Below, piece after piece: positions 1-64,000 of a stretch of DNA of 64,000 nucleotides. The DNA comes from Clostridia bacterium. Its GTDB lineage: Bacteria; Bacillota; Clostridia; Christensenellales; DTU072. The notes beneath the pieces were generated by a model, which worked only from the letters and a program-made list of their open reading frames with translations, did no database searches and was not told the origin of the DNA. Position numbers and translations under genes: made by a program. Location: positions 440 through 64,439 of the forward strand of contig JAFXIQ010000041.1 of assembly GCA_017533005.1 (NCBI GenBank), written 5' to 3'. How positions within the stretch are numbered: the stretch's first letter is position 1; every line of letters begins with the position of its first letter.

Positions 1-520
1 CGCGAGCCATACGCGCCGCAACGTTTACAGGAGCAATAAACGGCACTAAATGTTCCACTAAATTATGGAATCTAACCGTAACTAACTGTACGATTGCAGG
101 ACAAGCCGAACTGATAATGGGCTTTTTAATTTTACCCGTTGACAAAGCAACTCTAGTAGCTTCTGATACTAACTCTGCACCCTTTGCGACTTCGAAAACC
201 TCGTCAAATCCGAGCTCTATAAGTCCATTCAATATAATATTTACGTCGTTCATATTGTTGAACTGTCCGTAAAGCGACGGCGCAGGCAAAGCGATTTTGT
301 ACTTATAACCCTTTATAATGTCAAACGGGTCGTAAGCCGGAAGCTTGGCTTGATGTGGGCAAATACGTACGCACTCGCCACAACCGATACAGCGGTCATA
401 TAAAACTTTTGCTTTTCCATTACGAACGCGAATAGCTTCGGTAGGACACCTCTTCATACAAGAAATGCACCCTCTGCACTTTTCGGGGTCAAGCGTAACG
501 GTATGTAAATCTTTTCTCAT
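1..520 (-). CDS. [FeFe]-hydrogenase-like iron-sulfur protein, N-terminal part (C-terminus runs off the left edge)
   Basis: Absent from the ORF track because it is open to the window edge. My translation from ATG 520-518 gives MRKDLHTVTLDPEKCRGCISCMKRCPTEAIRVRNGKAKVLYDRCIGCGECVRICPHQA... This contains two CxxCxxCxxxCP 4Fe-4S motifs, followed by ...SSACPAIVQLV, as in Fe-only hydrogenase large-subunit-like domains. Confidence 0.7.
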   Translation of the reverse strand, partial: MRKDLHTVTLDPEKCRGCISCMKRCPTEAIRVRNGKAKVLYDRCIGCGECVRICPHQAKLPAYDPFDIIKGYKYKIALPAPSLYGQFNNMNDVNIILNGLIELGFDEVFEVAKGAELVSEATRVALSTGKIKKPIISSACPAIVQLVTVRFHNLVEHLVPFIAPVNVAARMAR

Positions 521-540
521 ATTTCCAATCCGAATTATTT

Positions 541-963
541 CTATCCAAAGTATATCGTCATATAGACGGTAGTACCTTCTCCAACTTTGCTGTCTATTTT
601 AAACTCATCGGAATACTTCTTCATATTTGGAAGCCCCATTCCTGCACCAAAACCTAAATCTCTTATGGTATCGGTCGCAGTTGAATAACCTTCTGTCAAA
701 GCAAGTGAAATATCAGGAATACCCGGGCCGTTATCCTTCAATATAATATCGATTTTATCTTCATAAATATCTACGATAGCCTTGCCACCACCAGCGTGAA
801 TAACCATATTTATTTCGCCTTCGTACATAGCAATTGCAACCTTTCTTATATCGACAGGGTTTATGCCGAGCATTTTTAATTTCTTCTTGACTTCGTCCGA
901 TGCCGTTCCTGCAGACGCAAAATTGTTGCCGGAAACGTCAAACTCTAATCGAAGCGACGTCAT
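541..963 (-). CDS. Histidine-kinase-like ATPase (HATPase_c, SpoIIAB/anti-sigma serine-kinase-like)
   Basis: Track ORF is 541..1011. I prefer ATG 963 (MTSLRLEFDV...) because it makes an ATGA overlap with the stop of the upstream DRTGG ORF. ATP-lid-like motifs DNGPGIPD and GFGAGMGLPN are present. Confidence 0.7.
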   Translation of the reverse strand: MTSLRLEFDVSGNNFASAGTASDEVKKKLKMLGINPVDIRKVAIAMYEGEINMVIHAGGGKAIVDIYEDKIDIILKDNGPGIPDISLALTEGYSTATDTIRDLGFGAGMGLPNMKKYSDEFKIDSKVGEGTTVYMTIYFG

Positions 964-1313
964 ACTCTCAATTCTCCCGGATGTAATCCTTCTGCGTACA
1001 AAGCACCACATGCAACGTACATACGGAATTCGCTCGTTAGAATTGCAATGCCTTTTTGTTTGGCGATTTCAATCATTTCCGGGGTAGGCATTTTGCCACG
1101 AACAAGTGCAATACACTTGATGTCCATCATGTCTGCCGTGCGAATTACTTGTGGATTGCATAGGCCTGATATGAGAAGTGCTTGGTCTTTTACAAATGCG
1201 AGAACGTCACTCATCATATCGGATGCGCATGCACTACGGATTTCTGTGTCAAGCATGTCTTCTCCATAGCACACTTTTGCTTCCAAAATTCTTGCGATTT
1301 CACTAATTTTCAT
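960..1313 (-). CDS. DRTGG-domain protein
   Basis: 117 aa. The pattern DMMSDVLAF...ALLISGL...RTADMMDIKCIALVRGK matches DRTGG proteins that accompany HATPase and hydrogenase-like genes. GGAG lies 7 nt upstream of the ATG. Confidence 0.65.
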   Translation of the reverse strand: MKISEIARILEAKVCYGEDMLDTEIRSACASDMMSDVLAFVKDQALLISGLCNPQVIRTADMMDIKCIALVRGKMPTPEMIEIAKQKGIAILTSEFRMYVACGALYAEGLHPGELRV

Positions 1314-1339
1314 ATTTTTCTCCGTGTAATAAGTGGATT

Positions 1340-2074
1340 TTAATTTAATTTCTTGAAGGTTTTTCCCATTGCTCTCTTGTGTGCAGTTCGAGCATAGGTA
1401 TTGTCAACTTTTTGTTTAACTTCTGGAGTAGCTACTCCCGTCAAAAGATAAGTATCCAAATCTTTGTAAGTGATACCCATATCCTTTTCGTCGGTTTGTC
1501 CCTCGAATAGTCCTGCAGACGGGGCCTTATCTATAATTTCGCTAGGACAGTCAAGATGACGTAGCATCTCGAAAACTTCCGTTGCGGTTAGGTCGGTTAT
1601 AGGATTCAAGTCAAATGCGCCGTCCCCCCATTTCGTGAAGTAACCCATTGTGAATTCACTACGGTTACCGGTGCCCGCAACTAGATAGTTTTTCCTTTGT
1701 GCATAATTGTATAGCGTCAACATACGAAGCCTAGGATTAACGTTAGCGTAAGCCATAGGCGTTTGACTCTCATCTAACGGGATAAGCACCGCGTTCAATG
1801 CTTCTTTAACTGGCGTTAAGTCGACTTCTAAAGTCTTAATATCGAATTTCTCATTCAAGAGAAGTGCGTGATCACGGTCTTCGCCATAATTACGGCTAGA
1901 TTGACAAGGCATTATTATACCCGTAACGTTAGGCGTTGCCATTCTTGCCAATATACCTACAAGCGCGCTATCCTTACCACCACTCATTCCTAATACAATG
2001 CCATCTGCGTGGGCGCTCGCTAATACCGATTTAATCCATTCAACACGCTCTTCTATACTCTTACGATAATCCAT
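1340..2074 (-). CDS. nadE: NH3-dependent NAD+ synthetase
   Basis: 244 aa with the PP-loop SGGKDS. Overall NadE-like sequence (NYGEDRDHA, YFTKWGDG). Confidence 0.9.
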   Translation of the reverse strand: MDYRKSIEERVEWIKSVLASAHADGIVLGMSGGKDSALVGILARMATPNVTGIIMPCQSSRNYGEDRDHALLLNEKFDIKTLEVDLTPVKEALNAVLIPLDESQTPMAYANVNPRLRMLTLYNYAQRKNYLVAGTGNRSEFTMGYFTKWGDGAFDLNPITDLTATEVFEMLRHLDCPSEIIDKAPSAGLFEGQTDEKDMGITYKDLDTYLLTGVATPEVKQKVDNTYARTAHKRAMGKTFKKLN

Positions 2075-2157
2075 ACTAGCTCCTCAATGTTATAATCAAA
2101 ACAATTATAATATATAATTAGTAAAATTTCAATAGGCAATTTTATTATTACGCAAAT

Positions 2158-2182
2158 GAAAAGTGGCTCTTAACGAGCCACC
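2158..2182 (-). terminator. Rho-independent terminator after ung
   Basis: Stem GTGGCTC (2163-2169) pairs with GAGCCAC (2175-2181). A short U run follows on the minus strand. Confidence 0.55.
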
Positions 2183-2185
2183 GTC

Positions 2186-2860
2186 TTATATATTCGGGAT
2201 AGACCAATCGATAGGCTCCTTGCCTAACTTCTCTAGAATGGCGTTAGCTCTAGAAAAATGCTTGCAACCGAAGAAGCCGTAGTATGCCGAAAGCGGGGAT
2301 GGGTGTGGAGCTTCTAACACAAAATGATTAGTATTGGTTATAAGCTCTTTTTTTGCTCTCGCAGGTGCCCCCCATAACAAAAATATCACGGGCTCTTCGC
2401 GCTTATTTAACGCCTTGATTACGTTATCCGTCACAAATTCCCAACCCTTCTTCTTGTGTGATAGCGGTGAATGTGCACGCACCGTGAGTATGCTGTTCAA
2501 AAGCAACACTCCACGCTTCGCCCACGGAGCTAGGTATCCATTATTAGGAATTGGGATACCTAAATCACTATTTATCTCTTTATAAATATTTTGTAACGAC
2601 GGTGGAACTTTCACCCCGGGCTTAACGGAAAAACTCATTCCGTGTGCTTCTCCCGGATTGTGGTAAGGGTCTTGACCTATAATGACTACTCTAACATCGC
2701 TATAAGACGTAGCCTTAAGCGCATTAAAGATATCGTACATATCGGGGTATACGGTTTCTTTGCGATATTCTTCAGCAAGAAAGGTGCGTAAGACCTTATA
2801 CGTATCCGACGCAAAAGTGCTCTCTAATATTTTATCCCATTCATTTCCTATATTAACCAT
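2186..2860 (-). CDS. ung: Uracil-DNA glycosylase
   Basis: 224 aa with the family-1 UDG motifs GQDPYH and HPSPLSA. Confidence 0.95.
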   Translation of the reverse strand: MVNIGNEWDKILESTFASDTYKVLRTFLAEEYRKETVYPDMYDIFNALKATSYSDVRVVIIGQDPYHNPGEAHGMSFSVKPGVKVPPSLQNIYKEINSDLGIPIPNNGYLAPWAKRGVLLLNSILTVRAHSPLSHKKKGWEFVTDNVIKALNKREEPVIFLLWGAPARAKKELITNTNHFVLEAPHPSPLSAYYGFFGCKHFSRANAILEKLGKEPIDWSIPNI

Positions 2861-2891
2861 AAGAGCATTATATACCCTTATGTAAAATTTG

Positions 2892-3059
2892 TCAATTAAG
2901 CGTATTGCAAGGGTTGTTACAGAAAAGAATTATCATACATAGCGCTAGAATGTTGTTATTTGAGCAACAACCGTTATTGCAAGTATCGTTGCAACAACAG
3001 CCACCATTACACAAAAATATCAAAAGCAAAGCAAGCGTACTATTATTACCTAAATTCAT
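2892..3059 (-). CDS. 55-aa Cys/Asn-rich small hydrophobic peptide (unknown function)
   Basis: Track ORF is 2892..3137, but ATG 3059 has AAAGGAG 7 nt upstream. Product is MNLGNNSTLALLLIFLCNGGCCCNDTCNNGCCSNNNILALCMIILFCNNPCNTLN, with 10 Cys and 14 Asn. It is built from two hydrophobic-then-C/N-rich units. Confidence 0.55.
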   Translation of the reverse strand: MNLGNNSTLALLLIFLCNGGCCCNDTCNNGCCSNNNILALCMIILFCNNPCNTLN

Positions 3060-3152
3060 ATAGTCTCCTTTCAACAAAATATGTCGTTTCTCTACAATAT
3101 GCGTGGAAATCTTCAAACGTGCATAATTTACAATCAAACGGGAGGTTTATAT

Positions 3153-3524
3153 ATGGAAACGATTATTCTCGACAACCTTGATACCGAAGAAATCTTCAAA
3201 GAATACATTCCGTCTAATGCAGACCTCGCCGATATGTGTCAGTTTTTCTCAGTTTTTACAGACGTCACAAGAATGAAAATGCTAGCTGCACTATCAATAT
3301 GCGAGTTATGCGTTAGCGACCTAGCGTATCTTCTTAAATTCAATCAAACGACGGTTTCGCACCAATTAAAAATCCTGCGTGATGCAGGAATGGTTGCGAC
3401 TAGACGCGATGGGAAAATTATTTACTACAGAGTAACCTGTCCACACATTAACGAAGTTATGCTAACGGGAGCTACCTACCTATGCGACGTGCATAAAAAG
3501 AAGTTTAGTGAAGGTTTTTCGTGA
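3153..3524 (+). CDS. ArsR/SmtB-family metalloregulator
   Basis: Starts at ATG 3153, preceded by GGGAGG. The wHTH region is LSICELCVSDLAYLLKFNQTTVSHQLKILRDAGMV, an ELCVxDL-type motif. Additional C-terminal Cys/His are present (TCPH, LCDVH). Confidence 0.85.
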   Translation: METIILDNLDTEEIFKEYIPSNADLADMCQFFSVFTDVTRMKMLAALSICELCVSDLAYLLKFNQTTVSHQLKILRDAGMVATRRDGKIIYYRVTCPHINEVMLTGATYLCDVHKKKFSEGFS

Positions 3525-4053
3525 TTTTTTCCACGATTGGCTTGAGCCATTTATATATCCAAATTAATAAAAAGTCGTAAACGATTGCTATCGCAACGAA
3601 CAATAAATTTAATACGAAGTATAGTAGTCCTTCTCCCATATTGATAACAATACCCATTGCATCGAAATCAATAAACAAAACGTCCGTTAAATAATACAAG
3701 ACAAGGAATACGAATGAAGCGTAAACTATCTTGATAGGATAGCTTATATACCATTTAATTCTGTCACTTTTATCTTCTAAAAACACCGTTAAAATGGTAT
3801 AAAATCCCCCTACCAAAACAAACGACAATATGCTGATGTTCGCAAAAATCGCACCAAGCCCACATACTGCAATATAGCTCAAAATTGCTTCGCGATAGTA
3901 TTTTTGTGTAAGTGGCAACATAATTGCAATACCTGCGAGCACGTTAAACGTAATCGTCAAAGTCTTGACGTAAAAAGATGCTATTACACACACTAATGCG
4001 AGGGCTGAGCTTATACCTGCAAGTGCAAGTCTTTTGGAAGAGAATTTTTTCAT
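3505..4053 (-). CDS. Polytopic membrane protein of unknown function
   Basis: 182 aa with several long hydrophobic segments. Its 3' end overlaps the convergent ArsR gene by 20 nt. I recognise no motif. Confidence 0.6.
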   Translation of the reverse strand: MKKFSSKRLALAGISSALALVCVIASFYVKTLTITFNVLAGIAIMLPLTQKYYREAILSYIAVCGLGAIFANISILSFVLVGGFYTILTVFLEDKSDRIKWYISYPIKIVYASFVFLVLYYLTDVLFIDFDAMGIVINMGEGLLYFVLNLLFVAIAIVYDFLLIWIYKWLKPIVEKITKNLH

Positions 4054-4062
4054 ACTTTACTA

Positions 4063-4094
4063 CAAAAAATTTGCGAAGAATTTTTTCTTCGCAA
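4063..4094 (-). terminator. Rho-independent terminator ending the thrC-trpS-DUF5685-J-like operon
   Basis: Stem TTGCGAAGAA (4071-4080) pairs with TTCTTCGCAA (4085-4094). AUUUUUUG follows on the minus strand. Confidence 0.7.
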
Positions 4095-4101
4095 TGTTTT
4101 A

Positions 4102-4761
4102 TTAACAACAAGAAATCAGGTCGCCACCCATACATTCGCAACAGCAATCTGCGCAAATAAGTCCTTGGCAACAATCACACGGTGACATCGCACCTCTTTG
4201 CGTACCATAGTCTACGTTGGAGTTACGATATGAACGATCATCGTTATTCGCATAATAACTGTCGTGGGGATTAGTAGTCGCCCTATTAACCATTCTACGA
4301 TAAGCGTCTTTATACTTGGCATTCGCAGGGTCCATCTCAACGGCAGTCCTTAAATAGTACTCAGCATCGCGTGTTCTGCCTTGAGCATAAAATACTATCG
4401 ATTGCAAAAAGTTCCATTCAGCATCACGGTATGAAATCCTATTCAATACTGCTTGTGCTTCTGCATAACGTTTTTGTTTAACTAACTCGTCTACTCTACC
4501 TAACGTAGGAAAATCTTCTTCAACATCAATTCTTGAAGACGTAGGCGCATCTTCAATAACGTATCTAGACTTCAAAATTTCGTCAGCTTCACGATACGCA
4601 GCCTCTATTTCATCTAGCTTTTCACAAGCCTTCGTGCCTTCTTCGCCTAGCTCAAATCTCTTGCTTTCATATTTTGCACGTTCAGTGCGATACGCTTCAT
4701 AAAGCTCGTTTTGGGTAACGTTATCGCTTACTCCGAGTATCATAAAAGGGTCTTTACGCAT
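4102..4761 (-). CDS. J-like domain / TPR-like protein with C-terminal cysteine string
   Basis: 219 aa. The N-terminus DPFMILGVSDNVTQNELYEAYRTERAKYESKRF resembles a J domain, but ESK replaces the HPD tripeptide. The middle is TPR-like (AEAQAVLNRI...AEYYLRTAVEMDPANAKYKDAY). The last 25 aa are CDCCQGLICADCCCECMGGDLISCC, with 10 Cys. AAGAGG lies upstream of ATG 4761. Confidence 0.75.
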   Translation of the reverse strand: MRKDPFMILGVSDNVTQNELYEAYRTERAKYESKRFELGEEGTKACEKLDEIEAAYREADEILKSRYVIEDAPTSSRIDVEEDFPTLGRVDELVKQKRYAEAQAVLNRISYRDAEWNFLQSIVFYAQGRTRDAEYYLRTAVEMDPANAKYKDAYRRMVNRATTNPHDSYYANNDDRSYRNSNVDYGTQRGAMSPCDCCQGLICADCCCECMGGDLISCC

Positions 4762-5606
4762 TTTATACCTCTTTTCTTAATTACCGATTCGGTACGTGCG
4801 CGCAGTCCACAATACACTACGTTTGATAGCGCGCCTTCCGTTATAGTTATATCCATTCTATCGTAACATTCACGAATAGTTCTGATATAGCTATATAAGT
4901 TATTCTCCACCATATTGGTGATGGCATTCATATTCTCTTCGTTAAGTCCATTCTCCGGAATTAACGGATTATATCTCTTCTTTTGCTCATCTTCTCGGAT
5001 GTCGTCATAGGCATCTATCAAGTATACCCATTTGCCTAGAGCATCACACAACTCAATTAAATTTACGTCATCACTCTTGCAAGCAGTTTTACCAACAGCA
5101 ACTAACATATCCCCTGACGTCTGTAGTACTGCGCCTAAATCTCTACTGCCACTCAATTCTAGTTCTCGTAGGGTATCATAACTCTTTTTTACAGCACTGT
5201 CAAGTTCGGGATATTTCTTTGCAATCCTTTTGTATTTACCTTTTAAGAATAATTGTGCAATTTTATGTTTAAAAGAACGGCCGTCGATAACATCATCGTA
5301 CGCCTTATAATAACCGAGAATAATGTTTATATCAGCGACAACTTCTTGTACTTCATCATTCTCCACAACGGCAAATTTCTTGCCTATAGGATGGATAAAG
5401 CATCTTTCTTCATTGATTTTCGGCTCAACTTTTAAATAGTTATGCGCGAGCATAGTAAGGAAAGTTATATCGTAATTAACCGTTAGCCTTGTCATAGGCG
5501 TATTGCGCTTACCGATAGTTTTACACAAACCACAGTAATATGCGCGATACGTCGCATAGTCTTTCATAAGCATATTAGGCTTGTCGGCGTTTACGTATCC
5601 AAACAT
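4740..5606 (-). CDS. DUF5685-like protein
   Basis: 288 aa. The N-terminus MFGYVNADKPNMLMKDYATYRAYYCGLCK is the signature I associate with the DUF5685 family. Its start overlaps the trpS stop (TAATG). Confidence 0.65.
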   Translation of the reverse strand: MFGYVNADKPNMLMKDYATYRAYYCGLCKTIGKRNTPMTRLTVNYDITFLTMLAHNYLKVEPKINEERCFIHPIGKKFAVVENDEVQEVVADINIILGYYKAYDDVIDGRSFKHKIAQLFLKGKYKRIAKKYPELDSAVKKSYDTLRELELSGSRDLGAVLQTSGDMLVAVGKTACKSDDVNLIELCDALGKWVYLIDAYDDIREDEQKKRYNPLIPENGLNEENMNAITNMVENNLYSYIRTIRECYDRMDITITEGALSNVVYCGLRARTESVIKKRGIKCVKTLL

Positions 5607-6616
5607 TATTTGAGCTCCGTGAGTCCTATCTTGCGCTTAACTTTCGCTATCGTCTTATAAGCTATGCGTTGAGCTTTTTCTGCGCCTTCTTTCGCTACGC
5701 TCATCAAATAGCCTTTATCGTTCATAAGTCTATTATACTCTTCTCTTATCGGTCTAAACCTTTCTACCACAGATTCTCCTACTGCTTGCTTAAACGTAGC
5801 ATAGCCTTTATCGTGGTATTCGTTAACAATATCTTCTATCGTTCTTCCGGTCATTTCCGAGAAAATCGTTAGAAGGTTTGATACTCCCGGTTTATCTTCT
5901 CTATATTCAACAACGGTTTCACAGTCGGTTACAGCACGTTTAAACTTACGCATAATGCTATCAGCGTCTTCTATAATAGAAACTGCAGCGTTAGCATCGG
6001 GGTCGGATTTAGACATCTTTGACGTAGGATCTTGCAAGCTATAAATCTTTGCACCTTGTTTAGCAATATAACCTTCCGGCACTACGAAAGTCGGTGAATA
6101 TATATTGTTAAATCTATTAGCTATATCGCGAGCGATTTCTAGGTGTTGCTTTTGGTCTGCGCCTACCGGAACAAGTGCAGTTTGATACAAAAGTATATCT
6201 GCTGCCATCAAAACAGGATAGTCGAGAAGTCCCATATTTATGTTATCTTGGTGTTTTGCAGACTTATCCTTGAATTGCGTCATTCTAGTCATTTCGCCGA
6301 TATAAGTATAGCAATTAAGTATCCAAGCAAGTTCCGTATGTTCTTTTACGTGGGATTGGAAGTAGATAATCGACTTTGCGGGGTCTAATCCACAAGCTAA
6401 ATACTGCGCAAAGAAAGACATCGCCCTTGCTCTAAATTCAGCGGGGTTTTGTCTAACGGTCAATGCGTGCAAATCTGCTATACCATAAATTGAATTGTAA
6501 TCATCTTGCAATTTTAACCAATTGGAAATAGCACCGATATAGTTACCGATGGTTATAATTCCAGTGGGTTGAATTCCTGAATAAATTATAGGTTTGTTGA
6601 TGGGTTGATTTTCCAT
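5606..6616 (-). CDS. trpS: Tryptophan--tRNA ligase
   Basis: 336 aa, class I aaRS. The KMSKS loop is present (KMSKSDP) with an N-terminal GIQPTG...IGNY region. Confidence 0.95.
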   Translation of the reverse strand: MENQPINKPIIYSGIQPTGIITIGNYIGAISNWLKLQDDYNSIYGIADLHALTVRQNPAEFRARAMSFFAQYLACGLDPAKSIIYFQSHVKEHTELAWILNCYTYIGEMTRMTQFKDKSAKHQDNINMGLLDYPVLMAADILLYQTALVPVGADQKQHLEIARDIANRFNNIYSPTFVVPEGYIAKQGAKIYSLQDPTSKMSKSDPDANAAVSIIEDADSIMRKFKRAVTDCETVVEYREDKPGVSNLLTIFSEMTGRTIEDIVNEYHDKGYATFKQAVGESVVERFRPIREEYNRLMNDKGYLMSVAKEGAEKAQRIAYKTIAKVKRKIGLTELK

Positions 6617-6617
6617 T

Positions 6618-8096
6618 TTAGCCTCTGTAAATCTTGAATATCGTTTCTTTAATTTCGCTCTTATCGATAACGGTATCGTGCAAAATCGGTAAACTACTCA
6701 ATTCTGCAATTTGTTCGGGGATTTCTATGCCTGTATAGTTAGAGAGCTTTTTAACAGCCTTGAAGCTATCGTTCTCTCTCTTTTGCGTGAGCGACTCGTA
6801 TACGTCTGCAGCGAATTTATATGGGCTAGCAGTTGATACAATAACGGTTTTCGTGTCGTCTTCGGTATCGGCAGTGTAGTTATAATATGCCGAAACTGCA
6901 ACTGCAGTATGCGTATCCAACAAATAATCGAACATATCGTAGAAGTTGTCGATAGCATCGCTAGTTTCTTCTTCCGTTGAATGATAACCTAAAAATTCGC
7001 CTAGTTTTTCTTCTAGCTTGTCTAAATCTAATTCATACTTTCCGTATAAATCTAATTTTTCCATTAAATCGCGAACGAATTCAGCCTTTCTATCGCCGAA
7101 TTCAAAGAGAAGTCTTTCTAAATTCGAGCTGATAAGAATATCCATTGATGGTGACATCGTCTTGTGGAAAGGTCTATTGACGTCATATCTTCCTTCAGTA
7201 AAGAAATCTGTTAAAACATTATTGACGTTACTTGCAACGATGAGCTTGTTAATTGGAATGCCCATCTTCTTTGCGTAATAACCAGCTAGAATGTTACCAA
7301 AATTGCCGGTAGGAACTACGAAGTTAATTTTTTCGCCGTCTTCAACTTCTCCACTAGCGTATAGGTCTACGTAAGAAGAAACGTAATAAACGATTTGTGG
7401 CACGAGTCTTCCCCAGTTAATTGAGTTAGCTGAACTCAACTTCAATCCAAGTTTAGCGAACTCTTCTTCTGCTTCCTTGTCCTTGAAAATCGTCTTAACT
7501 GCCGTTTGTGCATCGTCAAAGTTGCCTTCTATGCCGATAACGTGAGTATTCGCTCCCGTTGTCGTTTGCATTTGAAGTTTTTGCATATCAGAAACGCCTT
7601 TTGAAGGATAAATAACAACGATTTCGGTGCCTTCTACGTCTTTGAAACCTTCGAGTGCTGCTTTCCCCGTATCTCCTGACGTTGCAACCAAAATAAGCGT
7701 CTTATCACTTGAGTTCGCTTTTTTGCGAGCAAGCGTCATAAGATGTGGAAGAAGCGTTAGTGCGATGTCCTTGAACGCAAGCGTAGGTCCGTGGAAAAGC
7801 TCCAAAACATAAGTGCTGTCGTCAACCTTGACAAGTGGTGCAGGGTCGCCGTCAAAACGCTCGTAAGCAGCTTTAGTTGCAGTCAAAAGCTCTTCTTCGG
7901 TGTAGTCGGTTAGGAACTTTCCGAGTACGAAAGCCGAGCGCTCATAGTATTCCATAGCGCACATTTTGTCAATATCTTCGCTTGTCAGAATAGGAAAGAA
8001 CGACGGAACATATAGTCCGCCGTCGCTTGCAATACCTTTTAATATAGCAGAGCCTGCCGATACAGGTGCTCCACCCCTTGTGCTAATGAAGTCCAT
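6618..8096 (-). CDS. thrC: Threonine synthase (long form)
   Basis: I prefer ATG 8096 (MDFISTRGG...) with AAGGAG upstream. PLP-lysine region FHGPTLAFKD; overall ThrC-like. Confidence 0.92.
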   Translation of the reverse strand: MDFISTRGGAPVSAGSAILKGIASDGGLYVPSFFPILTSEDIDKMCAMEYYERSAFVLGKFLTDYTEEELLTATKAAYERFDGDPAPLVKVDDSTYVLELFHGPTLAFKDIALTLLPHLMTLARKKANSSDKTLILVATSGDTGKAALEGFKDVEGTEIVVIYPSKGVSDMQKLQMQTTTGANTHVIGIEGNFDDAQTAVKTIFKDKEAEEEFAKLGLKLSSANSINWGRLVPQIVYYVSSYVDLYASGEVEDGEKINFVVPTGNFGNILAGYYAKKMGIPINKLIVASNVNNVLTDFFTEGRYDVNRPFHKTMSPSMDILISSNLERLLFEFGDRKAEFVRDLMEKLDLYGKYELDLDKLEEKLGEFLGYHSTEEETSDAIDNFYDMFDYLLDTHTAVAVSAYYNYTADTEDDTKTVIVSTASPYKFAADVYESLTQKRENDSFKAVKKLSNYTGIEIPEQIAELSSLPILHDTVIDKSEIKETIFKIYRG

Positions 8097-8098
8097 TG

Positions 8099-8512
8099 TT
8101 ACTCCTTGCAATATTTTTTAATAAAGTCGGGTAGCTCGTCATAGTCGCATGAAATCGTCAAAGTGAACGTTGCTTCCGTCTTTTGTGAAATTTGTTCTAG
8201 TCTTGTGAAGAACTCGCCCATTTCTGGGATTGGTTTGCCTATCATTCTTGTTGCTCCGTCTATGAAGAAGAAACGGATATCGTAATTTGCTTCTAGCATT
8301 CCTTGAATGAAACCGATTAGTCCATCTTCAGATGCTATCTTACTTTCTTTTGAGTTTGTGAAACGGATTTGGTATTTGATGTCGTGAATGTATCTCGACG
8401 TATCTGCAATGAAGACGATGTCTCCGAGCTCTTTAGCAATACTTCCGTTTGCTTTTTCGATTATTGTCTTGGTTTTACCTGAACCTTTTGCGCCGTAAAT
8501 AATTTCAATCAT
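8099..8512 (-). CDS. Small P-loop NTPase of unknown function
   Basis: 137 aa. Walker A GAKGSGKT and Walker B-like FFFIDG. Its stop lies 2 nt before the thrC start. Confidence 0.6.
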   Translation of the reverse strand: MIEIIYGAKGSGKTKTIIEKANGSIAKELGDIVFIADTSRYIHDIKYQIRFTNSKESKIASEDGLIGFIQGMLEANYDIRFFFIDGATRMIGKPIPEMGEFFTRLEQISQKTEATFTLTISCDYDELPDFIKKYCKE

Positions 8513-8544
8513 TTAATTCCTCGCATTTATTTCGTGTTACCTAT

Positions 8545-8572
8545 ATTGTAACACCTTTTTTATAAAATTCAA
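8545..8572 (-). promoter_or_regulatory. Candidate sigma-A promoter for the P-loop-thrC-trpS operon
   Basis: On the minus strand: TTGAAT (8572-8567), 16-nt spacer, TACAAT (8550-8545). Confidence 0.45.
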
Positions 8573-8600
8573 GGGGTAATTTAATTTTGATTACTAATTA

Positions 8601-10010
8601 TTAACTCTTTTTGTTAACGCCCTTGAAAAGCTTTCTTAATCTTTGTGGAGCTAGCCTATGAATTATGTCGATAATCTCTTCATCAGCAATTGCTGTTATT
8701 CTTCCTGCTTCGAATTGTTCGTCGATAGCTTCTTTAATGTTAGCTACAAGCTCGTCTCTCTTATCGAACTTTTGGCTGTCGTCAAGTTTAAAGTATGAAT
8801 TTAGCCAAAATGCAATTCCTGCTGTTCCGGAGTGCGCGTCTATAGAAACAAGTGGTGGTCTATTCAATATCTTTTCAGTGTTGAAAATATTGTAAATTTC
8901 TTGGTCCTTAAGCATTCCATCTGCGTGAATACCTGCCTTGGTTAGGTTAAAGCTCTTACCTACGAAAGGTGTTCTCGGGGGAATTTTATATCCGATGTTC
9001 TTCTCGAAGTATTCGGCTATTTCTGTTATAACAGATAGGTCCATACCATCGGTTGTGCCACGCAAAGAAGTGTATTCTATTGCCATAGCTTCTAGCGGGC
9101 AGTTACCCGTTCTCTCGCCAATACCGAGTAGCGAACAGTTAACGCCACTAGCACCGTATAGCCAAGCTGTAGTCGCGTTGGTAACGACCTTGTAGAAATC
9201 GTTATGACCGTGCCATTCAAGTAGTGACGATGGAATTTCTGCGTAGTGCTTAAGTCCATAAATGATACCTTGAACGCTTCTTGGCAAAGCAGCGCCCGGA
9301 TAGCTAACGCCGTAACCCAAGGTGTCGCAACATCTAATTTTGATTGGCATTCCCGATTCGTCCATAAGTTCTTTAAGTGCAGAAGCAAATGGAACAACGA
9401 AACCGTAATAGTCGGCACGTGTGATATCTTCGAAGTGGCAACGTGGACGAACGCCTATGGAAATAGCGTCTTTGATGACTGATAAATACTTCTCCATAGC
9501 TTCTCTACGCGTTAGGTGCATTTTCTTAAAAATGTGATAATCGGAACACGAAACTAGGATTCCGGTTTCCTTAAGTCCCATTTCCTTGACAAGTTGGAAG
9601 TCCTTTTTCGATGCTCTAATCCAGCTAGTTACCTCTGGAAAGTCAAGTCCTAAATCTTGACATCTGCAAACTGCTTCTTTATCTTTATCAGAGTAAATAA
9701 AGAATTCGCTTTGTCTAATAAGCCCTTTAGGTCCACCTAGTTTATTCATTAACTTGTATAGGTCTACGATTTGGTCAACCGAGAACGGTGCTTGTGATTG
9801 TTGTCCGTCACGGAACGTCGTATCGGTTATCCATATATCCTCTGGGCACAACATAGGAACGTGAGTAAAGTTAAAGAGAGTTTTTGGAATACTCTCATAG
9901 TCAAACATCTCACGGAAGAGTTGAGGCTCATCAACGTCTTGCAATCTATGCGTAAAGTTATGCGTTTCTAGAAGATTTCTAGTAGGATTGTAAAAAATTT
10001 TTTCTTTCAT
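8601..10010 (-). CDS. HMGL-family 2-oxoacid:acyl-CoA condensing enzyme (homocitrate/Re-citrate synthase-like)
   Basis: 469 aa. TDTTFRDGQQ metal/substrate motif and a HxH-type motif (EWHGHND) of the pyruvate carboxyltransferase fold. The exact substrate cannot be decided from sequence by eye. Confidence 0.65.
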   Translation of the reverse strand: MKEKIFYNPTRNLLETHNFTHRLQDVDEPQLFREMFDYESIPKTLFNFTHVPMLCPEDIWITDTTFRDGQQSQAPFSVDQIVDLYKLMNKLGGPKGLIRQSEFFIYSDKDKEAVCRCQDLGLDFPEVTSWIRASKKDFQLVKEMGLKETGILVSCSDYHIFKKMHLTRREAMEKYLSVIKDAISIGVRPRCHFEDITRADYYGFVVPFASALKELMDESGMPIKIRCCDTLGYGVSYPGAALPRSVQGIIYGLKHYAEIPSSLLEWHGHNDFYKVVTNATTAWLYGASGVNCSLLGIGERTGNCPLEAMAIEYTSLRGTTDGMDLSVITEIAEYFEKNIGYKIPPRTPFVGKSFNLTKAGIHADGMLKDQEIYNIFNTEKILNRPPLVSIDAHSGTAGIAFWLNSYFKLDDSQKFDKRDELVANIKEAIDEQFEAGRITAIADEEIIDIIHRLAPQRLRKLFKGVNKKS

Positions 10011-10021
10011 TTGTATTCACC

Positions 10022-11089
10022 TTAATCTTGAATATCACTGAGTTTTGCATTTTGGTCTGCAAGTGCGAGAGCTTCTACCATTTCGAACATATCACCATCC
10101 AAGAAGTCGGGTAGGTTATATAACGTTAAACCTATTCTATGGTCGGAAACTCTGCCTTGTGGATAGTTGTAGGTTCTAATTCTTTCCGAACGGTCGCCTG
10201 TTCCTACTTGGCTTCTTCTGTTCTCTGCGTATTCCTTATCTTTCATTGTTTGGAAGTGGTCGTAAAGTCTACTCTTCATAACGCGCCAAGCTTTATCACG
10301 GTTTTTGATTTGTGAACGCTCATCTTGGCATTCAACGACGATACCCGTGGGTAAGTGTGTTATACGAACTGCAGATTCCGTCTTATTAACGTGTTGTCCG
10401 CCTGCACCACCACTTCTGTAAGTGTCGATTTTGAAGTCCTTTTCATTAAAATCAATGTCTACGTCCTCTGCCTCGGGAAGAACTGCTACCGTTGCAGTAG
10501 AAGTATGTACCCTACCTTGGCTCTCGGTTTCGGGAACTCTTTGTACGCGGTGAACTCCACTCTCGTATTTCATTTTTGAATATGCGCCTAGACCTTTTAT
10601 CATGAAGGTAGCTTCTTTCGTGCCACCTAGCTCGGTCATATTGACGCTCATATCTTCAACTTTCCAACGAAGTCTTTCTGCAAAACGATGATACATTCTC
10701 ATGAGCTCGGTTGCAAAAAGCATAGATTCTTCGCCACCTGCACCACCACGGATTTCGATAATAACGTTTTTGTCGTCCATAGGGTCCTTGGGGATAAGTA
10801 GAATTTTCAATTCTTCAACTTGTTTTTCACGAGCTTCTTTGACGTCGTAATACTCTAATCTTGCGAGTTCTGCCATTTCCTTGTCATCGCTATTCATCAT
10901 TTCTTGACATTCATCCATTTCGGAGCTCATCTTCAAATAAACCTCATAAGCCTCGATTATAGGTTGAAGTTGAGAATGTTCTTTAACAAGCTTTTTCCAT
11001 TCTTCTTGTTTTGCTACTACTTCGGGTTGTCCTATGAGTTCGGAAACTTCATAGTAGCGCTTTCTCATTGTTTCTAATCTCTCAAACAT
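10022..11089 (-). CDS. prfA: Peptide chain release factor 1
   Basis: 355 aa with the GGQ motif ([17 protein letters not shown]). The PxT-type RF1 region is present. Confidence 0.97.
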
Positions 11090-11096
11090 AATTCCT

Positions 11097-12881
11097 CTAC
11101 TTGATTACTACGACTCTTTCTATTTGGGGTTCGTTGTAATCCTTAATTATCTCTATTTCGCCGTCAAAAAGCTCGCTAACGGCATGTGCTTCACCGATAC
11201 CTACTTCAAGTGCAACGGCGCCACCTTCATTCAAATAATTCTTGTATTCAAGAGCTATCTTTCTATAAAAATCAAGTCCGTCTTCACCACCGTCAAGCGC
11301 GAGCATCGGCTCGAAATCTTTGACTTCCTTGTCAAGAGTTTCTATATCCTTACTTGGAATATAAGGTGGGTTAGCGACTATAATATCGAACTTTCTTCCC
11401 ATCACTGCATTGAATAGGTCCCCCTCGATAAATTCCACTTCTGCGTGCAATTTCTCGCTATTTTCTCTAGCTACGCTAAGTGCGTCTGCACTAATATCCG
11501 TAGCTACAACCGTAGCGTTCGTATTCAATTTAACAGTTATTGCGACTGCACCTGAACCCGTGCAAAGCTCTAAAATTTGTGGGTTTTCATAACCTTTTGC
11601 TAGGTTTATTACCTTTTCAGCTAAAATTTCGGTATCAAATCTTGGAATAAGCACGCTCTCGTTCACTTTAAAATCGTATCCGTAAAAATTGGTGCTACCC
11701 ATTGCGTATTGCAAAGGCATTCCACTTTCTTTTACCTTCGTTAGAATTTCTTTGGCTTTTTCAAAAGTAGTAGACGGTATTTTCTTAAGTTCTTTGAGTT
11801 CGTTCAAATTGTTAGTACCGGTTACGTTCATTAAAACTAGATTTACGTTGTTTTCGTTGTCACAAACGGGTTTCAAATCTTCATAAACCTTTTCTAATGT
11901 AAAGAAAGTCGTAAACTTGCTTGTAGGCATATCGGGATTTTCTTCCATTGCCATAACCGTTTTGAATGCTACGATAGCTACTTCGACCATACTATCGTCG
12001 GGCTCTTTGGTGGTTAGTTTTTGGAATAGTAAACCTGGTGCTTTACAAATTTTAACGAAAATATTATCGAACTTTGCAAACAACTTCAAGAATTCGTAAC
12101 TGATTCCTGCGATTAAAGGTAAGAATGCAATTCTTATTAACGCGTTGAAAATCGCAACTTCGTGCCACTTAAATAGTGAGAAGAACAAAATAGACACTAC
12201 CATTACGATAACTACGAACGTAGTTCCACATCTATCGTGAACGGTAGTCATTTTTTGCGCATTTTCTACGGTAAGCTCTAGTCCGTGTTCATAACAGCTG
12301 ATAACCTTATGTTCAGCTCCGTGATAACGGAAAAGTCTTTTAATCTCTTTCATCTGACTAGCAAGCGAGATATACGCTACGAATATGAGTATTTTTATGA
12401 CACCCTGCGTCAAGCTAGGAATAAAGTTTCTCCAAAACTCGCCTAAAGAACTCAAATCAATGAGCATATAAAGACCTTTCGTGGCGTACGTTGGTAGCAA
12501 TACGAATAACGCTACTGCAAGCAATAATCCTAGGACTAATCCTATGCCACCTGCAAGCTTAACTGCGTCTATTTTGAAGGTCTTTGCTATCCATAAATCG
12601 AATTTCGTGGGTTCGTCTTGCATATCGTCGCCGTAAACTTCCGTCGCTCTCATGAGCGTCTTCGTTCCGGAAATCATGCTTACGACAAAATTGCAAACGC
12701 CCCTTATTATGGGCACGCGGAATATCCAAGACTTCTTCGCTAAAGGTTCAAACCTTTCGCTTTCGACTTGGATGTTGCCATAAGGGTCACGGACCGCCGT
12801 CGCTGATACGCTACTTCCGCGCATCATTACTCCTTCTAAAACGGCTTGTCCACCTATGTTACTGCAGTTCTTTCTCGCCAT
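11097..12881 (-). CDS. prmC: Fusion protein: DUF1385 membrane domain + release-factor glutamine methyltransferase PrmC/HemK
   Basis: 594 aa. The N-terminal ~315 aa carry [13 protein letters not shown] and HGAEHK, which are DUF1385 hallmarks. The C-terminal ~270 aa carry [32 protein letters not shown] and NPPY. Confidence 0.85.
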
Positions 12882-12905
12882 TGTCTAAATCAAAAATGTT
12901 TTAAT

Positions 12906-12939
12906 TAGAAAAATAGGTGCAAGTTACCACTGCACCTAT
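12906..12939 (-). terminator. Rho-independent terminator after rpmE
   Basis: Stem ATAGGTGCA (12913-12921) pairs with TGCACCTAT (12931-12939). A U run follows on the minus strand. Confidence 0.7.
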
Positions 12940-12953
12940 TTCTTGTTTCTAGT

Positions 12954-13160
12954 TTAGTTCATGCCGTAACGCTTGCGGAATTTGTCTACTCTGCCACCAG
13001 TGTCAACAATTTTTTGTTTGCCAGTGTAGAAAGGATGGCATTGATTGCAAATGTCAACTTTTAGAACATCAACATTTTTTGTAGTGCCAGCACGGAAAGT
13101 TGCTCCGCATGCACAAACTACATCTACGATTTTGTAGTTAGGATGTATTTTCTCTTTCAT
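12954..13160 (-). CDS. rpmE: 50S ribosomal protein L31
   Basis: 68 aa: MKEKIHPNY...CACG...[13 protein letters not shown]. Confidence 0.95.
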
Positions 13161-13196
13161 TTCTATTACCTCTACTTGGGATTTAAGTGCTTATTT

Positions 13197-13225
13197 ATTA
13201 TATTTATATAAATTAATATTGTCAA
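13197..13225 (-). promoter_or_regulatory. Sigma-A-type promoter of rpmE
   Basis: Minus strand: TTGACA (13225-13220), 17 nt, TATAAT (13202-13197). Confidence 0.6.
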
Positions 13226-13260
13226 CTGTTTTATAGACAATTATTCCAAATTAAATTAAT

Positions 13261-14256
13261 TTACACGTTAATCAGTGCGCAAACATACCTTTGTGGCTCT
13301 TCCGACATTTCTTTGAATAGCGCAGGAGCTTCTTCGAAGGATATCTTCTTATCAATTACGCCGTCGAATTTGACGAGCTTTTGAGCAAGCACGTTAACAG
13401 CCGAAGTAAATTCTTTATCACCCCTAGCAACACCAGAGAAGGTTAAATTTTTCTTAGCGATTTGCGCTAGGTCAACGTCCATTCTCGGGAAATAGGTACT
13501 GCTCAAACCTACCATAACGCAATTTCCACTTATTGCCGTCAATAAGCTAATATAATTAGGCGAAACGCCCGGTAAAGCGTGAATAATCGTATGGTCTGCC
13601 ATTCTACCACCGGTTATATCAAGAACACGTCTTTGTACGTTATCACGGCTATCGTTAATCGTGTAATACACGCCGTGGCTATCGGCTAGTTCTAGATATC
13701 TATCATCGCTAGAAACCAAAATGGGAATGGCTTGATAATATAAAGCAAGTTGAGCTATAACAAGATTCAAAACCGAACCACCAAGTATAGCAATATAATC
13801 GCCTTTTTGAACGTCAAGCTTGTTGAGCGCGTTAAGTGCAATAGCGATAACGTCGACAAAAACGGCTTCATCTTCTTTTACATCTTCTGGGAAAGGTATA
13901 ATATTGTCAATGGGTAAAGAAATGAAGTTTCTCAAAAAGCCATCGTCGTTTATTCCATAAACGCCTAATTCCGTATAACCGTCTTCGTCTGCGGAATTGA
14001 GAATATACGGATTGAGAAGCACCTTAGAGCCTCTCTTAAGTCCATACTCAGGTCTATCTTCGCTAACGACCGCAGTAGCTAGCCTACAAGGTGCTACGGG
14101 ATAGTTAATCTCTAGCTTACCTTCGTAAACGGCAACGTCCGACATCGTTGGAAATATAGTTTCGATTTTAAGTTTGACGAGACCATTTTCTTCTTCAGTA
14201 GCAGGTATATCCAATACTTCGAAGCCTCTGTTTCCCGTTGCTTTTAAAATTCTCAT
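13261..14256 (-). CDS. MDR-superfamily (alcohol dehydrogenase-like) oxidoreductase
   Basis: I prefer ATG 14256 (MRILKATGN...) with AGGAG upstream. A GroES-like N-terminus is followed by a Rossmann region (IAILGGSVLNLVIAQLA). I did not see the canonical catalytic-Zn Cys/His ligands. Confidence 0.6.
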   Translation of the reverse strand: MRILKATGNRGFEVLDIPATEEENGLVKLKIETIFPTMSDVAVYEGKLEINYPVAPCRLATAVVSEDRPEYGLKRGSKVLLNPYILNSADEDGYTELGVYGINDDGFLRNFISLPIDNIIPFPEDVKEDEAVFVDVIAIALNALNKLDVQKGDYIAILGGSVLNLVIAQLALYYQAIPILVSSDDRYLELADSHGVYYTINDSRDNVQRRVLDITGGRMADHTIIHALPGVSPNYISLLTAISGNCVMVGLSSTYFPRMDVDLAQIAKKNLTFSGVARGDKEFTSAVNVLAQKLVKFDGVIDKKISFEEAPALFKEMSEEPQRYVCALINV

Positions 14257-14320
14257 GTGCACTCCTAAAACTGCGATGTGAGAATTATAACACTTATTAC
14301 ACAAAAACGCAAGTTAAAAT

Positions 14321-15679
14321 TTATATGAGTACGTCCACAAGCCTATCAACGTCGCCAGCGCCTAAAACAAGCAAAATCTCGCCTTCCTTTAAACTAGCAA
14401 CAAGTTCCTTCGCTAAACTAATAATGTTATCGAAGTAAAAAGCCCTCCCCGAATACTCTTTTTTCACTTCTTCAAAAAGTTCATATGCAGATTTACCACC
14501 TCGGCTTTCCCGTGCGCCGTACTCTTTGATAACGTAAACCTCGTCGGCGCACCTTAACACACCGACAAACTCATCAAATAACGCTTCAGTACGAGAAAAG
14601 GTGTGTGGCTGAAACACAAGCTTTACCTTGCTCTCCGTGAGCTCTTTTACCGTATCGAATACAGCTCGTATTTCGGTAGGATGATGTGCGTAGTCAACGT
14701 ACACTTTTGCCCCGTTAACTTTTCCCCTATATTGCAATCTTCTCTCTACGCCCTTAAAGCTCTCTAGCCCCTTAACAACGTTACACTCGTCAATGCCAAG
14801 AGCCATACAAGTTGCGTATACGGCTAGCGCGTTCATAACGTTATATTTCCCTGCAACATTCAAGTTTATATATGATTTGGGTTGCCCTTCGTATCTAACA
14901 CGGAACCCATAACAGCCGTTTTTATGTTTTATCAATTGGTCGTACGTGCAGTCGAGATTAATATCGTCGCCATAACTGCAGATAGGAACGTATGCACATT
15001 TGTGCATATTATAAACGTCGGTTTCATTATGCAAAATCAATCTACCACGATTGTTTATTTTTGAGCCGAACACCATATACGTGTCTATAAGTTCTTGCTT
15101 GTTTTTGTATGAATCAGGATGGTCGAATTCTGTAGAAGTTATAACTGCCACATCAGGATTTAAAGCTAAAAACGAGCGTTTGTATTCACAAGCTTCGGTT
15201 ATAAAAGTGTCATACCCCTTATAAACAATATTTCCTAATCCGATTGCATCGCCACCAATATGCGCAGTGAATTTTTCGCCTGCTACTAAAAAAACATTCG
15301 CTAGCATCGCTGTTATAGTCGTCTTGCCGTGGCTACCTGAAATTGCAACTACTCGCCCGTAGTCGCTAGCTATTTTCGACAAAAATATATCTCTTCTTAT
15401 CGTGGGTATTTTATTTTTTCTAGCATATATAAGCTCAACGTTTTCTTCATTTATAGATTGCGTATATACGATTAAATTTGCGTTACGCGCGTTACTTTCT
15501 TCGTGGCCTAGAAAAATTTTTCCACCCATTTCTATTATTTCCTGCAAGCGCGTATTCCATACGGCGTCACTTCCAGACACTTCGTGCCCTAAAAAAATCA
15601 TAAGTTTAGCGAGTGCTGACATACTTACTCCACCTATGCCTATAAAATGTATGCGACTAAAAGAGCTAATTTTCGACAT
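14321..15679 (-). CDS. murC: UDP-N-acetylmuramate--L-alanine ligase
   Basis: 452 aa. HFIGIGGVSMSALA N-terminus and the Mur-ligase P-loop ISGSHGKTT. Confidence 0.93.
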   Translation of the reverse strand: MSKISSFSRIHFIGIGGVSMSALAKLMIFLGHEVSGSDAVWNTRLQEIIEMGGKIFLGHEESNARNANLIVYTQSINEENVELIYARKNKIPTIRRDIFLSKIASDYGRVVAISGSHGKTTITAMLANVFLVAGEKFTAHIGGDAIGLGNIVYKGYDTFITEACEYKRSFLALNPDVAVITSTEFDHPDSYKNKQELIDTYMVFGSKINNRGRLILHNETDVYNMHKCAYVPICSYGDDINLDCTYDQLIKHKNGCYGFRVRYEGQPKSYINLNVAGKYNVMNALAVYATCMALGIDECNVVKGLESFKGVERRLQYRGKVNGAKVYVDYAHHPTEIRAVFDTVKELTESKVKLVFQPHTFSRTEALFDEFVGVLRCADEVYVIKEYGARESRGGKSAYELFEEVKKEYSGRAFYFDNIISLAKELVASLKEGEILLVLGAGDVDRLVDVLI

Positions 15680-15784
15680 ATTTATTTATATGCTTTCACT
15701 TTTATAAAGTTGTCTTACTTAATAGTTTTAGATTAAAACTTTGACTTTTTCGTAAAAAATTTTACATTTTTTTAAAATTCGGTA

Positions 15785-15813
15785 TTGAAATATGAAATTT
15801 GATAATGTATAAT
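15785..15813 (+). promoter_or_regulatory. Sigma-A-type promoter of spoVG
   Basis: TTGAAA (15785-15790), 17 nt, TATAAT (15808-15813), with TG immediately upstream of the -10. Confidence 0.6.
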
Positions 15814-15840
15814 AAAATTATCTTGAATGAGAGGTGAATT

Positions 15841-16107
15841 ATGAACATTACAGATGTAAGGGTAAAGGTCATTCGCAAAGGCGAAGGCAAACTTCGCGCT
15901 GTTGCTAGCATCGTGTTCGATAACGCTTTTGTGGTTCACGACATAAAAGTCATCGAAGGAAGCAACGGTAACTTTATCGTTATGCCTTCTAGGAAGAGCC
16001 CCGACGGCGAATATCGTGACATTGCACACCCCTTGCGTAATGAAACACGCGAAGAAATTAAAGAGCTAATTTTGAACGCTTACGAAGTAGCTCTAAAAGA
16101 AGAATAG
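15841..16107 (+). CDS. spoVG: Septation protein SpoVG
   Basis: 88 aa: [64 protein letters not shown]. Confidence 0.95.
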
Positions 16108-16176
16108 CCCTTTTTTACAACCTATTCTCTTCGCTTCCGGTTTACTAGAAATTAGGTAACCCGTTGTGGAAAGTTT

Positions 16177-16206
16177 AAAAAAATCACCACTTTTGTGGTG
16201 ATTTTT
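16177..16206. terminator. Bidirectional terminator between spoVG and the acyl-CoA ligase
   Basis: Stem AATCACCAC pairs with GTGGTGATT, loop TTTT. An A run lies upstream and a T run downstream. Confidence 0.7.
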
Positions 16207-17769
16207 CTATTTTTCATAGTATTTATAATCAATTTTTCCGAACATCGTCATTTTCAACGACTTTTCAAAATGAAACTCTCTCGGCACGGCGTACGGGTGT
16301 AATTTGTAAGCTATTTCTTTTTCAATTTTTTTGATTAGCTCCGTATTGTCGATACCATCTTCGCTAACGACGTGCAAACTTATCAAAGCTTTTCCGTTAG
16401 CGTTATATTTGCGCGCAGCGCAACACGCTTTAATTCCATCTAACTCGCAAACTACATTTTCGATTTCACTAGGAAATACATTTATCGCACCTATTTTTAT
16501 GCTTCTCTTCTTCCTTTCTACGAAATAAAGCTTGCCGTCTATATCAAACCTACCTAAATCTCCCGTCTTCAAATAAAGCTTACCGTTCTTTTCAAAAATA
16601 ACTTCTTTTGTGGTTTCTTCATCTTTGAGATATCCGGTCATAAGCGAATTCGCGCTAACTATGATATTACCGACTTCCCCTATTTCCACGGTGTTTCCTT
16701 CATCATCAACGATTTCTATGAGATTTCCTTTCAATGGCGTACCTAGCGAACCTTTATTGGTTTTGCCGTTTTCGCCTACGCTAACCACCGAGCTCGTTTC
16801 CGTTAGACCATAGCCTTCTAGTATTTCACAGTTGCTTCCACTATCAATAAGTGATTGATTGAATTTCTCTTTAACGTCACTCGCGAGTTTATCTCCACCA
16901 CAGAATACGAATTCTAAAGTTTTGCCGTCAAAGTTGTCTTTTTCTAGCATCTTTCTATACATCGCGGGAACGCCTGCTATGTAAGTTGCCTTATATTTCT
17001 TTATCAATCTATTCGCTTTTCTTGGCCTAAACCTAGGTAGCAACACGACTTTTATGCTAGCAAGCATAGTATGCGCAACTACACCTAATCCAAATGCGTG
17101 GAATATCGGTAGCATCATAACCGTAGCGTCTTTAGCCCTGCTATAATCTCCATTAGGACGTACCGTTGTAACGATATTATTTGCTAATGAGTTCAATGCG
17201 TAGCTCGATAACATTACCGTTTTAGGCGTGCCCGTTGTGCCACCACTATGTATATAAACTGCGATTTCCGAGCCGTCGATTTCAACTGGGCTCACGCATC
17301 TATTCGGTAAAGAAATATTGAAATACGTTAACTTATGGAATAATAAACTCTCCAAACATTCCCCTACTATACCACTTGTGGAACAAATAACTACTTTTAT
17401 ACGTAATTTTTTGAAGGTATCCTTGTGCTTAAGATACAATGGTAAAAGGGTATAAACTATCTTTGTTTCTGTAAAAATTAATAGATTTTCAAGGCCTTTC
17501 TTACCCATTCTCGGGTTTATTAGGTTGCAAATCGCGTCTATGGCGTTACTAGCGTACAATGCGTAAATTGCTTCCGGAATATTAGGTAGCATTATACCTA
17601 CTACGTCGTCTTTTGTAATGCCTTGTTCACGTAAAAACTCGCCCGCTCTCAACACCGTTGAAAGTAGCTTTTCTGCCGAAATACTTCTACCGTTATAGAT
17701 AAGCATCGGCTCTTTTTTATCCGTTACGCTGTCTAGCACGTAACTATATAAGCTTTTGCGAGTTTCCAT
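16207..17769 (-). CDS. AMP-dependent synthetase/ligase (acyl-CoA ligase family)
   Basis: The track start at 17805 is a TTG; the first ATG is 17769 (METRKS...). Motifs: AMP-binding SGGTTGTPKTV, GYGLTE and TGDLG. The start choice is uncertain. Confidence 0.8.
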   Translation of the reverse strand: METRKSLYSYVLDSVTDKKEPMLIYNGRSISAEKLLSTVLRAGEFLREQGITKDDVVGIMLPNIPEAIYALYASNAIDAICNLINPRMGKKGLENLLIFTETKIVYTLLPLYLKHKDTFKKLRIKVVICSTSGIVGECLESLLFHKLTYFNISLPNRCVSPVEIDGSEIAVYIHSGGTTGTPKTVMLSSYALNSLANNIVTTVRPNGDYSRAKDATVMMLPIFHAFGLGVVAHTMLASIKVVLLPRFRPRKANRLIKKYKATYIAGVPAMYRKMLEKDNFDGKTLEFVFCGGDKLASDVKEKFNQSLIDSGSNCEILEGYGLTETSSVVSVGENGKTNKGSLGTPLKGNLIEIVDDEGNTVEIGEVGNIIVSANSLMTGYLKDEETTKEVIFEKNGKLYLKTGDLGRFDIDGKLYFVERKKRSIKIGAINVFPSEIENVVCELDGIKACCAARKYNANGKALISLHVVSEDGIDNTELIKKIEKEIAYKLHPYAVPREFHFEKSLKMTMFGKIDYKYYEK

Positions 17770-17861
17770 ATAATAAATAATACTAGAAAATATGGTATTT
17801 TGCAAGAGAAAACGTTAAGGCATATTTTTAGTTTATGCGAATAAAATATTGTGAGGTGAAA

Positions 17862-18515
17862 ATGCTATTCAAAGATATTTATAAAAAGGAAGTTATTATT
17901 ATAGAAAATGGCGAAAGTCTGGGCGTTATAACGCACGTATACGTAGATAAAAACTACGAAATCGCATACTTATCAACGCCAACTCACGCATTCAAAGTTG
18001 CTGATATGTTCGCATATAAAGACGTTGTGTTATTATCGAAAAACGTCGTACTTATAGACATATCAACTATTGCTGATATGCACCTATTAACTCTAGAAGC
18101 AAAAGTCTACGACACTAAAGGCGCCTATCTCGGTATGGTTACCGACCTTACTATATCTTGTCGCAAAAAGGAAAAGTCTTTCTTTGTCGGCGAAAGCGAA
18201 TATAAATTAAAGCATATCGTTTCTTCTAACTTGTCAACGATTATATTAAATCCTACTCTAAAAGCGCTTCCATCGGAAAAGGCTAAAAAAAATATAATTA
18301 TGGAAGAAATTTCTCTACCTTTGTCTTTTAATGCAAAAGCTGAACGCATTATCCCCGATTACAGCTTTTTAATAGGAAGAAAAGTAAGTAGCGAAATAAG
18401 CGATTTGCATCGAAATTTCGTTATCAAAAGGGGCACGGTCATAACGGAAAAAATTCTTGCATCTGCAAAACGCGCAGGCAAAATCGTTGATTTGGTTATG
18501 AAAAGTACACACTAA
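17862..18515 (+). CDS. Hypothetical protein (possibly tandem PRC-barrel-like domains)
   Basis: I prefer ATG 17862, preceded by GAGGTGA. Sequence shows VIIIENGESLGVITHVYVD and AKVYDTKGAYLGMVTDL repeats. Weak assignment. Confidence 0.45.
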   Translation: MLFKDIYKKEVIIIENGESLGVITHVYVDKNYEIAYLSTPTHAFKVADMFAYKDVVLLSKNVVLIDISTIADMHLLTLEAKVYDTKGAYLGMVTDLTISCRKKEKSFFVGESEYKLKHIVSSNLSTIILNPTLKALPSEKAKKNIIMEEISLPLSFNAKAERIIPDYSFLIGRKVSSEISDLHRNFVIKRGTVITEKILASAKRAGKIVDLVMKSTH

Positions 18516-18525
18516 TAAACGCTAT

Positions 18526-18559
18526 AAAAAAAGAAAACGCCTTTGGGCGTTTTCTTTTT
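18526..18559. terminator. Bidirectional terminator
   Basis: Stem GAAAACGCC (18533-18541) pairs with GGCGTTTTC (18546-18554). It is flanked by an A run and a T run, and sits between convergent ORFs. Confidence 0.7.
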
Positions 18560-18586
18560 ACCTCTCACGCATTAAATGCGTACCTA

Positions 18587-18742
18587 CTATTCGGCTTCGT
18601 TAGACGTTTCGTTAGTCATACGAGCGTCTTTTCTTGCATTAGTGGCGTTTTCGTTTGCCATCTTTTCGTTGCCGTTAGTTTGGCATTTACAACAATCTTT
18701 TACGTTAGCATTGTTTTGCATTTTGTTGGAAGTCTTGCTCAT
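18587..18742 (-). CDS. Unannotated 51-aa hydrophilic small protein
   Basis: My own translation is MSKTSNKMQNNANVKDCCKCQTNGNEKMANENATNARKDARMTNETSNEAE*. AAAGGAG lies 7 nt upstream of ATG 18742, and the ORF ends just before the bidirectional terminator. It is too short for the 60-aa ORF track. Confidence 0.5.
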   Translation of the reverse strand: MSKTSNKMQNNANVKDCCKCQTNGNEKMANENATNARKDARMTNETSNEAE

Positions 18743-18794
18743 TTTTATATCTCCTTTATGAGTGTTAATGAAATTATGTGCAATTAAATATATT

Positions 18795-20246
18795 TTATAC
18801 TTCCATATTCCAAGCTACGATTTTGTTAGCAAAGTACGGCTCGATTATACCTTTCACGTCTAGACCGGCACCTTTACTCATAGAGGCGTAAAAATCGTCT
18901 ACGCTTGCTATTTTATAAGCGTAACTTCTATAATAATTCGCTAACGCCTTTTGAAAACGCTTCTTCCCGATTACTTCATAAAGTTTATTGAACATCAACG
19001 CGCCTTTATTGTAAACGACTTGGCTATATTCGTAATTCGTATTAAATTTGTATAACGTTGAGTTTATGTTTTTATCATAATCTGGATTTTCTGCATATTT
19101 AAGCTTAATGAAATTATCGAAACTTTTCGTTAATAAAGCGTTATTCGATTCAAATTTATCGTGTGCTCCGTTCAATTCGTAATAGTAGTTCGTTAAAAAG
19201 CTAACTAGGCTCTCATCTTGCCACGGAGCGTTTATACTATCCGAGCCAATTAGCATAGCAAACCATTGATGAGCTGTTTCGTGAATAATGACGGTTTCTT
19301 TTTCCTGAATATCAACGTCGTCAGCTATAAAAACTAGACTCGGATACTCCATACCCCCAAAAACAAAAGGCGTTTCTACTAGCGAATAAACTTCATAAGG
19401 GTATTCCCCCACGAGCTCGCTAAAAGTTGCCATCGCAGACGTTGCAATCGCAATTTCTTCGACGGACTTCTCTCCTTGATAATAGTATTTAATGGTGGTA
19501 TCTTTATAGACACTTGTTACATAACGCATATCTTTACCCGCAACAAATGCAACGTCGCGCATATTTTTGCAAGAAATATTGTATGTATGCACATCTTTTT
19601 CTTGGTTTTTAGACATTTCTACCCCACTATGCGCAAGCGTATACTCCGTAGGTAGCGTAAAAGCAATTTCGTAGTCAGACGTTTCCGAATAAAACGGGTC
19701 GCCTATATACGTATATGCGTCTTCTCGCCACGCTCCGTTCTCAAAAACCGCTAAAATGGGATAGAAATTAGCGAGATTTACGTTATCTTCCCACTCGCCA
19801 AATCGTAAATTTGCTCGTGGGATATCAATACTGCAATCAAGCCCTATCGTAATTTTTTCTTGTGGCTTAAGTGGAGTTAAACACTTAACTTTGAGTATTT
19901 GCTCATTGTAAATATTAGGCGTTTCACATTGTACGCCATCAAGCGTAACGCTATTGATAGAAATACCACCATATCGCGTAAGTGCATCAAAATACGCAAC
20001 TTTTATAGCTTCTTTTCTATAAGCATTAGCGTATAAGTGAAATACTATTTCATTTATCTCCACTTCGCTATTATTATAAAAAGTCACTTCTTCATAAAGT
20101 GACATACTTGACAATTCTTCATTTAACACTAGATTTAATTTGTAAAAATTTTTATTTTCAATAGTTTCCGGAGCTTTTTCCGTACAAGCACTCATTGAAA
20201 ACACTACGAAAAATAATAAAAAAATAACCACAAACGCTTTCTTCAT
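18795..20246 (-). CDS. M1-family zinc metallopeptidase, lipoprotein
   Basis: 483 aa. Lipobox signal MKKAFVVIFLLFFVVFSMSAC and the HEXXH motif in VIIHETAHQWF. Confidence 0.85.
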   Translation of the reverse strand: MKKAFVVIFLLFFVVFSMSACTEKAPETIENKNFYKLNLVLNEELSSMSLYEEVTFYNNSEVEINEIVFHLYANAYRKEAIKVAYFDALTRYGGISINSVTLDGVQCETPNIYNEQILKVKCLTPLKPQEKITIGLDCSIDIPRANLRFGEWEDNVNLANFYPILAVFENGAWREDAYTYIGDPFYSETSDYEIAFTLPTEYTLAHSGVEMSKNQEKDVHTYNISCKNMRDVAFVAGKDMRYVTSVYKDTTIKYYYQGEKSVEEIAIATSAMATFSELVGEYPYEVYSLVETPFVFGGMEYPSLVFIADDVDIQEKETVIIHETAHQWFAMLIGSDSINAPWQDESLVSFLTNYYYELNGAHDKFESNNALLTKSFDNFIKLKYAENPDYDKNINSTLYKFNTNYEYSQVVYNKGALMFNKLYEVIGKKRFQKALANYYRSYAYKIASVDDFYASMSKGAGLDVKGIIEPYFANKIVAWNMEV

Positions 20247-20471
20247 AATTTCACCTTACAAAATTGTATGGCAATTTTTTTAAATGTATTCGTTTTGTGG
20301 AATTTAATAGTATTTTACTTATATTTTACTTCTTCTTTTTAGGAAATATCGAGCCATTTACGGTTTATTGTGATATAATTAAATCAATCAAACAGCTCAT
20401 AATTTTCCCCCTTATCATAGCCAGAGAGGTTCGGTATTTTACCGGACCTTTTTGGCATAGTTAAGGGCTTT

Positions 20472-21374
20472 TTATTGCTCAAACAAATATTTAATCGCGC
20501 TCTCTGCTGCAATAGCACCGTCTGAACAAGCCGTAATTACTTGACGAAGTGGCGTTACGCGTACGTCGCCTGCGACAAAGACGCCTTCAACCGAAGTGCG
20601 CATATATTCATCGCTTACGATATAACCGTTTTCATTCGACAATTTATCCTTGACTAAATCGCTATTCGCAACGGTACCAACAGCTATGAATAAACCACTA
20701 ATTTCTAAACTTTCCTTATTACCGTTTGCACTCTCTATAACTATACTTTCTATAGGTTCCCCTACAAGTTCAGTTACTCTACTTTTAAGTTTAAGTTCGA
20801 CGTTATCCATAGCGCATACTTTGTTTTCTAGGATTTTTGCACCACGGAAAGCATCTCTTCTGTGAATAAGATAAACTTTTTTACAAATATTAGCTAAATA
20901 TATCGTGTCGGTAAGCGCCGTATCTCCACCACCTACTACCGCAACGACTTTGTTACGGAAAAATCCACCGTCACACGTAGCGCAATAAGATACGCCTTGT
21001 CCTATAAGCTCTTCTTCCCTTGCAATACCCAATTTCCTGGGTGATGCGCCTAAAGCTATTATAATAGCGCGCGCTTCATAAGTTTCTCCATTGTCACAAA
21101 CAACTTTTTTCACTTTACCATCAAGGTTAAGGTCTATTGCTTGCGCATATATCGTTTCTGCGCCAAAGCTTTCAGCTTGTTCGCGCATAGTATTAGCTAG
21201 GCTGAATCCGTCTATAGATAGTATTCCGCTATAATTTTCTATATTATGTGTTAGTGAAATTTGTCCACCAACCGACGTTCCTGTTACCACGGCTGTTTTA
21301 AGTCCACCACGTGCGCCGTATATTCCTGCCGTAAACCCTGCAGGTCCGCCACCTAGAATAATTAAATCGAACAT
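20472..21374 (-). CDS. trxB: Thioredoxin-disulfide reductase
   Basis: 300 aa. GGGPAG FAD motif, redox-active CATCDG, GGGDTA NADPH motif. Confidence 0.93.
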   Translation of the reverse strand: MFDLIILGGGPAGFTAGIYGARGGLKTAVVTGTSVGGQISLTHNIENYSGILSIDGFSLANTMREQAESFGAETIYAQAIDLNLDGKVKKVVCDNGETYEARAIIIALGASPRKLGIAREEELIGQGVSYCATCDGGFFRNKVVAVVGGGDTALTDTIYLANICKKVYLIHRRDAFRGAKILENKVCAMDNVELKLKSRVTELVGEPIESIVIESANGNKESLEISGLFIAVGTVANSDLVKDKLSNENGYIVSDEYMRTSVEGVFVAGDVRVTPLRQVITACSDGAIAAESAIKYLFEQ

Positions 21375-21455
21375 AATAAGCTCCTATATCTTATATTGAT
21401 TATATATTAACATAAATATATCAAATAATAAAAACTAATTTTAATTTTTGCTAAC

Positions 21456-21489
21456 AAAAAAAACCAACCATAAAAAATGGTTGGTTTTT
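21456..21489 (-). terminator. Rho-independent terminator after rpsI
   Basis: Stem AACCAACCA pairs with TGGTTGGTT. A long U run follows on the minus strand. Confidence 0.75.
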
Positions 21490-21507
21490 GATTGTGTTGT
21501 CGTTCTC

Positions 21508-21927
21508 TTATCTCTTTGAGAATTGAGGAGCTTTACGAGCTTTGTGTAGACCGTATTTCTTACGTTCTTTCATTCTCGGGTCTCTTGTTAGGAAGCCAGC
21601 TGCCTTAAGAGCAGGACGATATGCTGCGTCTGCTTCGCAAAGTGCGCGTGCGATACCGTGTCTGATAGCACCAGCTTGACCTGTCGTACCACCACCGTTA
21701 ACGTTAACTGCTACGTCAAACTTATCAAGAGTTTCAGTAAGAGTTAAAGGTTGGCGAACGATGAACTTCAATGTTTCTAGTGCAAAGTAATCATCAATAC
21801 CACGTTTGTTGATAACGATATTTCCGTTTCCACCGGGGATAATTCTTACACGTGCAATAGCTTTTTTACGTCTGCCGGTTCCCCAGAATTGAATTTTCTT
21901 TTTAACTACTTTTTTTGCTGCTGTCAT
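21508..21927 (-). CDS. rpsI: 30S ribosomal protein S9
   Basis: 139 aa: [12 protein letters not shown]...[19 protein letters not shown]...[12 protein letters not shown]. Confidence 0.97.
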
Positions 21928-21939
21928 AATGCACCTCTA

Positions 21940-22371
21940 TTAGTCCAACTTAAGTTCAACAGGTTGTTGTGCTTGTTGTTTGTGTTCTGCTCCGCAGTAA
22001 ACGAATAGTTTGTCTGCCATAGCTCTTCCAAGTGAGTTTTTGGGAAGCATGCCTTTAACTGCTTTTTTAACTACGAAGTCTGGTCTGGTCTTCATCAACT
22101 TATCGTAACCGATTTGTTTGAGTCCGCCAACGTAACCTGTGTGATAGCTGTAATATTTTTGTTCAAGCTTTTTACCCGTTAGAACAACCTTTGCGCAGTT
22201 GATAACGATAACGTAGTCACCGGTGTCAACGTTTGGTGTGAAAGTGGGTTTATTTTTGCCACGGAGAACGCTTGCAACTCTTGTAGCGAGTCTACCTAGC
22301 GTCATGCCTGTAGCGTCAACAACGTACCATTTTCTTTCGATTGTTTCGGGCTTTGCCATATATGTTTTCAT
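21940..22371 (-). CDS. rplM: 50S ribosomal protein L13
   Basis: I prefer ATG 22371 ([20 protein letters not shown]), preceded by GGAGG. Confidence 0.97.
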
Positions 22372-22452
22372 GGTAAAAACCTCCAAGTATTTTTATTGTT
22401 TTTTCCACTCACGAGGGGCTAATTCGCGCGCAGATATTCAATGTGCTTGTAT

Positions 22453-22481
22453 ATAATATTATATAAAAAATATTAAGTCAA
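22453..22481 (-). promoter_or_regulatory. Candidate promoter of rplM-rpsI (followed by a ~75-nt leader)
   Basis: Minus strand: TTGACT (22481-22476), 17 nt, TATTAT (22458-22453). The leader contains CGCGCGC at 22425-22431. Confidence 0.45.
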
Positions 22482-22521
22482 TTATTTTTAACCGATTTTA
22501 GTAAAATTTTCGCTAAATTTT

Positions 22522-23253
22522 TTAATATTTAACCGACTTAAGTGCGAGTCCACAAGCTGGATAGGTTTTTCCACCCAATTTCCTTATGCCCGTGTCTAGC
22601 ATTCTTTGCGTAGTATCAACAGGAAGCATTCCCCTACCAATAAATACCAAAGTGCCTACAATTATTCTAACCATATTGTACAAGAAACCATTTCCTTCAA
22701 TTTCAAAAATGATTTCGTCGCCACGCACGTCGATGTCTACTCTGTATAATTCCCTAACCTTATTTTGAATACTGCTTCCCGTTGAACAAAACGCTCTAAA
22801 ATCGTGTTCTCCAACCAAACATTTAGCTGCTTCCTTCATGCGTTCAACGTCGACTTCCGGAATTACTTGCGCGTAGTAACGAGCGCGCATCGGACTCAAA
22901 ACACGGCTAACGTAAGTTTTATACACATACGTTTTGCGCTTAGCGGAATATTGTGCGTGGAAATCAGGAGCTACTTCATACATATCGACAATGCGTATGT
23001 CTTGTGGAAGCATAGTGTTTACGGCGTAGCGCATATTAGACGGGGGTACGGTGCTATCAGTATCGAAATGCGCCACTTGCCCATAAGCATGAACGCCTTT
23101 ATCCGTTCTTCCAGAAGCTACTATGACGGTCTTTTTTTGCAAAAATATAGACAATTTATCTTCTATCGTTTGTTGAACGCTGGGTGCGTTATCTTGTCTT
23201 TGCCAACCCGAATAATCGGTACCGTCGTATTCCACGACCATAACGTATCTCAT
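22522..23253 (-). CDS. truA: tRNA pseudouridine(38-40) synthase
   Basis: I prefer ATG 23253 (MRYVMVVEYDGTDYSGWQRQ), which overlaps the ecfT stop by 1 nt. The catalytic RTDKGVHA motif is present. Confidence 0.93.
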   Translation of the reverse strand: MRYVMVVEYDGTDYSGWQRQDNAPSVQQTIEDKLSIFLQKKTVIVASGRTDKGVHAYGQVAHFDTDSTVPPSNMRYAVNTMLPQDIRIVDMYEVAPDFHAQYSAKRKTYVYKTYVSRVLSPMRARYYAQVIPEVDVERMKEAAKCLVGEHDFRAFCSTGSSIQNKVRELYRVDIDVRGDEIIFEIEGNGFLYNMVRIIVGTLVFIGRGMLPVDTTQRMLDTGIRKLGGKTYPACGLALKSVKY

Positions 23254-24068
23254 TAGTACAACCCCCAAAAATTATTATTGACGGCGACTATTAGCACGAT
23301 ATAAACTGCAAAAGCAATAGTTGCAACAAGGTCCCTCCAAGATAAAGTCAACTTCTTATAGCGCGTTCTATTCGGCGTTGCATTATAGCATCTAGCATCA
23401 AGAGCTAACGCAAGCTCATCTGCTCTTCTAAAAGCTGATACGAAAAGCGGTATTAAAACAGGTAGAAGTGCCTTGGCACGTTTAAAAAGATTGCCGTTGT
23501 CAAAGCTCGCACCTCTAGCCTTTTGTGCCATCATAATCTTGTCTACTTCTTCCATCAAAATCGGGATAAAGCGTAGCGCAATACTCATAATAATCGACAC
23601 GTCGTGCACGGGGAATTTAACGAGTTTCAAGGGAGATAGCAAGCTCTCCATACCATCGGTTAGGCTCATAGGAGTCGTTGTATAAGTTAATAATGTAGTA
23701 CCTAACACTAGAAGAAGTAGACGCAACGCCATTTTGATTGAAAACAGCACGCCTTCCTTGGTTATTACTATTATCCAAAAACTCCATAACACTTCGCCTT
23801 CCTTGTGGAATAGCAAATTTAAAATAGCTGTAAATATTACAATGAAAATTATGCCTTTTACGCTCTTTAGTACACTCTTAAACGGTATTCGGGATACTAT
23901 AATCGATGTAATTAAAAATGCGCCGACCACGATATAAGCATATAAACTATCAACTAAAAATACGCCTACGATATATACGATGACGAGCAAAAGTTTAACT
24001 CTTGGGTCGAGCTTATGAGCGAATGACTCGACGGGATAGTATTGACCTAACGTGATATCTCTACTCAT
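23253..24068 (-). CDS. ecfT: ECF transporter transmembrane component
   Basis: The track start is a TTG; I prefer ATG 24068 (MSRDITLGQYYP...). Polytopic, with the conserved ARG motif region (MMAQKARGASF). Confidence 0.88.
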   Translation of the reverse strand: MSRDITLGQYYPVESFAHKLDPRVKLLLVIVYIVGVFLVDSLYAYIVVGAFLITSIIVSRIPFKSVLKSVKGIIFIVIFTAILNLLFHKEGEVLWSFWIIVITKEGVLFSIKMALRLLLLVLGTTLLTYTTTPMSLTDGMESLLSPLKLVKFPVHDVSIIMSIALRFIPILMEEVDKIMMAQKARGASFDNGNLFKRAKALLPVLIPLFVSAFRRADELALALDARCYNATPNRTRYKKLTLSWRDLVATIAFAVYIVLIVAVNNNFWGLY

Positions 24069-24915
24069 TCGGTACCGCCTTCTCAATAGCGTTTACTAAG
24101 CTATCAACGTCAAGACAACTCTCGTTTATTTCAACGCCCTTCTCGCTCAAAAGGCGTGCAATATTCACGGTATGTGGAAGCGATAAACCTGTACCTACAA
24201 GCTTTTCTTTATCGCTAAATAGTTCTTCCGGAGTGGTGTCATAAATGAGCTTACCTTCGTGTAAAACGATAACGTGGTCGCAATACTCGGCGATTTCGTC
24301 CATATTGTGGCTAATCATAATTATCGTTTTTACGAAGCTGTCTTTGAGTCTTTTTACTAGGTCAAGAATTTCTCTCTTACCTATCGGGTCAAGACCTGCG
24401 GTGGGTTCGTCTAAAACTAGAATAGACGGACGTGATGCTATTATTCCCGCTATCGCGACACGCCTTTTTTGACCACCTGAAAGCTCGAAAGGTGATTTAT
24501 CTTTTACTTCGTAATAATCAAGGCCAACAAGCTCGATTGCTTGTCTAACCATATAATCGATATCTTCTTTTTTATAACCAAAATTCTTGGGACCAAACGC
24601 TACGTCCGCCTCTACGGTGTCTTCAAATAATTGGTATTCAGGGTATTGGAAAAGCATACCTATCTTTGAACGTAAAAGCTGTAGGTTTATTCGCTTTTGC
24701 GATAGGTCTATATCATCGATTACGATGCTACCATTCGTAACTCTTATTAGCGCGTTAAGGTGTTGTATAAGCGTTGACTTACCACTACCTGTCGTGCCGA
24801 TAATGCCCAACGTTTCTCCGTCTTTTATTGTGAATGAAACATCTTCTAGCGCGCGTTTCTCGTATGCACTTTTTGCTCCGTATACGAAGGAAAGATTCTT
24901 TATTTCAATTGACAT
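24061..24915 (-). CDS. ecfA2: ECF transporter ATPase
   Basis: 284 aa. Walker A GTTGSGKST, signature LSGGQKRRVAIA, Walker B LVLDEPTAGLD. Confidence 0.92.
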   Translation of the reverse strand: MSIEIKNLSFVYGAKSAYEKRALEDVSFTIKDGETLGIIGTTGSGKSTLIQHLNALIRVTNGSIVIDDIDLSQKRINLQLLRSKIGMLFQYPEYQLFEDTVEADVAFGPKNFGYKKEDIDYMVRQAIELVGLDYYEVKDKSPFELSGGQKRRVAIAGIIASRPSILVLDEPTAGLDPIGKREILDLVKRLKDSFVKTIIMISHNMDEIAEYCDHVIVLHEGKLIYDTTPEELFSDKEKLVGTGLSLPHTVNIARLLSEKGVEINESCLDVDSLVNAIEKAVPNE

Positions 24916-25733
24916 AATTCCTCCGCAAGCTCTTTATCCGTTAAGCAAAACTTAATCGGATAACCTCTTTCTATTAATTTTTCCGATACGCGAGCAGCAA
25001 CTGGAAGTTCTAGCCCCGCTCTACGTATAACGTCGGTTTGTTGATAAACTTCACTCGGTGCGCCGTCTAGTATGACTTCTCCGTCGTTCATAACCACTAT
25101 TCTATCTGCGTCAATCGCTTCGTCCATATAGTGCGTTATGAGAATAACGGTCATATTCTCTTCTTTGTTGAGTTTGTGCGCCGTTTCCAACACTTCGCTA
25201 CGTCCCTTGGGATCGAGCATAGCCGTGCTTTCATCCAAAATCAAAATATTCGGAAGCATAGCAAGTACTGCTGCTATTGCAATACGTTGCTTTTGTCCAC
25301 CAGAAAGTTTTGTAGGCGTTCTGTGCCTATGTTCGCTCATATTAACGATATCGAGCGCCCAATTTATACGCCTTCCTATCTCTTCTCTTTCTACACCTAA
25401 ATTCTCCGGGCCAAAAGCCAAGTCGTCCTCAATAATCGATGCAACCATTTGGTTATCGGGATTTTGGAAAACCATACCGACTCTACTTCTCAAATCAAAA
25501 ATCTTGCTTTCATCGGCAGTGTTGATTCCATCAACGATAATTTCGCCTTCGGTGGGCGTTAAAAATCCATTCAAAAGTTTTGCTAGGGTAGATTTACCAG
25601 AGCCATTATGACCTAGTAACACGACAAAACTGCCTCGCTCTATTTCGAGGTTAACGTTCTTGACGCCACGGCTTATTTGCTCGCCGGTAACGTAATTAAA
25701 ACTAACGTCTTTAATCGTGATTATCGTATCCAT
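24900..25733 (-). CDS. ecfA1: ECF transporter ATPase
   Basis: 277 aa. Walker A GHNGSGKST, signature [12 protein letters not shown], Walker B LILDESTAMLD. Confidence 0.92.
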   Translation of the reverse strand: MDTIITIKDVSFNYVTGEQISRGVKNVNLEIERGSFVVLLGHNGSGKSTLAKLLNGFLTPTEGEIIVDGINTADESKIFDLRSRVGMVFQNPDNQMVASIIEDDLAFGPENLGVEREEIGRRINWALDIVNMSEHRHRTPTKLSGGQKQRIAIAAVLAMLPNILILDESTAMLDPKGRSEVLETAHKLNKEENMTVILITHYMDEAIDADRIVVMNDGEVILDGAPSEVYQQTDVIRRAGLELPVAARVSEKLIERGYPIKFCLTDKELAEELCQLK

Positions 25734-25741
25734 ACCAAATG

Positions 25742-25770
25742 ATTATACATTAATTTGCGCGCGAATGCAA
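25742..25770 (-). promoter_or_regulatory. Internal sigma-A-type promoter directly in front of ecfA1
   Basis: Minus strand: TTGCAT (25770-25765), 17-nt spacer TCGCGCGCAAATTAATG, TATAAT (25747-25742). The ATG of ecfA1 lies only 8 nt after the -10, with no SD. Confidence 0.55.
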
Positions 25771-25789
25771 AATAAATACGGTTAGTATT

Positions 25790-26332
25790 TTAATTATTAG
25801 CAAAAAATCTTTCCTTAAGCTTGGTTAAAAGTTTAGTGAGTGGCACGAAAGCTACTGCCAAAACTATCACGTTAGATATGAAATGAATTATAAAAAATGT
25901 AACGCCTTTAACGTAAATTGCAACGAACATTGATAAAATTTCTTCTCCACCTGCGTAAAAACAAGCATCTACAAAAGACGTTAACACGCCGAAAAACAGT
26001 GTCATAACTCCCGCAATTATCGCAGGGAATAAATATTTATTTTTCTCGATAAGTTTTACGCAAAGCCATGTTATTATTGCAAGCATAGGCCAATAAACGT
26101 AGTAGCTCACAACCCACGTATTAATTGGGAAAATAAAAATCTCTAACGTAACGAAAATCAACACCGTCGGCAAGGATATTTTTAAGCCAAATACTACTGT
26201 ATAAACCATAACGAGTAGCGTTACAATCTCTACATTAGGAATACTAGATAACGCGAACTTACCGCCAGTTAAAGTGGCGGTAAGTAACGCGATAAGCACT
26301 ATTACTTTCGTTGCGTTTTTTGCTTTACTCAT
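25790..26332 (-). CDS. ECF-type S-component-like membrane protein (candidate cobalamin-specific, CbrT-like by context)
   Basis: 180 aa, ~6 hydrophobic segments. Its start overlaps the DUF4430 stop (TAATG). It lies between a B12 riboswitch and ecfA1A2T. Confidence 0.55.
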   Translation of the reverse strand: MSKAKNATKVIVLIALLTATLTGGKFALSSIPNVEIVTLLVMVYTVVFGLKISLPTVLIFVTLEIFIFPINTWVVSYYVYWPMLAIITWLCVKLIEKNKYLFPAIIAGVMTLFFGVLTSFVDACFYAGGEEILSMFVAIYVKGVTFFIIHFISNVIVLAVAFVPLTKLLTKLKERFFANN

Positions 26333-26823
26333 TAATAACTAATAACCGTGAAAATATAAGTTTGGTTATCTTGAATTGGCATTTGAGATACCCCTACCAT
26401 TGCAGAATAGTATGTAACACCATCAACGTCCATAGTCCATTCCGTAGTGGAATATTGGGTATCACTTATACTAGAATAGAACACTACGTATTCGCCGTTC
26501 AATTCGTTACCGTATGTATTGTCGCCAACTACAAAGCTAACTATATACTTACCGTAAGAACCATCTTGCACATTGATTTTTGCATTCAAACTCTCATCTC
26601 CGTTTAGCTCGTAAATCAGAGCTTCGAGCGTGTCTGCATCGGTAGTTTTAGTATGGCTAAATAGCACGTTACCACTAGCAGAAACAAATTTAACGGTAAC
26701 TTCTGCACCCTCAACTTCAGTGGGCTTTTGAAGCTCTCTAATAGCTATAACTGCACCAACTGCGATAGCCATAACAACTACAAGAACTACTACTGTAATT
26801 ACAATTTTCTTTTTGTTACTCAT
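26332..26823 (-). CDS. Membrane-anchored DUF4430-like (transcobalamin-like) protein
   Basis: I prefer ATG 26823 (MSNKKKIVITVVVLVVVMAIAVGAV...), preceded by GGAG. An N-terminal TM anchor is followed by a ~130-aa domain. The assignment rests on size, context and general resemblance. Confidence 0.55.
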   Translation of the reverse strand: MSNKKKIVITVVVLVVVMAIAVGAVIAIRELQKPTEVEGAEVTVKFVSASGNVLFSHTKTTDADTLEALIYELNGDESLNAKINVQDGSYGKYIVSFVVGDNTYGNELNGEYVVFYSSISDTQYSTTEWTMDVDGVTYYSAMVGVSQMPIQDNQTYIFTVISY

Positions 26824-26835
26824 TTCTATCTCCTT

Positions 26836-26868
26836 CAAAATAAAAATCCTCTCCACGAAGGAAAGGAT
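26836..26868 (-). terminator. Riboswitch expression-platform terminator
   Basis: Minus-strand RNA stem AUCCUUUCC pairs with GGAGAGGAU (one G-U pair), loop UUCGU, followed by UUUUUAUUUUG. It lies just upstream of the DUF4430 SD. Confidence 0.65.
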
Positions 26869-27087
26869 ACACCAACAAAGTTATGAATTCATCCATAACT
26901 CAAAATTATATACTTCCCTCCGAAATATATTTAACTCGTCGCAGGTAGGTCTCCCGGCTCGATAGTCGCTCACGCGACTTGTGGTCTTCACGATTTCTCA
27001 TTGACTTATCACATTCTCTTACGGTAGCGGGGGCTGCGGCTACTGCACTTCCCTGTTATGCGTCAGCACCATACGACTTATTCAGCT
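26869..27087 (-). promoter_or_regulatory. Cobalamin (B12) riboswitch
   Basis: The minus-strand RNA reads GGUGCUGACGCAUAACAGGGAAGUGCAGUAGCCGCAGCCCCCGCUACCGUAAG ... GCCGGGAGACCUACCUGCGACG. This matches the conserved AxAGGGAA, GCAGCCCCCGCUACCGUAA core and a B12-box-like GAGACCUACCUGC. Confidence 0.8.
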
Positions 27088-27093
27088 ATCTAA

Positions 27094-27122
27094 ATTATAA
27101 CACTCACGTATTCTTTTGACAA
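27094..27122 (-). promoter_or_regulatory. Promoter of the B12 riboswitch operon
   Basis: Minus strand: TTGTCA (27122-27117), 17 nt, TATAAT (27099-27094). It lies back-to-back with the aroC promoter, with the -35 boxes 5 bp apart. Confidence 0.6.
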
Positions 27123-27127
27123 GAATA

Positions 27128-27156
27128 TTGACTAAAAATTCTTTTAGGTATATAAT
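27128..27156 (+). promoter_or_regulatory. Promoter of aroC
   Basis: TTGACT (27128-27133), 17 nt, TATAAT (27151-27156). AGGAGG lies before ATG 27186. Confidence 0.65.
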
Positions 27157-27185
27157 TTATAATAGTACTTTAGGAGGCTCGCACT

Positions 27186-28316
27186 ATGAGTTCAAGCTGG
27201 GGCAACCACATCAAATTATCTATTTTCGGTGAATCACACGGCGACATCGTCGGTGGTACTCTCCACGACTTTCCCGCAGGCATTTACGTTGACCTTGATA
27301 AAATCAAGCTAGGTCTTAAGCTCCGTCAAGGTAGCAACAACTTCACTACTGCAAAAAAAGTCGAAGATAGACCTACTATAATTTCCGGCATTCAAAACGG
27401 CTACACTACAGGCGCACCTATAACGGTTATTTTCTCTAACCCTGACGCCAATCTTAACGACTTCAAAAAAGAAGTTCCTCGCCCCTCTCACGCTGATTAC
27501 GTAGCTGACATCAGATACAAAGGTTACGCTGATATGAACGGTGGTGGACACTTCTCCGGTAGATTGACTTTGCCTATCGTATTTTTCGGAATGCTCTGCT
27601 CGAGCTATCTCTCATCGCAAGGCATCGACGTAGTTTCTCACATAAAATGTATAGGCGAAGTATACGACGATAAGTTCGGTGAAGAATTCCCGAAAGAGCT
27701 TATTGAAAGACTCAACTCTGCACCCCTAGCAACAATTTCTCCCGAAGCAAGAAAAAGAATGGTATCTCTACTTATGAGTATTTCCGCAACCGGAGATAGC
27801 ATAGGAGGTGCTATCGAAACGGCCGTAGTGGGACTTCCTGCAGGTTACGGCTCGCCTATCTTCGACAATCTAGAATCTCGTTTAGCTTCTATGATTTTTT
27901 CAATCCCTGCAGTTAAATGCGTTGGATTCGGCTACGGCGCGCACTTCGCACACGCTAGAGGCTCGGCTGTTGCAGATGCATTCGTGTTGAAAGATAATGG
28001 CACTATAGGTACCGATACCAACTTCAACGGTGGCCTAAACGGTGGTATTAGCAACGGAATGCCAATTATTATCACAACAGCATTCAAGCCCACTCCATCT
28101 ATAAGACAAACTCAAAAAACCTTGAACTTTGAAACCAACAAAATTGTTGATTGGGAAGTCAAGCGCGACCATATCGAATGTATAGCACCTAGAGGAAATA
28201 TCATAATAACTTCTGCTGTAGCACTCGTTGTTATGGATGCGTTCCTAGAAGGCAACGGCTATATGGCCATTGAGCCCACGCTTGTCAGCGAAGCTAAAAA
28301 GGCAGAAAAAAATTGA
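27186..28316 (+). CDS. aroC: Chorismate synthase
   Basis: 376 aa: FGESHG, RPSHADY, GGGHFSGR signature regions. Confidence 0.93.
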   Translation: MSSSWGNHIKLSIFGESHGDIVGGTLHDFPAGIYVDLDKIKLGLKLRQGSNNFTTAKKVEDRPTIISGIQNGYTTGAPITVIFSNPDANLNDFKKEVPRPSHADYVADIRYKGYADMNGGGHFSGRLTLPIVFFGMLCSSYLSSQGIDVVSHIKCIGEVYDDKFGEEFPKELIERLNSAPLATISPEARKRMVSLLMSISATGDSIGGAIETAVVGLPAGYGSPIFDNLESRLASMIFSIPAVKCVGFGYGAHFAHARGSAVADAFVLKDNGTIGTDTNFNGGLNGGISNGMPIIITTAFKPTPSIRQTQKTLNFETNKIVDWEVKRDHIECIAPRGNIIITSAVALVVMDAFLEGNGYMAIEPTLVSEAKKAEKN

Positions 28317-29017
28317 AAAAAGTATTAATTACAGGTGGCTCGGGCGGAATAGGCTCGGCAATAGTTAGATTGTTCTCGCAAAACGGCTACGCCGTCTATT
28401 TCACGTACAATAATTCACACGCAGAAGCGCTTTCTCTTCAAAAAGAAACGAATGCCACCCCTATCAAATGTGATTTGAAAAATAGCGAAAGTGTATCTTC
28501 GCTAAAAAACGCTATAGGAAGTGTTGATATCCTTATTAATAACGCAGGCATTTCGCAATTCTCTCTCTTCACGGATATTTCTGAATCCGATTGGGATAAT
28601 ATGATGGAAGTAAATCTAAAATCCGCATTTCTTGTCACAAAAATATTTTTACCGAATATGATTTCCAAAAAATGGGGAAGAATAATTAACGTGTCAAGCA
28701 TGTGGGGCATAAGTGGGGCTTCTTGTGAAGTACATTATTCGGCTTCAAAAGCAGGGCTCATCGGGCTCACTAAAGCGCTCGCAAAAGAAGTTGCTCCGTC
28801 TAACGTAACCGTAAACTGCGTAGCTCCCGGGATTATCGATACAAAAATGAACGCACACCTTTCACAAGAAGATAAAAGGGAATTCGAAGAATGCGTTCCA
28901 CTTTTGAGAAGTGGTAAACCTGAAGAAGTGGCAAACGCTATTATGTTTTTAGCATCTGAACAAGCTTCTTATATAACTGGCGTCGTTCTTCCCGTTGATG
29001 GTGGTTATACCATATAA
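28313..29017 (+). CDS. SDR-family oxidoreductase (FabG-like)
   Basis: 234 aa. TTG start overlaps the aroC stop (TTGA). TGGSGGIG cofactor motif, NNAG, catalytic YSASK. Confidence 0.8.
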   Translation: MKKVLITGGSGGIGSAIVRLFSQNGYAVYFTYNNSHAEALSLQKETNATPIKCDLKNSESVSSLKNAIGSVDILINNAGISQFSLFTDISESDWDNMMEVNLKSAFLVTKIFLPNMISKKWGRIINVSSMWGISGASCEVHYSASKAGLIGLTKALAKEVAPSNVTVNCVAPGIIDTKMNAHLSQEDKREFEECVPLLRSGKPEEVANAIMFLASEQASYITGVVLPVDGGYTI

Positions 29018-29043
29018 TATTTTTTGACACTACTAATGCCTTT

Positions 29044-29065
29044 TTTACATATTATGTTATGTAAA
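29044..29065. promoter_or_regulatory. Inverted repeat upstream of catalase (candidate peroxide-regulator operator)
   Basis: TTTACATA (29044-29051), 6 nt, TATGTAAA (29058-29065), immediately 5' of the SD AAGGAGG. Confidence 0.35.
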
Positions 29066-29075
29066 GGAGGCTTTT

Positions 29076-30572
29076 TTGGATATTAGCAAAAAAAATACTA
29101 TGACTCGCACCTTTGGTGGCGATATATCTCAAGATAACTTTAGTCTTACTTCTAGTGACGGGAGAATACTCCTACAAGACACCTATTTAATCGAAAAACT
29201 CGCACACTTCAATCGCGAACGAATTCCTGAACGCGTTGTCCACGCAAAAGGTTGGGGTGCGCATGGCGAATTTATTTTAACTCACGATATGAGTAAATAC
29301 ACCCTAGCAAAAATCTTCACTTGCGTGGGTAAAAAGACCGAAATGCTCGCGAGATTTTCCACTGTTGCAGGTGGTAGAGAAAGTTCCGACACAGCTCGCG
29401 ACCCTAGAGGATTCGCTCTTAAATTCTACACAGACGACGGTATCCTTGACATCGTTGGCAATAATACCCCTGTTTTCTTCATTCGTGACCCTATTAAATT
29501 CCCAGACTTCATTCATAGTCAAAAGAAAAACCCTGTAAACAACCTTATAGACTACAACGCACAATGGGATTTCTTATCTTTAACACCTGAAAGCCTTAAC
29601 CAAGTAACCATTCTATTCAGCGACCAAGGCACGCCCTACGGATTCAGATTTATGGACGGCTTTGGCACGGATACGTTTACTTGGTATAATGCAAAAGGCG
29701 AGTATTTCTTCGTAAAATATCACTTTATTTCCGAGCAAGGTCTTAAGAATTTCACAGCTGAAGAAGCCGAACGAGTTGGTGGCGAAAATCCCGACTTCTC
29801 CGGTAAAGATTTGTTCACTTCAATAGAAAAAGGCGACTTCCCGTCATGGGTAATGAAGGTACAAATTATGACGCCCGAACAAGCTAAAACTTATCGTTTC
29901 GACCCATTCGACACCACGAAAACTTGGTATGAAGAAGACTTCCCGCTCATTGAAGTAGGCAAATTCACTTTAAATAGAAATCCTAAAAACTTCTTCAATG
30001 AAATTGAGCAAGCTGCTTTTTGCCCAGCAAATATGGTACCGGGAATCGGCCCTAGCCAAGACAAAATGTTGCAAGGAAGAATGTTTGCTTATTCCGATAC
30101 ACAAAGACATAGACTAGGTACGAACTTCCAAAGAATTGTAGTAAATATGCCTAAAAGTCCTGTTTTCAACTATCAAGTGGACGGACATCTTGCAAACAAT
30201 ACGGATAATCCCATTAATTACTTCCCAAATAGTATGCAACCCGTATACTTCAATCCTGTTTCCGAAGAGCCCCCACAACCTATTATCGGAGTCATAGATA
30301 GGCATATCGTAGAAATTAAAGATATCGACTTCGTACAGCCCGGAGATAGATATAGAGCTTTCAACGATGAAGAAAAGGAACACTTAATTTCTAATATTTG
30401 CGCATCATTGAAAAACGCAGAAAAGCGCATACAATATAGACAATGCGCACTGTTCTATAAAGCAGATAAAGATTATGGCACTCGCGTAGCTAACTGTTTG
30501 TCTTTAAACCTAGCGCAAGTAGCTAGACTCTCAAAAATGAACGACGCCGAACGTGCTTATGCAACAAGGTAA
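29076..30572 (+). CDS. katA: Monofunctional heme catalase
   Basis: 498 aa. FNRERIPERVVHAKG (distal His) and RMFAYSDTQRHRLG (proximal Tyr region). Probable TTG start 6 nt after GGAGG. Confidence 0.93.
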   Translation: MDISKKNTMTRTFGGDISQDNFSLTSSDGRILLQDTYLIEKLAHFNRERIPERVVHAKGWGAHGEFILTHDMSKYTLAKIFTCVGKKTEMLARFSTVAGGRESSDTARDPRGFALKFYTDDGILDIVGNNTPVFFIRDPIKFPDFIHSQKKNPVNNLIDYNAQWDFLSLTPESLNQVTILFSDQGTPYGFRFMDGFGTDTFTWYNAKGEYFFVKYHFISEQGLKNFTAEEAERVGGENPDFSGKDLFTSIEKGDFPSWVMKVQIMTPEQAKTYRFDPFDTTKTWYEEDFPLIEVGKFTLNRNPKNFFNEIEQAAFCPANMVPGIGPSQDKMLQGRMFAYSDTQRHRLGTNFQRIVVNMPKSPVFNYQVDGHLANNTDNPINYFPNSMQPVYFNPVSEEPPQPIIGVIDRHIVEIKDIDFVQPGDRYRAFNDEEKEHLISNICASLKNAEKRIQYRQCALFYKADKDYGTRVANCLSLNLAQVARLSKMNDAERAYATR

Positions 30573-30573
30573 T

Positions 30574-30603
30574 AAAAAAGCCACAACTCACGTTGTGGCT
30601 TTT
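30574..30603. terminator. Bidirectional terminator between catalase and GH2
   Basis: Stem AGCCACAAC pairs with GTTGTGGCT, loop TCAC. An A run precedes it and a T run follows. Confidence 0.75.
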
Positions 30604-30617
30604 AACTCTACATATGA

Positions 30618-32366
30618 TTAATAAGTGAGTTTCTTGTTAAGGTCGCGTAACTTTTCTACGTCAAGCTTAATAACCTTTCTGTCATAAGTCAAAATACCGT
30701 TAATTTCGTCTTCGACGTCGGTTAATTGCGTATATACCGTTGCTGATAATCCTTTAGGAATATAAGGTATGACTTGTTCTTCGAATAGTTTGTGATAAGC
30801 TTTTTCGAAACCTTCTTGGGTGTCGTACTTCTTATAACCGAAAGATTTAACCTTATTGAAAACGTGTCCTTCAACTTTGTATGAATATCCACCGAATTCA
30901 GATAGAATAACCGACCTTTCGTCTTTAGGAATAGTAACAGGTCTAAAGTAAATATGGAGTGACTTAAAGTCGCCACCACCTTGGTCGAGCCAGCCACTTG
31001 CGTGGTCGATAGGACGTGTGGTATCTAGTTTTTTGACTTCTTCTACAGCTTTAAGTGCATCGAATTGTCCCCACGATTCATTGAATGGAACCCATATTGC
31101 AAGCGATACAACGTTGTATAAGCATTTAACCGTTCTTTCTAAGTCAACGTAGTATTCTGCGCGTTCTTCAGCATTTTGTCTACCACATAAAGAGTACATG
31201 CTATCTTTGGGTGTAACGTTGATAAATCCGAAGAAACCGTTGAGCAATTTATTAGCGCCCATACCACCATTTATCATATCTTGCCATACTAGAACTCCTA
31301 GTCTGTCACAGTGATAGTACCAACGAGCAGGTTCAATCTTAATATGTTTACGTAGCATATTGAAGCCCATTTCTTTGGTTTGTGCTATATCGTAAATGAT
31401 AGCTTCTTCCGAAGGTGGGGTATATAAACCGTCCGACCAATAACCTTGGTCTAGTAGACCGTTGTGGAAATACGGCTTATTGTTAAGCATTATACGAGCG
31501 TAACCGTGTTCGTCTTTTGCGATTGAATACTTACGCATTCCAAAGTATGACGTGATAACGTCTTCATCAGCCTTGATAACAACGTCGTATAGATTGGGTT
31601 CTTCTGGCGACCATAGTTTGAAACCATCAACCTTTACAACTACTTCGTTATTCTCGAACGTACCTTCTGCTACCTTGTTTTCGCCGTCGAAGATTTCTAC
31701 GTTAGCATTCTCAACTGCACTAGGCGTAACGATTTTGAATGCAACCGTTGCAGTATCGATATCAGGAGTTATGTATAGTTCTTGAATGTAGTTTTGGGGG
31801 ACTGATTCTAGCCATACGGTTTGCCAAATACCTGATTGTGGTGTGTAGAAAATTCCACCACGTTTAATTTTTTGTTTACCACGAGATTGACCTTTCGTAT
31901 CACTTGGGTCGGTAACTTCTAGAGAAAGTGAGTTAACGCCTTCTACAAGTGCATCGGTAATATCTATTGAAAATGGGAAATATCCGCCCCTATGCGTTGC
32001 GACTTCTTTGCCGTTTACAAATACCTTTGCTAGATAGTCGACTGCTCCAAAGTTCAATAGTACTCTACCTACGTTGAAACCTTCTGGAATTTCAAACGTG
32101 CGTTTATAGTAAAGAACGTCTGTAGGCATAACGATTTTATCAACGCCACTCAAAACGCTTTCTGGTGAGAATGGAACGGTGATTTTACCTTGATATTCAC
32201 CTAGCTTTTGGCTCTTATCTAGTATTGCATAGTCCCATTGCCCGTTAAGGTTTATGTAGCTGTCTCTAACGAGTTGGGGACGAGGATATTCGGGAAGCGG
32301 ACAATTTACGTCTATGTTTTCGCCGAACGTGCTAATCAATTTTTCAAATTGCATTTCTTTTGCCAT
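30618..32366 (-). CDS. Glycoside hydrolase family 2 protein
   Basis: The track start is a GTG; I prefer ATG 32366 (MAKEMQFEKL...) with GGAGA upstream. EYPRPQ, the sugar-binding-domain motif NGKEVATHRGGYFPFSIDIT, and TIM-barrel region NMLRKHIK. Confidence 0.85.
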   Translation of the reverse strand: MAKEMQFEKLISTFGENIDVNCPLPEYPRPQLVRDSYINLNGQWDYAILDKSQKLGEYQGKITVPFSPESVLSGVDKIVMPTDVLYYKRTFEIPEGFNVGRVLLNFGAVDYLAKVFVNGKEVATHRGGYFPFSIDITDALVEGVNSLSLEVTDPSDTKGQSRGKQKIKRGGIFYTPQSGIWQTVWLESVPQNYIQELYITPDIDTATVAFKIVTPSAVENANVEIFDGENKVAEGTFENNEVVVKVDGFKLWSPEEPNLYDVVIKADEDVITSYFGMRKYSIAKDEHGYARIMLNNKPYFHNGLLDQGYWSDGLYTPPSEEAIIYDIAQTKEMGFNMLRKHIKIEPARWYYHCDRLGVLVWQDMINGGMGANKLLNGFFGFINVTPKDSMYSLCGRQNAEERAEYYVDLERTVKCLYNVVSLAIWVPFNESWGQFDALKAVEEVKKLDTTRPIDHASGWLDQGGGDFKSLHIYFRPVTIPKDERSVILSEFGGYSYKVEGHVFNKVKSFGYKKYDTQEGFEKAYHKLFEEQVIPYIPKGLSATVYTQLTDVEDEINGILTYDRKVIKLDVEKLRDLNKKLTY

Positions 32367-32454
32367 ATTTTCTCCACACAAAATTGTTTTTCATAATTTT
32401 CCTAATATATTATAAACAAAAATATAGGTTTTTGCAATACCCTTTTGAAATTTA

Positions 32455-32483
32455 TTGACTAATCGCGTGCATAAATATATAAT
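32455..32483 (+). promoter_or_regulatory. Promoter of the amino-acid-kinase-family gene
   Basis: TTGACT (32455-32460), 17-nt spacer AATCGCGTGCATAAATA, TATAAT (32478-32483). Confidence 0.6.
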
Positions 32484-32503
32484 TTTCGTATACGGAGGCA
32501 AAT

Positions 32504-33331
32504 ATGACTACTTTTGATATAGAATTAGTTGGTAAAGTCGGTTCAATGGCACTTATAAATAAAGCTGACAATGACATTGATTATAACGTCATTGCTCATA
32601 TTAGCCGTGAACTTAAACCCGGCTACGTATGGGTGACATCGGGCGCTACGGAAATCGGCAGACTCGACTACATACACAGAACGGGCTTCGAGCTCCAAGG
32701 TAGCGATGCCGACGTAAAAACCGACTACGCAGCACAAGGTCAAACTATCCTTCTAGAAACGTATAGAAGATTCGTTGACAGTAGATATTCTTTACGCCAA
32801 TTTCTTGTTGAACACCAACACTTCAACGACGATATGAAGCGCGAACATCTTAAAGCTACGCTTTTACGTTGTCCTAAACAAGGCGCTATTCCAATTATAA
32901 ACTACAACGACCCTATGTGTTATGAAGAGAATAGAAAAATGGAAATTGCAGCTCTTCGCGCATCGAAGCAAAAGGTCGTAGAATGCATAGATAACGATGA
33001 AACTGCATCTCAAATTGCTTGCCTACTAAAGCCTAAATACCTATTAATTCTATCAGGTGTAGATGGAATTTTCACCGATATAAACGACAAAAATTCTCTA
33101 GTTAGAGAAATCGCCGGCTCAAATACGGAAGAAGTCCTATCGCACATAGACTACTATCAAAACTATTGCGACGGCGCATCTAGAAAGGGCGCAAACGGCG
33201 CTCGCGCGAAGCTCGAATACGTCAAAGAACCCGTAAAAAACGGCACTACGGTTATAATCGCCAACAGTAGATATAAGATTTCCGAAATTCTATCCGGTGT
33301 TGCTCCGTCAACAAAAATTATCGTTAAATAG
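32504..33331 (+). CDS. Amino-acid-kinase-family protein (glutamate-5-kinase-like, no PUA domain)
   Basis: 275 aa. LVGKVGSMAL...VWVTSGATEIG resembles the ProB/AAK N-terminal fold. Substrate unknown. Confidence 0.5.
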   Translation: MTTFDIELVGKVGSMALINKADNDIDYNVIAHISRELKPGYVWVTSGATEIGRLDYIHRTGFELQGSDADVKTDYAAQGQTILLETYRRFVDSRYSLRQFLVEHQHFNDDMKREHLKATLLRCPKQGAIPIINYNDPMCYEENRKMEIAALRASKQKVVECIDNDETASQIACLLKPKYLLILSGVDGIFTDINDKNSLVREIAGSNTEEVLSHIDYYQNYCDGASRKGANGARAKLEYVKEPVKNGTTVIIANSRYKISEILSGVAPSTKIIVK

Positions 33332-33339
33332 TTACAAAA

Positions 33340-33372
33340 CAAAAGCTCAACCGAATCGGTTGAGCTTTCTTA
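33340..33372. terminator. Bidirectional terminator
   Basis: Stem AGCTCAACCG (33344-33353) pairs with CGGTTGAGCT (33357-33366), between convergent genes. Confidence 0.75.
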
Positions 33373-33387
33373 TTTATTGATTATCAA

Positions 33388-34242
33388 TTATTGCAAAACT
33401 TTTGCTAAGAAACCTTGTAGTCTCTCATTCTTGGGTTCGTTAAATACTTGTTGAGGCGTGCCTTCTTCCATGATTTTGCCGTCGTCAATAAACATTACAC
33501 GATTGGCAACTTCTTTTGCAAAGCCCATTTCGTGAGTTACGATAACCATAGTCATGCCTTCGTTTGCTAGTTCTTTAATAAGTTCCAGAACTTCGCCAAC
33601 CATTTCGGGGTCAAGTGCTGAAGTAGGCTCGTCAAATAAAATTACTTTTGGATTCATAGCTAGAGCACGAACAATTGCTACACGTTGTTTTTGACCACCT
33701 GAAAGCGTTGATGGATAAACGTTTGCCTTTTCTTCAAGCCCTATTCTTCTCAAAAGTTCCATAGCCTTTTGTTCGGCTTTTATAGTGATACTTTTTCTTG
33801 TTTCGGTTACTTCAATAAGCTCTTTGGGGGACTTTTTATTGAATAAGTTGTAAATCTTCGTGAAGAAATTCTTGATATTTGCTTTGCGAATTTTCTTCAT
33901 TCCAAGAGATACCGGAGCAAGCATAATGTTCTTTTTGACGGTTAAGTTATTGAACAAGTTAAATTGTTGGAATACCATACCGATATTCTCACGGTGCTTG
34001 TTGATGTCAACCTTCATATCGGCGAGATTTTCATTGTCAAATATTATTTGACCACTCGTAGGGTCTTCCATACAATTTAAGCATCTTAAGAACGTTGATT
34101 TGCCACTACCGGACGGGCCTATTATAGCAACCTTTTCACCGGCTTCGATGGTCGTTGATATATCATCTAGAACGGTAAGGCTTCCGAATTTTTTGGTAAG
34201 ATTTAAGACTTCTATCATTGGATTAGCATTAATTTCTGTCAC
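33388..34242 (-). CDS. Amino-acid ABC transporter ATP-binding protein (with ~35-40-aa insertion)
   Basis: 284 aa. [37 protein letters not shown]. An extra K-rich segment [40 protein letters not shown] lies between the Q-loop and the signature. Confidence 0.88.
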
Positions 34243-34933
34243 TCTTCTTAAGCCTCCTTTCCATAATTTTTATTAGTACTGTAATCAACATTACTATGAT
34301 TAGATAAATCAACGCAAGCATTAGATACGGCACTATGTACTCGTAAGTTGCATCTGCCATAGAACGGAATGCTTTTGTTATATCTATAACGGCTATGAAG
34401 CTAACAACCGACGTTTCTTTAACTAGAACGATAAACTCGTTACCTAACGTAGGAAGAATATTCTTAATCGCTTGCGGAATGATTACTCGCATCATTGTTG
34501 AAGCGTAAGACATTCCTAGCGCACGTCCTGCTTCTAATTGTCCGACGTCAACCGATTGAATACCACTACGCATAATTTCTGATACGTATGCTCCACTATT
34601 TAAACCAAATATTACTACTGCAATTAAAACATCGTCAATAGGAACTTTTGCTAAAAGTATGTACTTACCTATGAGTAGTTGTACTATCATAGGCGTACCT
34701 CTGAAGAAACCTACGTATATATCGGCGATTTTTTCTAAAATACGGGGTAATTTTTTATATTTAGGAATAACTTTTACTATGGCTATAATTGTGCCGATAG
34801 CGATACCGATTATTAAACCGAGTATCGCTATTTCGAGCGTGTTCATTAAGCCTTGTAGCACGTCTTTATAGCCTTCTTCTTTTATAAGAGAGTTAGTAAA
34901 GATATCCCATGCTGTTGTCTTGGCTAGTATCAT
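34229..34933 (-). CDS. Amino-acid ABC transporter permease
   Basis: 234 aa, polar-amino-acid permease family. EAA-like loop [24 protein letters not shown]. Confidence 0.88.
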
Positions 34934-34958
34934 TATTATATTGTGTAATTATTTTTTC

Positions 34959-35840
34959 TTATTCTGCTACTTTATCAGTACCGTTCAAGATTGCTTCTAC
35001 TTGTTCTGCCGTTGTGCAACCATCGAAGATTGCGTCGTCAGCTTTTACGATAATAACTTGAGCTGCATTGTAGTATGAGCTAGAGAAGTTAACAGATTGT
35101 TTTCTTGTTTCATTAACGGTTAGACCTGCCATAGCAATATCAATACCTTCTGTACCAACTGAAATAACAACTGAGTCGAAGTCCATATCTTTAATAACAA
35201 GTTCCATGTTGAGTTCTTGTGCTAGAAGAGCTGCGATTTCCATGTCGATACCTGCGAATTTATTACCAATTTTGTATTCGAATGGAGCGAATGCTGCGTT
35301 AGTTGCAACAACTAGTTGTGCTTTGTTTGCATCATATGTTGCGCTTTCAATACCAGTAACTTCTTCACCATTGAAGTATTTGTTCATGATAGCATCGAAT
35401 TGTCCGTTGCCTTTAATCTTTGTTAGGAATGCATTAACTTTCGTTAGTAGTTCAGCGTCGTTTTTGTTAACACCGAATGCATATTCTTCAACAGTTAGAG
35501 GAACGTTGATAACTTTTACTTTGCCGTTGAATGCTGCGCTAGCTGCGATTGCTTTTGCAGGGGCTTCGTCGATAACTACGAAGTCAACTTTGCCGTTAAG
35601 CATATCTTGAACTGCTAGACCACCGTTTGCGTAACCTTTGCATTCGTTGTTAGCATAACCGTCAAATCCCCAGTCAGCGTCGCCCTTAACATAATATTCG
35701 CCGGTCGTTCCACTTTGAACACCAATTGTGTAAGCACCGTCTTTAACTGTTGATGGGTCTTCTTTGTCACAGCCAACTAGTGCGAAACAGCCGGCTACTA
35801 CTGCGATAAGAAGCATAATTGCGATAATTGATTTTTTCAT
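34959..35840 (-). CDS. Amino-acid ABC transporter substrate-binding lipoprotein
   Basis: 293 aa. Lipobox LVGC, followed by a family-3 SBP-like sequence (DFVVIDEAPA, AGIDMEIA). Confidence 0.82.
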   Translation of the reverse strand: MKKSIIAIMLLIAVVAGCFALVGCDKEDPSTVKDGAYTIGVQSGTTGEYYVKGDADWGFDGYANNECKGYANGGLAVQDMLNGKVDFVVIDEAPAKAIAASAAFNGKVKVINVPLTVEEYAFGVNKNDAELLTKVNAFLTKIKGNGQFDAIMNKYFNGEEVTGIESATYDANKAQLVVATNAAFAPFEYKIGNKFAGIDMEIAALLAQELNMELVIKDMDFDSVVISVGTEGIDIAMAGLTVNETRKQSVNFSSSYYNAAQVIIVKADDAIFDGCTTAEQVEAILNGTDKVAE

Positions 35841-35884
35841 TTTTATTTCTCCTTTTGGAAAGTTTTTTTATTGATTGTAGCTAT

Positions 35885-35913
35885 ACTATACACCATCAAA
35901 ATGCATAAAGCAA
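35885..35913 (-). promoter_or_regulatory. Candidate promoter of the amino-acid ABC operon
   Basis: Minus strand: TTGCTT (35913-35908), 17 nt, TATAGT (35890-35885). Confidence 0.5.
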
Positions 35914-36009
35914 GCGTTTTTATGAATAAAATTGAAATTTATGCAAATTTTTTTATAATTTTTTTCCTATATTTTTCTGTGAAATTTGGCTGAATATTTA
36001 ATAAAAAAC

Positions 36010-36038
36010 TTGTATATGCGCGCGCGCTGTGTTATAAT
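36010..36038 (+). promoter_or_regulatory. Promoter of the LRR lipoprotein gene
   Basis: TTGTAT (36010-36015), 17-nt spacer ATGCGCGCGCGCTGTGT, TATAAT (36033-36038). The ATG lies 9 nt downstream. Confidence 0.6.
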
Positions 36039-36047
36039 AGGAACACT

Positions 36048-38177
36048 ATGAAAAGCATAAAATTTATATTCGGAGCTATAATATGCATAATTTGCGCTTT
36101 AACTGCAGTGGCCTGCAGTAGTGAAGTGAATAAATTATATTTCATGGAATCTGAATTAAGTATGTATCTCGACGAAAACAGCACCGTTATGCCAAAGGTT
36201 ATGACTAGACCTGAAGGTGCTGATTATACGCTAACTTCTTCAAACCCCACCATCGTAAAAGTAAATAGTGATAACAAGACTTTAACGGCTATGAAAAAAG
36301 GTATAGCGACCATTACTGCGACTGCGGGCGAATTGACTGCTACCTTGAAAGTTCTTGTATACGAAAGTAAAGCTTCTCCTAATATCCCCACGGAAAACGA
36401 CGGTAAAGTCGTTGTATATTTTAATACGGAATACGGTAGTTTTATCGACCAACGCATAGTCCCCGGGGAACTCGCAGTTAAACCTGAAGCAATTCTTCGT
36501 CCCGGATACACGCTATTCGGTTGGTATAAAGACTCGGAATTCCGTGAAGCTTTCGATTTTTCAACACCAATTACCGAAAGTATAAACTTGTACGCGTTAT
36601 GGGCGTTAGATGAACCTAGCTATGTAATAGAGAACATCGATGGAGTTTATACAGTAACGGGATTTGAGCATACTTATATTCCTTATGAAAATATCACTCT
36701 ACCAACAACGGATAGCAAAGGTAACGTTATAACTGCGATTGCAGAAACGGCTTTCTCAGAAAACGACAGCATTAAATCCGTTATTATTCCTAATAATTAT
36801 ACGGAAATTCCCGATTTTCTATTCAGTAGTTGTTCCGCACTAACTAGCGTAACCATTCAAGGCGATATAACCCATATTGGCAGAAGCGCGTTTGAAGACT
36901 GCAAAAAATTAGAAAGCGTTATCATACAAAGCCAAGTTATTAAGTCTATAGGCGCTAATGCTTTTGACAGTTGCGTATCACTCAAAACGATAAATCTACC
37001 TAACAGTATAGATAGTATCGGTCAACGCGCTTTCTATGAATGTGATGCCTTAACTACTATTACGCTTCCCACGTCACTAGAATTACTCCAAATGGAAACT
37101 TTTGCAGGAAGTGGTATTACGGCTATCGACCTAACGTACATCAAACAAATGAACAACCAAGTATTTTGGGACTGTGATGACCTTGAAACAGTTACAGGCG
37201 CAAACAATTTAGAATACGTTGGTAGCTACGTTTTTGGCAGTCTTATTCAACAATATCAAGCTTATGCTACCAAATGGTTAGTAAACAATATTCCTTTTGG
37301 TTCTTCAAAAGACGAGCTTGTTACGTTAGGTAACGTTGCAATATATGCTTTTGCACGCTCGGTTAAGCCTGAATTTACGGTAAAAGGTAATATTACGCAT
37401 ATAGCGGCAGAATGTTTTGCCGACGTCGGGAATGCAATAGTTAGATTTACAGGAACTCTACCCCCTACCCGTGGCAATTACTGTTTTGGAAGAGCGCCTG
37501 AAACAGAACTCCCTATCGTAGATATCGTCGTTCCACGCGCTTATTACAGAACTTACATTGAGAGTTGGCTAACGTTCGGTGCACCCGAAGATAACAACGG
37601 TTACAAACCACTCACTAGCTACTCGAATGCAATCGCAAATAATTTATATTATCCATACAATATAAACACGGATAGCTCGCTAGAAATATTTATAAACGAG
37701 CCTATAAATTATTCACAAATAACCGAAACGTTGACTTACTCTACCGACTGCAAGATTATTATTAACTCTTACGACGGCGTGCAAGAAACGGTTGACGTTA
37801 AATCGGCTATCGAAGATTACGTAAAAGACGCTCATTATACATCCTACGTAATTAGCAAAATAAAAGCATTTGCTTTCAATACGGAAAACCCCTCTAAAAA
37901 CCTAGTTACGCTCATTCTTCCTAACAATATTAAATTGATAGAAGAAAAAGCTATTTCGAATTTAAGCAAATGTAAAGCTATCTGCATTATTGGTAGCGAC
38001 GATTGGAATCCTCGTGATACCATCGTTACTAAACATTCTATAAGCACGTCACTTATGCCTGTTGGTTTTACGATTTACGTCAACGACAACTTGCTCTCTA
38101 GCTATCGCACTCAATGGCAAAACTACCCCGCTATGCGCGACAGCTTAAAAGCCTATTCCCAAAAATCTCAAGGATAA
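36048..38177 (+). CDS. Surface lipoprotein with Big_2-like domain, Listeria-Bacteroides repeat and BspA-type leucine-rich repeats
   Basis: 709 aa. Lipobox LTAVACSS and a Big_2-like segment LTSSNPTIVKVNSDNKTLTAMKKGIATITATAG. The Flg_new-like segment is VVVYFNTEYG...GYTLFGWYKD...INLYALW. Repeated ..I..IG..AF..C..L..I.LP units follow. Confidence 0.85.
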   Translation: MKSIKFIFGAIICIICALTAVACSSEVNKLYFMESELSMYLDENSTVMPKVMTRPEGADYTLTSSNPTIVKVNSDNKTLTAMKKGIATITATAGELTATLKVLVYESKASPNIPTENDGKVVVYFNTEYGSFIDQRIVPGELAVKPEAILRPGYTLFGWYKDSEFREAFDFSTPITESINLYALWALDEPSYVIENIDGVYTVTGFEHTYIPYENITLPTTDSKGNVITAIAETAFSENDSIKSVIIPNNYTEIPDFLFSSCSALTSVTIQGDITHIGRSAFEDCKKLESVIIQSQVIKSIGANAFDSCVSLKTINLPNSIDSIGQRAFYECDALTTITLPTSLELLQMETFAGSGITAIDLTYIKQMNNQVFWDCDDLETVTGANNLEYVGSYVFGSLIQQYQAYATKWLVNNIPFGSSKDELVTLGNVAIYAFARSVKPEFTVKGNITHIAAECFADVGNAIVRFTGTLPPTRGNYCFGRAPETELPIVDIVVPRAYYRTYIESWLTFGAPEDNNGYKPLTSYSNAIANNLYYPYNINTDSSLEIFINEPINYSQITETLTYSTDCKIIINSYDGVQETVDVKSAIEDYVKDAHYTSYVISKIKAFAFNTENPSKNLVTLILPNNIKLIEEKAISNLSKCKAICIIGSDDWNPRDTIVTKHSISTSLMPVGFTIYVNDNLLSSYRTQWQNYPAMRDSLKAYSQKSQG

Positions 38178-38181
38178 AGCT

Positions 38182-38877
38182 ATGGATTTTTCTCGTACTT
38201 ACGCCCTACTCGGCCCCGACTCAAAAGCTAAACTCTCATCTGCACGCGTTGCAGTTTTTGGTATAGGCGGAGTTGGCGGACATCTTGCTGAAGCACTCGT
38301 TAGAAGTGGTATCGGACATATCGATTTAATAGATGGGGATATAGTATCGGAAAGCAATATAAATCGACAAATAGTCGCCTTAAAATCAACAATTGGTCGC
38401 CCAAAAGTCGAAGTTATGAAAAAAAGACTGCTCGACATAAATCCCGATTGCAAGGTAACTACTAGATATGATTTTTACACTCTAGACAATAAAGACACCT
38501 TCGATTTATCTAACTATGATTACATCGCTGATGCTATTGATAGTGTGAGTGCAAAGATAGATATTATAGTACGCGCAAAGGCTCTCAACGTAAATATAAT
38601 TTCTGCAATGGGTGCAGGCAACAAATTAGACCCTACTAAATTTAAGGTCGCTGATATCGCAAAAACTTCGGTTTGCCCTCTTGCTAGAGTTATGCGAAAA
38701 GAACTACGTGCACGTGGTGTAAATCACTTAAAGGTGGTTTACACCGAAGAGCAAGATAAAGGCGCTAACCTTGCTGAAGGAAACGCGCGTCGCGCCGTCC
38801 CCGGTAGCGTATCATTCGTTCCCTCGGTTATGGGGCTAATTATGGCTGGCGAAATTGTCAAGGATATAGTTAAATGA
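38182..38877 (+). CDS. tcdA: tRNA threonylcarbamoyladenosine dehydratase (ThiF/E1-like)
   Basis: 231 aa. VAVFGIGGVGGHLAEALVRSGIGHIDLIDGD...NINRQ. Confidence 0.85.
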   Translation: MDFSRTYALLGPDSKAKLSSARVAVFGIGGVGGHLAEALVRSGIGHIDLIDGDIVSESNINRQIVALKSTIGRPKVEVMKKRLLDINPDCKVTTRYDFYTLDNKDTFDLSNYDYIADAIDSVSAKIDIIVRAKALNVNIISAMGAGNKLDPTKFKVADIAKTSVCPLARVMRKELRARGVNHLKVVYTEEQDKGANLAEGNARRAVPGSVSFVPSVMGLIMAGEIVKDIVK

Positions 38878-39533
38878 AAAAAGTTATATTATTCGATTTA
38901 GACGGCACCTTGGTAGATACCTTACCAGATTTAGCGGGTGCCTTAAATTACGCCCTTCGCGCTGTAAATAAGCCTGAAAAGACGCTTAAAGAAGTGCAAA
39001 GTTACGTTGGCGACGGGGTTATCAGTCTAGTCCGCCGTGCGCTCGAAAGTGAGCACCCTACCGACGAACTTCTAGCGCGTGCTCTTGCGGAATTTCGTAG
39101 CTATTATGAAGACCACGCCGTGTATCTATCTCGCCCATACGATGGAATTTTCGAGCTTATAAGCGCGCTAAAGGATAAAGGCTACATTCTCGGTTGCGTA
39201 TCGAATAAATACGATAAAATGGCAAATTTCATCGTTAATCATTACTTCCCGAACGATTTTTCTTATACGTTAGGAAGAATTGAAGGCGTTCCACTAAAGC
39301 CTGCTCCCGATATGTTATATATCGCGATCGAAAAGCTCGGTGTAACCAAAGAAGAAGCGCTATTTATCGGGGATTCTGATGTCGACTACTTCACCTATCG
39401 TGATATGGATATGGATGGTATTAGCTGTAGTTATGGCTTCCGAGCTAAGAATATTTTAATTGAGTTAGGCGCAAAATTTATTGCAGATTCTCCACTCCAA
39501 ATACTCGAAATTATTGAGAAAAACTTCGCTTAA
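38874..39533 (+). CDS. HAD-superfamily phosphatase (phosphoglycolate phosphatase-like)
   Basis: 219 aa. Motif I FDLDGTLVDT, motif II SNK, motif III GDSDVD. ATGA overlap with tcdA. Confidence 0.85.
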   Translation: MKKVILFDLDGTLVDTLPDLAGALNYALRAVNKPEKTLKEVQSYVGDGVISLVRRALESEHPTDELLARALAEFRSYYEDHAVYLSRPYDGIFELISALKDKGYILGCVSNKYDKMANFIVNHYFPNDFSYTLGRIEGVPLKPAPDMLYIAIEKLGVTKEEALFIGDSDVDYFTYRDMDMDGISCSYGFRAKNILIELGAKFIADSPLQILEIIEKNFA

Positions 39534-39599
39534 TCTTACTCACTAGATTTTCACAAAAATTTCATTGTGATATCTAGTGATTTTCATATTGACTTGGTA

Positions 39600-39781
39600 A
39601 GATATAATCAACCTAAAGAAAGGTTTCCCGCAAGGGAAATTCGCTTGCCGGTCATAGACCGTAACCGTTAACAAAATTCTTGTGTAAGTTAACCAAAATT
39701 ATTAAATTCTTAAAAATTTCTCAATCCCTCCTCCACAATAACAAGTGATATAGGCACCAGCAAGCGGGTGCCTAATTTCTT
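39600..39781 (+). ncRNA. Candidate orphan structured RNA / long 3' UTR (unclassified)
   Basis: No ATG on the plus strand across 39534-39830. Hairpins are TTTCCC-GCAA-GGGAAA (39624-39639) and CGGTC-ATA-GACCG (39649-39661). A single-stranded-looking CCCTCCTCC lies at 39726-39734. A terminator-like stem AGGCACC/GGTGCCT (39752-39773) is followed by AATTTCTT. No convincing promoter was found. Confidence 0.25.
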
Positions 39782-39799
39782 ATATTCACGGTTTATAAT

Positions 39800-39822
39800 A
39801 AAAAAGCTCGCTTTCGCGAGCC
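39800..39822 (-). terminator. Rho-independent terminator after the histidine kinase
   Basis: Stem GCTCGC pairs with GCGAGC, loop TTTC. UUUUUU follows on the minus strand. Confidence 0.7.
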
Positions 39823-39837
39823 TTTATCAACTTATTG

Positions 39838-41331
39838 TTAATTAATTTTGGGTAGTTCTACGTAGAACGTGGAGCCTTCCCCTTTAGAAGTTATAACGCC
39901 GTAAATTCCACCTGGGTGCATATTCATAACGGATTTTACTATGGATAACCCCAGCCCCGTGCCTACAGATGCACGCCTATGCGACTTCTCCGATTTGTAA
40001 TATCTATCCCAAATATGTGGAAGAACGTCTACGTCGATGCCTTCTCCGTTATCTATAACTTCTATCCTTATATTTTCACCGTGAGTATATTCCTTTACTA
40101 TAACCTTTTTATCTTCGCCTGCATAGTTTACAGTATTGTTTATTAAGTTATACACTACTTGCGTAAATTGCGTTTCATCGGCGTAAACTTTGCCGGTTTC
40201 TTCGTGCTCCCATATCAATTCATAACCGTGAGCTTTTATCAACTTGCCGTGGGTGATAATTAACTTGTCAAGGCTTTCAACGACGTCGTATTCCTTAAGG
40301 TCAAGCTTGTCGCCACCTTCTTGAAGCTTGGATAAATTAAGCATTTCATTAACAAGGTCGGTCAAACGCGTGGCTTCGTCAATAACCACTTGCAAGTTCT
40401 CAGGCGTGGCTTCACTCGGAATGTCCTTCATCATTTCACTGTAGCCTTTTATAAGCGTGAGTGGAGTTCGTAAGTCGTGAGAAACGTTAGCAATAAGCTC
40501 TTTTCTATAATAATCTAGCGCTGAAATTTCTTTACTTGCATAGTTAAGAGTTTCTTTTAGTTCTTCTATTTCTCTATATCCACCACCGGAAAACTCTACG
40601 TTGGGGGCGCCTTTAGCGAGCTCTTTTGCGGATACGTTAAGTGCGATTATCGGTTCAGCTACTATTCTACTTGATATTTGCGTAAACACAATTACCATAA
40701 TCATCAATATAAACGTCAAAATAGTTAGCTGTGTAAGCAACGTATTCGTCGTAGCTTTTATAGGCGTTATAGGTGCATCGGCAATAACTGCATAGTTCAT
40801 TCCGTCTGCGCCTTGCGCTGTTTCTACATAAATTAACGATTTAATAATGGTATTTTTATCGCTAGGAGCTTTTCCCTCGTAATTATCTTCATCATAAGCG
40901 TCGTCAAGCCCTTGGAACTCAACGGTATCGGTATATTTACCGTCGTTTTTCATAGCTTTTTCATAATAATCTGCAAGGCTTGCTTGTGAAATAATATGGA
41001 TATTACTATCTAAAGAACGTTGTTTTTCATAAATAATCGTGCCGTTTTCGTCAATAAGCATAATATTAACTTCGTTCTCGTATGCAACATGGTCGATGAG
41101 CATATTTCTATCAATATGGTCGATGTTGTCTACTACCGAGCCTACTACGGTTTTTATTTCCGACGTCTTGATTGCGCTATAAAATCCATCTAAAAACGCA
41201 AGCTGAAATACCCACAAAACAAGAAGTATCATCACCGAAAATCCGATGATGATAATTAAAAGTTTGTTTCTTATCGAAAGATTGTTCGAAGAAAATCTTT
41301 TCTCTTGTTTCTCTGTCGTATTACGCTTCAA
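39838..41331 (-). CDS. Sensor histidine kinase (two TM, HAMP, HisKA, HATPase_c)
   Basis: 497 aa. H-box ANVSHDLRTPLT, N-box YNLINNTVNY, G-boxes DNGEGI and GTGLGLSIV. Confidence 0.9.
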   Translation of the reverse strand: MKRNTTEKQEKRFSSNNLSIRNKLLIIIIGFSVMILLVLWVFQLAFLDGFYSAIKTSEIKTVVGSVVDNIDHIDRNMLIDHVAYENEVNIMLIDENGTIIYEKQRSLDSNIHIISQASLADYYEKAMKNDGKYTDTVEFQGLDDAYDEDNYEGKAPSDKNTIIKSLIYVETAQGADGMNYAVIADAPITPIKATTNTLLTQLTILTFILMIMVIVFTQISSRIVAEPIIALNVSAKELAKGAPNVEFSGGGYREIEELKETLNYASKEISALDYYRKELIANVSHDLRTPLTLIKGYSEMMKDIPSEATPENLQVVIDEATRLTDLVNEMLNLSKLQEGGDKLDLKEYDVVESLDKLIITHGKLIKAHGYELIWEHEETGKVYADETQFTQVVYNLINNTVNYAGEDKKVIVKEYTHGENIRIEVIDNGEGIDVDVLPHIWDRYYKSEKSHRRASVGTGLGLSIVKSVMNMHPGGIYGVITSKGEGSTFYVELPKIN

Positions 41332-41986
41332 AGCGATATCCCATTCCTCTCAAAGTTACTATATACTCACTGCATACGCCTAATGATTTGCGTAGTAGTT
41401 TGATATGAGTGTCTAACGTTCTGTCATCGCCGTAAAAATCATAACCCCATACTTCGTTTAAAAGCTTTTCTCTAGATAACGCGATACCTTTATTTTTTAC
41501 CATAAAGAACAATAAATCGTATTCTTTAGGCGATAAATCTACTCTTTCTCCGTCAACGTATACTATTCTTGCAGTAAAATCGACCTTCAATTTCCCACTC
41601 TCGAAAATTTCACTCTTAACGCCGTTTCCTGCTCTAGACATAACGGCTCTTATGCGTAGCATAAGCTCTTTAGGTGAAAACGGCTTGGTAATATAGTCGT
41701 CGATACCGATTTCAAATCCGTTAATACGGTCGTAAGTTTCCGTACGAGCAGAAAGCATTATGATAGGAATTGAAGAAAACTTCCTAATTTCCCTTACTGC
41801 GGAAAAACCGTCAAGCTCCGGCATCATAACGTCCATTATGACGATATCTACGCCACCTGCTTTAACTTTTGAAATAGCCTCTAGTCCGTCCTCTGCCTCT
41901 AGCGTAGAGAAACCTTCTAGCGCACAATATTTTTTAACGACTTCGCGAATACCTACTTCATCGTCTACTATTAAAACTTTATACAT
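41321..41986 (-). CDS. OmpR-family response regulator
   Basis: 221 aa. Receiver domain (IVDDE, IVIMDVMMPELDG, K at ITKPF) plus a winged-helix C-terminus (LTPKEYDLL-like SPKEYDLLFF, GMGYRF). Confidence 0.92.
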   Translation of the reverse strand: MYKVLIVDDEVGIREVVKKYCALEGFSTLEAEDGLEAISKVKAGGVDIVIMDVMMPELDGFSAVREIRKFSSIPIIMLSARTETYDRINGFEIGIDDYITKPFSPKELMLRIRAVMSRAGNGVKSEIFESGKLKVDFTARIVYVDGERVDLSPKEYDLLFFMVKNKGIALSREKLLNEVWGYDFYGDDRTLDTHIKLLRKSLGVCSEYIVTLRGMGYRFEA

Positions 41987-41996
41987 AATTCTTCTC

Positions 41997-43166
41997 CTAG
42001 TCGCAATCCGTTCTTTGTGTTAACGTGAGATGTATGGTGTAATCTGCTCCACTTCTTCTAACCACGATTACTACGGTTTCGCCCGCAGTACAAGAATTGA
42101 GCACTCTTTCCCATTGTTCTTTTTTGGTAACAACTTCGCCGTTAACCGACATAATGTAATCGTTTGACGAGAACAAATTCTTGCCTGTGTTGTCTTTGGT
42201 TACATATAAACCCGTATTTTGTCTTAATCCAAATGCCGAAGTAACTTCTATAAGCTCAACGCACTCGGTATTAACTCTACCTTCTACGTATCCGTCTTGA
42301 ATTAAATCTTCACAAATGCCCCACGCACGATTTATTGGAATTGCAAAGCCTATTCCTTCTACGTCACTAGCAGAAGCTTTTGCGTTTACTATACCAACAA
42401 GCGCGCCATACATATTGAACAAACCGCCACCGGAATTACCGGGATTGACGGAAGCATCAATTTGTATAAGCTCCATTTTTTGACCTTCTACGACCACGTT
42501 TCTGTCTAATCCAGATACGCAACCTTTGGTAACACTACCACCTAGACTGCCTAAAGGATTTCCTATTGCAACGATGTCGTCACCTTGTAAAAGCTTATCG
42601 GAGTCGCCTATTGCCACCGAATTATTCGTTACTGCATTGATTTTTAGTATGGCTAAATCGCTGACTTTATCACCACGAATCCAACTTGCTTTATGGGTAG
42701 AGCCATCGTAAAGCGTAACTGTTACGTTCTCGGGAGCAACGCCGTCTATAACGTGATAGTTGGTGATTATCGTACCATCGTTAGAAACAACCACGCCACT
42801 GCCCGCACCCGATTGCACGTAATTATTGCCAAACGGACCATAACTAACGGTATTCGTGGTTATTTCTACTACGCTTTGCTTGGCAACGGCTACGACTTGT
42901 GAAGTCGTCATACTCTCACCGGGTTTTACGATAGGTTCTATTCTCTCGTTATTGTCTTTATAAACGATGGTTGACGTTTGGGTTTCTCTTTGTTTTTTTA
43001 CGTTGTTAACTGCAATACGCGCACCGAGTAATCCACATCCCACCATAAGCCCTAATGAAATCACGACAACAAAGACCACAAGTAATGGGGATACTTTGGT
43101 CTTAACAGGGACTCCATAGCGTGGCACGCTAGAACGCACTTCATATGAGTACTTGTTACTATACAT
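41997..43166 (-). CDS. htrA: HtrA/DegP-family serine protease with N-terminal TM anchor and PDZ domain
   Basis: 389 aa. Catalytic-triad context TNYHVI, DLAILKI, GNSGGGLFN. Confidence 0.9.
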   Translation of the reverse strand: MYSNKYSYEVRSSVPRYGVPVKTKVSPLLVVFVVVISLGLMVGCGLLGARIAVNNVKKQRETQTSTIVYKDNNERIEPIVKPGESMTTSQVVAVAKQSVVEITTNTVSYGPFGNNYVQSGAGSGVVVSNDGTIITNYHVIDGVAPENVTVTLYDGSTHKASWIRGDKVSDLAILKINAVTNNSVAIGDSDKLLQGDDIVAIGNPLGSLGGSVTKGCVSGLDRNVVVEGQKMELIQIDASVNPGNSGGGLFNMYGALVGIVNAKASASDVEGIGFAIPINRAWGICEDLIQDGYVEGRVNTECVELIEVTSAFGLRQNTGLYVTKDNTGKNLFSSNDYIMSVNGEVVTKKEQWERVLNSCTAGETVVIVVRRSGADYTIHLTLTQRTDCD

Positions 43167-43319
43167 AGATAGACGTCTCCAAGTTTAAACTTAACTTCAT
43201 AATATATCTTATAACTTAATTATGACAATATTATGAAGACGAAGTGAAATATTATGGGATAGTTCACACTCGCATAGTGCTATGCGAGTGTGTTAAGTTT
43301 TGCGTATTAAAAACAGTTT

Positions 43320-43856
43320 TTATCTGCCAGGTAGGAATTTTTTATTGTAATCTTCTATTGCGCGTGTAATCGTTGCTTTTGCAACTTCTGCATTTTCAAC
43401 CTTTAGTACGGCAGTAGTTTTTCCTTCCAAAGACTTATAAACCGTAAAGAAGTGACAAATTTCACTCATAATGTGTGAAGGTAGTTCACTAATATCTTTG
43501 TATTCGTACCAGCTTGGTTCCTTGAAAGGTATTGCGATAATTTTGCTGTCTTCAAATCCATCGTCTATCATCGTTACCATACCGATAGGATAGCAACGGC
43601 AAAGTGCTAATGGATTGATGACTTCGCTGGATAGTACTAGAACGTCTAATGGGTCGTTGTCTTCCGCAAACGTACGTGGAATAAAGCCATAGTTTGCAGG
43701 ATAGTGTGTAGACGTGTATAAAACTCTATCTAGAATAAGCAACCCCGTTTGCTTGTCGAGTTCGTATTTGTTTTTACTTCCCTTTGGAATTTCTACAACT
43801 GCCAAAAAGTCTTCAGGGGATATTCTATTCGCACTAACGTCATGCCAAATATTCAT
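43320..43856 (-). CDS. ppa: Inorganic pyrophosphatase (family I)
   Basis: 178 aa. EIPKGSKNKYE, YPANYGFIP, DNDPLDVLV. Confidence 0.93.
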   Translation of the reverse strand: MNIWHDVSANRISPEDFLAVVEIPKGSKNKYELDKQTGLLILDRVLYTSTHYPANYGFIPRTFAEDNDPLDVLVLSSEVINPLALCRCYPIGMVTMIDDGFEDSKIIAIPFKEPSWYEYKDISELPSHIMSEICHFFTVYKSLEGKTTAVLKVENAEVAKATITRAIEDYNKKFLPGR

Positions 43857-43874
43857 AGCTTTTCTCCTTTTATA

Positions 43875-44459
43875 TTATTCTTTTTTGAGTAAATCACGAA
43901 TTTCTTTTAAAAGTTCGGTTACGTCTTCTTTATTTTCTTCTTCTACAGGAGCTACTTCTTCAGGAGCGGGTTCGGTTGCAACCACTTCTTCAACTTCTTC
44001 TTTAGCTTCTTCTTTTAAGTCTTCTTCGCCGTCGATTTTGTCAATTAGTTCAGCTGCCTTACTTTTTGCTTCTTCGCCTATCTTTCTTGCCGAGTTAAGT
44101 AGTTTAACGATAAGGAAAACAACGAATGCAATGATTATAAAGTCGATAATTGCTTGTATTACAATTCCGTATTGGAATGCGACTTCGGCTTCTAGTAGTA
44201 TGCCTTCTGCATCGTAAACGGCTTCTTCTATAACCCACTTCCAATCAGAAACGTCTGCGCCACCAGTGATTACGCTAATCAAGGGCATAATCAATCCGGA
44301 TACTAAACTGTTGACGATTTTCGTGAAAGCAGTACCGATTACAACACCTACTGCTAGGTCAATTGCGTTACCTTTGTTTGCGAACGCTTTGAATTCTTCG
44401 AAGAACTTTTTAGTTCTTTTGCCAGCTTTTTTTGCTCCATCTTTGAGAGTTTTTTTCAT
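43875..44459 (-). CDS. mscL: Large-conductance mechanosensitive channel with extended acidic C-terminal tail
   Basis: 194 aa. FKAFANKGNAIDLAVGVVIGTAF core. The last ~60 aa are E/K-rich, making it longer than typical MscL. Confidence 0.88.
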   Translation of the reverse strand: MKKTLKDGAKKAGKRTKKFFEEFKAFANKGNAIDLAVGVVIGTAFTKIVNSLVSGLIMPLISVITGGADVSDWKWVIEEAVYDAEGILLEAEVAFQYGIVIQAIIDFIIIAFVVFLIVKLLNSARKIGEEAKSKAAELIDKIDGEEDLKEEAKEEVEEVVATEPAPEEVAPVEEENKEDVTELLKEIRDLLKKE

Positions 44460-44481
44460 TTTTGTTCTCCTATATGTAGAT

Positions 44482-45063
44482 TTAATTTCTTGTTTCGTCT
44501 AAATAAGATGCCATTAAGTCGGCTACTTGCATCATTACCACCAATGGGAATTTTTCTTGCGCCGAGGCAATCGTGTGGCTACCACCTTGAACGCGCTCAT
44601 CATAGCCACCCATATGCCAATTTATTGCCATAGCTTCTTCTCGTGTTAAACGGATGAAGCCGTTTATTATATAAACCGACTTCTCTCCGTGCCCATAAGG
44701 CAACGTGTCGTTAATCGTATAATATGGAACTTTTTCCCAACTTCCGTCAGGTTGCTTAACGTTTTTATAGTCAACGGTGTAGAAATCCGCCTTGCAAACA
44801 TCGTGCAAAAGTCCACATATCGCAATACTTTCTTGCGAAACGTTTTTTGCCCATTCCGACTTCTCGTTCTCGATAAGCTCTTTAAGTCTATAATAAACGT
44901 TAAGGCTGTGTTGGACAAGTCCCGCGGGACACGCTAAATGGAACTTTGTACTAGCAGGAGCTGTAAAGAAGTCGGTTTTTTTGAGATATTCGAGCATTTT
45001 ATCCGCACCTGGGCGCTTAATTTCTCTCTCGAAAATTTCTATGAATTGTTCTTGATAACTCAT
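44482..45063 (-). CDS. HD-domain hydrolase
   Basis: 193 aa with H...HD metal motif (FHLACPAG..., LLHDVCK). ATGA overlap with the upstream ORF. Confidence 0.7.
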   Translation of the reverse strand: MSYQEQFIEIFEREIKRPGADKMLEYLKKTDFFTAPASTKFHLACPAGLVQHSLNVYYRLKELIENEKSEWAKNVSQESIAICGLLHDVCKADFYTVDYKNVKQPDGSWEKVPYYTINDTLPYGHGEKSVYIINGFIRLTREEAMAINWHMGGYDERVQGGSHTIASAQEKFPLVVMMQVADLMASYLDETRN

Positions 45064-46223
45064 ACTGTCTCCTTGTTGAAATCGTTTACTTGTATATTAC
45101 AGTTTAACGTACCGTTTGCCGTTATTAAAGTATCGCCTTGAACTGCTTCCGGAAGCGTAATCGTGAAAGCTTTACCCATAACGAAAACATACAAAATGTT
45201 TCCTTTCTGATAGTAAGTAAGCCAAACGCTATCTTCTATTTCAAGAAATCTAGACGTATTTCCATCTCCGTTTACGCTTGTAGCATCACATACGACAACG
45301 CCGTTTTCTTTTGAAACGTACACGTAAACTTCTTGTGAATAACGTGAATAAAGCTTCAAATAACACTCCGTTGCGCTACCGAAAACAATATTCATTTTAT
45401 ACTCTTTATTCGCCTTGAAATCAGGAAGATATCCCTTTTTATCAACGAAAAGTCCACCTAAAGTCCAATTATATTCCTTTTGGTAATCGTATTCGCGAAT
45501 CGTGCGCAAAGCGATTTTATCATCTAAAAAGGCTTCCTTTATCACTGCGTTGCCGTTTTTACTGCCTATCAATAGCGTTCTACCATCTAATAAAAACGCC
45601 GTTCTAGGCATACTTAAGTCGTCAAGGTCCACGCTCTTTTTGAGCTTGCCATTTTCAATACGAGCACATTTAGCTAAATTACCTTTGCCATAAATCAAAT
45701 ATAATCCGTCGTTCAAACCGATAACGCTAGCGCTTCTAACTCCGTTTATCACAACGCCGTGCAACAACTCGTCGTCTAAAAGCCATTGCATCGTATTTTG
45801 CGATTTGTAAATTTTTACTTCGCCGTTCATCCCAACGGTAGCAAGGTAGTATTTGCCGTTTATGCGTGAAATCTTAACGTCGACCTTGCCCACGTTTTTC
45901 ACAATAGGTTCCGGATGTTGCGTCCATTCGCCGTTTTTCCCACGGACGGTTAATTTAATCTTGCCGTTTTGATTGAAAAATACGTAAACTTTATTTGCTC
46001 TGACCACTGCTGTTGGCAAAGTAAGCTCGCTAAACGACTCGACGACAACTCCACTAAAAGTGAAATTTTTAAGCTCTACGGATACAAATTCCACTATTTT
46101 GCGATGGTCTTTTGAAAGTGCGAACGTATGATAAGTACCTTCGTTATAAACGATAGCGCCTATTTCCAATCCGTCTAAAGTTAGCTCGACGTTTGATTCT
46201 TTCGTTAGAAATGGTAATTTCAT
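45060..46223 (-). CDS. Hypothetical protein (beta-rich, unknown function)
   Basis: 387-aa clean ORF, translationally coupled to the HD hydrolase. I recognise no catalytic motif. Confidence 0.55.
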   Translation of the reverse strand: MKLPFLTKESNVELTLDGLEIGAIVYNEGTYHTFALSKDHRKIVEFVSVELKNFTFSGVVVESFSELTLPTAVVRANKVYVFFNQNGKIKLTVRGKNGEWTQHPEPIVKNVGKVDVKISRINGKYYLATVGMNGEVKIYKSQNTMQWLLDDELLHGVVINGVRSASVIGLNDGLYLIYGKGNLAKCARIENGKLKKSVDLDDLSMPRTAFLLDGRTLLIGSKNGNAVIKEAFLDDKIALRTIREYDYQKEYNWTLGGLFVDKKGYLPDFKANKEYKMNIVFGSATECYLKLYSRYSQEVYVYVSKENGVVVCDATSVNGDGNTSRFLEIEDSVWLTYYQKGNILYVFVMGKAFTITLPEAVQGDTLITANGTLNCNIQVNDFNKETV

Positions 46224-46297
46224 GCGTTCTCCACAATAACATCTATGATAATCTATAATAAACTATATTTTAAAATTAGTCAATAGTAACTTTAGTA

Positions 46298-46326
46298 TTG
46301 CGTTCGCGCGCGTAATATGTTATAAT
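46298..46326 (+). promoter_or_regulatory. Promoter of the GH2-sialidase-nanA operon (leaderless geometry)
   Basis: TTGCGT (46298-46303), 17-nt spacer TCGCGCGCGTAATATGT, TATAAT (46321-46326). ATG 46333 lies 6 nt after the -10, with no SD. Confidence 0.6.
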
Positions 46327-46332
46327 GCCCTT

Positions 46333-48054
46333 ATGCTGAAAGAAGAATATCCTCGTCCAAATTTCATAAGACCACGTATCAACGTTCTAGATGGAGAATG
46401 GTTTTTTGCCGACCAAATAAACGAGAATTTCAACTGCTTCGATAGCGCTTGTTACGACAAAAAAATCATCGTTCCTTACGTTCAAGGAACCGAAAAATCC
46501 GGCGTTGAAGGATATTCGCCCGACGTGTGGTACATGCGCGAATTCGAGTTGTCCGCGTCCGAACTTATGGGACATATTCTTTTGAATTTCGGTGCCGTCG
46601 ATTTCCGTGCAGACGTATTTTTAAACGGCAACTTCATTTTTTCTCACTCCGGTGGTTATACGCCTTTTACGATAGACATATCTAGCGTTGCTACGGAAGG
46701 TAAAAATATCCTTGCCGTTCACTGCATAGATTCGCTAACCGAAGAAGGACTACCACGTGGCACACAAAAGGACGCAAACGATAACGGACTATATCCCCCA
46801 ATGACGGGTATATGGCGTAGCGTTTGGTTAGAATTCACAGCACACTCTTATTTCGCTTCAATTCACCCACAGGCAGACGTTCTACAAAAAGCCATCTTTC
46901 TCACCGGAAATATTTACGGCGACATAAAAGACCTACTCATAAACGTAGAACTCTCCTACGACGGTAAGCCTATAGGCAATTTCGCATATCCAGCGAAACA
47001 AAATTATAAAATTTGTATACCGGTTAAAGAGCCAATTCAATATTGGATGCCTATGGAAGGTAGACTTTACGACGTAAAAGTCATGCTTCGCAATAAAAAA
47101 CATGGTATACTAGATATGGTGCATACCTATTGCGGTTTCCGTAGCTTAGCTGTTGATAACAATAGGTTTTACATTAACGGATATCCCTATTTCTTGAGAC
47201 AAGTTTCGGACCATTGTTACTACCACGAAAGCGGTTACTCCGTACCATCGGTAGTGGCACTAAAAGACTACTTGATAAAAGTTGGAATGCTAGGATTTAA
47301 TGGTATAAAAATCACTAAATGTATTCCTTCGCCCAAATACGTTTACCTTGCGGACAAACTAGGACTCGTACTTAACGTGGGGCTTCCTACCGAAAACGCT
47401 TTCCCCGAAAACTCACCTTGCAAACCAGTGATGTTTTCAGAAATACAAACCACGCTTTCTGCATACTTCGGGTGCCCATCTATCGCTATTTGGGGCTTAT
47501 ACGAGCAATTTGACGGAAATCCTAACGATGCATACGAAACGTATAATTTCGTTAAATCGATAGACCCTACTAGGATAATAACGACTTCTATGGGTGGCAA
47601 ACAGTACCCTACCGATATATACGACGTTAACCTTCAAAAGGTAGCCAACTACGACGAGTTAAGACACACGCTTCTCGTCAAAGATCAAGCCGACGGACTA
47701 TCGGATAGAGCGATTAAAAAGCTCTATACTAGTGACCCACTACTACTCACTCCAAACGCTATTCACAGCATACCAGAGTACGTATCTAGCTTCTCCGTAG
47801 GCGCGCTTACGCGCTATGACGAGCCACCTATCGGCAATAGTTACGAAGACCAATTTTTAGAACGCTTCTATCACTTCGCCACTACCATCATGGCGACGGG
47901 AGCTATAGGCTACGTCTATGATACGCTCTTCGATTACGGCGAAAAAAGAACGGGTCTATTATCAACGAATAGGCAATACAAACTATCCAGAAAATCAATT
48001 TCAAAACTTCGTGCAATTAACAAATTCCGTGCACGTTGTGAATCGCAACAATAG
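46333..48054 (+). CDS. Glycoside hydrolase family 2-like protein
   Basis: 573 aa. EYPRPNF, LNFGAVDFRADVFLNGNFIFSHSGGYTPFTIDIS, which parallels the other GH2 at 30618-32366. Confidence 0.75.
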   Translation: MLKEEYPRPNFIRPRINVLDGEWFFADQINENFNCFDSACYDKKIIVPYVQGTEKSGVEGYSPDVWYMREFELSASELMGHILLNFGAVDFRADVFLNGNFIFSHSGGYTPFTIDISSVATEGKNILAVHCIDSLTEEGLPRGTQKDANDNGLYPPMTGIWRSVWLEFTAHSYFASIHPQADVLQKAIFLTGNIYGDIKDLLINVELSYDGKPIGNFAYPAKQNYKICIPVKEPIQYWMPMEGRLYDVKVMLRNKKHGILDMVHTYCGFRSLAVDNNRFYINGYPYFLRQVSDHCYYHESGYSVPSVVALKDYLIKVGMLGFNGIKITKCIPSPKYVYLADKLGLVLNVGLPTENAFPENSPCKPVMFSEIQTTLSAYFGCPSIAIWGLYEQFDGNPNDAYETYNFVKSIDPTRIITTSMGGKQYPTDIYDVNLQKVANYDELRHTLLVKDQADGLSDRAIKKLYTSDPLLLTPNAIHSIPEYVSSFSVGALTRYDEPPIGNSYEDQFLERFYHFATTIMATGAIGYVYDTLFDYGEKRTGLLSTNRQYKLSRKSISKLRAINKFRARCESQQ

Positions 48055-48061
48055 GTGATAC

Positions 48062-49330
48062 ATGAAAGAGCAAATCATATTTTCAAAAGAAACCGGTAAC
48101 GCCAATAATTATCGCATTCCTTCTCTCGTGGCTACTACGAGGGATACTCTCGTTGCTTGTTGTGACGAAAGATTTTTTACCGGAAGCGATAACCCTAATC
48201 GCATCGACAAAGTAATTCGCATCAGCCACGATAACGGAGAAACCTGGGGCGAACAAATTACAGCAGTAGAAGAATGTGGTAAAGACAAAGAGCACGCTTC
48301 TTCAGCAGTTGACCCCGCAATGCTCTACGACAAGGATACTGCTACACTGCATATGATTTATTCACACACTCCTGCAGGCGTAGGAATTCTAAATTGTGCC
48401 AGATCAACCGGTTACGATAAAAACGGCAACAAGCTATACGTTATGGGAAGAAAGAAACTCTCTCTCATCAATGGTGAACTATATTATAAAGGCAAGTCAA
48501 TCGGCATAAAAGTTGATGAGAATGGTCAACTCTCCGATGGTAGCGGTTGCGTTTACGACGGCAGTGCTCCCATAAGAGAAATGGGGACTTCTTTCTTATA
48601 TCACACAATTTCAAAAGATAACGGCGAAACTTGGGAAAAGCCTACCTGCTTAAATTTACAAGTTAAAAATCCCGGTTGGGGATTTATAGGAGCGTGCCCG
48701 GGTAACGGACTAAAGACTTCTAAAAACAGACTCATCTTCCCTATTTATTACGGAGTAAACAAAGCTCCCCTATCTCTAACTTTCGCTACGATGTATTCAG
48801 ACGATGGTGGACTTAACTGGAAGATAGGTAAAACACCGAAAATGGGTGGCAGATTCCCAAAGAACAATCCTATACTAATCATAAATTCTTGCATGCTCAC
48901 CGAAACTCAAATTATAGAGCTCCCTGATGGTACGCTAAAAGCCTTTATGAGAAACCATAAACCACGAAGAAGAATCCTAATCTCGACTTCCACGAATGGT
49001 GGAGAAACTTGGTCAGACCCCGTATTCCACGATGAACTCACCCATCCTATTTGCCAAATATCGGCAATTTCATTCGTTCACGAAGGCAAATTCTACGTCC
49101 TTACAATAAACGCTTCTTCGACGAAAAAACGCGAGCGCGGTGTCGTTCGCTTGAGTGAAGACGAAGGCAAAACCTTCCCCTATTCATACCTTTTGAAAGA
49201 AGGTGAATTCGTATATTCATCTGCGCAATACCTATCGGACGGCACGATTGGCATTCTATACGAAGACTCTACACAACACGAAAACATCAAATTTACAAAA
49301 ATAACTATAGACCAAATAAAAGGAGTATAA
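48062..49330 (+). CDS. nanH: Exo-alpha-sialidase (GH33)
   Basis: 422 aa. YRIPSL (RIP motif) and five Asp-box-like repeats: SHDNGETW, SKDNGETW, SDDGGLNW, STNGGETW, SEDEGKTF. Confidence 0.9.
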   Translation: MKEQIIFSKETGNANNYRIPSLVATTRDTLVACCDERFFTGSDNPNRIDKVIRISHDNGETWGEQITAVEECGKDKEHASSAVDPAMLYDKDTATLHMIYSHTPAGVGILNCARSTGYDKNGNKLYVMGRKKLSLINGELYYKGKSIGIKVDENGQLSDGSGCVYDGSAPIREMGTSFLYHTISKDNGETWEKPTCLNLQVKNPGWGFIGACPGNGLKTSKNRLIFPIYYGVNKAPLSLTFATMYSDDGGLNWKIGKTPKMGGRFPKNNPILIINSCMLTETQIIELPDGTLKAFMRNHKPRRRILISTSTNGGETWSDPVFHDELTHPICQISAISFVHEGKFYVLTINASSTKKRERGVVRLSEDEGKTFPYSYLLKEGEFVYSSAQYLSDGTIGILYEDSTQHENIKFTKITIDQIKGV

Positions 49331-49332
49331 CA

Positions 49333-50220
49333 ATGACAGACGTCTCTTCTAAACTCAAGGGAATTTTCCCCGCACTACTCACACCGTTTAACGATGATGA
49401 AAGTATCAATACCGAAGCTCTAACAGCTCTAGTTAAACGCCTTGCTTCAAAAGGCGTTCAAGGCTTTTACGTAGGTGGTTCTACCGGTGAAAGCATGGTT
49501 ATGTCTAACGAAGAAAGAAAACTCGTTTTCAAAACCGTAAAAGAAGCTTGCCCTGATAATCTAGCTTTAATTGCTCACGTAGGCGCTATTTCTACAGAAA
49601 TGGCTATCGATATGGGTAAATACGCTAAATCTCTAGGCTACACTGCAATAAGCGCAGTAGCTCCCTTTTACTATTCATTCAAGCTAGAAGAAATTCTACA
49701 ATATTATCGTGATATCGTTAATGCTGTAGATATGCCTATGATTATATACAACTTCCCTCTAGCAGGTGGATTCAGCCTAACCCCAGCAATCGCAAAAGAG
49801 CTCTTTGCAGACCCACGTTTCGTAGGTATCAAACATACTTCTAACGATTTCTTTGCTCTAGACGGTTTCAGACAAATTTCCGACAAACTAGCTCTCTTCA
49901 ACGGCTATGATGAAGTTATGCTCGCAGGCCTAGGAATGGGCGCAAGCGGTGGTATCGGTAGCACTTATAACGTTATGCCCGAGAAGTATCTCGCTCTATA
50001 CGAAGCATTCAATAACGGCGAAATTAAGAAAGCTCAAGCTATCCAAAAAGAAATCTGTGAAATCATTCGCGTTATGATTAAATGCGGTGTTATGCAAAGT
50101 GAAAAGTACCTAGTTTCAAAAGCCGGAATCCCTATGGGTGACTGCCGTAAGCCTTTCTCAAAACTAACCGAAGAAAGCAAGAAACTACTAGATTCTATCA
50201 CTTCTCTAAACTTTAACTAA
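49333..50220 (+). CDS. nanA: N-acetylneuraminate lyase
   Basis: 295 aa, DHDPS/NAL family. GGSTGE, YNFP, GIKHTS Schiff-base lysine region. Confidence 0.88.
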   Translation: MTDVSSKLKGIFPALLTPFNDDESINTEALTALVKRLASKGVQGFYVGGSTGESMVMSNEERKLVFKTVKEACPDNLALIAHVGAISTEMAIDMGKYAKSLGYTAISAVAPFYYSFKLEEILQYYRDIVNAVDMPMIIYNFPLAGGFSLTPAIAKELFADPRFVGIKHTSNDFFALDGFRQISDKLALFNGYDEVMLAGLGMGASGGIGSTYNVMPEKYLALYEAFNNGEIKKAQAIQKEICEIIRVMIKCGVMQSEKYLVSKAGIPMGDCRKPFSKLTEESKKLLDSITSLNFN

Positions 50221-50240
50221 ACCCATTATGAAATAATTAA

Positions 50241-50268
50241 GACAACGCTATAGCGTTGTCTTTTTTTT
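50241..50268 (+). terminator. Rho-independent terminator after nanA
   Basis: Stem GACAACGC pairs with GCGTTGTC, loop TATA, followed by T8. Confidence 0.8.
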
Positions 50269-50283
50269 ATTAAAAGCAACTTA

Positions 50284-50312
50284 TTGCACAAACCTAGAAA
50301 ATAGTATATAAT
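50284..50312 (+). promoter_or_regulatory. Promoter of the ATPase-DUF1538-PII operon
   Basis: TTGCAC (50284-50289), 17 nt, TATAAT (50307-50312). GGAGA lies before ATG 50348. Confidence 0.6.
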
Positions 50313-50347
50313 AAACGTATAGGTCAAAAATACCGTGGAGAAAACTT

Positions 50348-52849
50348 ATGGAAAACACCACTGACATAAAAGCAGAAGAGCTATTTACAACCGACCTAAA
50401 ATCAGGACTCACTAGTCAAGAAGTTGCTACTAGAGTTTCCGAAGGGAAGGTTAATGGCAATCAAAACGTTAAAACAAAAAGCATTTGGCAAATAATCAGG
50501 ACTAACACGTTTACGTTCTTCAACGTATTATTTGCTATTTTTTCTATTATTATAATCGCATTTGACTTAGGACTATCCGAACTAGGTTTTCTAGTGATTG
50601 TTATCTTCAACCTTGCTATCGGTATCGTACAAGAAGTAAAAGCAAAGCGCACTATCGATAAGTTGTCGCTTATTTCTGCGCCAAAAGTAACTGCGTTAAG
50701 AGATGGAGTAGAGTGCGAAATCAAGCTCGAAGACATCGTTATGGACGACTTAATACTTCTAGAAACAGGCAATCAAATTTGCGCCGATGCTAGAATTATA
50801 GAAGGCACTATCGAAGTTAACGAATCTCAAATAACCGGTGAGCCTGACGCTATTACAAAGAACCCTGGTGACGAAATATTTTCCGGAAGTTTCATAGTGT
50901 CTGGGCGTGCTGTTTCGCAAGTTATTCGCATAGGTAAAGATAACTATGCAACCAAGATTTCTTCCGGTGCAAAATATATCAAAAAAACTAGCAGTCAACT
51001 TATGATTTCGCTTATGCGCTTTATCAAACTTATGACTGCAATCATAGTTCCTCTCGGCATAATTCTTCTTTGTACCAAGCTTCTCATACAAAGCCTTGAT
51101 TATAAAACTGCGCTACTTGATACGGTAACCATGATGGTTTCTATGATTCCGTCCGGACTAGTTGCGCTCACCTCTGCCGTTTTCTGCGTATCGGTCGTAA
51201 GGCTATCTAAACACAAGGCGCTAGCGCAAGACCTCTATGCAGCAGAGTCGCTTGCTCGCGTTGACGTGCTTTGTCTTGATAAAACCGGAACGATTACGGA
51301 AGGCACTATGGAAGTGCACGAAGTAAAAGCTGTAAACATAGAATACGATGAATTACTACACTTAATCAAAAACGTAGTAACGGCGATTGGAGATAATAAT
51401 CCCACTGCTAACGCTATGAAAGAATATTTAACGTCTACTTACGTTACCGAAGAAACTCAAGACGTAATTCCCTTCTCTTCCGCAAGAAAATGGAGTGGAG
51501 CAAATCTTTCTTCTGGTGGTTACGCAATAGGCGCTTGTGAATTCATACTTAAAGAAACCACTGAAGAAATTGATAACACTATCAAAGAGTATTCCGAAAA
51601 AGGATATCGCGTTCTAATTGTTACTAGAAGTGCGTCCCCTATCATTGACAACACTTTAAACGACGATATGACGCTCATCGGTTACATCTTTATAACTGAT
51701 AAAATACGTCAAGAAGCTCCCGAAACTCTTGCGTATTTTGCAGAGCAAGGCGTTACAATTAAAATTATTTCCGGAGATAACCCCGTAACAGTTAAGAGTA
51801 TAGCCGAACGTGCAGGCGTTCAAAACGCCGATAGCTACGTAGACGTTTCCACATTGTCTGATGATGAAATTGCAGACGCTATAGAGAACTACACGGTTTT
51901 CGGTCGCGTTACTCCAGATAGAAAGCTTGCATTTGTAAAAGCACTAAAAGCAAAAGGTCATACCGTTGCTATGACAGGCGACGGCGTTAACGACGTTCTC
52001 GCACTCAAAGAAAGCGATTGCTCCGTTGCTATGGCTGCCGGCTCCGATGCTGCTAAAAACGTTTCTCAAGTTGTTCTCCTTGATAGCAATTTCGCAAGCA
52101 TGCCGAAAATCGTTGCCGAAGGCAGACGTTCTATCAATAACCTTGAACGCTCGGCTTCATTGTTCCTAGTAAAGACTTTTTACAGCTTGTTCCTTGCTAT
52201 TACCTTCCTATTTATTCACGAAGAACTCCCATATTCGTTAATAAACCTAACGATTTTGAGTGGTTTGTCGGTAGGACTTCCTTCGTTTATACTTGCACTC
52301 GAGCCAAATAAAGAACGTGTTAAAGGTAAATTCCTTGATAAAATTATTTTCCGTGCTCTCCCTGGCTCGATTTGTATAGCTATAGTCGTAATCGCTATGA
52401 CTCTGCTAAAAGCTTTCATTCCATCACTAGAGAGCGCATTTACAGCACAATACTCATTCGAGACAACTTGTATACTTGTTATGGCGTTCGTTTCGTTTAT
52501 GTACCTATTTAGAGTTTGTATGCCGTTCGATAAAGTGCGTGTCGTTCTCTTTATCGGTATGCTAGCGTTGTATATCCTAGCGTTTATTATTTCTCCGTAC
52601 ATCGTAAAAATCATACCTGCTTTGGACTTCAAGCTAACGCACGACCTTCCCATGGAATCTCTATACGTAGCGCTTCCTATGGCCGTTATCACGGTTCCCA
52701 TCTTCTTACTAATGACAAACGCGTTGTCATCGGCATCAGAAAAAGAACCAATAAACCGTATGTTAGACAAGTTGAAAGACGTAACATTCCCCTTCTATGC
52801 AAGAGTCGGCAATCGCGTTAAAAATCTATTCACGAGAAAGCATAAATAA
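50348..52849 (+). CDS. Cation-translocating P-type ATPase (type II/III-like, substrate unknown)
   Basis: 833 aa. Phosphorylation site CLDKTGTITEG and hinge TGDGVNDVLALKESD. The N-terminus is Cation_ATPase_N-like, GLTSQEVATRVSEGKVNG. The TM4 region reads MIPSGLVALT, which is neither CPC nor PEGL. Confidence 0.88.
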   Translation: MENTTDIKAEELFTTDLKSGLTSQEVATRVSEGKVNGNQNVKTKSIWQIIRTNTFTFFNVLFAIFSIIIIAFDLGLSELGFLVIVIFNLAIGIVQEVKAKRTIDKLSLISAPKVTALRDGVECEIKLEDIVMDDLILLETGNQICADARIIEGTIEVNESQITGEPDAITKNPGDEIFSGSFIVSGRAVSQVIRIGKDNYATKISSGAKYIKKTSSQLMISLMRFIKLMTAIIVPLGIILLCTKLLIQSLDYKTALLDTVTMMVSMIPSGLVALTSAVFCVSVVRLSKHKALAQDLYAAESLARVDVLCLDKTGTITEGTMEVHEVKAVNIEYDELLHLIKNVVTAIGDNNPTANAMKEYLTSTYVTEETQDVIPFSSARKWSGANLSSGGYAIGACEFILKETTEEIDNTIKEYSEKGYRVLIVTRSASPIIDNTLNDDMTLIGYIFITDKIRQEAPETLAYFAEQGVTIKIISGDNPVTVKSIAERAGVQNADSYVDVSTLSDDEIADAIENYTVFGRVTPDRKLAFVKALKAKGHTVAMTGDGVNDVLALKESDCSVAMAAGSDAAKNVSQVVLLDSNFASMPKIVAEGRRSINNLERSASLFLVKTFYSLFLAITFLFIHEELPYSLINLTILSGLSVGLPSFILALEPNKERVKGKFLDKIIFRALPGSICIAIVVIAMTLLKAFIPSLESAFTAQYSFETTCILVMAFVSFMYLFRVCMPFDKVRVVLFIGMLALYILAFIISPYIVKIIPALDFKLTHDLPMESLYVALPMAVITVPIFLLMTNALSSASEKEPINRMLDKLKDVTFPFYARVGNRVKNLFTRKHK

Positions 52850-54414
52850 TGTTAAAAAACCTTGCTAAAAAATTACTAGAATCGGCTTTATCCGTCCTTC
52901 CTATCGCAATAGTTACGATAGCTGTTGCGCTCATTTTCACGGATATTGACGGTTTACAATTAGCAAGTTTTTCTATAGGCGCGGTCTTTTTGATAGTTGG
53001 TATATGCTTATTCACGTTAGGCGCAGATATTGCAATGCTAAATATCGGTAGAGAAATCGGTGCATATATGTCAAAAAGTCGCAAAATGTGGTTTATTCTA
53101 CTCATAAGCTTCATTATGGGCGTGATTATCACTATTGCAGAGCCAGATTTAACCGTTCTAGCTAAACAAATAGGTTCTAATACCATTATATATATCGTTG
53201 CTTTAAGCGTTGGTGTTTTCTTAGTAGTTTCTATGCTGAGAACGTTCTTAAAAATTAAATTGTCCTACTTACTACTAGCGTTATACGGCATTGTCTTCAT
53301 TCTTGCAATTTTTGCGCCCAAGGAATTCGTTCCACTGTCCTTTGACTCTGGTGGCGTTACGACCGGGCCTATCACCGTTCCGTTTATTATGTCACTAGGT
53401 ATAGGTCTTGCTTCCGTTCGTGGTGGCAATTCTTCTACAGAAGACTCTTTCGGCACTATTGCGCTTTGTTCGATAGGTCCTATACTTGCAATGCTGATTT
53501 TATCAATGACAGGCGTTATAAACTACGAAGAAACGAGTAGTAATGTGCTTGTAATAGATAGTTTCCGTGACGTTGTCATATCGTTTTTAACCACTATACC
53601 ACACACTATGAAAGAAGTTGCTATTGCACTTCTTCCCATCGCTGTAGCGTTCATAGTGTTCCAAATTTTCTTCATAAAACTACCTAAAGCAAAACTACTG
53701 CAAATCATAATAGGCTTCGTTTATACCTATCTAGGCTTAACCATTTTCTTAACCGGCGTTAATGCAGGCTTTATGCCCATGGGAAGTGAACTTGGTTCAC
53801 AACTCGCTGGCTCTGAGTTTAAATGGCTCCTTGTGCCTTTGGGCGCTCTTATCGGTGCGCTAGTCATGCTCGCAGAACCTGCGGTTCACGTTCTTAATAA
53901 ACAAGTAGAAGAACTAACTGGTGGCGCGATTAAACGCTCCACGATGTTGGTATGGTTATGTATAGGTGTATCCATTGCAGTTGCACTAAGTATGGTGCGT
54001 GTATTAACGGGAATAAGCATTTGGTGGATATTAGCTCCCATGTACGGTATTGCACTTGTATTAACGTTCTTCGTTCCTACTATGTTTACGGCAATAGCAT
54101 TCGACTCAGGTGGCGTAGCATCCGGCCCACTCACAGCAACGTTTATGCTACCACTTGCAACGGGAGCTTGCGCAATGCTAAACAGTGATATTTTAACCGA
54201 TGCTTATGGACTCGTTGCATTCGTAGCCCTTGCTCCACTAGTTACTATTCAGCTATTAGGTTTGATTTATACAATTAAACTAAAACTCTCGAAACCCACA
54301 ATTAAGGATACTGAACTTCAAACTAAAGATAGCGAAATTGTTGATTTCGATATAATTAATATAGACACGGAAGAAATAAATAAGGAGGTAGACGATAATG
54401 GATACGACCATTAA
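52849..54414 (+). CDS. Internally duplicated DUF1538-family membrane protein
   Basis: 521 aa, polytopic. Two homologous halves carry SFDSGGVTTGPITVPFIMSLGIG and AFDSGGVASGPLTATFMLPLATG. The start overlaps the ATPase stop (TAATG). Confidence 0.75.
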   Translation: MLKNLAKKLLESALSVLPIAIVTIAVALIFTDIDGLQLASFSIGAVFLIVGICLFTLGADIAMLNIGREIGAYMSKSRKMWFILLISFIMGVIITIAEPDLTVLAKQIGSNTIIYIVALSVGVFLVVSMLRTFLKIKLSYLLLALYGIVFILAIFAPKEFVPLSFDSGGVTTGPITVPFIMSLGIGLASVRGGNSSTEDSFGTIALCSIGPILAMLILSMTGVINYEETSSNVLVIDSFRDVVISFLTTIPHTMKEVAIALLPIAVAFIVFQIFFIKLPKAKLLQIIIGFVYTYLGLTIFLTGVNAGFMPMGSELGSQLAGSEFKWLLVPLGALIGALVMLAEPAVHVLNKQVEELTGGAIKRSTMLVWLCIGVSIAVALSMVRVLTGISIWWILAPMYGIALVLTFFVPTMFTAIAFDSGGVASGPLTATFMLPLATGACAMLNSDILTDAYGLVAFVALAPLVTIQLLGLIYTIKLKLSKPTIKDTELQTKDSEIVDFDIINIDTEEINKEVDDNGYDH

Positions 54415-54739
54415 ACCTATCAAACTTACCATTATAATAACGGATAGAAGTCGTTCGAAAAAGGTAACGAAAACCCTCAACGCTCACGGCTACGACTATC
54501 AATTCGCAACAACGGCAAAAGGCACTGCGCCTAGTGATATTCAAGCATACTTTTGTCTAAACGAACCGGAAAAATGTATAGTCTTTTGCCCTATTGCAGA
54601 AGACCGTGTACAAGAGCTTCTTGAAGTTATTAGAAATGAACTGCACTTTGACGAGCCTAACACCGGTATTGCATTTACAGTACCTATCGGTAGCTTATCG
54701 AGTATAAATATTCTTAAATATCTCAATCACGAATGTTAA
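54398..54739 (+). CDS. PII-like signal-transduction protein (divergent)
   Basis: 113 aa. Beta-alpha-beta layout IKLTIIITDRSRSKKVTKTL... and C-terminal NTGIAFTVPI, equivalent to GlnB GDGKIFVxPV. AAGGAGG upstream; overlaps DUF1538 by 17 nt. Confidence 0.7.
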   Translation: MDTTIKPIKLTIIITDRSRSKKVTKTLNAHGYDYQFATTAKGTAPSDIQAYFCLNEPEKCIVFCPIAEDRVQELLEVIRNELHFDEPNTGIAFTVPIGSLSSINILKYLNHEC

Positions 54740-54751
54740 AAGGAGTTAATT

Positions 54752-55081
54752 ATGGAAGATAAAAAATCATTCTCATTGTTAGTAGCTATAGTAAAAAGAG
54801 GTTATTCCGAAAGCGCCATGTCTGCAGCACGTGAAGCAGGCGCTCGCGGTGGAACGGTTTTTAACGCTCGTGGAACAGGCTCATTAGAAGCTCAAAAATT
54901 CCTAGGAGTGCCAATCGAACCTGAAAAAGAAGTCTTACTTATACTCGCAGAAAAGTCCGTAAGACAAGACATTATGCGCGCTATTTATAAGGAAGCAGGG
55001 CTAGAAACAAACGGCAACGGCATTGTTTTTGCACTCCCCGTTGAAGACGTCGTAGGCGCGTTTACAAAGTTCAATAATTAA
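54752..55081 (+). CDS. PII-like signal-transduction protein
   Basis: 109 aa. LLVAIVKRGYSESAMSAAREAGARGGTVFNARGTG ... GNGIVFALPVEDVVG. AAGGAG upstream. Confidence 0.75.
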   Translation: MEDKKSFSLLVAIVKRGYSESAMSAAREAGARGGTVFNARGTGSLEAQKFLGVPIEPEKEVLLILAEKSVRQDIMRAIYKEAGLETNGNGIVFALPVEDVVGAFTKFNN

Positions 55082-55097
55082 TCTATTTCATCTAACA

Positions 55098-55126
55098 AAG
55101 AAGGCACCCTATCGGGTGCCTTTCTT
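55098..55126. terminator. Bidirectional terminator between the PII genes and dhaK
   Basis: Stem AAGGCACCC pairs with GGGTGCCTT, loop TATC. Confidence 0.75.
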
Positions 55127-55141
55127 ATTCATAGAGATTGA

Positions 55142-56947
55142 TTATTTTTTGAAGTGGTTAGCGATTTCCGTGAAGATAACGCCTAGTCCGTATGCGCCTG
55201 CATCGGGATAGCCTTCACTATCGGTAACGCCTGCTCTTCCTAGTTTAGCTTGAATGAACTTGGTTGCTTCTGCGCCTTTAACAGCAGCTTTTGCACCTTC
55301 TATCATAGTCGTAAACATTGAAGCGCCTTTCTTTGCTAGTTCGGTAAACTTGTCAGCAGTGGGAACTAGAGCGTCAATCAAGGTCTTGTCGCCTACAACA
55401 GCGCCTTTGCCGAAGCTCTTTCTACCTGTTTCTTGAACACCAAATACTGCTTGTTGTAGTAGTTCAGCAAATTCTTTAACGGTGATTTCTTTCTTACCCA
55501 TAACTGCTTTACCTGCGTAACGGAATGCGCTACCCCAGATAGGACCAGATGCACCACCACAGTATTCCATAATGATTTCTGAACAGCTTACTAGGAATTC
55601 ACCAATGTCACCTTTTTTACGGGTTGCCCAGTCTTTCTTAAGTTGTTTGAAACCTTTTGCAATACTCATACCGAAGTCGCCGTCGCCACAACGGTCAGCT
55701 TTACAGAACGGAATTTCGTTCTCGATGATAACGTCTGCCATCTTTTCTACTATAGCACCCATACCTGCCGTATTGATAACGTCGCCAACAATAGCTTCGC
55801 CTTCAAATTCGTAGGTCTTGTTTTCATCTTCTATAACTGCTTTTTTTGCGCTAGCTTTGCTTTCTTGTTTAGCTGTGAAAGCACCAGGAGTGATGTTAAG
55901 AGCTTTTGCAAGAGCGTGAATAGCTTCTTGGCAAGCAAGAGCTTCTTGAGAAGCTGCGCCCCAAGTAATAGCAGGTGTTGCTACGGGGAAGTCAAGAAGT
56001 GCTTTAAGTTCAGCGTCAAGACGTAGAACTGAAATTGATGCGCCAGCCATATCGATAGAAGTCATATAGTTACCAACCATCGTCTTGTAGATTGATAGAC
56101 CTGCTGCTTCTAGAGCGTTAGAAACGTCATTGTTGAAGAGATATAGTTCTTGTAGAGGAGTGCCACCGAAACCGTTGATTAGAAGTGCTACTTCTTCACC
56201 AGCTTTTAGTGCTAAATCTTCAATGATATCGGGAACGATTCTCGTTGCAAGTTCTTTTGAAGATTGGATTTTTTCTCTCTTTCTACCTGGTTCGCCGTGG
56301 ATACCTACGCCGAATTCCATTTCATCATCACCGATTTCGAAAGTAGGAGTTCCTGCTGCGGGAACGGTACAAGAAGTGAATGCAAAACCAAAGCTACGAA
56401 CGTTATCGATAACTTTTTGTGCAACAGCTTTAACTTCTTGTAGAGAGCCACCTTTTTCTGCTAGAGCACCAGCGATTTTGTGAACAAATACGGTGCCTGC
56501 AACGCCACGACGGCCAACTGTGTAAAGGCTATCTTTAACAGCGATGTCATCGTTTACGTAAACAGCGTCAACTTCAATGCCGTCTTCTTTTGCAAGAGCT
56601 GCAGCATTGTTGAAGTTCATGCAGTCGCCAGAGTAGTTCTTAACAATCATAAGAGTACCCTTATTGCTTGCTGTAAGCTTAAGAGCGTTGTAAACTTGGA
56701 TTTGTGAAGGAGATGCAAAAACGTCGCCACATACTGCGCAATCTAGCATACCTGTGCCAACAAAGCCTGCGTGTGCAGGTTCGTGACCTGAACCACCACC
56801 GGAGATAAGAGTAACTTTTTCTTCGTTGATTTCTTTCTTTTTAACAACTTTGAATTTTTCTACGAATTCTAGTTCTGGATGAGCTTTTGCTAAACCATGA
56901 CACATATCGTAAACAAAACTTTCTGGTGTATTAATAATTTTTTTCAT
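55142..56947 (-). CDS. dhaK: Dihydroxyacetone kinase, fused DhaK-DhaL (Dak1+Dak2) type
   Basis: 601 aa. The N-terminal Dak1 domain has SGGGSGHEPAHAGFVG. The C-terminal Dak2 domain has DGDFG and GGASGP. Confidence 0.9.
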   Translation of the reverse strand: MKKIINTPESFVYDMCHGLAKAHPELEFVEKFKVVKKKEINEEKVTLISGGGSGHEPAHAGFVGTGMLDCAVCGDVFASPSQIQVYNALKLTASNKGTLMIVKNYSGDCMNFNNAAALAKEDGIEVDAVYVNDDIAVKDSLYTVGRRGVAGTVFVHKIAGALAEKGGSLQEVKAVAQKVIDNVRSFGFAFTSCTVPAAGTPTFEIGDDEMEFGVGIHGEPGRKREKIQSSKELATRIVPDIIEDLALKAGEEVALLINGFGGTPLQELYLFNNDVSNALEAAGLSIYKTMVGNYMTSIDMAGASISVLRLDAELKALLDFPVATPAITWGAASQEALACQEAIHALAKALNITPGAFTAKQESKASAKKAVIEDENKTYEFEGEAIVGDVINTAGMGAIVEKMADVIIENEIPFCKADRCGDGDFGMSIAKGFKQLKKDWATRKKGDIGEFLVSCSEIIMEYCGGASGPIWGSAFRYAGKAVMGKKEITVKEFAELLQQAVFGVQETGRKSFGKGAVVGDKTLIDALVPTADKFTELAKKGASMFTTMIEGAKAAVKGAEATKFIQAKLGRAGVTDSEGYPDAGAYGLGVIFTEIANHFKK

Positions 56948-57019
56948 TTATAACTGTCCTCCGTTATATTATGGTTGCCTGCTAATCCTAGCAGGCAACC
57001 TACATGGTGTTTTATTTAA

Positions 57020-58171
57020 TTATTCGCAATCACAGCAACCGTATCTGAAGTCGTAACCAATCTTGTCTGCGGTCTTAATAGCTGCAGCAACCATATCTAC
57101 TGTTACAGGGAATGGCATATTGTGAACTGATTCTTCTGGAATGCAGGTCTTTTCTGCAATAGCTTTGAGCATTTCGTCGTCGATTTCATCGGTGCCGATA
57201 TCTTTCAAGCAAACGGGTAGGCCTACTGTGTCACAGAAGTTGAGAACTTCGTATAGTTCTTCTTCGGGGCTGTTTTCTAGAACTAGTTGGCAAAGAGTTC
57301 CGAATGCAACCATTTCACCGTGGAAGTATTTGGTGTGTGAAGGAAGAAGTGTTAGACCATCGTGGATAGCGTGAGCTGCTGCTAGACCAGCACTTTCAAA
57401 TCCAAGACCAGATAGAAGAATGTTGGTTTCGATGATGTTTTCTAGAGCGGTTGTAACAACGTTGTTGTCGCAGGCTGCTTTTGCTTTTGCGCCGTCTGAT
57501 AGAAGTGTTTCGTAGCAAAGTTTTGCCATAGCGTATGCTGCCATCGTTCCACCAGCTAGTAGAGTGCCTTTAGCGCGGTTAGCTCCGCAAGGTAGACCTG
57601 CGTTAACGTTTGCATAAGATTGAACGTTTGCACGTGCTTCGAAATAAGTAGCTAGAGCGTCACCCATACCTGATACTAGGAAGCGTGAAGGAGCGTTAGC
57701 GATAACTGTTGTATCGATAAGAACTACGCTTGGGCTTTGTCTGAAGTATGCATAGTCATCAAAGTGATGGTCGTCTGTATAAAGAACTGCACTGTGAGAA
57801 GTAGGAGCGTCTGTAGCTGCAATTGTGGGGCAGATGATTAGGTTTGAGCCAGCAGCAACGCATTTTGCTGTATCGATAGCTTTTCCGCCACCTAGACCAA
57901 TTGTACATGCACATTTGTTAGCTTTTGCAAAGTCTTGTAGTGCTTTAACGGTAGTACGTGAACATTCACCTTTGAAGATGTCGCCACTTGAAACAAGGGT
58001 GATACCATATTTAGCTTGGGTAGCATCTAGTTTAGCTTGAACACGTGCAATATCTGCAGGGTGTGCAATTAATAGTGCTTTTTTACCAAAGGTTTTTACA
58101 AAATAACCTAGATTTAGAAGTTCGTCTTCACCTTGAACGTACTTTGTTGGGCAAATAAATGCTTTTCTCAT
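57020..58171 (-). CDS. gldA: Glycerol dehydrogenase (iron/zinc-type ADH family) with short Cys-rich C-terminal extension
   Basis: 383 aa. GLGGGKAIDTAK, metal-ligand region AAAHAIHDG and HGEMVAFG. It ends ...GYDFRYGCCDCE. Confidence 0.9.
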   Translation of the reverse strand: MRKAFICPTKYVQGEDELLNLGYFVKTFGKKALLIAHPADIARVQAKLDATQAKYGITLVSSGDIFKGECSRTTVKALQDFAKANKCACTIGLGGGKAIDTAKCVAAGSNLIICPTIAATDAPTSHSAVLYTDDHHFDDYAYFRQSPSVVLIDTTVIANAPSRFLVSGMGDALATYFEARANVQSYANVNAGLPCGANRAKGTLLAGGTMAAYAMAKLCYETLLSDGAKAKAACDNNVVTTALENIIETNILLSGLGFESAGLAAAHAIHDGLTLLPSHTKYFHGEMVAFGTLCQLVLENSPEEELYEVLNFCDTVGLPVCLKDIGTDEIDDEMLKAIAEKTCIPEESVHNMPFPVTVDMVAAAIKTADKIGYDFRYGCCDCE

Positions 58172-58228
58172 ATTATATTACTCCTTTATAAAAAATTTCT
58201 AAATTTGAGTGTTAGACACTATAAAAAT

Positions 58229-58257
58229 ATTATAATTCCAAATACTGGTAATGTCAA
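58229..58257 (-). promoter_or_regulatory. Promoter of gldA-dhaK
   Basis: Minus strand: TTGACA (58257-58252), 17 nt, TATAAT (58234-58229). The palindrome AGTGT-TAG-ACACT at 58208-58220 lies at the start of the leader. Confidence 0.6.
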
Positions 58258-58456
58258 TACCCGATTTTCGCCATTTTTACAAAAATTAGTAAAACTTTTC
58301 TTGAATTTCGAGTTTTTTGCTCCTCACAAGCACTCAAAAATGCATTTTTGAGCAAAAAATTCTTTCAAAATTAAATTTTTACTTTATTCGACTTTTTCCG
58401 TAATCAATATAATATTGTCGCGCGCGTGCGCGCGTCCCCTATCAATATTTTGCAAT

Positions 58457-58487
58457 AAAAAAAGGCGTAGAAAATCTACGCCTTTTT
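58457..58487. terminator. Terminator after PFOR (bidirectional geometry)
   Basis: Stem GGCGTAG (58464-58470) pairs with CTACGCC (58476-58482), flanked by an A run and a T run. Confidence 0.75.
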
Positions 58488-58501
58488 GTGCTAAAAATTA
58501 A

Positions 58502-62110
<3,609 letters not shown>

Positions 62111-62123
62111 CTACGCGTAATTT

Positions 62124-62149
62124 AAAAAGCACCCTATAGGGTGCCTTTT
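62124..62149 (-). terminator. Terminator after the alpha/beta hydrolase
   Basis: Stem GCACCC pairs with GGGTGC, loop TATA. A U run follows on the minus strand. Confidence 0.7.
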
Positions 62150-62162
62150 AACTAGCCTTAAT

Positions 62163-63143
62163 TTATGCACTGTACTTATCTAAAAACTCACCTATTGCTT
62201 TTTCGTACGCTTCGGTATCGGTGAAATAGCTTTGTGCGTGACCTGCGCTCTCAACTATGAGTTGGTTTTTAGGTGCGGTACAAGCGGAATAAACCGCGTT
62301 ACACATATAAGTGGGAACAAATCTGTCTTTGCCACCGTGAATGAATAAAATCGGAACCGATGACGATGCAACCGACTTAAACGGATTGGGTTGTCTCCAA
62401 CCGTACTTAGCGTAGTTACGGCAAAATAGGTTAGCGATATCAAGAATGGGGAATGGCGCAAGGTTCATAAATTGCTTGATTTGATAATCAACAACGTCCC
62501 ATGCTCTCGTGAAACCAGAATCTTCTATAACGCCCTTTACGTTCAAGGGTAGTTCGTCCATACCCGTTGCAATCATAGCGGCAGATGCGCCCGTTGAAAT
62601 ACCGTATAGGAATATTTCGCCATCGGGTATTCTAGCATTGAGTGCTTCCGTCCATTTGATAACGTCGAAACGGTCGATAGTGCCTAGTCCTAAATACTTG
62701 CCTTCACTGCAACCTTGTCCACGTAATGAAACAAGTAAAAGGTTAAAACCTTTGCTACGCAAAAACGGTGCGATAGCTGCAAAATCAGTAATAGGATTGG
62801 AATTATAACCATGCAAACAAACAATCGTCTTTTTCGTTTCGCCTTCCGTTGCAGGAACAAAATATGCGTGTAATTTGAGAAGGTCGGCTGACGTAATCGT
62901 CATTTCTTCTTTTTGCACGTCTGCAAAAGCAATCTCTTTCTCTTGACTAAATTTGACAAAGTCGTTGAAATTCTCGCCCATTAGCTTACGGAAAGGATTA
63001 TTGCTTGCAATCGTATGTTTGTTAGAACGCTTAACGATAGTGCGGAAAATATCGTATCCTATTCCAAAGAAGATACAAATTATAATTCCGCATGCTACAA
63101 CTACAGAACCAATTGCTATTCCTACGATTTCGGCTACTGACAT
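62163..63143 (-). CDS. Alpha/beta-fold hydrolase with N-terminal TM anchor
   Basis: 326 aa. Hydrophobic N-terminus and nucleophile elbow GISTGAS. C-terminal HGGKD and GHA regions fit an Asp/His triad. Confidence 0.75.
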   Translation of the reverse strand: MSVAEIVGIAIGSVVVACGIIICIFFGIGYDIFRTIVKRSNKHTIASNNPFRKLMGENFNDFVKFSQEKEIAFADVQKEEMTITSADLLKLHAYFVPATEGETKKTIVCLHGYNSNPITDFAAIAPFLRSKGFNLLLVSLRGQGCSEGKYLGLGTIDRFDVIKWTEALNARIPDGEIFLYGISTGASAAMIATGMDELPLNVKGVIEDSGFTRAWDVVDYQIKQFMNLAPFPILDIANLFCRNYAKYGWRQPNPFKSVASSSVPILFIHGGKDRFVPTYMCNAVYSACTAPKNQLIVESAGHAQSYFTDTEAYEKAIGEFLDKYSA

Positions 63144-63261
63144 AACTGTCTCCTACCTAAATTGAATTATTATCAATAGTATTATACAAGTAAACTCAAA
63201 AATTGTAAAGCAAAAATACTTGTTTTAGGCTACCAAAGCCCATATCTTTATGCTTTTTTGC

Positions 63262-63288
63262 AAAAAAATAGAACCTTATCGGTCCTAT
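63262..63288 (-). terminator. Terminator after yerC-like gene
   Basis: Minus-strand stem AUAGGACC pairs with GGUUCUAU (one G-U pair), followed by UUUUUUU. Confidence 0.6.
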
Positions 63289-63295
63289 TTAGTGA

Positions 63296-63571
63296 TTATT
63301 CTTTATCGAACAATTTCTTGTATCCTTCTCCGTATTGCAACGAACGACTGACTCTACTTAACGTTGCCGAAGAAATATCCGTAGCACTTATAACCTGCGC
63401 ATACGTCTTGCCGTCATGAAGCATTTTTGCAGCTATAATGCGTTGAGCCATCTTCTCTACTTCTTGATACGTACACAAGTCTTCAAAAAACTTCTCGCAT
63501 TCTTCTACGTTATCAAGAGCGATTATAGCTTCATAAAGTTCCTTTATCATATCCTTAGTTATCTTTGTCAT
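63296..63571 (-). CDS. yerC: YerC/YecD-family TrpR-like protein
   Basis: 91 aa. ...CEKFFEDLCTYQEVEKMAQRIIAAKML..G.TY..I...T..S.ATLSRVSRSL.YG. Confidence 0.8.
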   Translation of the reverse strand: MTKITKDMIKELYEAIIALDNVEECEKFFEDLCTYQEVEKMAQRIIAAKMLHDGKTYAQVISATDISSATLSRVSRSLQYGEGYKKLFDKE

Positions 63572-63573
63572 CG

Positions 63574-64000
63574 TTAAATTCCCTCGTTAGATTTTTGCAA
63601 GAAAGCTTGCGTTTTTAGGCTCTTTGGGTTGCCAAATACTTCTTCTGGGGTTCCTTCTTCTTCAATTATGCCGTCAGCCATAAATATGACCTTATCTGCT
63701 ACGCTACGAGCAAATTCCATTTCGTGCGTGACTACTATCATTGTGCTATCTGCAGATTTGAGTCCTTTAATAACCTTAAGAACTTCTCCCGTTAATTCGG
63801 GGTCCAATGCGGACGTAGGCTCATCAAAACATAGTATGTCAGGGTTGAGTGCAAGCGCACGAGCTATTGCAACACGTTGACATTGACCACCGGACAATTC
63901 ACACGGATAGTTATTGATTTTTTCCGAAAGTCCTACTTTCTCAATAAGCTCAAGAGCCTTTTCCTTATTCTCTTGATAAATTGTTTCTAACGCTTTCTTG
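63574..64000 (-). CDS. Amino-acid ABC transporter ATP-binding protein, C-terminal part (N-terminus beyond the right edge)
   Basis: The track start at 63897 is the TTG of LSGGQ. My upstream translation stays open to the edge (...KALELIEKVGLSEKINNYPCELSGGQCQRVAIARAL...[12 protein letters not shown]). Confidence 0.85.
   Translation of the reverse strand, partial: KKALETIYQENKEKALELIEKVGLSEKINNYPCELSGGQCQRVAIARALALNPDILCFDEPTSALDPELTGEVLKVIKGLKSADSTMIVVTHEMEFARSVADKVIFMADGIIEEEGTPEEVFGNPKSLKTQAFLQKSNEGI

Follow-up and report, generated by a model that had tools for sequence, protein, structure and literature searches.

In the smtB-smtA system of Synechococcus, a small Cys-rich gene encoding a metallothionein stands divergent from the gene of its ArsR/SmtB-family repressor, and both are served by one short promoter region. 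Another protein of the ArsR family, SdpR of Bacillus subtilis, is an autorepressor associated, in a sporulation context, with a membrane protein and a small hydrophobic peptide that contains a disulfide. Endospore formers also possess very small hydrophobic peptides such as YjcZ (TIGR01732), SpoVM and CmpA, for which we know of no pairing with an ArsR protein of their own, as well as larger, soluble proteins of high Cys content such as CotY/CotZ, ExsY and CdeC/CdeM.

The locus described here has points of likeness to each of these. It lies in a 64,000-nucleotide stretch of a Christensenellales genome (the window) and consists of a gene for an ArsR/SmtB-type winged-helix regulator and, divergent from it across 93 bp, a gene for a small Cys-rich hydrophobic peptide. 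The pair looks like a new sporulation-linked two-gene cassette and not like a metallothionein system, and literature searches found no description of such an ArsR-peptide cassette. The two genes and their ribosome-binding sites are as follows.

2892-3059, minus strand: peptide gene, 55 aa, MNLGNNSTLALLLIFLCNGGCCCNDTCNNGCCSNNNILALCMIILFCNNPCNTLN, recognized from the open reading frame and its sequence
3065-3071, minus strand: Shine-Dalgarno sequence of the peptide gene, AAAGGAG, 5 nt 5' of the ATG
3140-3145, plus strand: Shine-Dalgarno sequence of the ArsR gene, GGGAGG
3153-3524, plus strand: gene of the ArsR/SmtB-family winged-helix regulator, 123 aa, with its ATG at 3153

The peptide ORF runs from an ATG at 3059-3057 to a TGA stop at 2894-2892. 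Its product contains 10 Cys and 14 Asn, with no Lys, Arg or His, and is built of two short hydrophobic helices rich in Leu, with a Cys/Asn/Gly tract after each. The ORF, this composition, the strong Shine-Dalgarno sequences and the 93-bp spacing had all been pointed out in the original prediction and are present in the sequence. The internal duplication proposed there is also real; it is imperfect in the window peptide but exact in sister genera, in which the unit LALLLIVLCCGGCG occurs twice. A lipoprotein or Sec signal peptide was ruled out by the absence of a positive N-terminal region and of a lipobox and by the near absence of Lys and Arg. AlphaFold2 placed helices at residues 3-19 and 36-47 with a pLDDT of 56, a low confidence that makes the model unusable for a fold search.

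The gene was expected to be missed by automated callers, and this holds for the window genome. A mechanical ORF list shows just an 81-aa, TTG-started ORF (2892-3137) that encloses the peptide, and neither the 55-aa nor the 81-aa product was found in a collection of 15 billion proteins in which the ArsR protein is present. Relatives of the peptide have been called in some genomes, every time as "hypothetical protein". A single-sequence protein search with the peptide found nothing, the relatives being recovered by profile only, and none of 19 members of the family matched any Pfam or NCBIfam model, including the YjcZ model TIGR01732 at E <= 10.

In order to see whether the arrangement is conserved, we fetched 34 related loci, anchored on a neighbouring gene for a 182-aa membrane protein; they come from metagenome-assembled genomes (MAGs) named Candidatus Stercoripulliclostridium, "Christensenella sp." and Christensenellales. 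The conserved gene order is J-domain/TPR protein, membrane protein, ArsR, peptide and ung. All 27 related loci carrying ArsR have a divergent peptide of the same build, whereas none of five complete loci with intact flanks but no ArsR has one. Frame, start and Shine-Dalgarno sequence are likewise kept in 27 of 27 loci, some with GTG or TTG starts, and every one of them has a GGAGG or GGGGG site equally far from the peptide start. In one clade the ArsR-peptide pair is inverted relative to ung, and the peptide there is not upstream of ung, which suggests that ArsR and peptide move as a unit. The ratio pN/pS of the peptide gene is 0.03-0.30 over 28 pairwise comparisons, indicating purifying selection on the frame, and one pair of genes has 17 synonymous differences and an identical protein. 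The peptide gene is thus almost certainly real and the pair conserved and, judged from the sequences of these loci, the pairing is far beyond chance.

The 24 distinct peptides of the family are 43-70 aa long with 2-12 Cys, and among their 1283 residues there are 15 Lys or Arg and no His. The first half of the family alignment follows the pattern M-x-(G/Q)-N-N-(S/T)-L-(A/P)-LLL-x-x-L, then a Cys/Gly/Asn/Asp linker, and the second half (N/K)-x-x-LA(L/M)(L/C)L-x-x-L, then a variable tail. The invariant columns are Leu and Ala only, and none of them is Cys. Among 1.84 billion representative proteins searched by profile, only 15 clusters matched, the named ones all being "hypothetical protein" from Clostridia or Christensenellales MAGs. 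By profile, the peptide family is found in 60 of 81 genomes of the GTDB family of the window, including one marginal match, and gives a single marginal match in the rest of the order, represented by about 240 genomes.

Two of the anchored neighbours bear on what the peptide might be. In most loci it immediately precedes ung on the same strand, with no terminator between, and could be read as a regulatory uORF or leader for ung, or as a chance ORF in a promoter region. We consider this scarcely credible and have rejected a role as leader or uORF for ung: every locus provides ung with a promoter of its own (a 12/12 consensus match in the window, ung being leaderless in this clade), the inverted pair of one clade leaves the peptide away from ung, and the protein sequence is under strong purifying selection.

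The other neighbour is the membrane-protein gene (3505-4053, minus strand), which the 3' end of the ArsR gene overlaps tail to tail. A conserved polytopic membrane protein that is always adjacent, an ArsR-family regulator and a small hydrophobic Cys peptide in a sporulation setting recall SdpR-SdpI-SdpC of B. subtilis, with its autorepressor and membrane protein. By analogy, the peptide could be secreted or membrane-active, as a cannibalism-like toxin, a bacteriocin or a signal, with ArsR as an autorepressor, possibly acting via the 182-aa protein. The window ArsR does match the SdpR model (NF033789), but weakly, at 46.5 bits against a cut-off of 100, and the membrane protein has no match to SdpI or to any other Pfam family. 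Moreover, the membrane protein is retained in loci that have neither ArsR nor peptide, and it therefore appears to belong to the upstream operon. Unlike the Sdp peptide, the window peptide has no signal peptide or leader, and there are no processing or export genes nearby. A signal or toxin circuit of this kind is, in our view, very unlikely.

The cassette extends well beyond the family of the window. With a profile of the ArsR protein and a threshold of E <= 1e-33, 93 of 251 genomes were found to contain an orthologue. These 93 represent many families of the order, and 20 of their loci were fetched as a sample. A small peptide faces ArsR in 16 of these 20 loci, from families f1, f11, f13, f21, f24, f29, f33, f36 and f42; in 15 it is divergent from ArsR and in one it precedes ArsR on the same strand. 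ArsR orthologues facing small peptides occur in at least eight families of the order besides that of the window. The sampled peptides of other families are unrelated in sequence to the window family and nevertheless share the architecture of the window peptide, with two hydrophobic runs and Cys/Asn-rich tracts.

The distribution of the cassette follows that of sporulation. The window genome has a gene for SpoIVA (643 bits, above cut-off) and two genes for sigma factors of the sigma-E/K type. With 256 and 252 bits, these two fall short of the sigma-K cut-off of 298.65; one of them has what we take to be a pro-sigma-K-like N-terminus. Within the family of the window, the peptide is present in 59 of 71 SpoIVA-positive genomes, and the 10 SpoIVA-negative genomes lack it, save for one marginal match of 18 bits (Fisher p between 3e-7 and 1e-5, phylogeny ignored). 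Across the order, SpoIVA is present in 92 of the 93 genomes with an ArsR orthologue (E <= 1e-33) vs. 120 of the 158 others (p = 1e-7, phylogeny again ignored), and the sole SpoIVA-negative genome with an ArsR orthologue is 84% complete. Neither SpoIVA nor the cassette is found in genera g16 and g7 or in genomes G007, G145, G178 and G141, whose relatives have both, and altogether at least six independent SpoIVA-negative lineages are without the cassette. One such contrast is provided by two congeners: the SpoIVA-positive G021 carries ArsR and MNNLLPLLLVLLLSGDGENNIMLALCLVLLLSDSGGSGGTDGSCGCTL in the usual synteny, whereas the SpoIVA-negative G007 has only a CadC-like paralogue with the motif ELCVCDIC, and no peptide.

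It is therefore likely that the cassette has a role linked to sporulation. Since it is absent from 12 of the 71 sporulating genomes of the window family, it is not essential for sporulation and would serve an accessory function. A YjcZ-like sporulation peptide had been named in the original prediction as the alternative to a metal system. A sporulation peptide indeed fits better, given the SpoIVA-positive genomes and the sigma-K-type promoter described below, whereas membership in YjcZ itself does not stand, with none of 19 members matching the model. The window peptide resembles YjcZ, SpoVM and CmpA in being a very small hydrophobic peptide of endospore formers with a likely mother-cell promoter, and differs from them in its two hydrophobic runs with Cys/Asn tracts and in its constant pairing with its own ArsR.

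The regulator is a member of the ArsR family by winged-helix models matching above cut-off: the window protein scores 53 bits against Pfam HTH_5 (PF01022; cut-off 22) and 79.8 bits against the NCBIfam model of ArsR/SmtB metalloregulators (NF033788; cut-off 55), and the closest solved structure is SmtB (E = 6e-14). Its recognition helix contains NQTTVSHQLK, and NQ(T/S)TVSHQL(K/R) is essentially invariant across the order.

The relation to SmtB, together with the divergent layout of a repressor and a small Cys-rich gene, suggested at first sight an smtB-smtA-like circuit, in which a thiophilic metal (Zn, Cd, Cu or As) would free ArsR from the shared promoter and the peptide would buffer or sense the metal at the membrane. 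Layout and relatedness stand; the conserved metal ligands and the metallothionein nature do not. The window ArsR has a CxxC in alpha3, and C-P-H and C-D-x-H near alpha5, in the motifs SICELCVSDL, TCPH and LCDVH, so that the ELCVxDL-type helix and the additional C-terminal Cys and His noted in the original prediction are indeed there. The second alpha3 Cys (SICELCV), TCPH and CDVH are, however, confined to the window ArsR and occur in no orthologue. The SmtB/CzrA alpha5 pattern (D-x-H-x10-H-x2-E/H) is not present, its Asp, His, His and Glu positions in SmtB being occupied by Cys, His, Tyr and Asp (C-P-H at D104-H106, Tyr at His117 and Asp at Glu120). The ArsR/CadC alpha3 Cys pair or triad (ELCVCDL[C]) is lacking as well, CELCVSDL of the window providing one canonical Cys and one extra. 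The full CVCDLC motif is found only in the orthologues of family f11, which would suit metal binding there, but four orthologues that still keep the cassette have replaced the alpha3 Cys, and one lacks Cys altogether.

The peptides give a similar picture. In contrast to a metallothionein, they are hydrophobic, and the 19 members tested have no Pfam or NCBIfam match, metallothionein families included, no invariant Cys column and no His; the number of Cys per facing peptide varies from 2 to 12 in the window family and from 1 to 18 in other families. Variable Cys in the peptide and unconserved ligands in ArsR mean that the metallothionein analogy cannot explain the family. There is also no metal transporter nearby, and metal control would leave unexplained why the cassette is restricted to sporulating genomes, here sporulating Clostridia with a sigma-K-like promoter, which again sets it apart from smtB-smtA. 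On the alignment of orthologues, what is conserved in the cassette is not metal sensing, and we regard an smtB-smtA-like function as quite unlikely, although the extra Cys and His of the window ArsR may provide a lineage-specific thiol or metal input.

Four features of the promoter region were recognized from an alignment of 27 intergenic regions on one invariant element and from a promoter scan.

3071-3076, plus strand: putative -35 of a sigma-A-type ArsR promoter, TCAACA, overlapping the 5' leader of the peptide gene on the opposite strand
3093-3101, both strands: putative shared promoter core; on the minus strand CATATTGTA, a sigma-K/E-type -10 (CATAnnnTA), and on the plus strand TACAATATG, which has the TACAAT -10 of ArsR
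3119-3120, minus strand: -35 "AC" of the putative sigma-K-type peptide promoter, 17 nt 5' of CATATTGTA, in the context tgcACg
3127-3134, plus strand: second conserved element, TTTACAAT, consensus tTTAnnAT, 18 nt before the ArsR ATG and 6 nt from the AC

The invariant element, GCATATTGT, is identical in all 27 loci and lies 35-42 nt upstream of the peptide start. In the anchored alignment the AC columns are nearly invariant, with the consensus gtaACaaa, and the layout on the peptide strand reads ATtnTAAa, 5 nt, gtaAC, 17 nt, GCATATTGTAGA, about 25 nt, Shine-Dalgarno sequence and start, of which gtaAC-N17-GCATATTGTAGA is invariant across the 27 family loci. Promoters of sigma-K in Clostridioides difficile and B. 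subtilis have AC at -35 and a CATATAAT-like -10, and the sigK P2 promoter combines CATATAAT with AC (PMC3789822). The arrangement AC-N17-CATATTGTA agrees with this pattern (AC, a spacer of 16-17 bp and CATAnnnTA) as a consensus match, in the window as in the 27 loci. Within the window genome, the sigK-like gene is preceded by AC-N17-CATATAAT and spoIVA by a sigma-E-like CTATT-N14-CATAGACT, and the core recurs as CATATTGT(A/G) in cassettes of other families of the order. Genome-wide, AC-N16-17-CATAnnnT[AG] occurs in 13 of 1003 upstream regions; these mostly precede proteins without a family and are uninformative for calibration, and dpaA, sought as a calibration gene, is absent from the window genome and from most of the family.

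On the ArsR strand, a promoter scan gave TCAACA-16-TACAAT (3071-3098), a 9/12 match to the sigma-A consensus, whose -10 is the reverse complement of the core; a sister clade has CCGACA where the window has TCAACA. A consensus scan found no sigma-A-type promoter on the peptide strand. The element TTTACAAT would serve ArsR as a proximal -10-like box or else belong to its leader or operator, and no extended dyad was found around it. Nor was a conserved dyad or palindromic operator found in the intergenic region, which shows only a loose CGAA...(T)CG in the promoter spacer. The exact 9-mer core occurs 22 times elsewhere in the window genome, nearly always within genes, with no sign of a regulon. 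Two promoters sharing a -10 on opposite strands would be expected to freeze all nine positions, while the invariance of the core could instead come from the sigma-A-type -10 of the opposite strand or from an ArsR operator.

Some information on transcription comes from metatranscriptomes; no RNA runs holding the window's own species were found. In two relatives from chicken gut, the peptide ORF is present in the assemblies at a contig depth similar to that of ArsR, ung and the upstream operon; one contig of a relative runs from 12 nt before the peptide start into ung, and another, of 151 nt, lies over the ORF. Contigs over the ORF were also found at 85% identity in three of four further runs, again at neighbour-like depth, and the apparent silence of the ORF at 95% identity in one relative merely reflects divergence between strains. 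Near the promoter, the contigs end at positions that vary from strain to strain, and these ends are not usable as transcription start sites. The contigs are unstranded, their depth measures expression poorly and DNA may have been carried over; read in this light, they are compatible with transcription of the ORF, and neighbour-like depth if anything argues mildly against a strictly late-sporulation gene.

Such depth might be expected if the peptide were a small membrane peptide of vegetative cells, responding under ArsR to thiol or redox changes or to envelope stress, with the link to sporulation reflecting shared ancestry. A single alpha3 Cys, as in redox-sensing relatives of ArsR, is present in 41 of 46 orthologues, and the window ArsR matches the BigR model. 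That match is at 50 bits against a cut-off of 155, however, which places the protein outside BigR/SqrR, and the orthologue without any Cys keeps the cassette. The lack of a sigma-A-type promoter on the peptide strand in the scan is also at odds with vegetative expression, and shared ancestry would have to accommodate the at least six independent SpoIVA-negative lineages without the cassette. We thus find this explanation unlikely.

The distribution and promoter architecture of the cassette are more readily accommodated by the following model of a sporulation-linked pair, specific to spore-forming Christensenellales, of an ArsR/SmtB-type winged-helix repressor and a divergent small peptide. Two promoters would stand back to back with one invariant 9-bp core, read as a mother-cell (sigma-K-type) promoter on one strand and as a sigma-A-type TACAAT promoter on the other, and with a core so shared, RNA polymerase could occupy only one of them at a time. 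ArsR, made in growing cells, would sit on the shared region and keep the hydrophobic peptide off. During sporulation the peptide would then be made and would insert into a membrane or envelope layer of the forming spore, and its cysteines could there become cross-linked by disulfides. With CotY/CotZ, ExsY and CdeC/CdeM the peptide has in common a high Cys content and a presumed promoter of the late mother-cell type, which would by analogy point to cross-linking in an outer spore layer; unlike the peptide, those proteins are larger and soluble, and they have no sequence relation to it, while the Cys content of the peptide differs greatly from one orthologue to the next. Sigma-K dependence, repression by ArsR, location in the spore envelope and the role of the cysteines are all inferred, and for the model as a whole, with sigma-K promoter, ArsR gate and spore-envelope peptide, we see about even chances.

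A bolder version would make the core CATATTGTA/TACAATATG a strand-switch element, from which sigma-A directs ArsR in growth and sigma-K the peptide in the mother cell. Such a developmental toggle would have as its product a new, fast-evolving, order-wide class of Lys/Arg-free, Cys-rich spore-envelope hairpin peptides. We offer this tentatively, as a possibility that is rather doubtful at present. In its working the cassette most resembles a small structural or membrane peptide that is gated by a repressor.

Christensenellales are abundant in the gut and for the most part uncultured; they pass from host to host as spores, and to our knowledge almost nothing is known about the composition of these spores. 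A cassette kept in most sporulators of the order and lost with sporulation offers a new candidate for either a component of the spore envelope or a checkpoint in development. Its peptide escapes both current annotation and tryptic proteomics, being uncalled in the window genome, without a family and free of Lys and Arg, and a profile for the peptide family would restore the missing gene in many hundreds of genomes. The cassette also suggests that ArsR/SmtB-type regulators with degenerate metal sites have been recruited for functions beyond metal homeostasis.

Three same-species metagenome assemblies match the window without differences across the peptide gene and the intergenic stretch that separates it from the divergent ArsR gene (window 2757-3358), and they carry several SNPs relative to the window in the flanks of this interval. 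Across lineages carrying the cassette, the thiol count varies widely in both ArsR and the partner peptide: in the ArsR orthologues of family f11 (loci L048 and L049) the As(III)-type motif CVCDLC is complete, and 18 of the 61 residues in the partner peptide of locus L065 (family f1, genus g3) are Cys (MCCNNILPLMLIMCCCCGNG...).

The 3' end of the peptide gene is shared with the promoter of the uracil-DNA glycosylase gene, ung.

2186-2860, minus strand: ung
2867-2895, minus strand: sigma-A promoter TTGACA-17-TATAAT, a perfect consensus match

This promoter overlaps the TGA stop of the peptide gene. Since its 3' end lies 6 nt from the ung ATG, before which no Shine-Dalgarno site was found in the window, ung appears, as judged from sequence, to be leaderless here. 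The sister clade keeps this arrangement, as TTGACx ... TGTAATAT ... ATGGT, and more distant genera have a normal GGAGG leader on the gene.

Two further features lie within and beyond the ArsR gene.

3373-3389, minus strand: terminator-like hairpin TCCTGCATCACGCAGGA followed by TTTTT, within the ArsR coding region
4102-4761, minus strand: J-domain-like/TPR protein, present in the window and all related loci

The hairpin has the orientation of the convergent membrane-protein operon, whose transcripts it could terminate within the ArsR gene. It also bears on the apparent absence of a terminator between the convergent ArsR and membrane-protein genes. The J-domain-like/TPR protein ends, in the window and all related loci, in a nearly invariant C-terminal cysteine string, LICADCCCECMGGDLISCC, which must be widespread and expressed, because many short contigs of different organisms from metatranscriptome assemblies stack exactly on it (3942-3994 of related locus L026).

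Sporulation genes elsewhere in the genome were also considered.

Genome contig C50:2764-3444, outside the window: sigK-like gene with sigma-K-type promoter AC-N17-CATATAAT

This promoter lies only 5 nt upstream of the ATG and no Shine-Dalgarno site is found at the gene, which may represent a leaderless, autoregulated sigK. Although SpoIVA is present, dpaA (TIGR02853) is undetectable in the window's genome and in most genomes of its family. Without dpaA, dipicolinate would need another route, or would not be made at all.

Follow-up and report, generated by a model that had tools for sequence, protein, structure and literature searches.

In the GlnK-AmtB and SbtB-SbtA systems, a PII or PII-like protein plugs or gates the transporter encoded with it, and these links were first drawn from synteny of the kind described below. 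The canonical PII proteins, GlnB and GlnK, are homotrimers with a T-loop of about 19 residues that carries a modification site (Y51 or S49), and their basic residues R38, Q39, K90, R101, and R103 hold 2-oxoglutarate and the phosphates of ATP. Sequestration of GlnK by AmtB controls DraG. PstA/DarA is a receptor for c-di-AMP, CPII binds ADP, AMP, and bicarbonate, and both CPII and SbtB serve in sensing in inorganic-carbon uptake.

The transporter family DUF1538 is widespread and barely studied. A pair of its members from Halomonas zhaodongensis, UmpAB, was described in 2017 as a two-component Na+(Li+,K+)/H+ antiporter (PMC5484666). A single laboratory made the assignment, by complementation of E. 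coli KNabc and by vesicle assays in that strain; the heterodimer is active without any PII protein, and the paper mentions none (PMC5484666), which fits a PII protein acting as a regulator and not as a catalytic subunit. An independent machine-learning study places DUF1538 among the Pfams of pH adaptation, together with Mnh, Mrp, Kdp, and Trk (PMC13255231). For P-type ATPases of the CtpE type, Ca2+ uptake has been shown in Mycobacterium smegmatis (PMC5615198), and a separate P6 family (TC 3.A.3.23) has been proposed (PMC10654040); the TM4 motif of these pumps is described as PEGL (PMC10654040; PMC5615198).

The locus considered here lies in a window of 64,000 nucleotides, the whole stretch of DNA that was analyzed. 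Reading of its ORFs gives four genes at 50348-55081, all on the plus strand (Table 1). They form one operon of an uncultured gut Clostridia bacterium, made up of a conserved two-part module and a lineage-specific addition. The host is a heterotrophic gut anaerobe, and sialic-acid and glycerol genes are found near the operon. The stop codon of the ATPase gene and the start codon of the DUF1538 gene overlap by 1 nt (TAATG, 52847-52851). The DUF1538 and PII1 genes share 17 nt, and an AAGGAGG precedes the ATG of PII1 by 9 nt; the PII2 gene follows after a gap of 12 nt with an AAGGAG of its own. These overlaps, the gap, and its AAGGAG are as an initial annotation, made without database searches, had given them. 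The same annotation proposed a single transcription unit, and a promoter-like site and a terminator were indeed found, one at each end. Both scans were near chance overall (22 promoters found against 16 expected, and 8 terminators against 6.5), and the call of one unit therefore relies mainly on the gene overlaps and on position. The leader between the promoter and the ATPase gene is too short for a riboswitch, and no Rfam family was found in it.

Table 1. Genes and putative transcription signals of the locus (window coordinates).
Feature	Position	Strand	Remarks
Terminator of the preceding gene	50239..50262		From the terminator scan
Sigma-70-like promoter	50285..50312	+	TGCACA-16 nt-TATAAT; 10/12 matches; about 35 nt 5' of the ATPase start
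P-type ATPase	50348..52849	+	833 aa; CtpE/"P6" (TC family 23)-like
Tandem DUF1538 membrane protein, fused	52849..54414	+	521 aa; halves homologous to UmpA/UmpB
PII1, PII-like protein, N-type domain	54398..54739	+	113 aa
PII2, PII-like protein, C-type domain	54752..55081	+	109 aa; Pfam P-II
Bidirectional intrinsic terminator hairpin	55100..55123		10 bp, GC-rich; common to the operon and the convergent Dak gene

The membrane protein matches DUF1538 (PF07556) in two stretches (E 3e-132; 438.8 bits against a gathering cut-off of 22.6), and comparison of its halves gives 27% identity over 227 aa (E 1e-32). Both the family and the internal duplication had been recognized in the initial annotation. 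The halves also match the NCBIfam models for UmpA and UmpB (NF041627 and NF041628; E 2e-47 and 3e-41), at scores of 161 and 141 bits that do not reach the equivalog cut-offs of 490 and 500. By these scores the protein is classed as a homologue of UmpA/UmpB and not as an equivalog, and because they lie so far under the cut-offs, any transfer of substrate spans about 30% identity. We regard the protein as a predicted secondary transporter in which the counterparts of UmpA and UmpB are fused into a pseudo-heterodimer. It carries the paired motifs AEPD/AEPA and FDSGGV, and five invariant acidic residues (E98, D100, D166, E343, and D419) lie in helix-break motifs. These membrane residues would suit the binding of cations or protons, better than that of anions. 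At the C terminus there is a disordered, acidic tail (488-521). A search of the PDB with the model of the protein gave no match to its fold, AmtB, SbtA, and every solved transporter included, so that there is no mechanism to borrow. The initial annotation had held that no substrate of DUF1538 was known and that an assigned substrate explaining the cluster would count against its reading; UmpAB and the existing NCBIfam models overturn the first statement and go part of the way to the second.

Both small proteins have the PII fold, a double beta-alpha-beta ferredoxin-like fold with T- and B-loops, as had been suspected from their layout. PII2 matches Pfam P-II (E 2.5e-9; 37.8 bits against a cut-off of 25) as well as PII chains of the PDB. 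PII1 has no match in the Pfam search; its profile matches PII chains, and with its AF2 model (pLDDT 77) the top 50 Foldseek matches are all PII or PII-like at a probability of 1.0, the best being 4d3h, 4wk1, and 5drk (E about 2e-5 to 5e-5, TM 0.55-0.72). The two proteins are 26% identical to each other (E 5e-8). Alignment to E. coli GlnB shows T-loops about six residues shorter, which agrees with the short, divergent loops first noted, and no Tyr at the equivalent site. The effector-site residues R38, Q39, K90, R101, and R103 (E. coli numbering) are absent in both domain types; among R38, Q39, K58, G87, G89, K90, R101, and R103, only the equivalents of K58 and G89 are kept in both. E. coli GlnB itself gives no match at E<=10 to the N-type profile or to the C-type one. 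Since the canonical ATP and 2-oxoglutarate residues are missing, sensing of MgATP and 2-oxoglutarate in the canonical manner appears unlikely for PII1 and PII2, and it may be that neither domain binds any nucleotide.

The association of these PII-like proteins with DUF1538 is conserved. A PII-like gene lies directly downstream of DUF1538 in 78 of 80 species genomes, and the neighborhoods in these 80 genomes contain no other conserved neighbor. The adjacency was found across phyla; the species with the module number at least in the hundreds and belong to Bacillota, Spirochaetota, Synergistota, and Pseudomonadota, and the PII-like subfamily was found chiefly beside DUF1538. In most cases a single chain of about 230 aa has both PII-like domains fused in tandem, and the two split genes seen here are a minority state; Alphaproteobacteria have two split DUF1538 genes and one C-type P-II gene. 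PII1 is the counterpart of the first domain of the tandem protein present in most relatives. PII2 is equivalent to the second domain, and also to the lone P-II gene of proteobacterial systems. Relatives have one, two, or three PII-like domains per chain, and the tandem and triple-domain proteins suggest hetero-domain assemblies. The conserved core is thus DUF1538 with a dedicated N-type/C-type PII-like pair. We found no paper on the link between DUF1538 and PII.

We lean, with restrained confidence, towards DUF1538 being a cation/proton antiporter whose gating falls to PII-like subunits of its own, co-expressed in this operon with a cation pump. Antiport of alkali cations against protons would be carried over from UmpAB by homology. 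The PII-like proteins would assemble on the cytoplasmic face of the transporter and, upon a small-molecule signal, open or block it, in the manner of GlnK on AmtB and SbtB on SbtA; we infer both the interaction and the direction of regulation from this analogy. Such control would tie alkali-cation/proton exchange to the energy state or the second-messenger state of the cell.

The strongest alternative, which we nevertheless consider unlikely, is that DUF1538 carries a substrate other than an alkali cation (bicarbonate, another anion, or a small metabolite) that the PII-like pair senses directly or through a linked metabolite; the Na+/H+ exchange of UmpAB would then be a side activity or specific to its subfamily. 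The distance of the protein from the UmpA/UmpB equivalog cut-offs is compatible with this, as is the presence of CPII (bicarbonate/ADP/AMP) and SbtB among the closest structural matches of PII1, and a fold without a PDB counterpart leaves the class of substrate unconstrained by structure. However, the one activity that experiments have shown for the family is cation/proton antiport, and the invariant acidic residues in the membrane favor cations over anions. The occasional neighbors of the module are cation pumps of types P2A, P1B, and P6 and not carbon-fixation genes. The heterotrophic, anaerobic life of the host in the gut, with genes for sialic acid and glycerol close by, also speaks against this reading.

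The remaining gene of the operon encodes a P-type ATPase (Pfam E1-E2_ATPase, 1e-40) of type II topology with a Cation_ATPase_N domain. The core motifs DKTGT and TGDGVND and the unusual TM4 were all present as first annotated. In TM4, MIPSGLV, Ser replaces the usual Glu, and this position is S, N, or T in all 30 of 30 close relatives; across the wider family it is E, Q, K, S, D, V, or I. TM6 reads S-V-G-L-P-S, against a consensus of T-I-G-I-P-S, and we take its Val, aligned by eye to the SERCA TM6 sequence, to occupy the TM6 Asp position of Ca pumps (SERCA D800). Several close homologues of about 53% identity bear the JGI product name "cation-transporting ATPase E", and no other NCBIfam subfamily cut-off was reached. 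On the basis of these homologue names and this search, the protein is assigned as a CtpE/P6-family-like cation pump, in a subclade in which neither acidic residue of the classical Ca site appears to be kept. With the binding-site Glu absent, Ca2+ is a doubtful substrate.

It is possible, along the lines of the initial annotation, to regard this ATPase and DUF1538 as a true functional couple of the clade, sharing an ion or recycling a counter-ion under common PII control, for example with the pump exporting Na+ or K+ and the antiporter balancing H+. The 1-nt overlap of the two genes recurs in a relative of 86% identity, and relatives with as little as about 57% ATPase identity still have the four genes in this order, even when what follows downstream is not the same. 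In 8 of 80 genomes a P-type ATPase from another subfamily is also found no more than 8 kb from the module, against an expectation of about 3% (6 pumps per 3 Mb) that is a rough guess not derived from these genomes. We nevertheless judge the couple improbable. The four-gene order is confined to one clade, and at 57-58% identity the overlap is replaced by gaps of 80 and 192 nt. None of the three PSGL-clade ATPases with 53-55% identity is linked to the module, and the closest split-PII relative outside the clade has no ATPase. DUF1538 is found in 0 of 80 loci of the ATPase family. Conversely, P-type ATPases from the family of the one in the window do not adjoin the module in any of 80 DUF1538 loci, the few present being of other subfamilies. 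In two relatives (L081 and L083) the whole neighborhood is syntenic on both sides, and a third (L170) shares just the NanA/sialidase genes upstream, so that plain vertical inheritance can explain much of the shared order. The ATPase is a local, lineage-specific addition that became attached to the module in this clade alone. Of the four-gene neighborhood described in the initial annotation, the DUF1538-PII part is conserved, and the ATPase as a general partner is not supported. The presence of the ATPase here probably reflects co-regulation of two cation-homeostasis devices and not a physical complex.

That DUF1538 is mainly a membrane sensor or docking site (a transceptor), sequestering PII-like proteins that actually act on other proteins of the cytoplasm, much as AmtB does with GlnK in the control of DraG, is highly improbable: several targets are typical of PII proteins (established for GlnB, GlnK, and SbtB) and strict DUF1538-PII pairing is equally compatible with sequestration, but UmpAB transports ions by itself, no other conserved neighbor hints at a downstream target, and the PII-like subfamily was found chiefly beside DUF1538.

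A broader proposal, which we put forward tentatively, is that DUF1538 and its tandem PII-like protein represent a third, very widespread class of PII-gated transporter, with a fold absent from the PDB, a diversified hetero-domain PII, and a non-canonical ligand. If the proposal is true, the single-, double-, and triple-domain PII forms may include single-chain pseudo-trimers, and a ligand such as c-di-AMP or another second messenger could control cation and pH homeostasis in anaerobes.

Comparison with the described systems places the module as follows. With UmpAB it shares the Pfam family and the presence of two homologous units, which are fused in one chain here; the host is an anaerobic gut Clostridia bacterium, whereas that of UmpAB is a halophile. 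The ATPase resembles CtpE/P6 pumps in its size of about 800 aa and in the hydrophobic residue at the TM6 Asp position, and differs from them in TM4, with P-S-G-L (S, N, or T in the clade) in place of PEGL. PstA/DarA and CPII provide the best structural matches of the PII1 model, yet sequence identity is only 16-21% and the Pfam search gave no match to CdAMP_rec; since these matches score about as GlnK and SbtB do, no particular ligand is indicated. Relative to GlnK-AmtB and SbtB-SbtA, the transporter fold is unrelated by fold search, the T-loops are shorter, the canonical ATP/2-oxoglutarate residues are missing, and instead of a single homotrimer-forming gene the module has two diverged PII domain types, present as a heterologous pair or as a tandem. 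These two systems nevertheless have, like the module, a PII-fold gene beside a transporter gene in near-universal synteny, and offer the best analogy for how the module would work.

DUF1538 genes are almost always followed by PII-like genes. The module is common: scored close relatives of DUF1538 number more than 8,000, and a scan of one genome per species matched at least 598 loci. Among the best 80 of these (45-56% identity), a PII-like ORF lies directly 3' of DUF1538 in 78, and one of the two exceptions is at a contig edge. In about 69 of those loci the ORF encodes ~225-250 residues, with the N-type (PII1-like) domain ahead of the C-type (PII2-like) one; two separate PII genes, as in the window, are found in only about 8 of the 80. 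The two PII-like proteins of the window, PII1 and PII2, thus represent a tandem protein that is normally fused and here is divided between two genes. Nor is the pairing confined to one phylum. On plasmids of the alphaproteobacteria Chelativorans and Methylocystis, a pair of unfused DUF1538 genes precedes one gene annotated as "P-II family nitrogen regulator", whose product is C-type (E ~1e-32), and Paraclostridium has a fused DUF1538 and a 222-aa tandem P-II protein. The coupling of PII to DUF1538 proposed in the initial annotation therefore holds up. No further gene was found to be conserved beside the module, the largest neighbour cluster holding 6 of 276 genes. In the literature searched there is one functional paper on the DUF1538 transporter family, and no paper that joins DUF1538 or PF07556 with PII or names PII genes beside DUF1538; a Borrelia 'PII superfamily' match concerns an unrelated YitT/DUF2179 protein. 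The module is widespread and uncharacterised, yet already visible in genome annotation.

In the window, the ORF call and a reading of the sequence agree with the four-gene layout first proposed, including its junctions. The ATPase start is preceded by GGAG, the ATPase/DUF1538 junction is TAATG (52847-52851), DUF1538 overlaps PII1 by 17 nt with AAGGAGG shortly 5' of the PII1 start, and the 12-nt spacer between PII1 and PII2 contains AAGGAG. The signals around these genes fit one transcription unit; the totals of the promoter and terminator scan are near shuffle expectation, so that it is mainly the gene overlaps that support a single operon. A terminator-like hairpin within DUF1538 (52905-52929) is taken as a chance match because the terminator total is at shuffle level. 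An Rfam search of the ~35-nt leader for a riboswitch or leader RNA (c-di-AMP, for example) returned no family; the matches were only sub-threshold GcvB and snoRNA, at chance level.

Features of the operon and its flanks (window coordinates)
Feature	Position	Strand	Source
GH2-like glycosidase	46333-48054		upstream cluster
BNR sialidase	48062-49330		upstream cluster
NanA-like DHDPS-family lyase	49333-50220		upstream cluster
Terminator of upstream NanA-like gene	50239-50262		signal scan
Promoter-like TGCACA-16-TATAAT	50285-50312		signal scan
P-type ATPase, 833 aa	50348-52849	+	ORF call
DUF1538 protein, 521 aa	52849-54414	+	ORF call
PII1, 113 aa	54398-54739	+	ORF call
PII2, 109 aa	54752-55081	+	ORF call
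GC-rich hairpin, ends operon and serves convergent Dak gene (bidirectional terminator)	55100-55123		signal scan
Single-chain Dak1-Dak2 dihydroxyacetone kinase (601 aa) and Fe-ADH-type glycerol dehydrogenase (383 aa), convergent 3' genes	55142-58171	-	

The operon is directly preceded by a cluster for sialic-acid utilisation (46333-50220). Sialidase and NanA-like genes adjoin the ATPase operon in three relative loci too (L081, L083 and L170), with the GH2-like gene kept in L081 and L083 only. The kinase and dehydrogenase on the 3' side are a glycerol/DHA pathway pair.

Both small proteins have the PII fold, as had been read from the sequence. PII2 matches Pfam P-II (2.5e-9), and most of what it hits in the PDB are PII chains. 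For PII1, Pfam, NCBIfam and a single-sequence PDB search gave no genuine match (the last returned only spurious antibody matches), and assignment of its fold needed profile and pairwise comparison together with a structure model. It is 26% identical to PII2 (pairwise E 5e-8), a profile of its relatives matches mainly PII chains in the PDB, and the top 50 Foldseek matches of its AlphaFold model are PstA, CPII, GlnK1 and SbtB (probability 1.0, TM 0.5-0.7). A word-indexed homologue search with PII1 gave 7 proteins, so that the model (pLDDT 77) is built on a shallow alignment.

The window pair forms a distinct PII-like subfamily, whose ligand is not readable from the canonical site. When aligned with E. 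coli GlnB, the pair has T-loops ~6 residues shorter and keeps the equivalents of K58 and G89 only, and not those of R38, Q39, K90, R101 and R103; GlnB itself matches neither the N-type nor the C-type domain profile. Judging by these sequences, canonically bound MgATP/2-OG is probably not the ligand. Only the parallel with PstA, SbtB and CPII makes adenine nucleotides or cyclic (di)nucleotides candidates. Searching the full library with the PII1 profile gave 1,910 cluster representatives at E <= 1e-3 and 615 at E <= 1e-10; the best 150 matches comprise 49 single-domain, 96 tandem and 5 triple-domain proteins. The triple-domain chains, library proteins of 330-357 aa from outside the window (P0294, P0301, P0327, P0358 and P0394), might be single-chain pseudo-trimers.

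The transporter partner is identified by Pfam DUF1538 (3e-132), matched in two stretches. Its halves are 27% identical over 227 residues (pairwise E 1e-32), which bears out the internal duplication noticed at first reading, and two motif pairs, AEPDL/AEPAV and FDSGGVTTGP/FDSGGVASGP, show no variation among 77 relatives. Some relatives are 638-671 aa long, against 521 aa in the window (L083 9202-11217; L168 5103-7019). Both halves match NCBIfam UmpA and UmpB, "Na,Li,K/H(+) antiporter subunits" (2e-47 and 3e-41), with scores far under the equivalog cut-offs. A 2017 study (PMC5484666) expressed the DUF1538 pair UmpAB of Halomonas zhaodongensis on its own in E. coli KNabc and showed that it acts as a heterodimeric Na+(Li+,K+)/H+ antiporter, so the view that no DUF1538 substrate is known is out of date. 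Later genome papers have applied the name UmpAB to DUF1538 homologues, and DUF1538 is one of the pH-adaptation Pfams listed in a machine-learning study of 2026. By homology, the window protein would be a fused UmpAB-like cation/proton antiporter, a reading supported by the invariant E98, D100, D166, E343 and D419, which sit at helix breaks. Cation homeostasis explains the cluster reasonably well. The structure model is confident (pLDDT 86.7, pTM 0.84); a PDB sequence search with the DUF1538 profile returned nothing, and Foldseek of the model against the PDB gave no match (best E 0.1, TM <= 0.2). A fold analogy to SbtA, AmtB, NhaA or others was dropped on the Foldseek result, and the analogy to SbtA and AmtB is thus functional only.

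The physical coupling to an ion pump, also part of the first proposal, was not borne out. A scan of metagenomes with an ATPase-family profile gave 80 loci (29-50% identity), none of which has a DUF1538 or PII gene within 6 kb of the ATPase. The four-gene order is found at 86% identity with overlaps unchanged (L081), at 58% with a fused PII and a 192-nt gap (L083), and at 57% with split PII, an 80-nt gap and another downstream flank (L170). It is missing at three ATPases (53-55% identity) that share the TM4 type of the window protein, and the nearest split-PII relative outside the clade lacks the ATPase. P-type ATPases occur within 8 kb of the module in 8 of the 80 DUF1538 loci, but all differ in kind from the window ATPase: three are P2A (PEGL) and five P1B (CPC). 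This ~10%, set against an expectation of ~3% that is our own rough estimate and not a computed control, may reflect a mild enrichment of cation pumps; it does not indicate a specific partnership. Most likely, the ATPase is co-transcribed in this clade and contributes to the same task, cation/pH balance, from outside the module.

In three genomes a P1B CPC-type ATPase lies 50-500 nt 3' of the tandem PII on the same strand (L049 10421-12628, L067 5545-7752, L030 10692-12560), and at L041 a PEGL Ca-type pump is directly 5' of DUF1538. Stand-alone PSGL-type ATPases of the window clade adjoin genes for an H+/Na+-pyrophosphatase (L173 5001-10172) and for oxaloacetate decarboxylase beta, a Na+ pump (L171 3180-7478), anecdotal hints that point to Na+/H+ economy.

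The ATPase passes the generic P-type cut-off only (NCBIfam) and is about equally far from Ca, H, Na/K and Mg pumps in the PDB; several homologues at ~53% identity are labelled "cation-transporting ATPase E" by JGI. TC family 23, for which the name "P6" has been proposed and whose founding member is CtpE, is described as carrying PEGL in TM4 and, at the TM6 Asp position of Ca pumps, a hydrophobic residue; for CtpE itself, uptake of Ca2+ has been demonstrated in M. smegmatis (PMC5615198, PMC10654040). The window ATPase shares the hydrophobic TM6 residue, whereas its TM4 reads P-S-G-L rather than PEGL, in agreement with the IPSGLV of the initial annotation. The residue after Pro is S, N or T in 30 of 30 close relatives and E, Q, K, S, D, V or I in the wider family (80 loci), so that IPSGLV is a clade feature within a family heterogeneous at this site. 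TM4 motifs at the CtpE-like loci L085-L164 include PEGL, PQGL, PKGL/PKGM, PSGL/PSGM, PDGL, PVGM, PIGM and PPGL, a variety that contradicts the published uniform PEGL picture. The CtpE/P6 family is thus not uniformly PEGL, and is probably not uniformly a Ca2+ family.

Of the initial interpretation, then, the coupling of PII to DUF1538 stands; the coupling to the ATPase and the lack of a known substrate do not. Near-universal synteny and the behaviour of GlnK and SbtB suggest that PII probably gates DUF1538. The N-type and C-type proteins would probably form a hetero-domain assembly that docks on the cytoplasmic face of the transporter and gates it upon a small-ligand signal. UmpAB is active without PII, which fits a regulatory rather than a catalytic role for PII.

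Few signal processors in biology are as widespread as PII proteins; to our knowledge, only a handful of their transporter partners (AmtB, SbtA) are understood. If its ligand and gating mechanism were defined, the module would represent a new regulated cation/pH-homeostasis system in gut anaerobes, a new transporter fold, and an example of PII trimers evolving into hetero-domain tandems. It differs from GlnK-AmtB and SbtB-SbtA in its transporter fold, in its tandem hetero-domain PII and in its non-canonical effector site.
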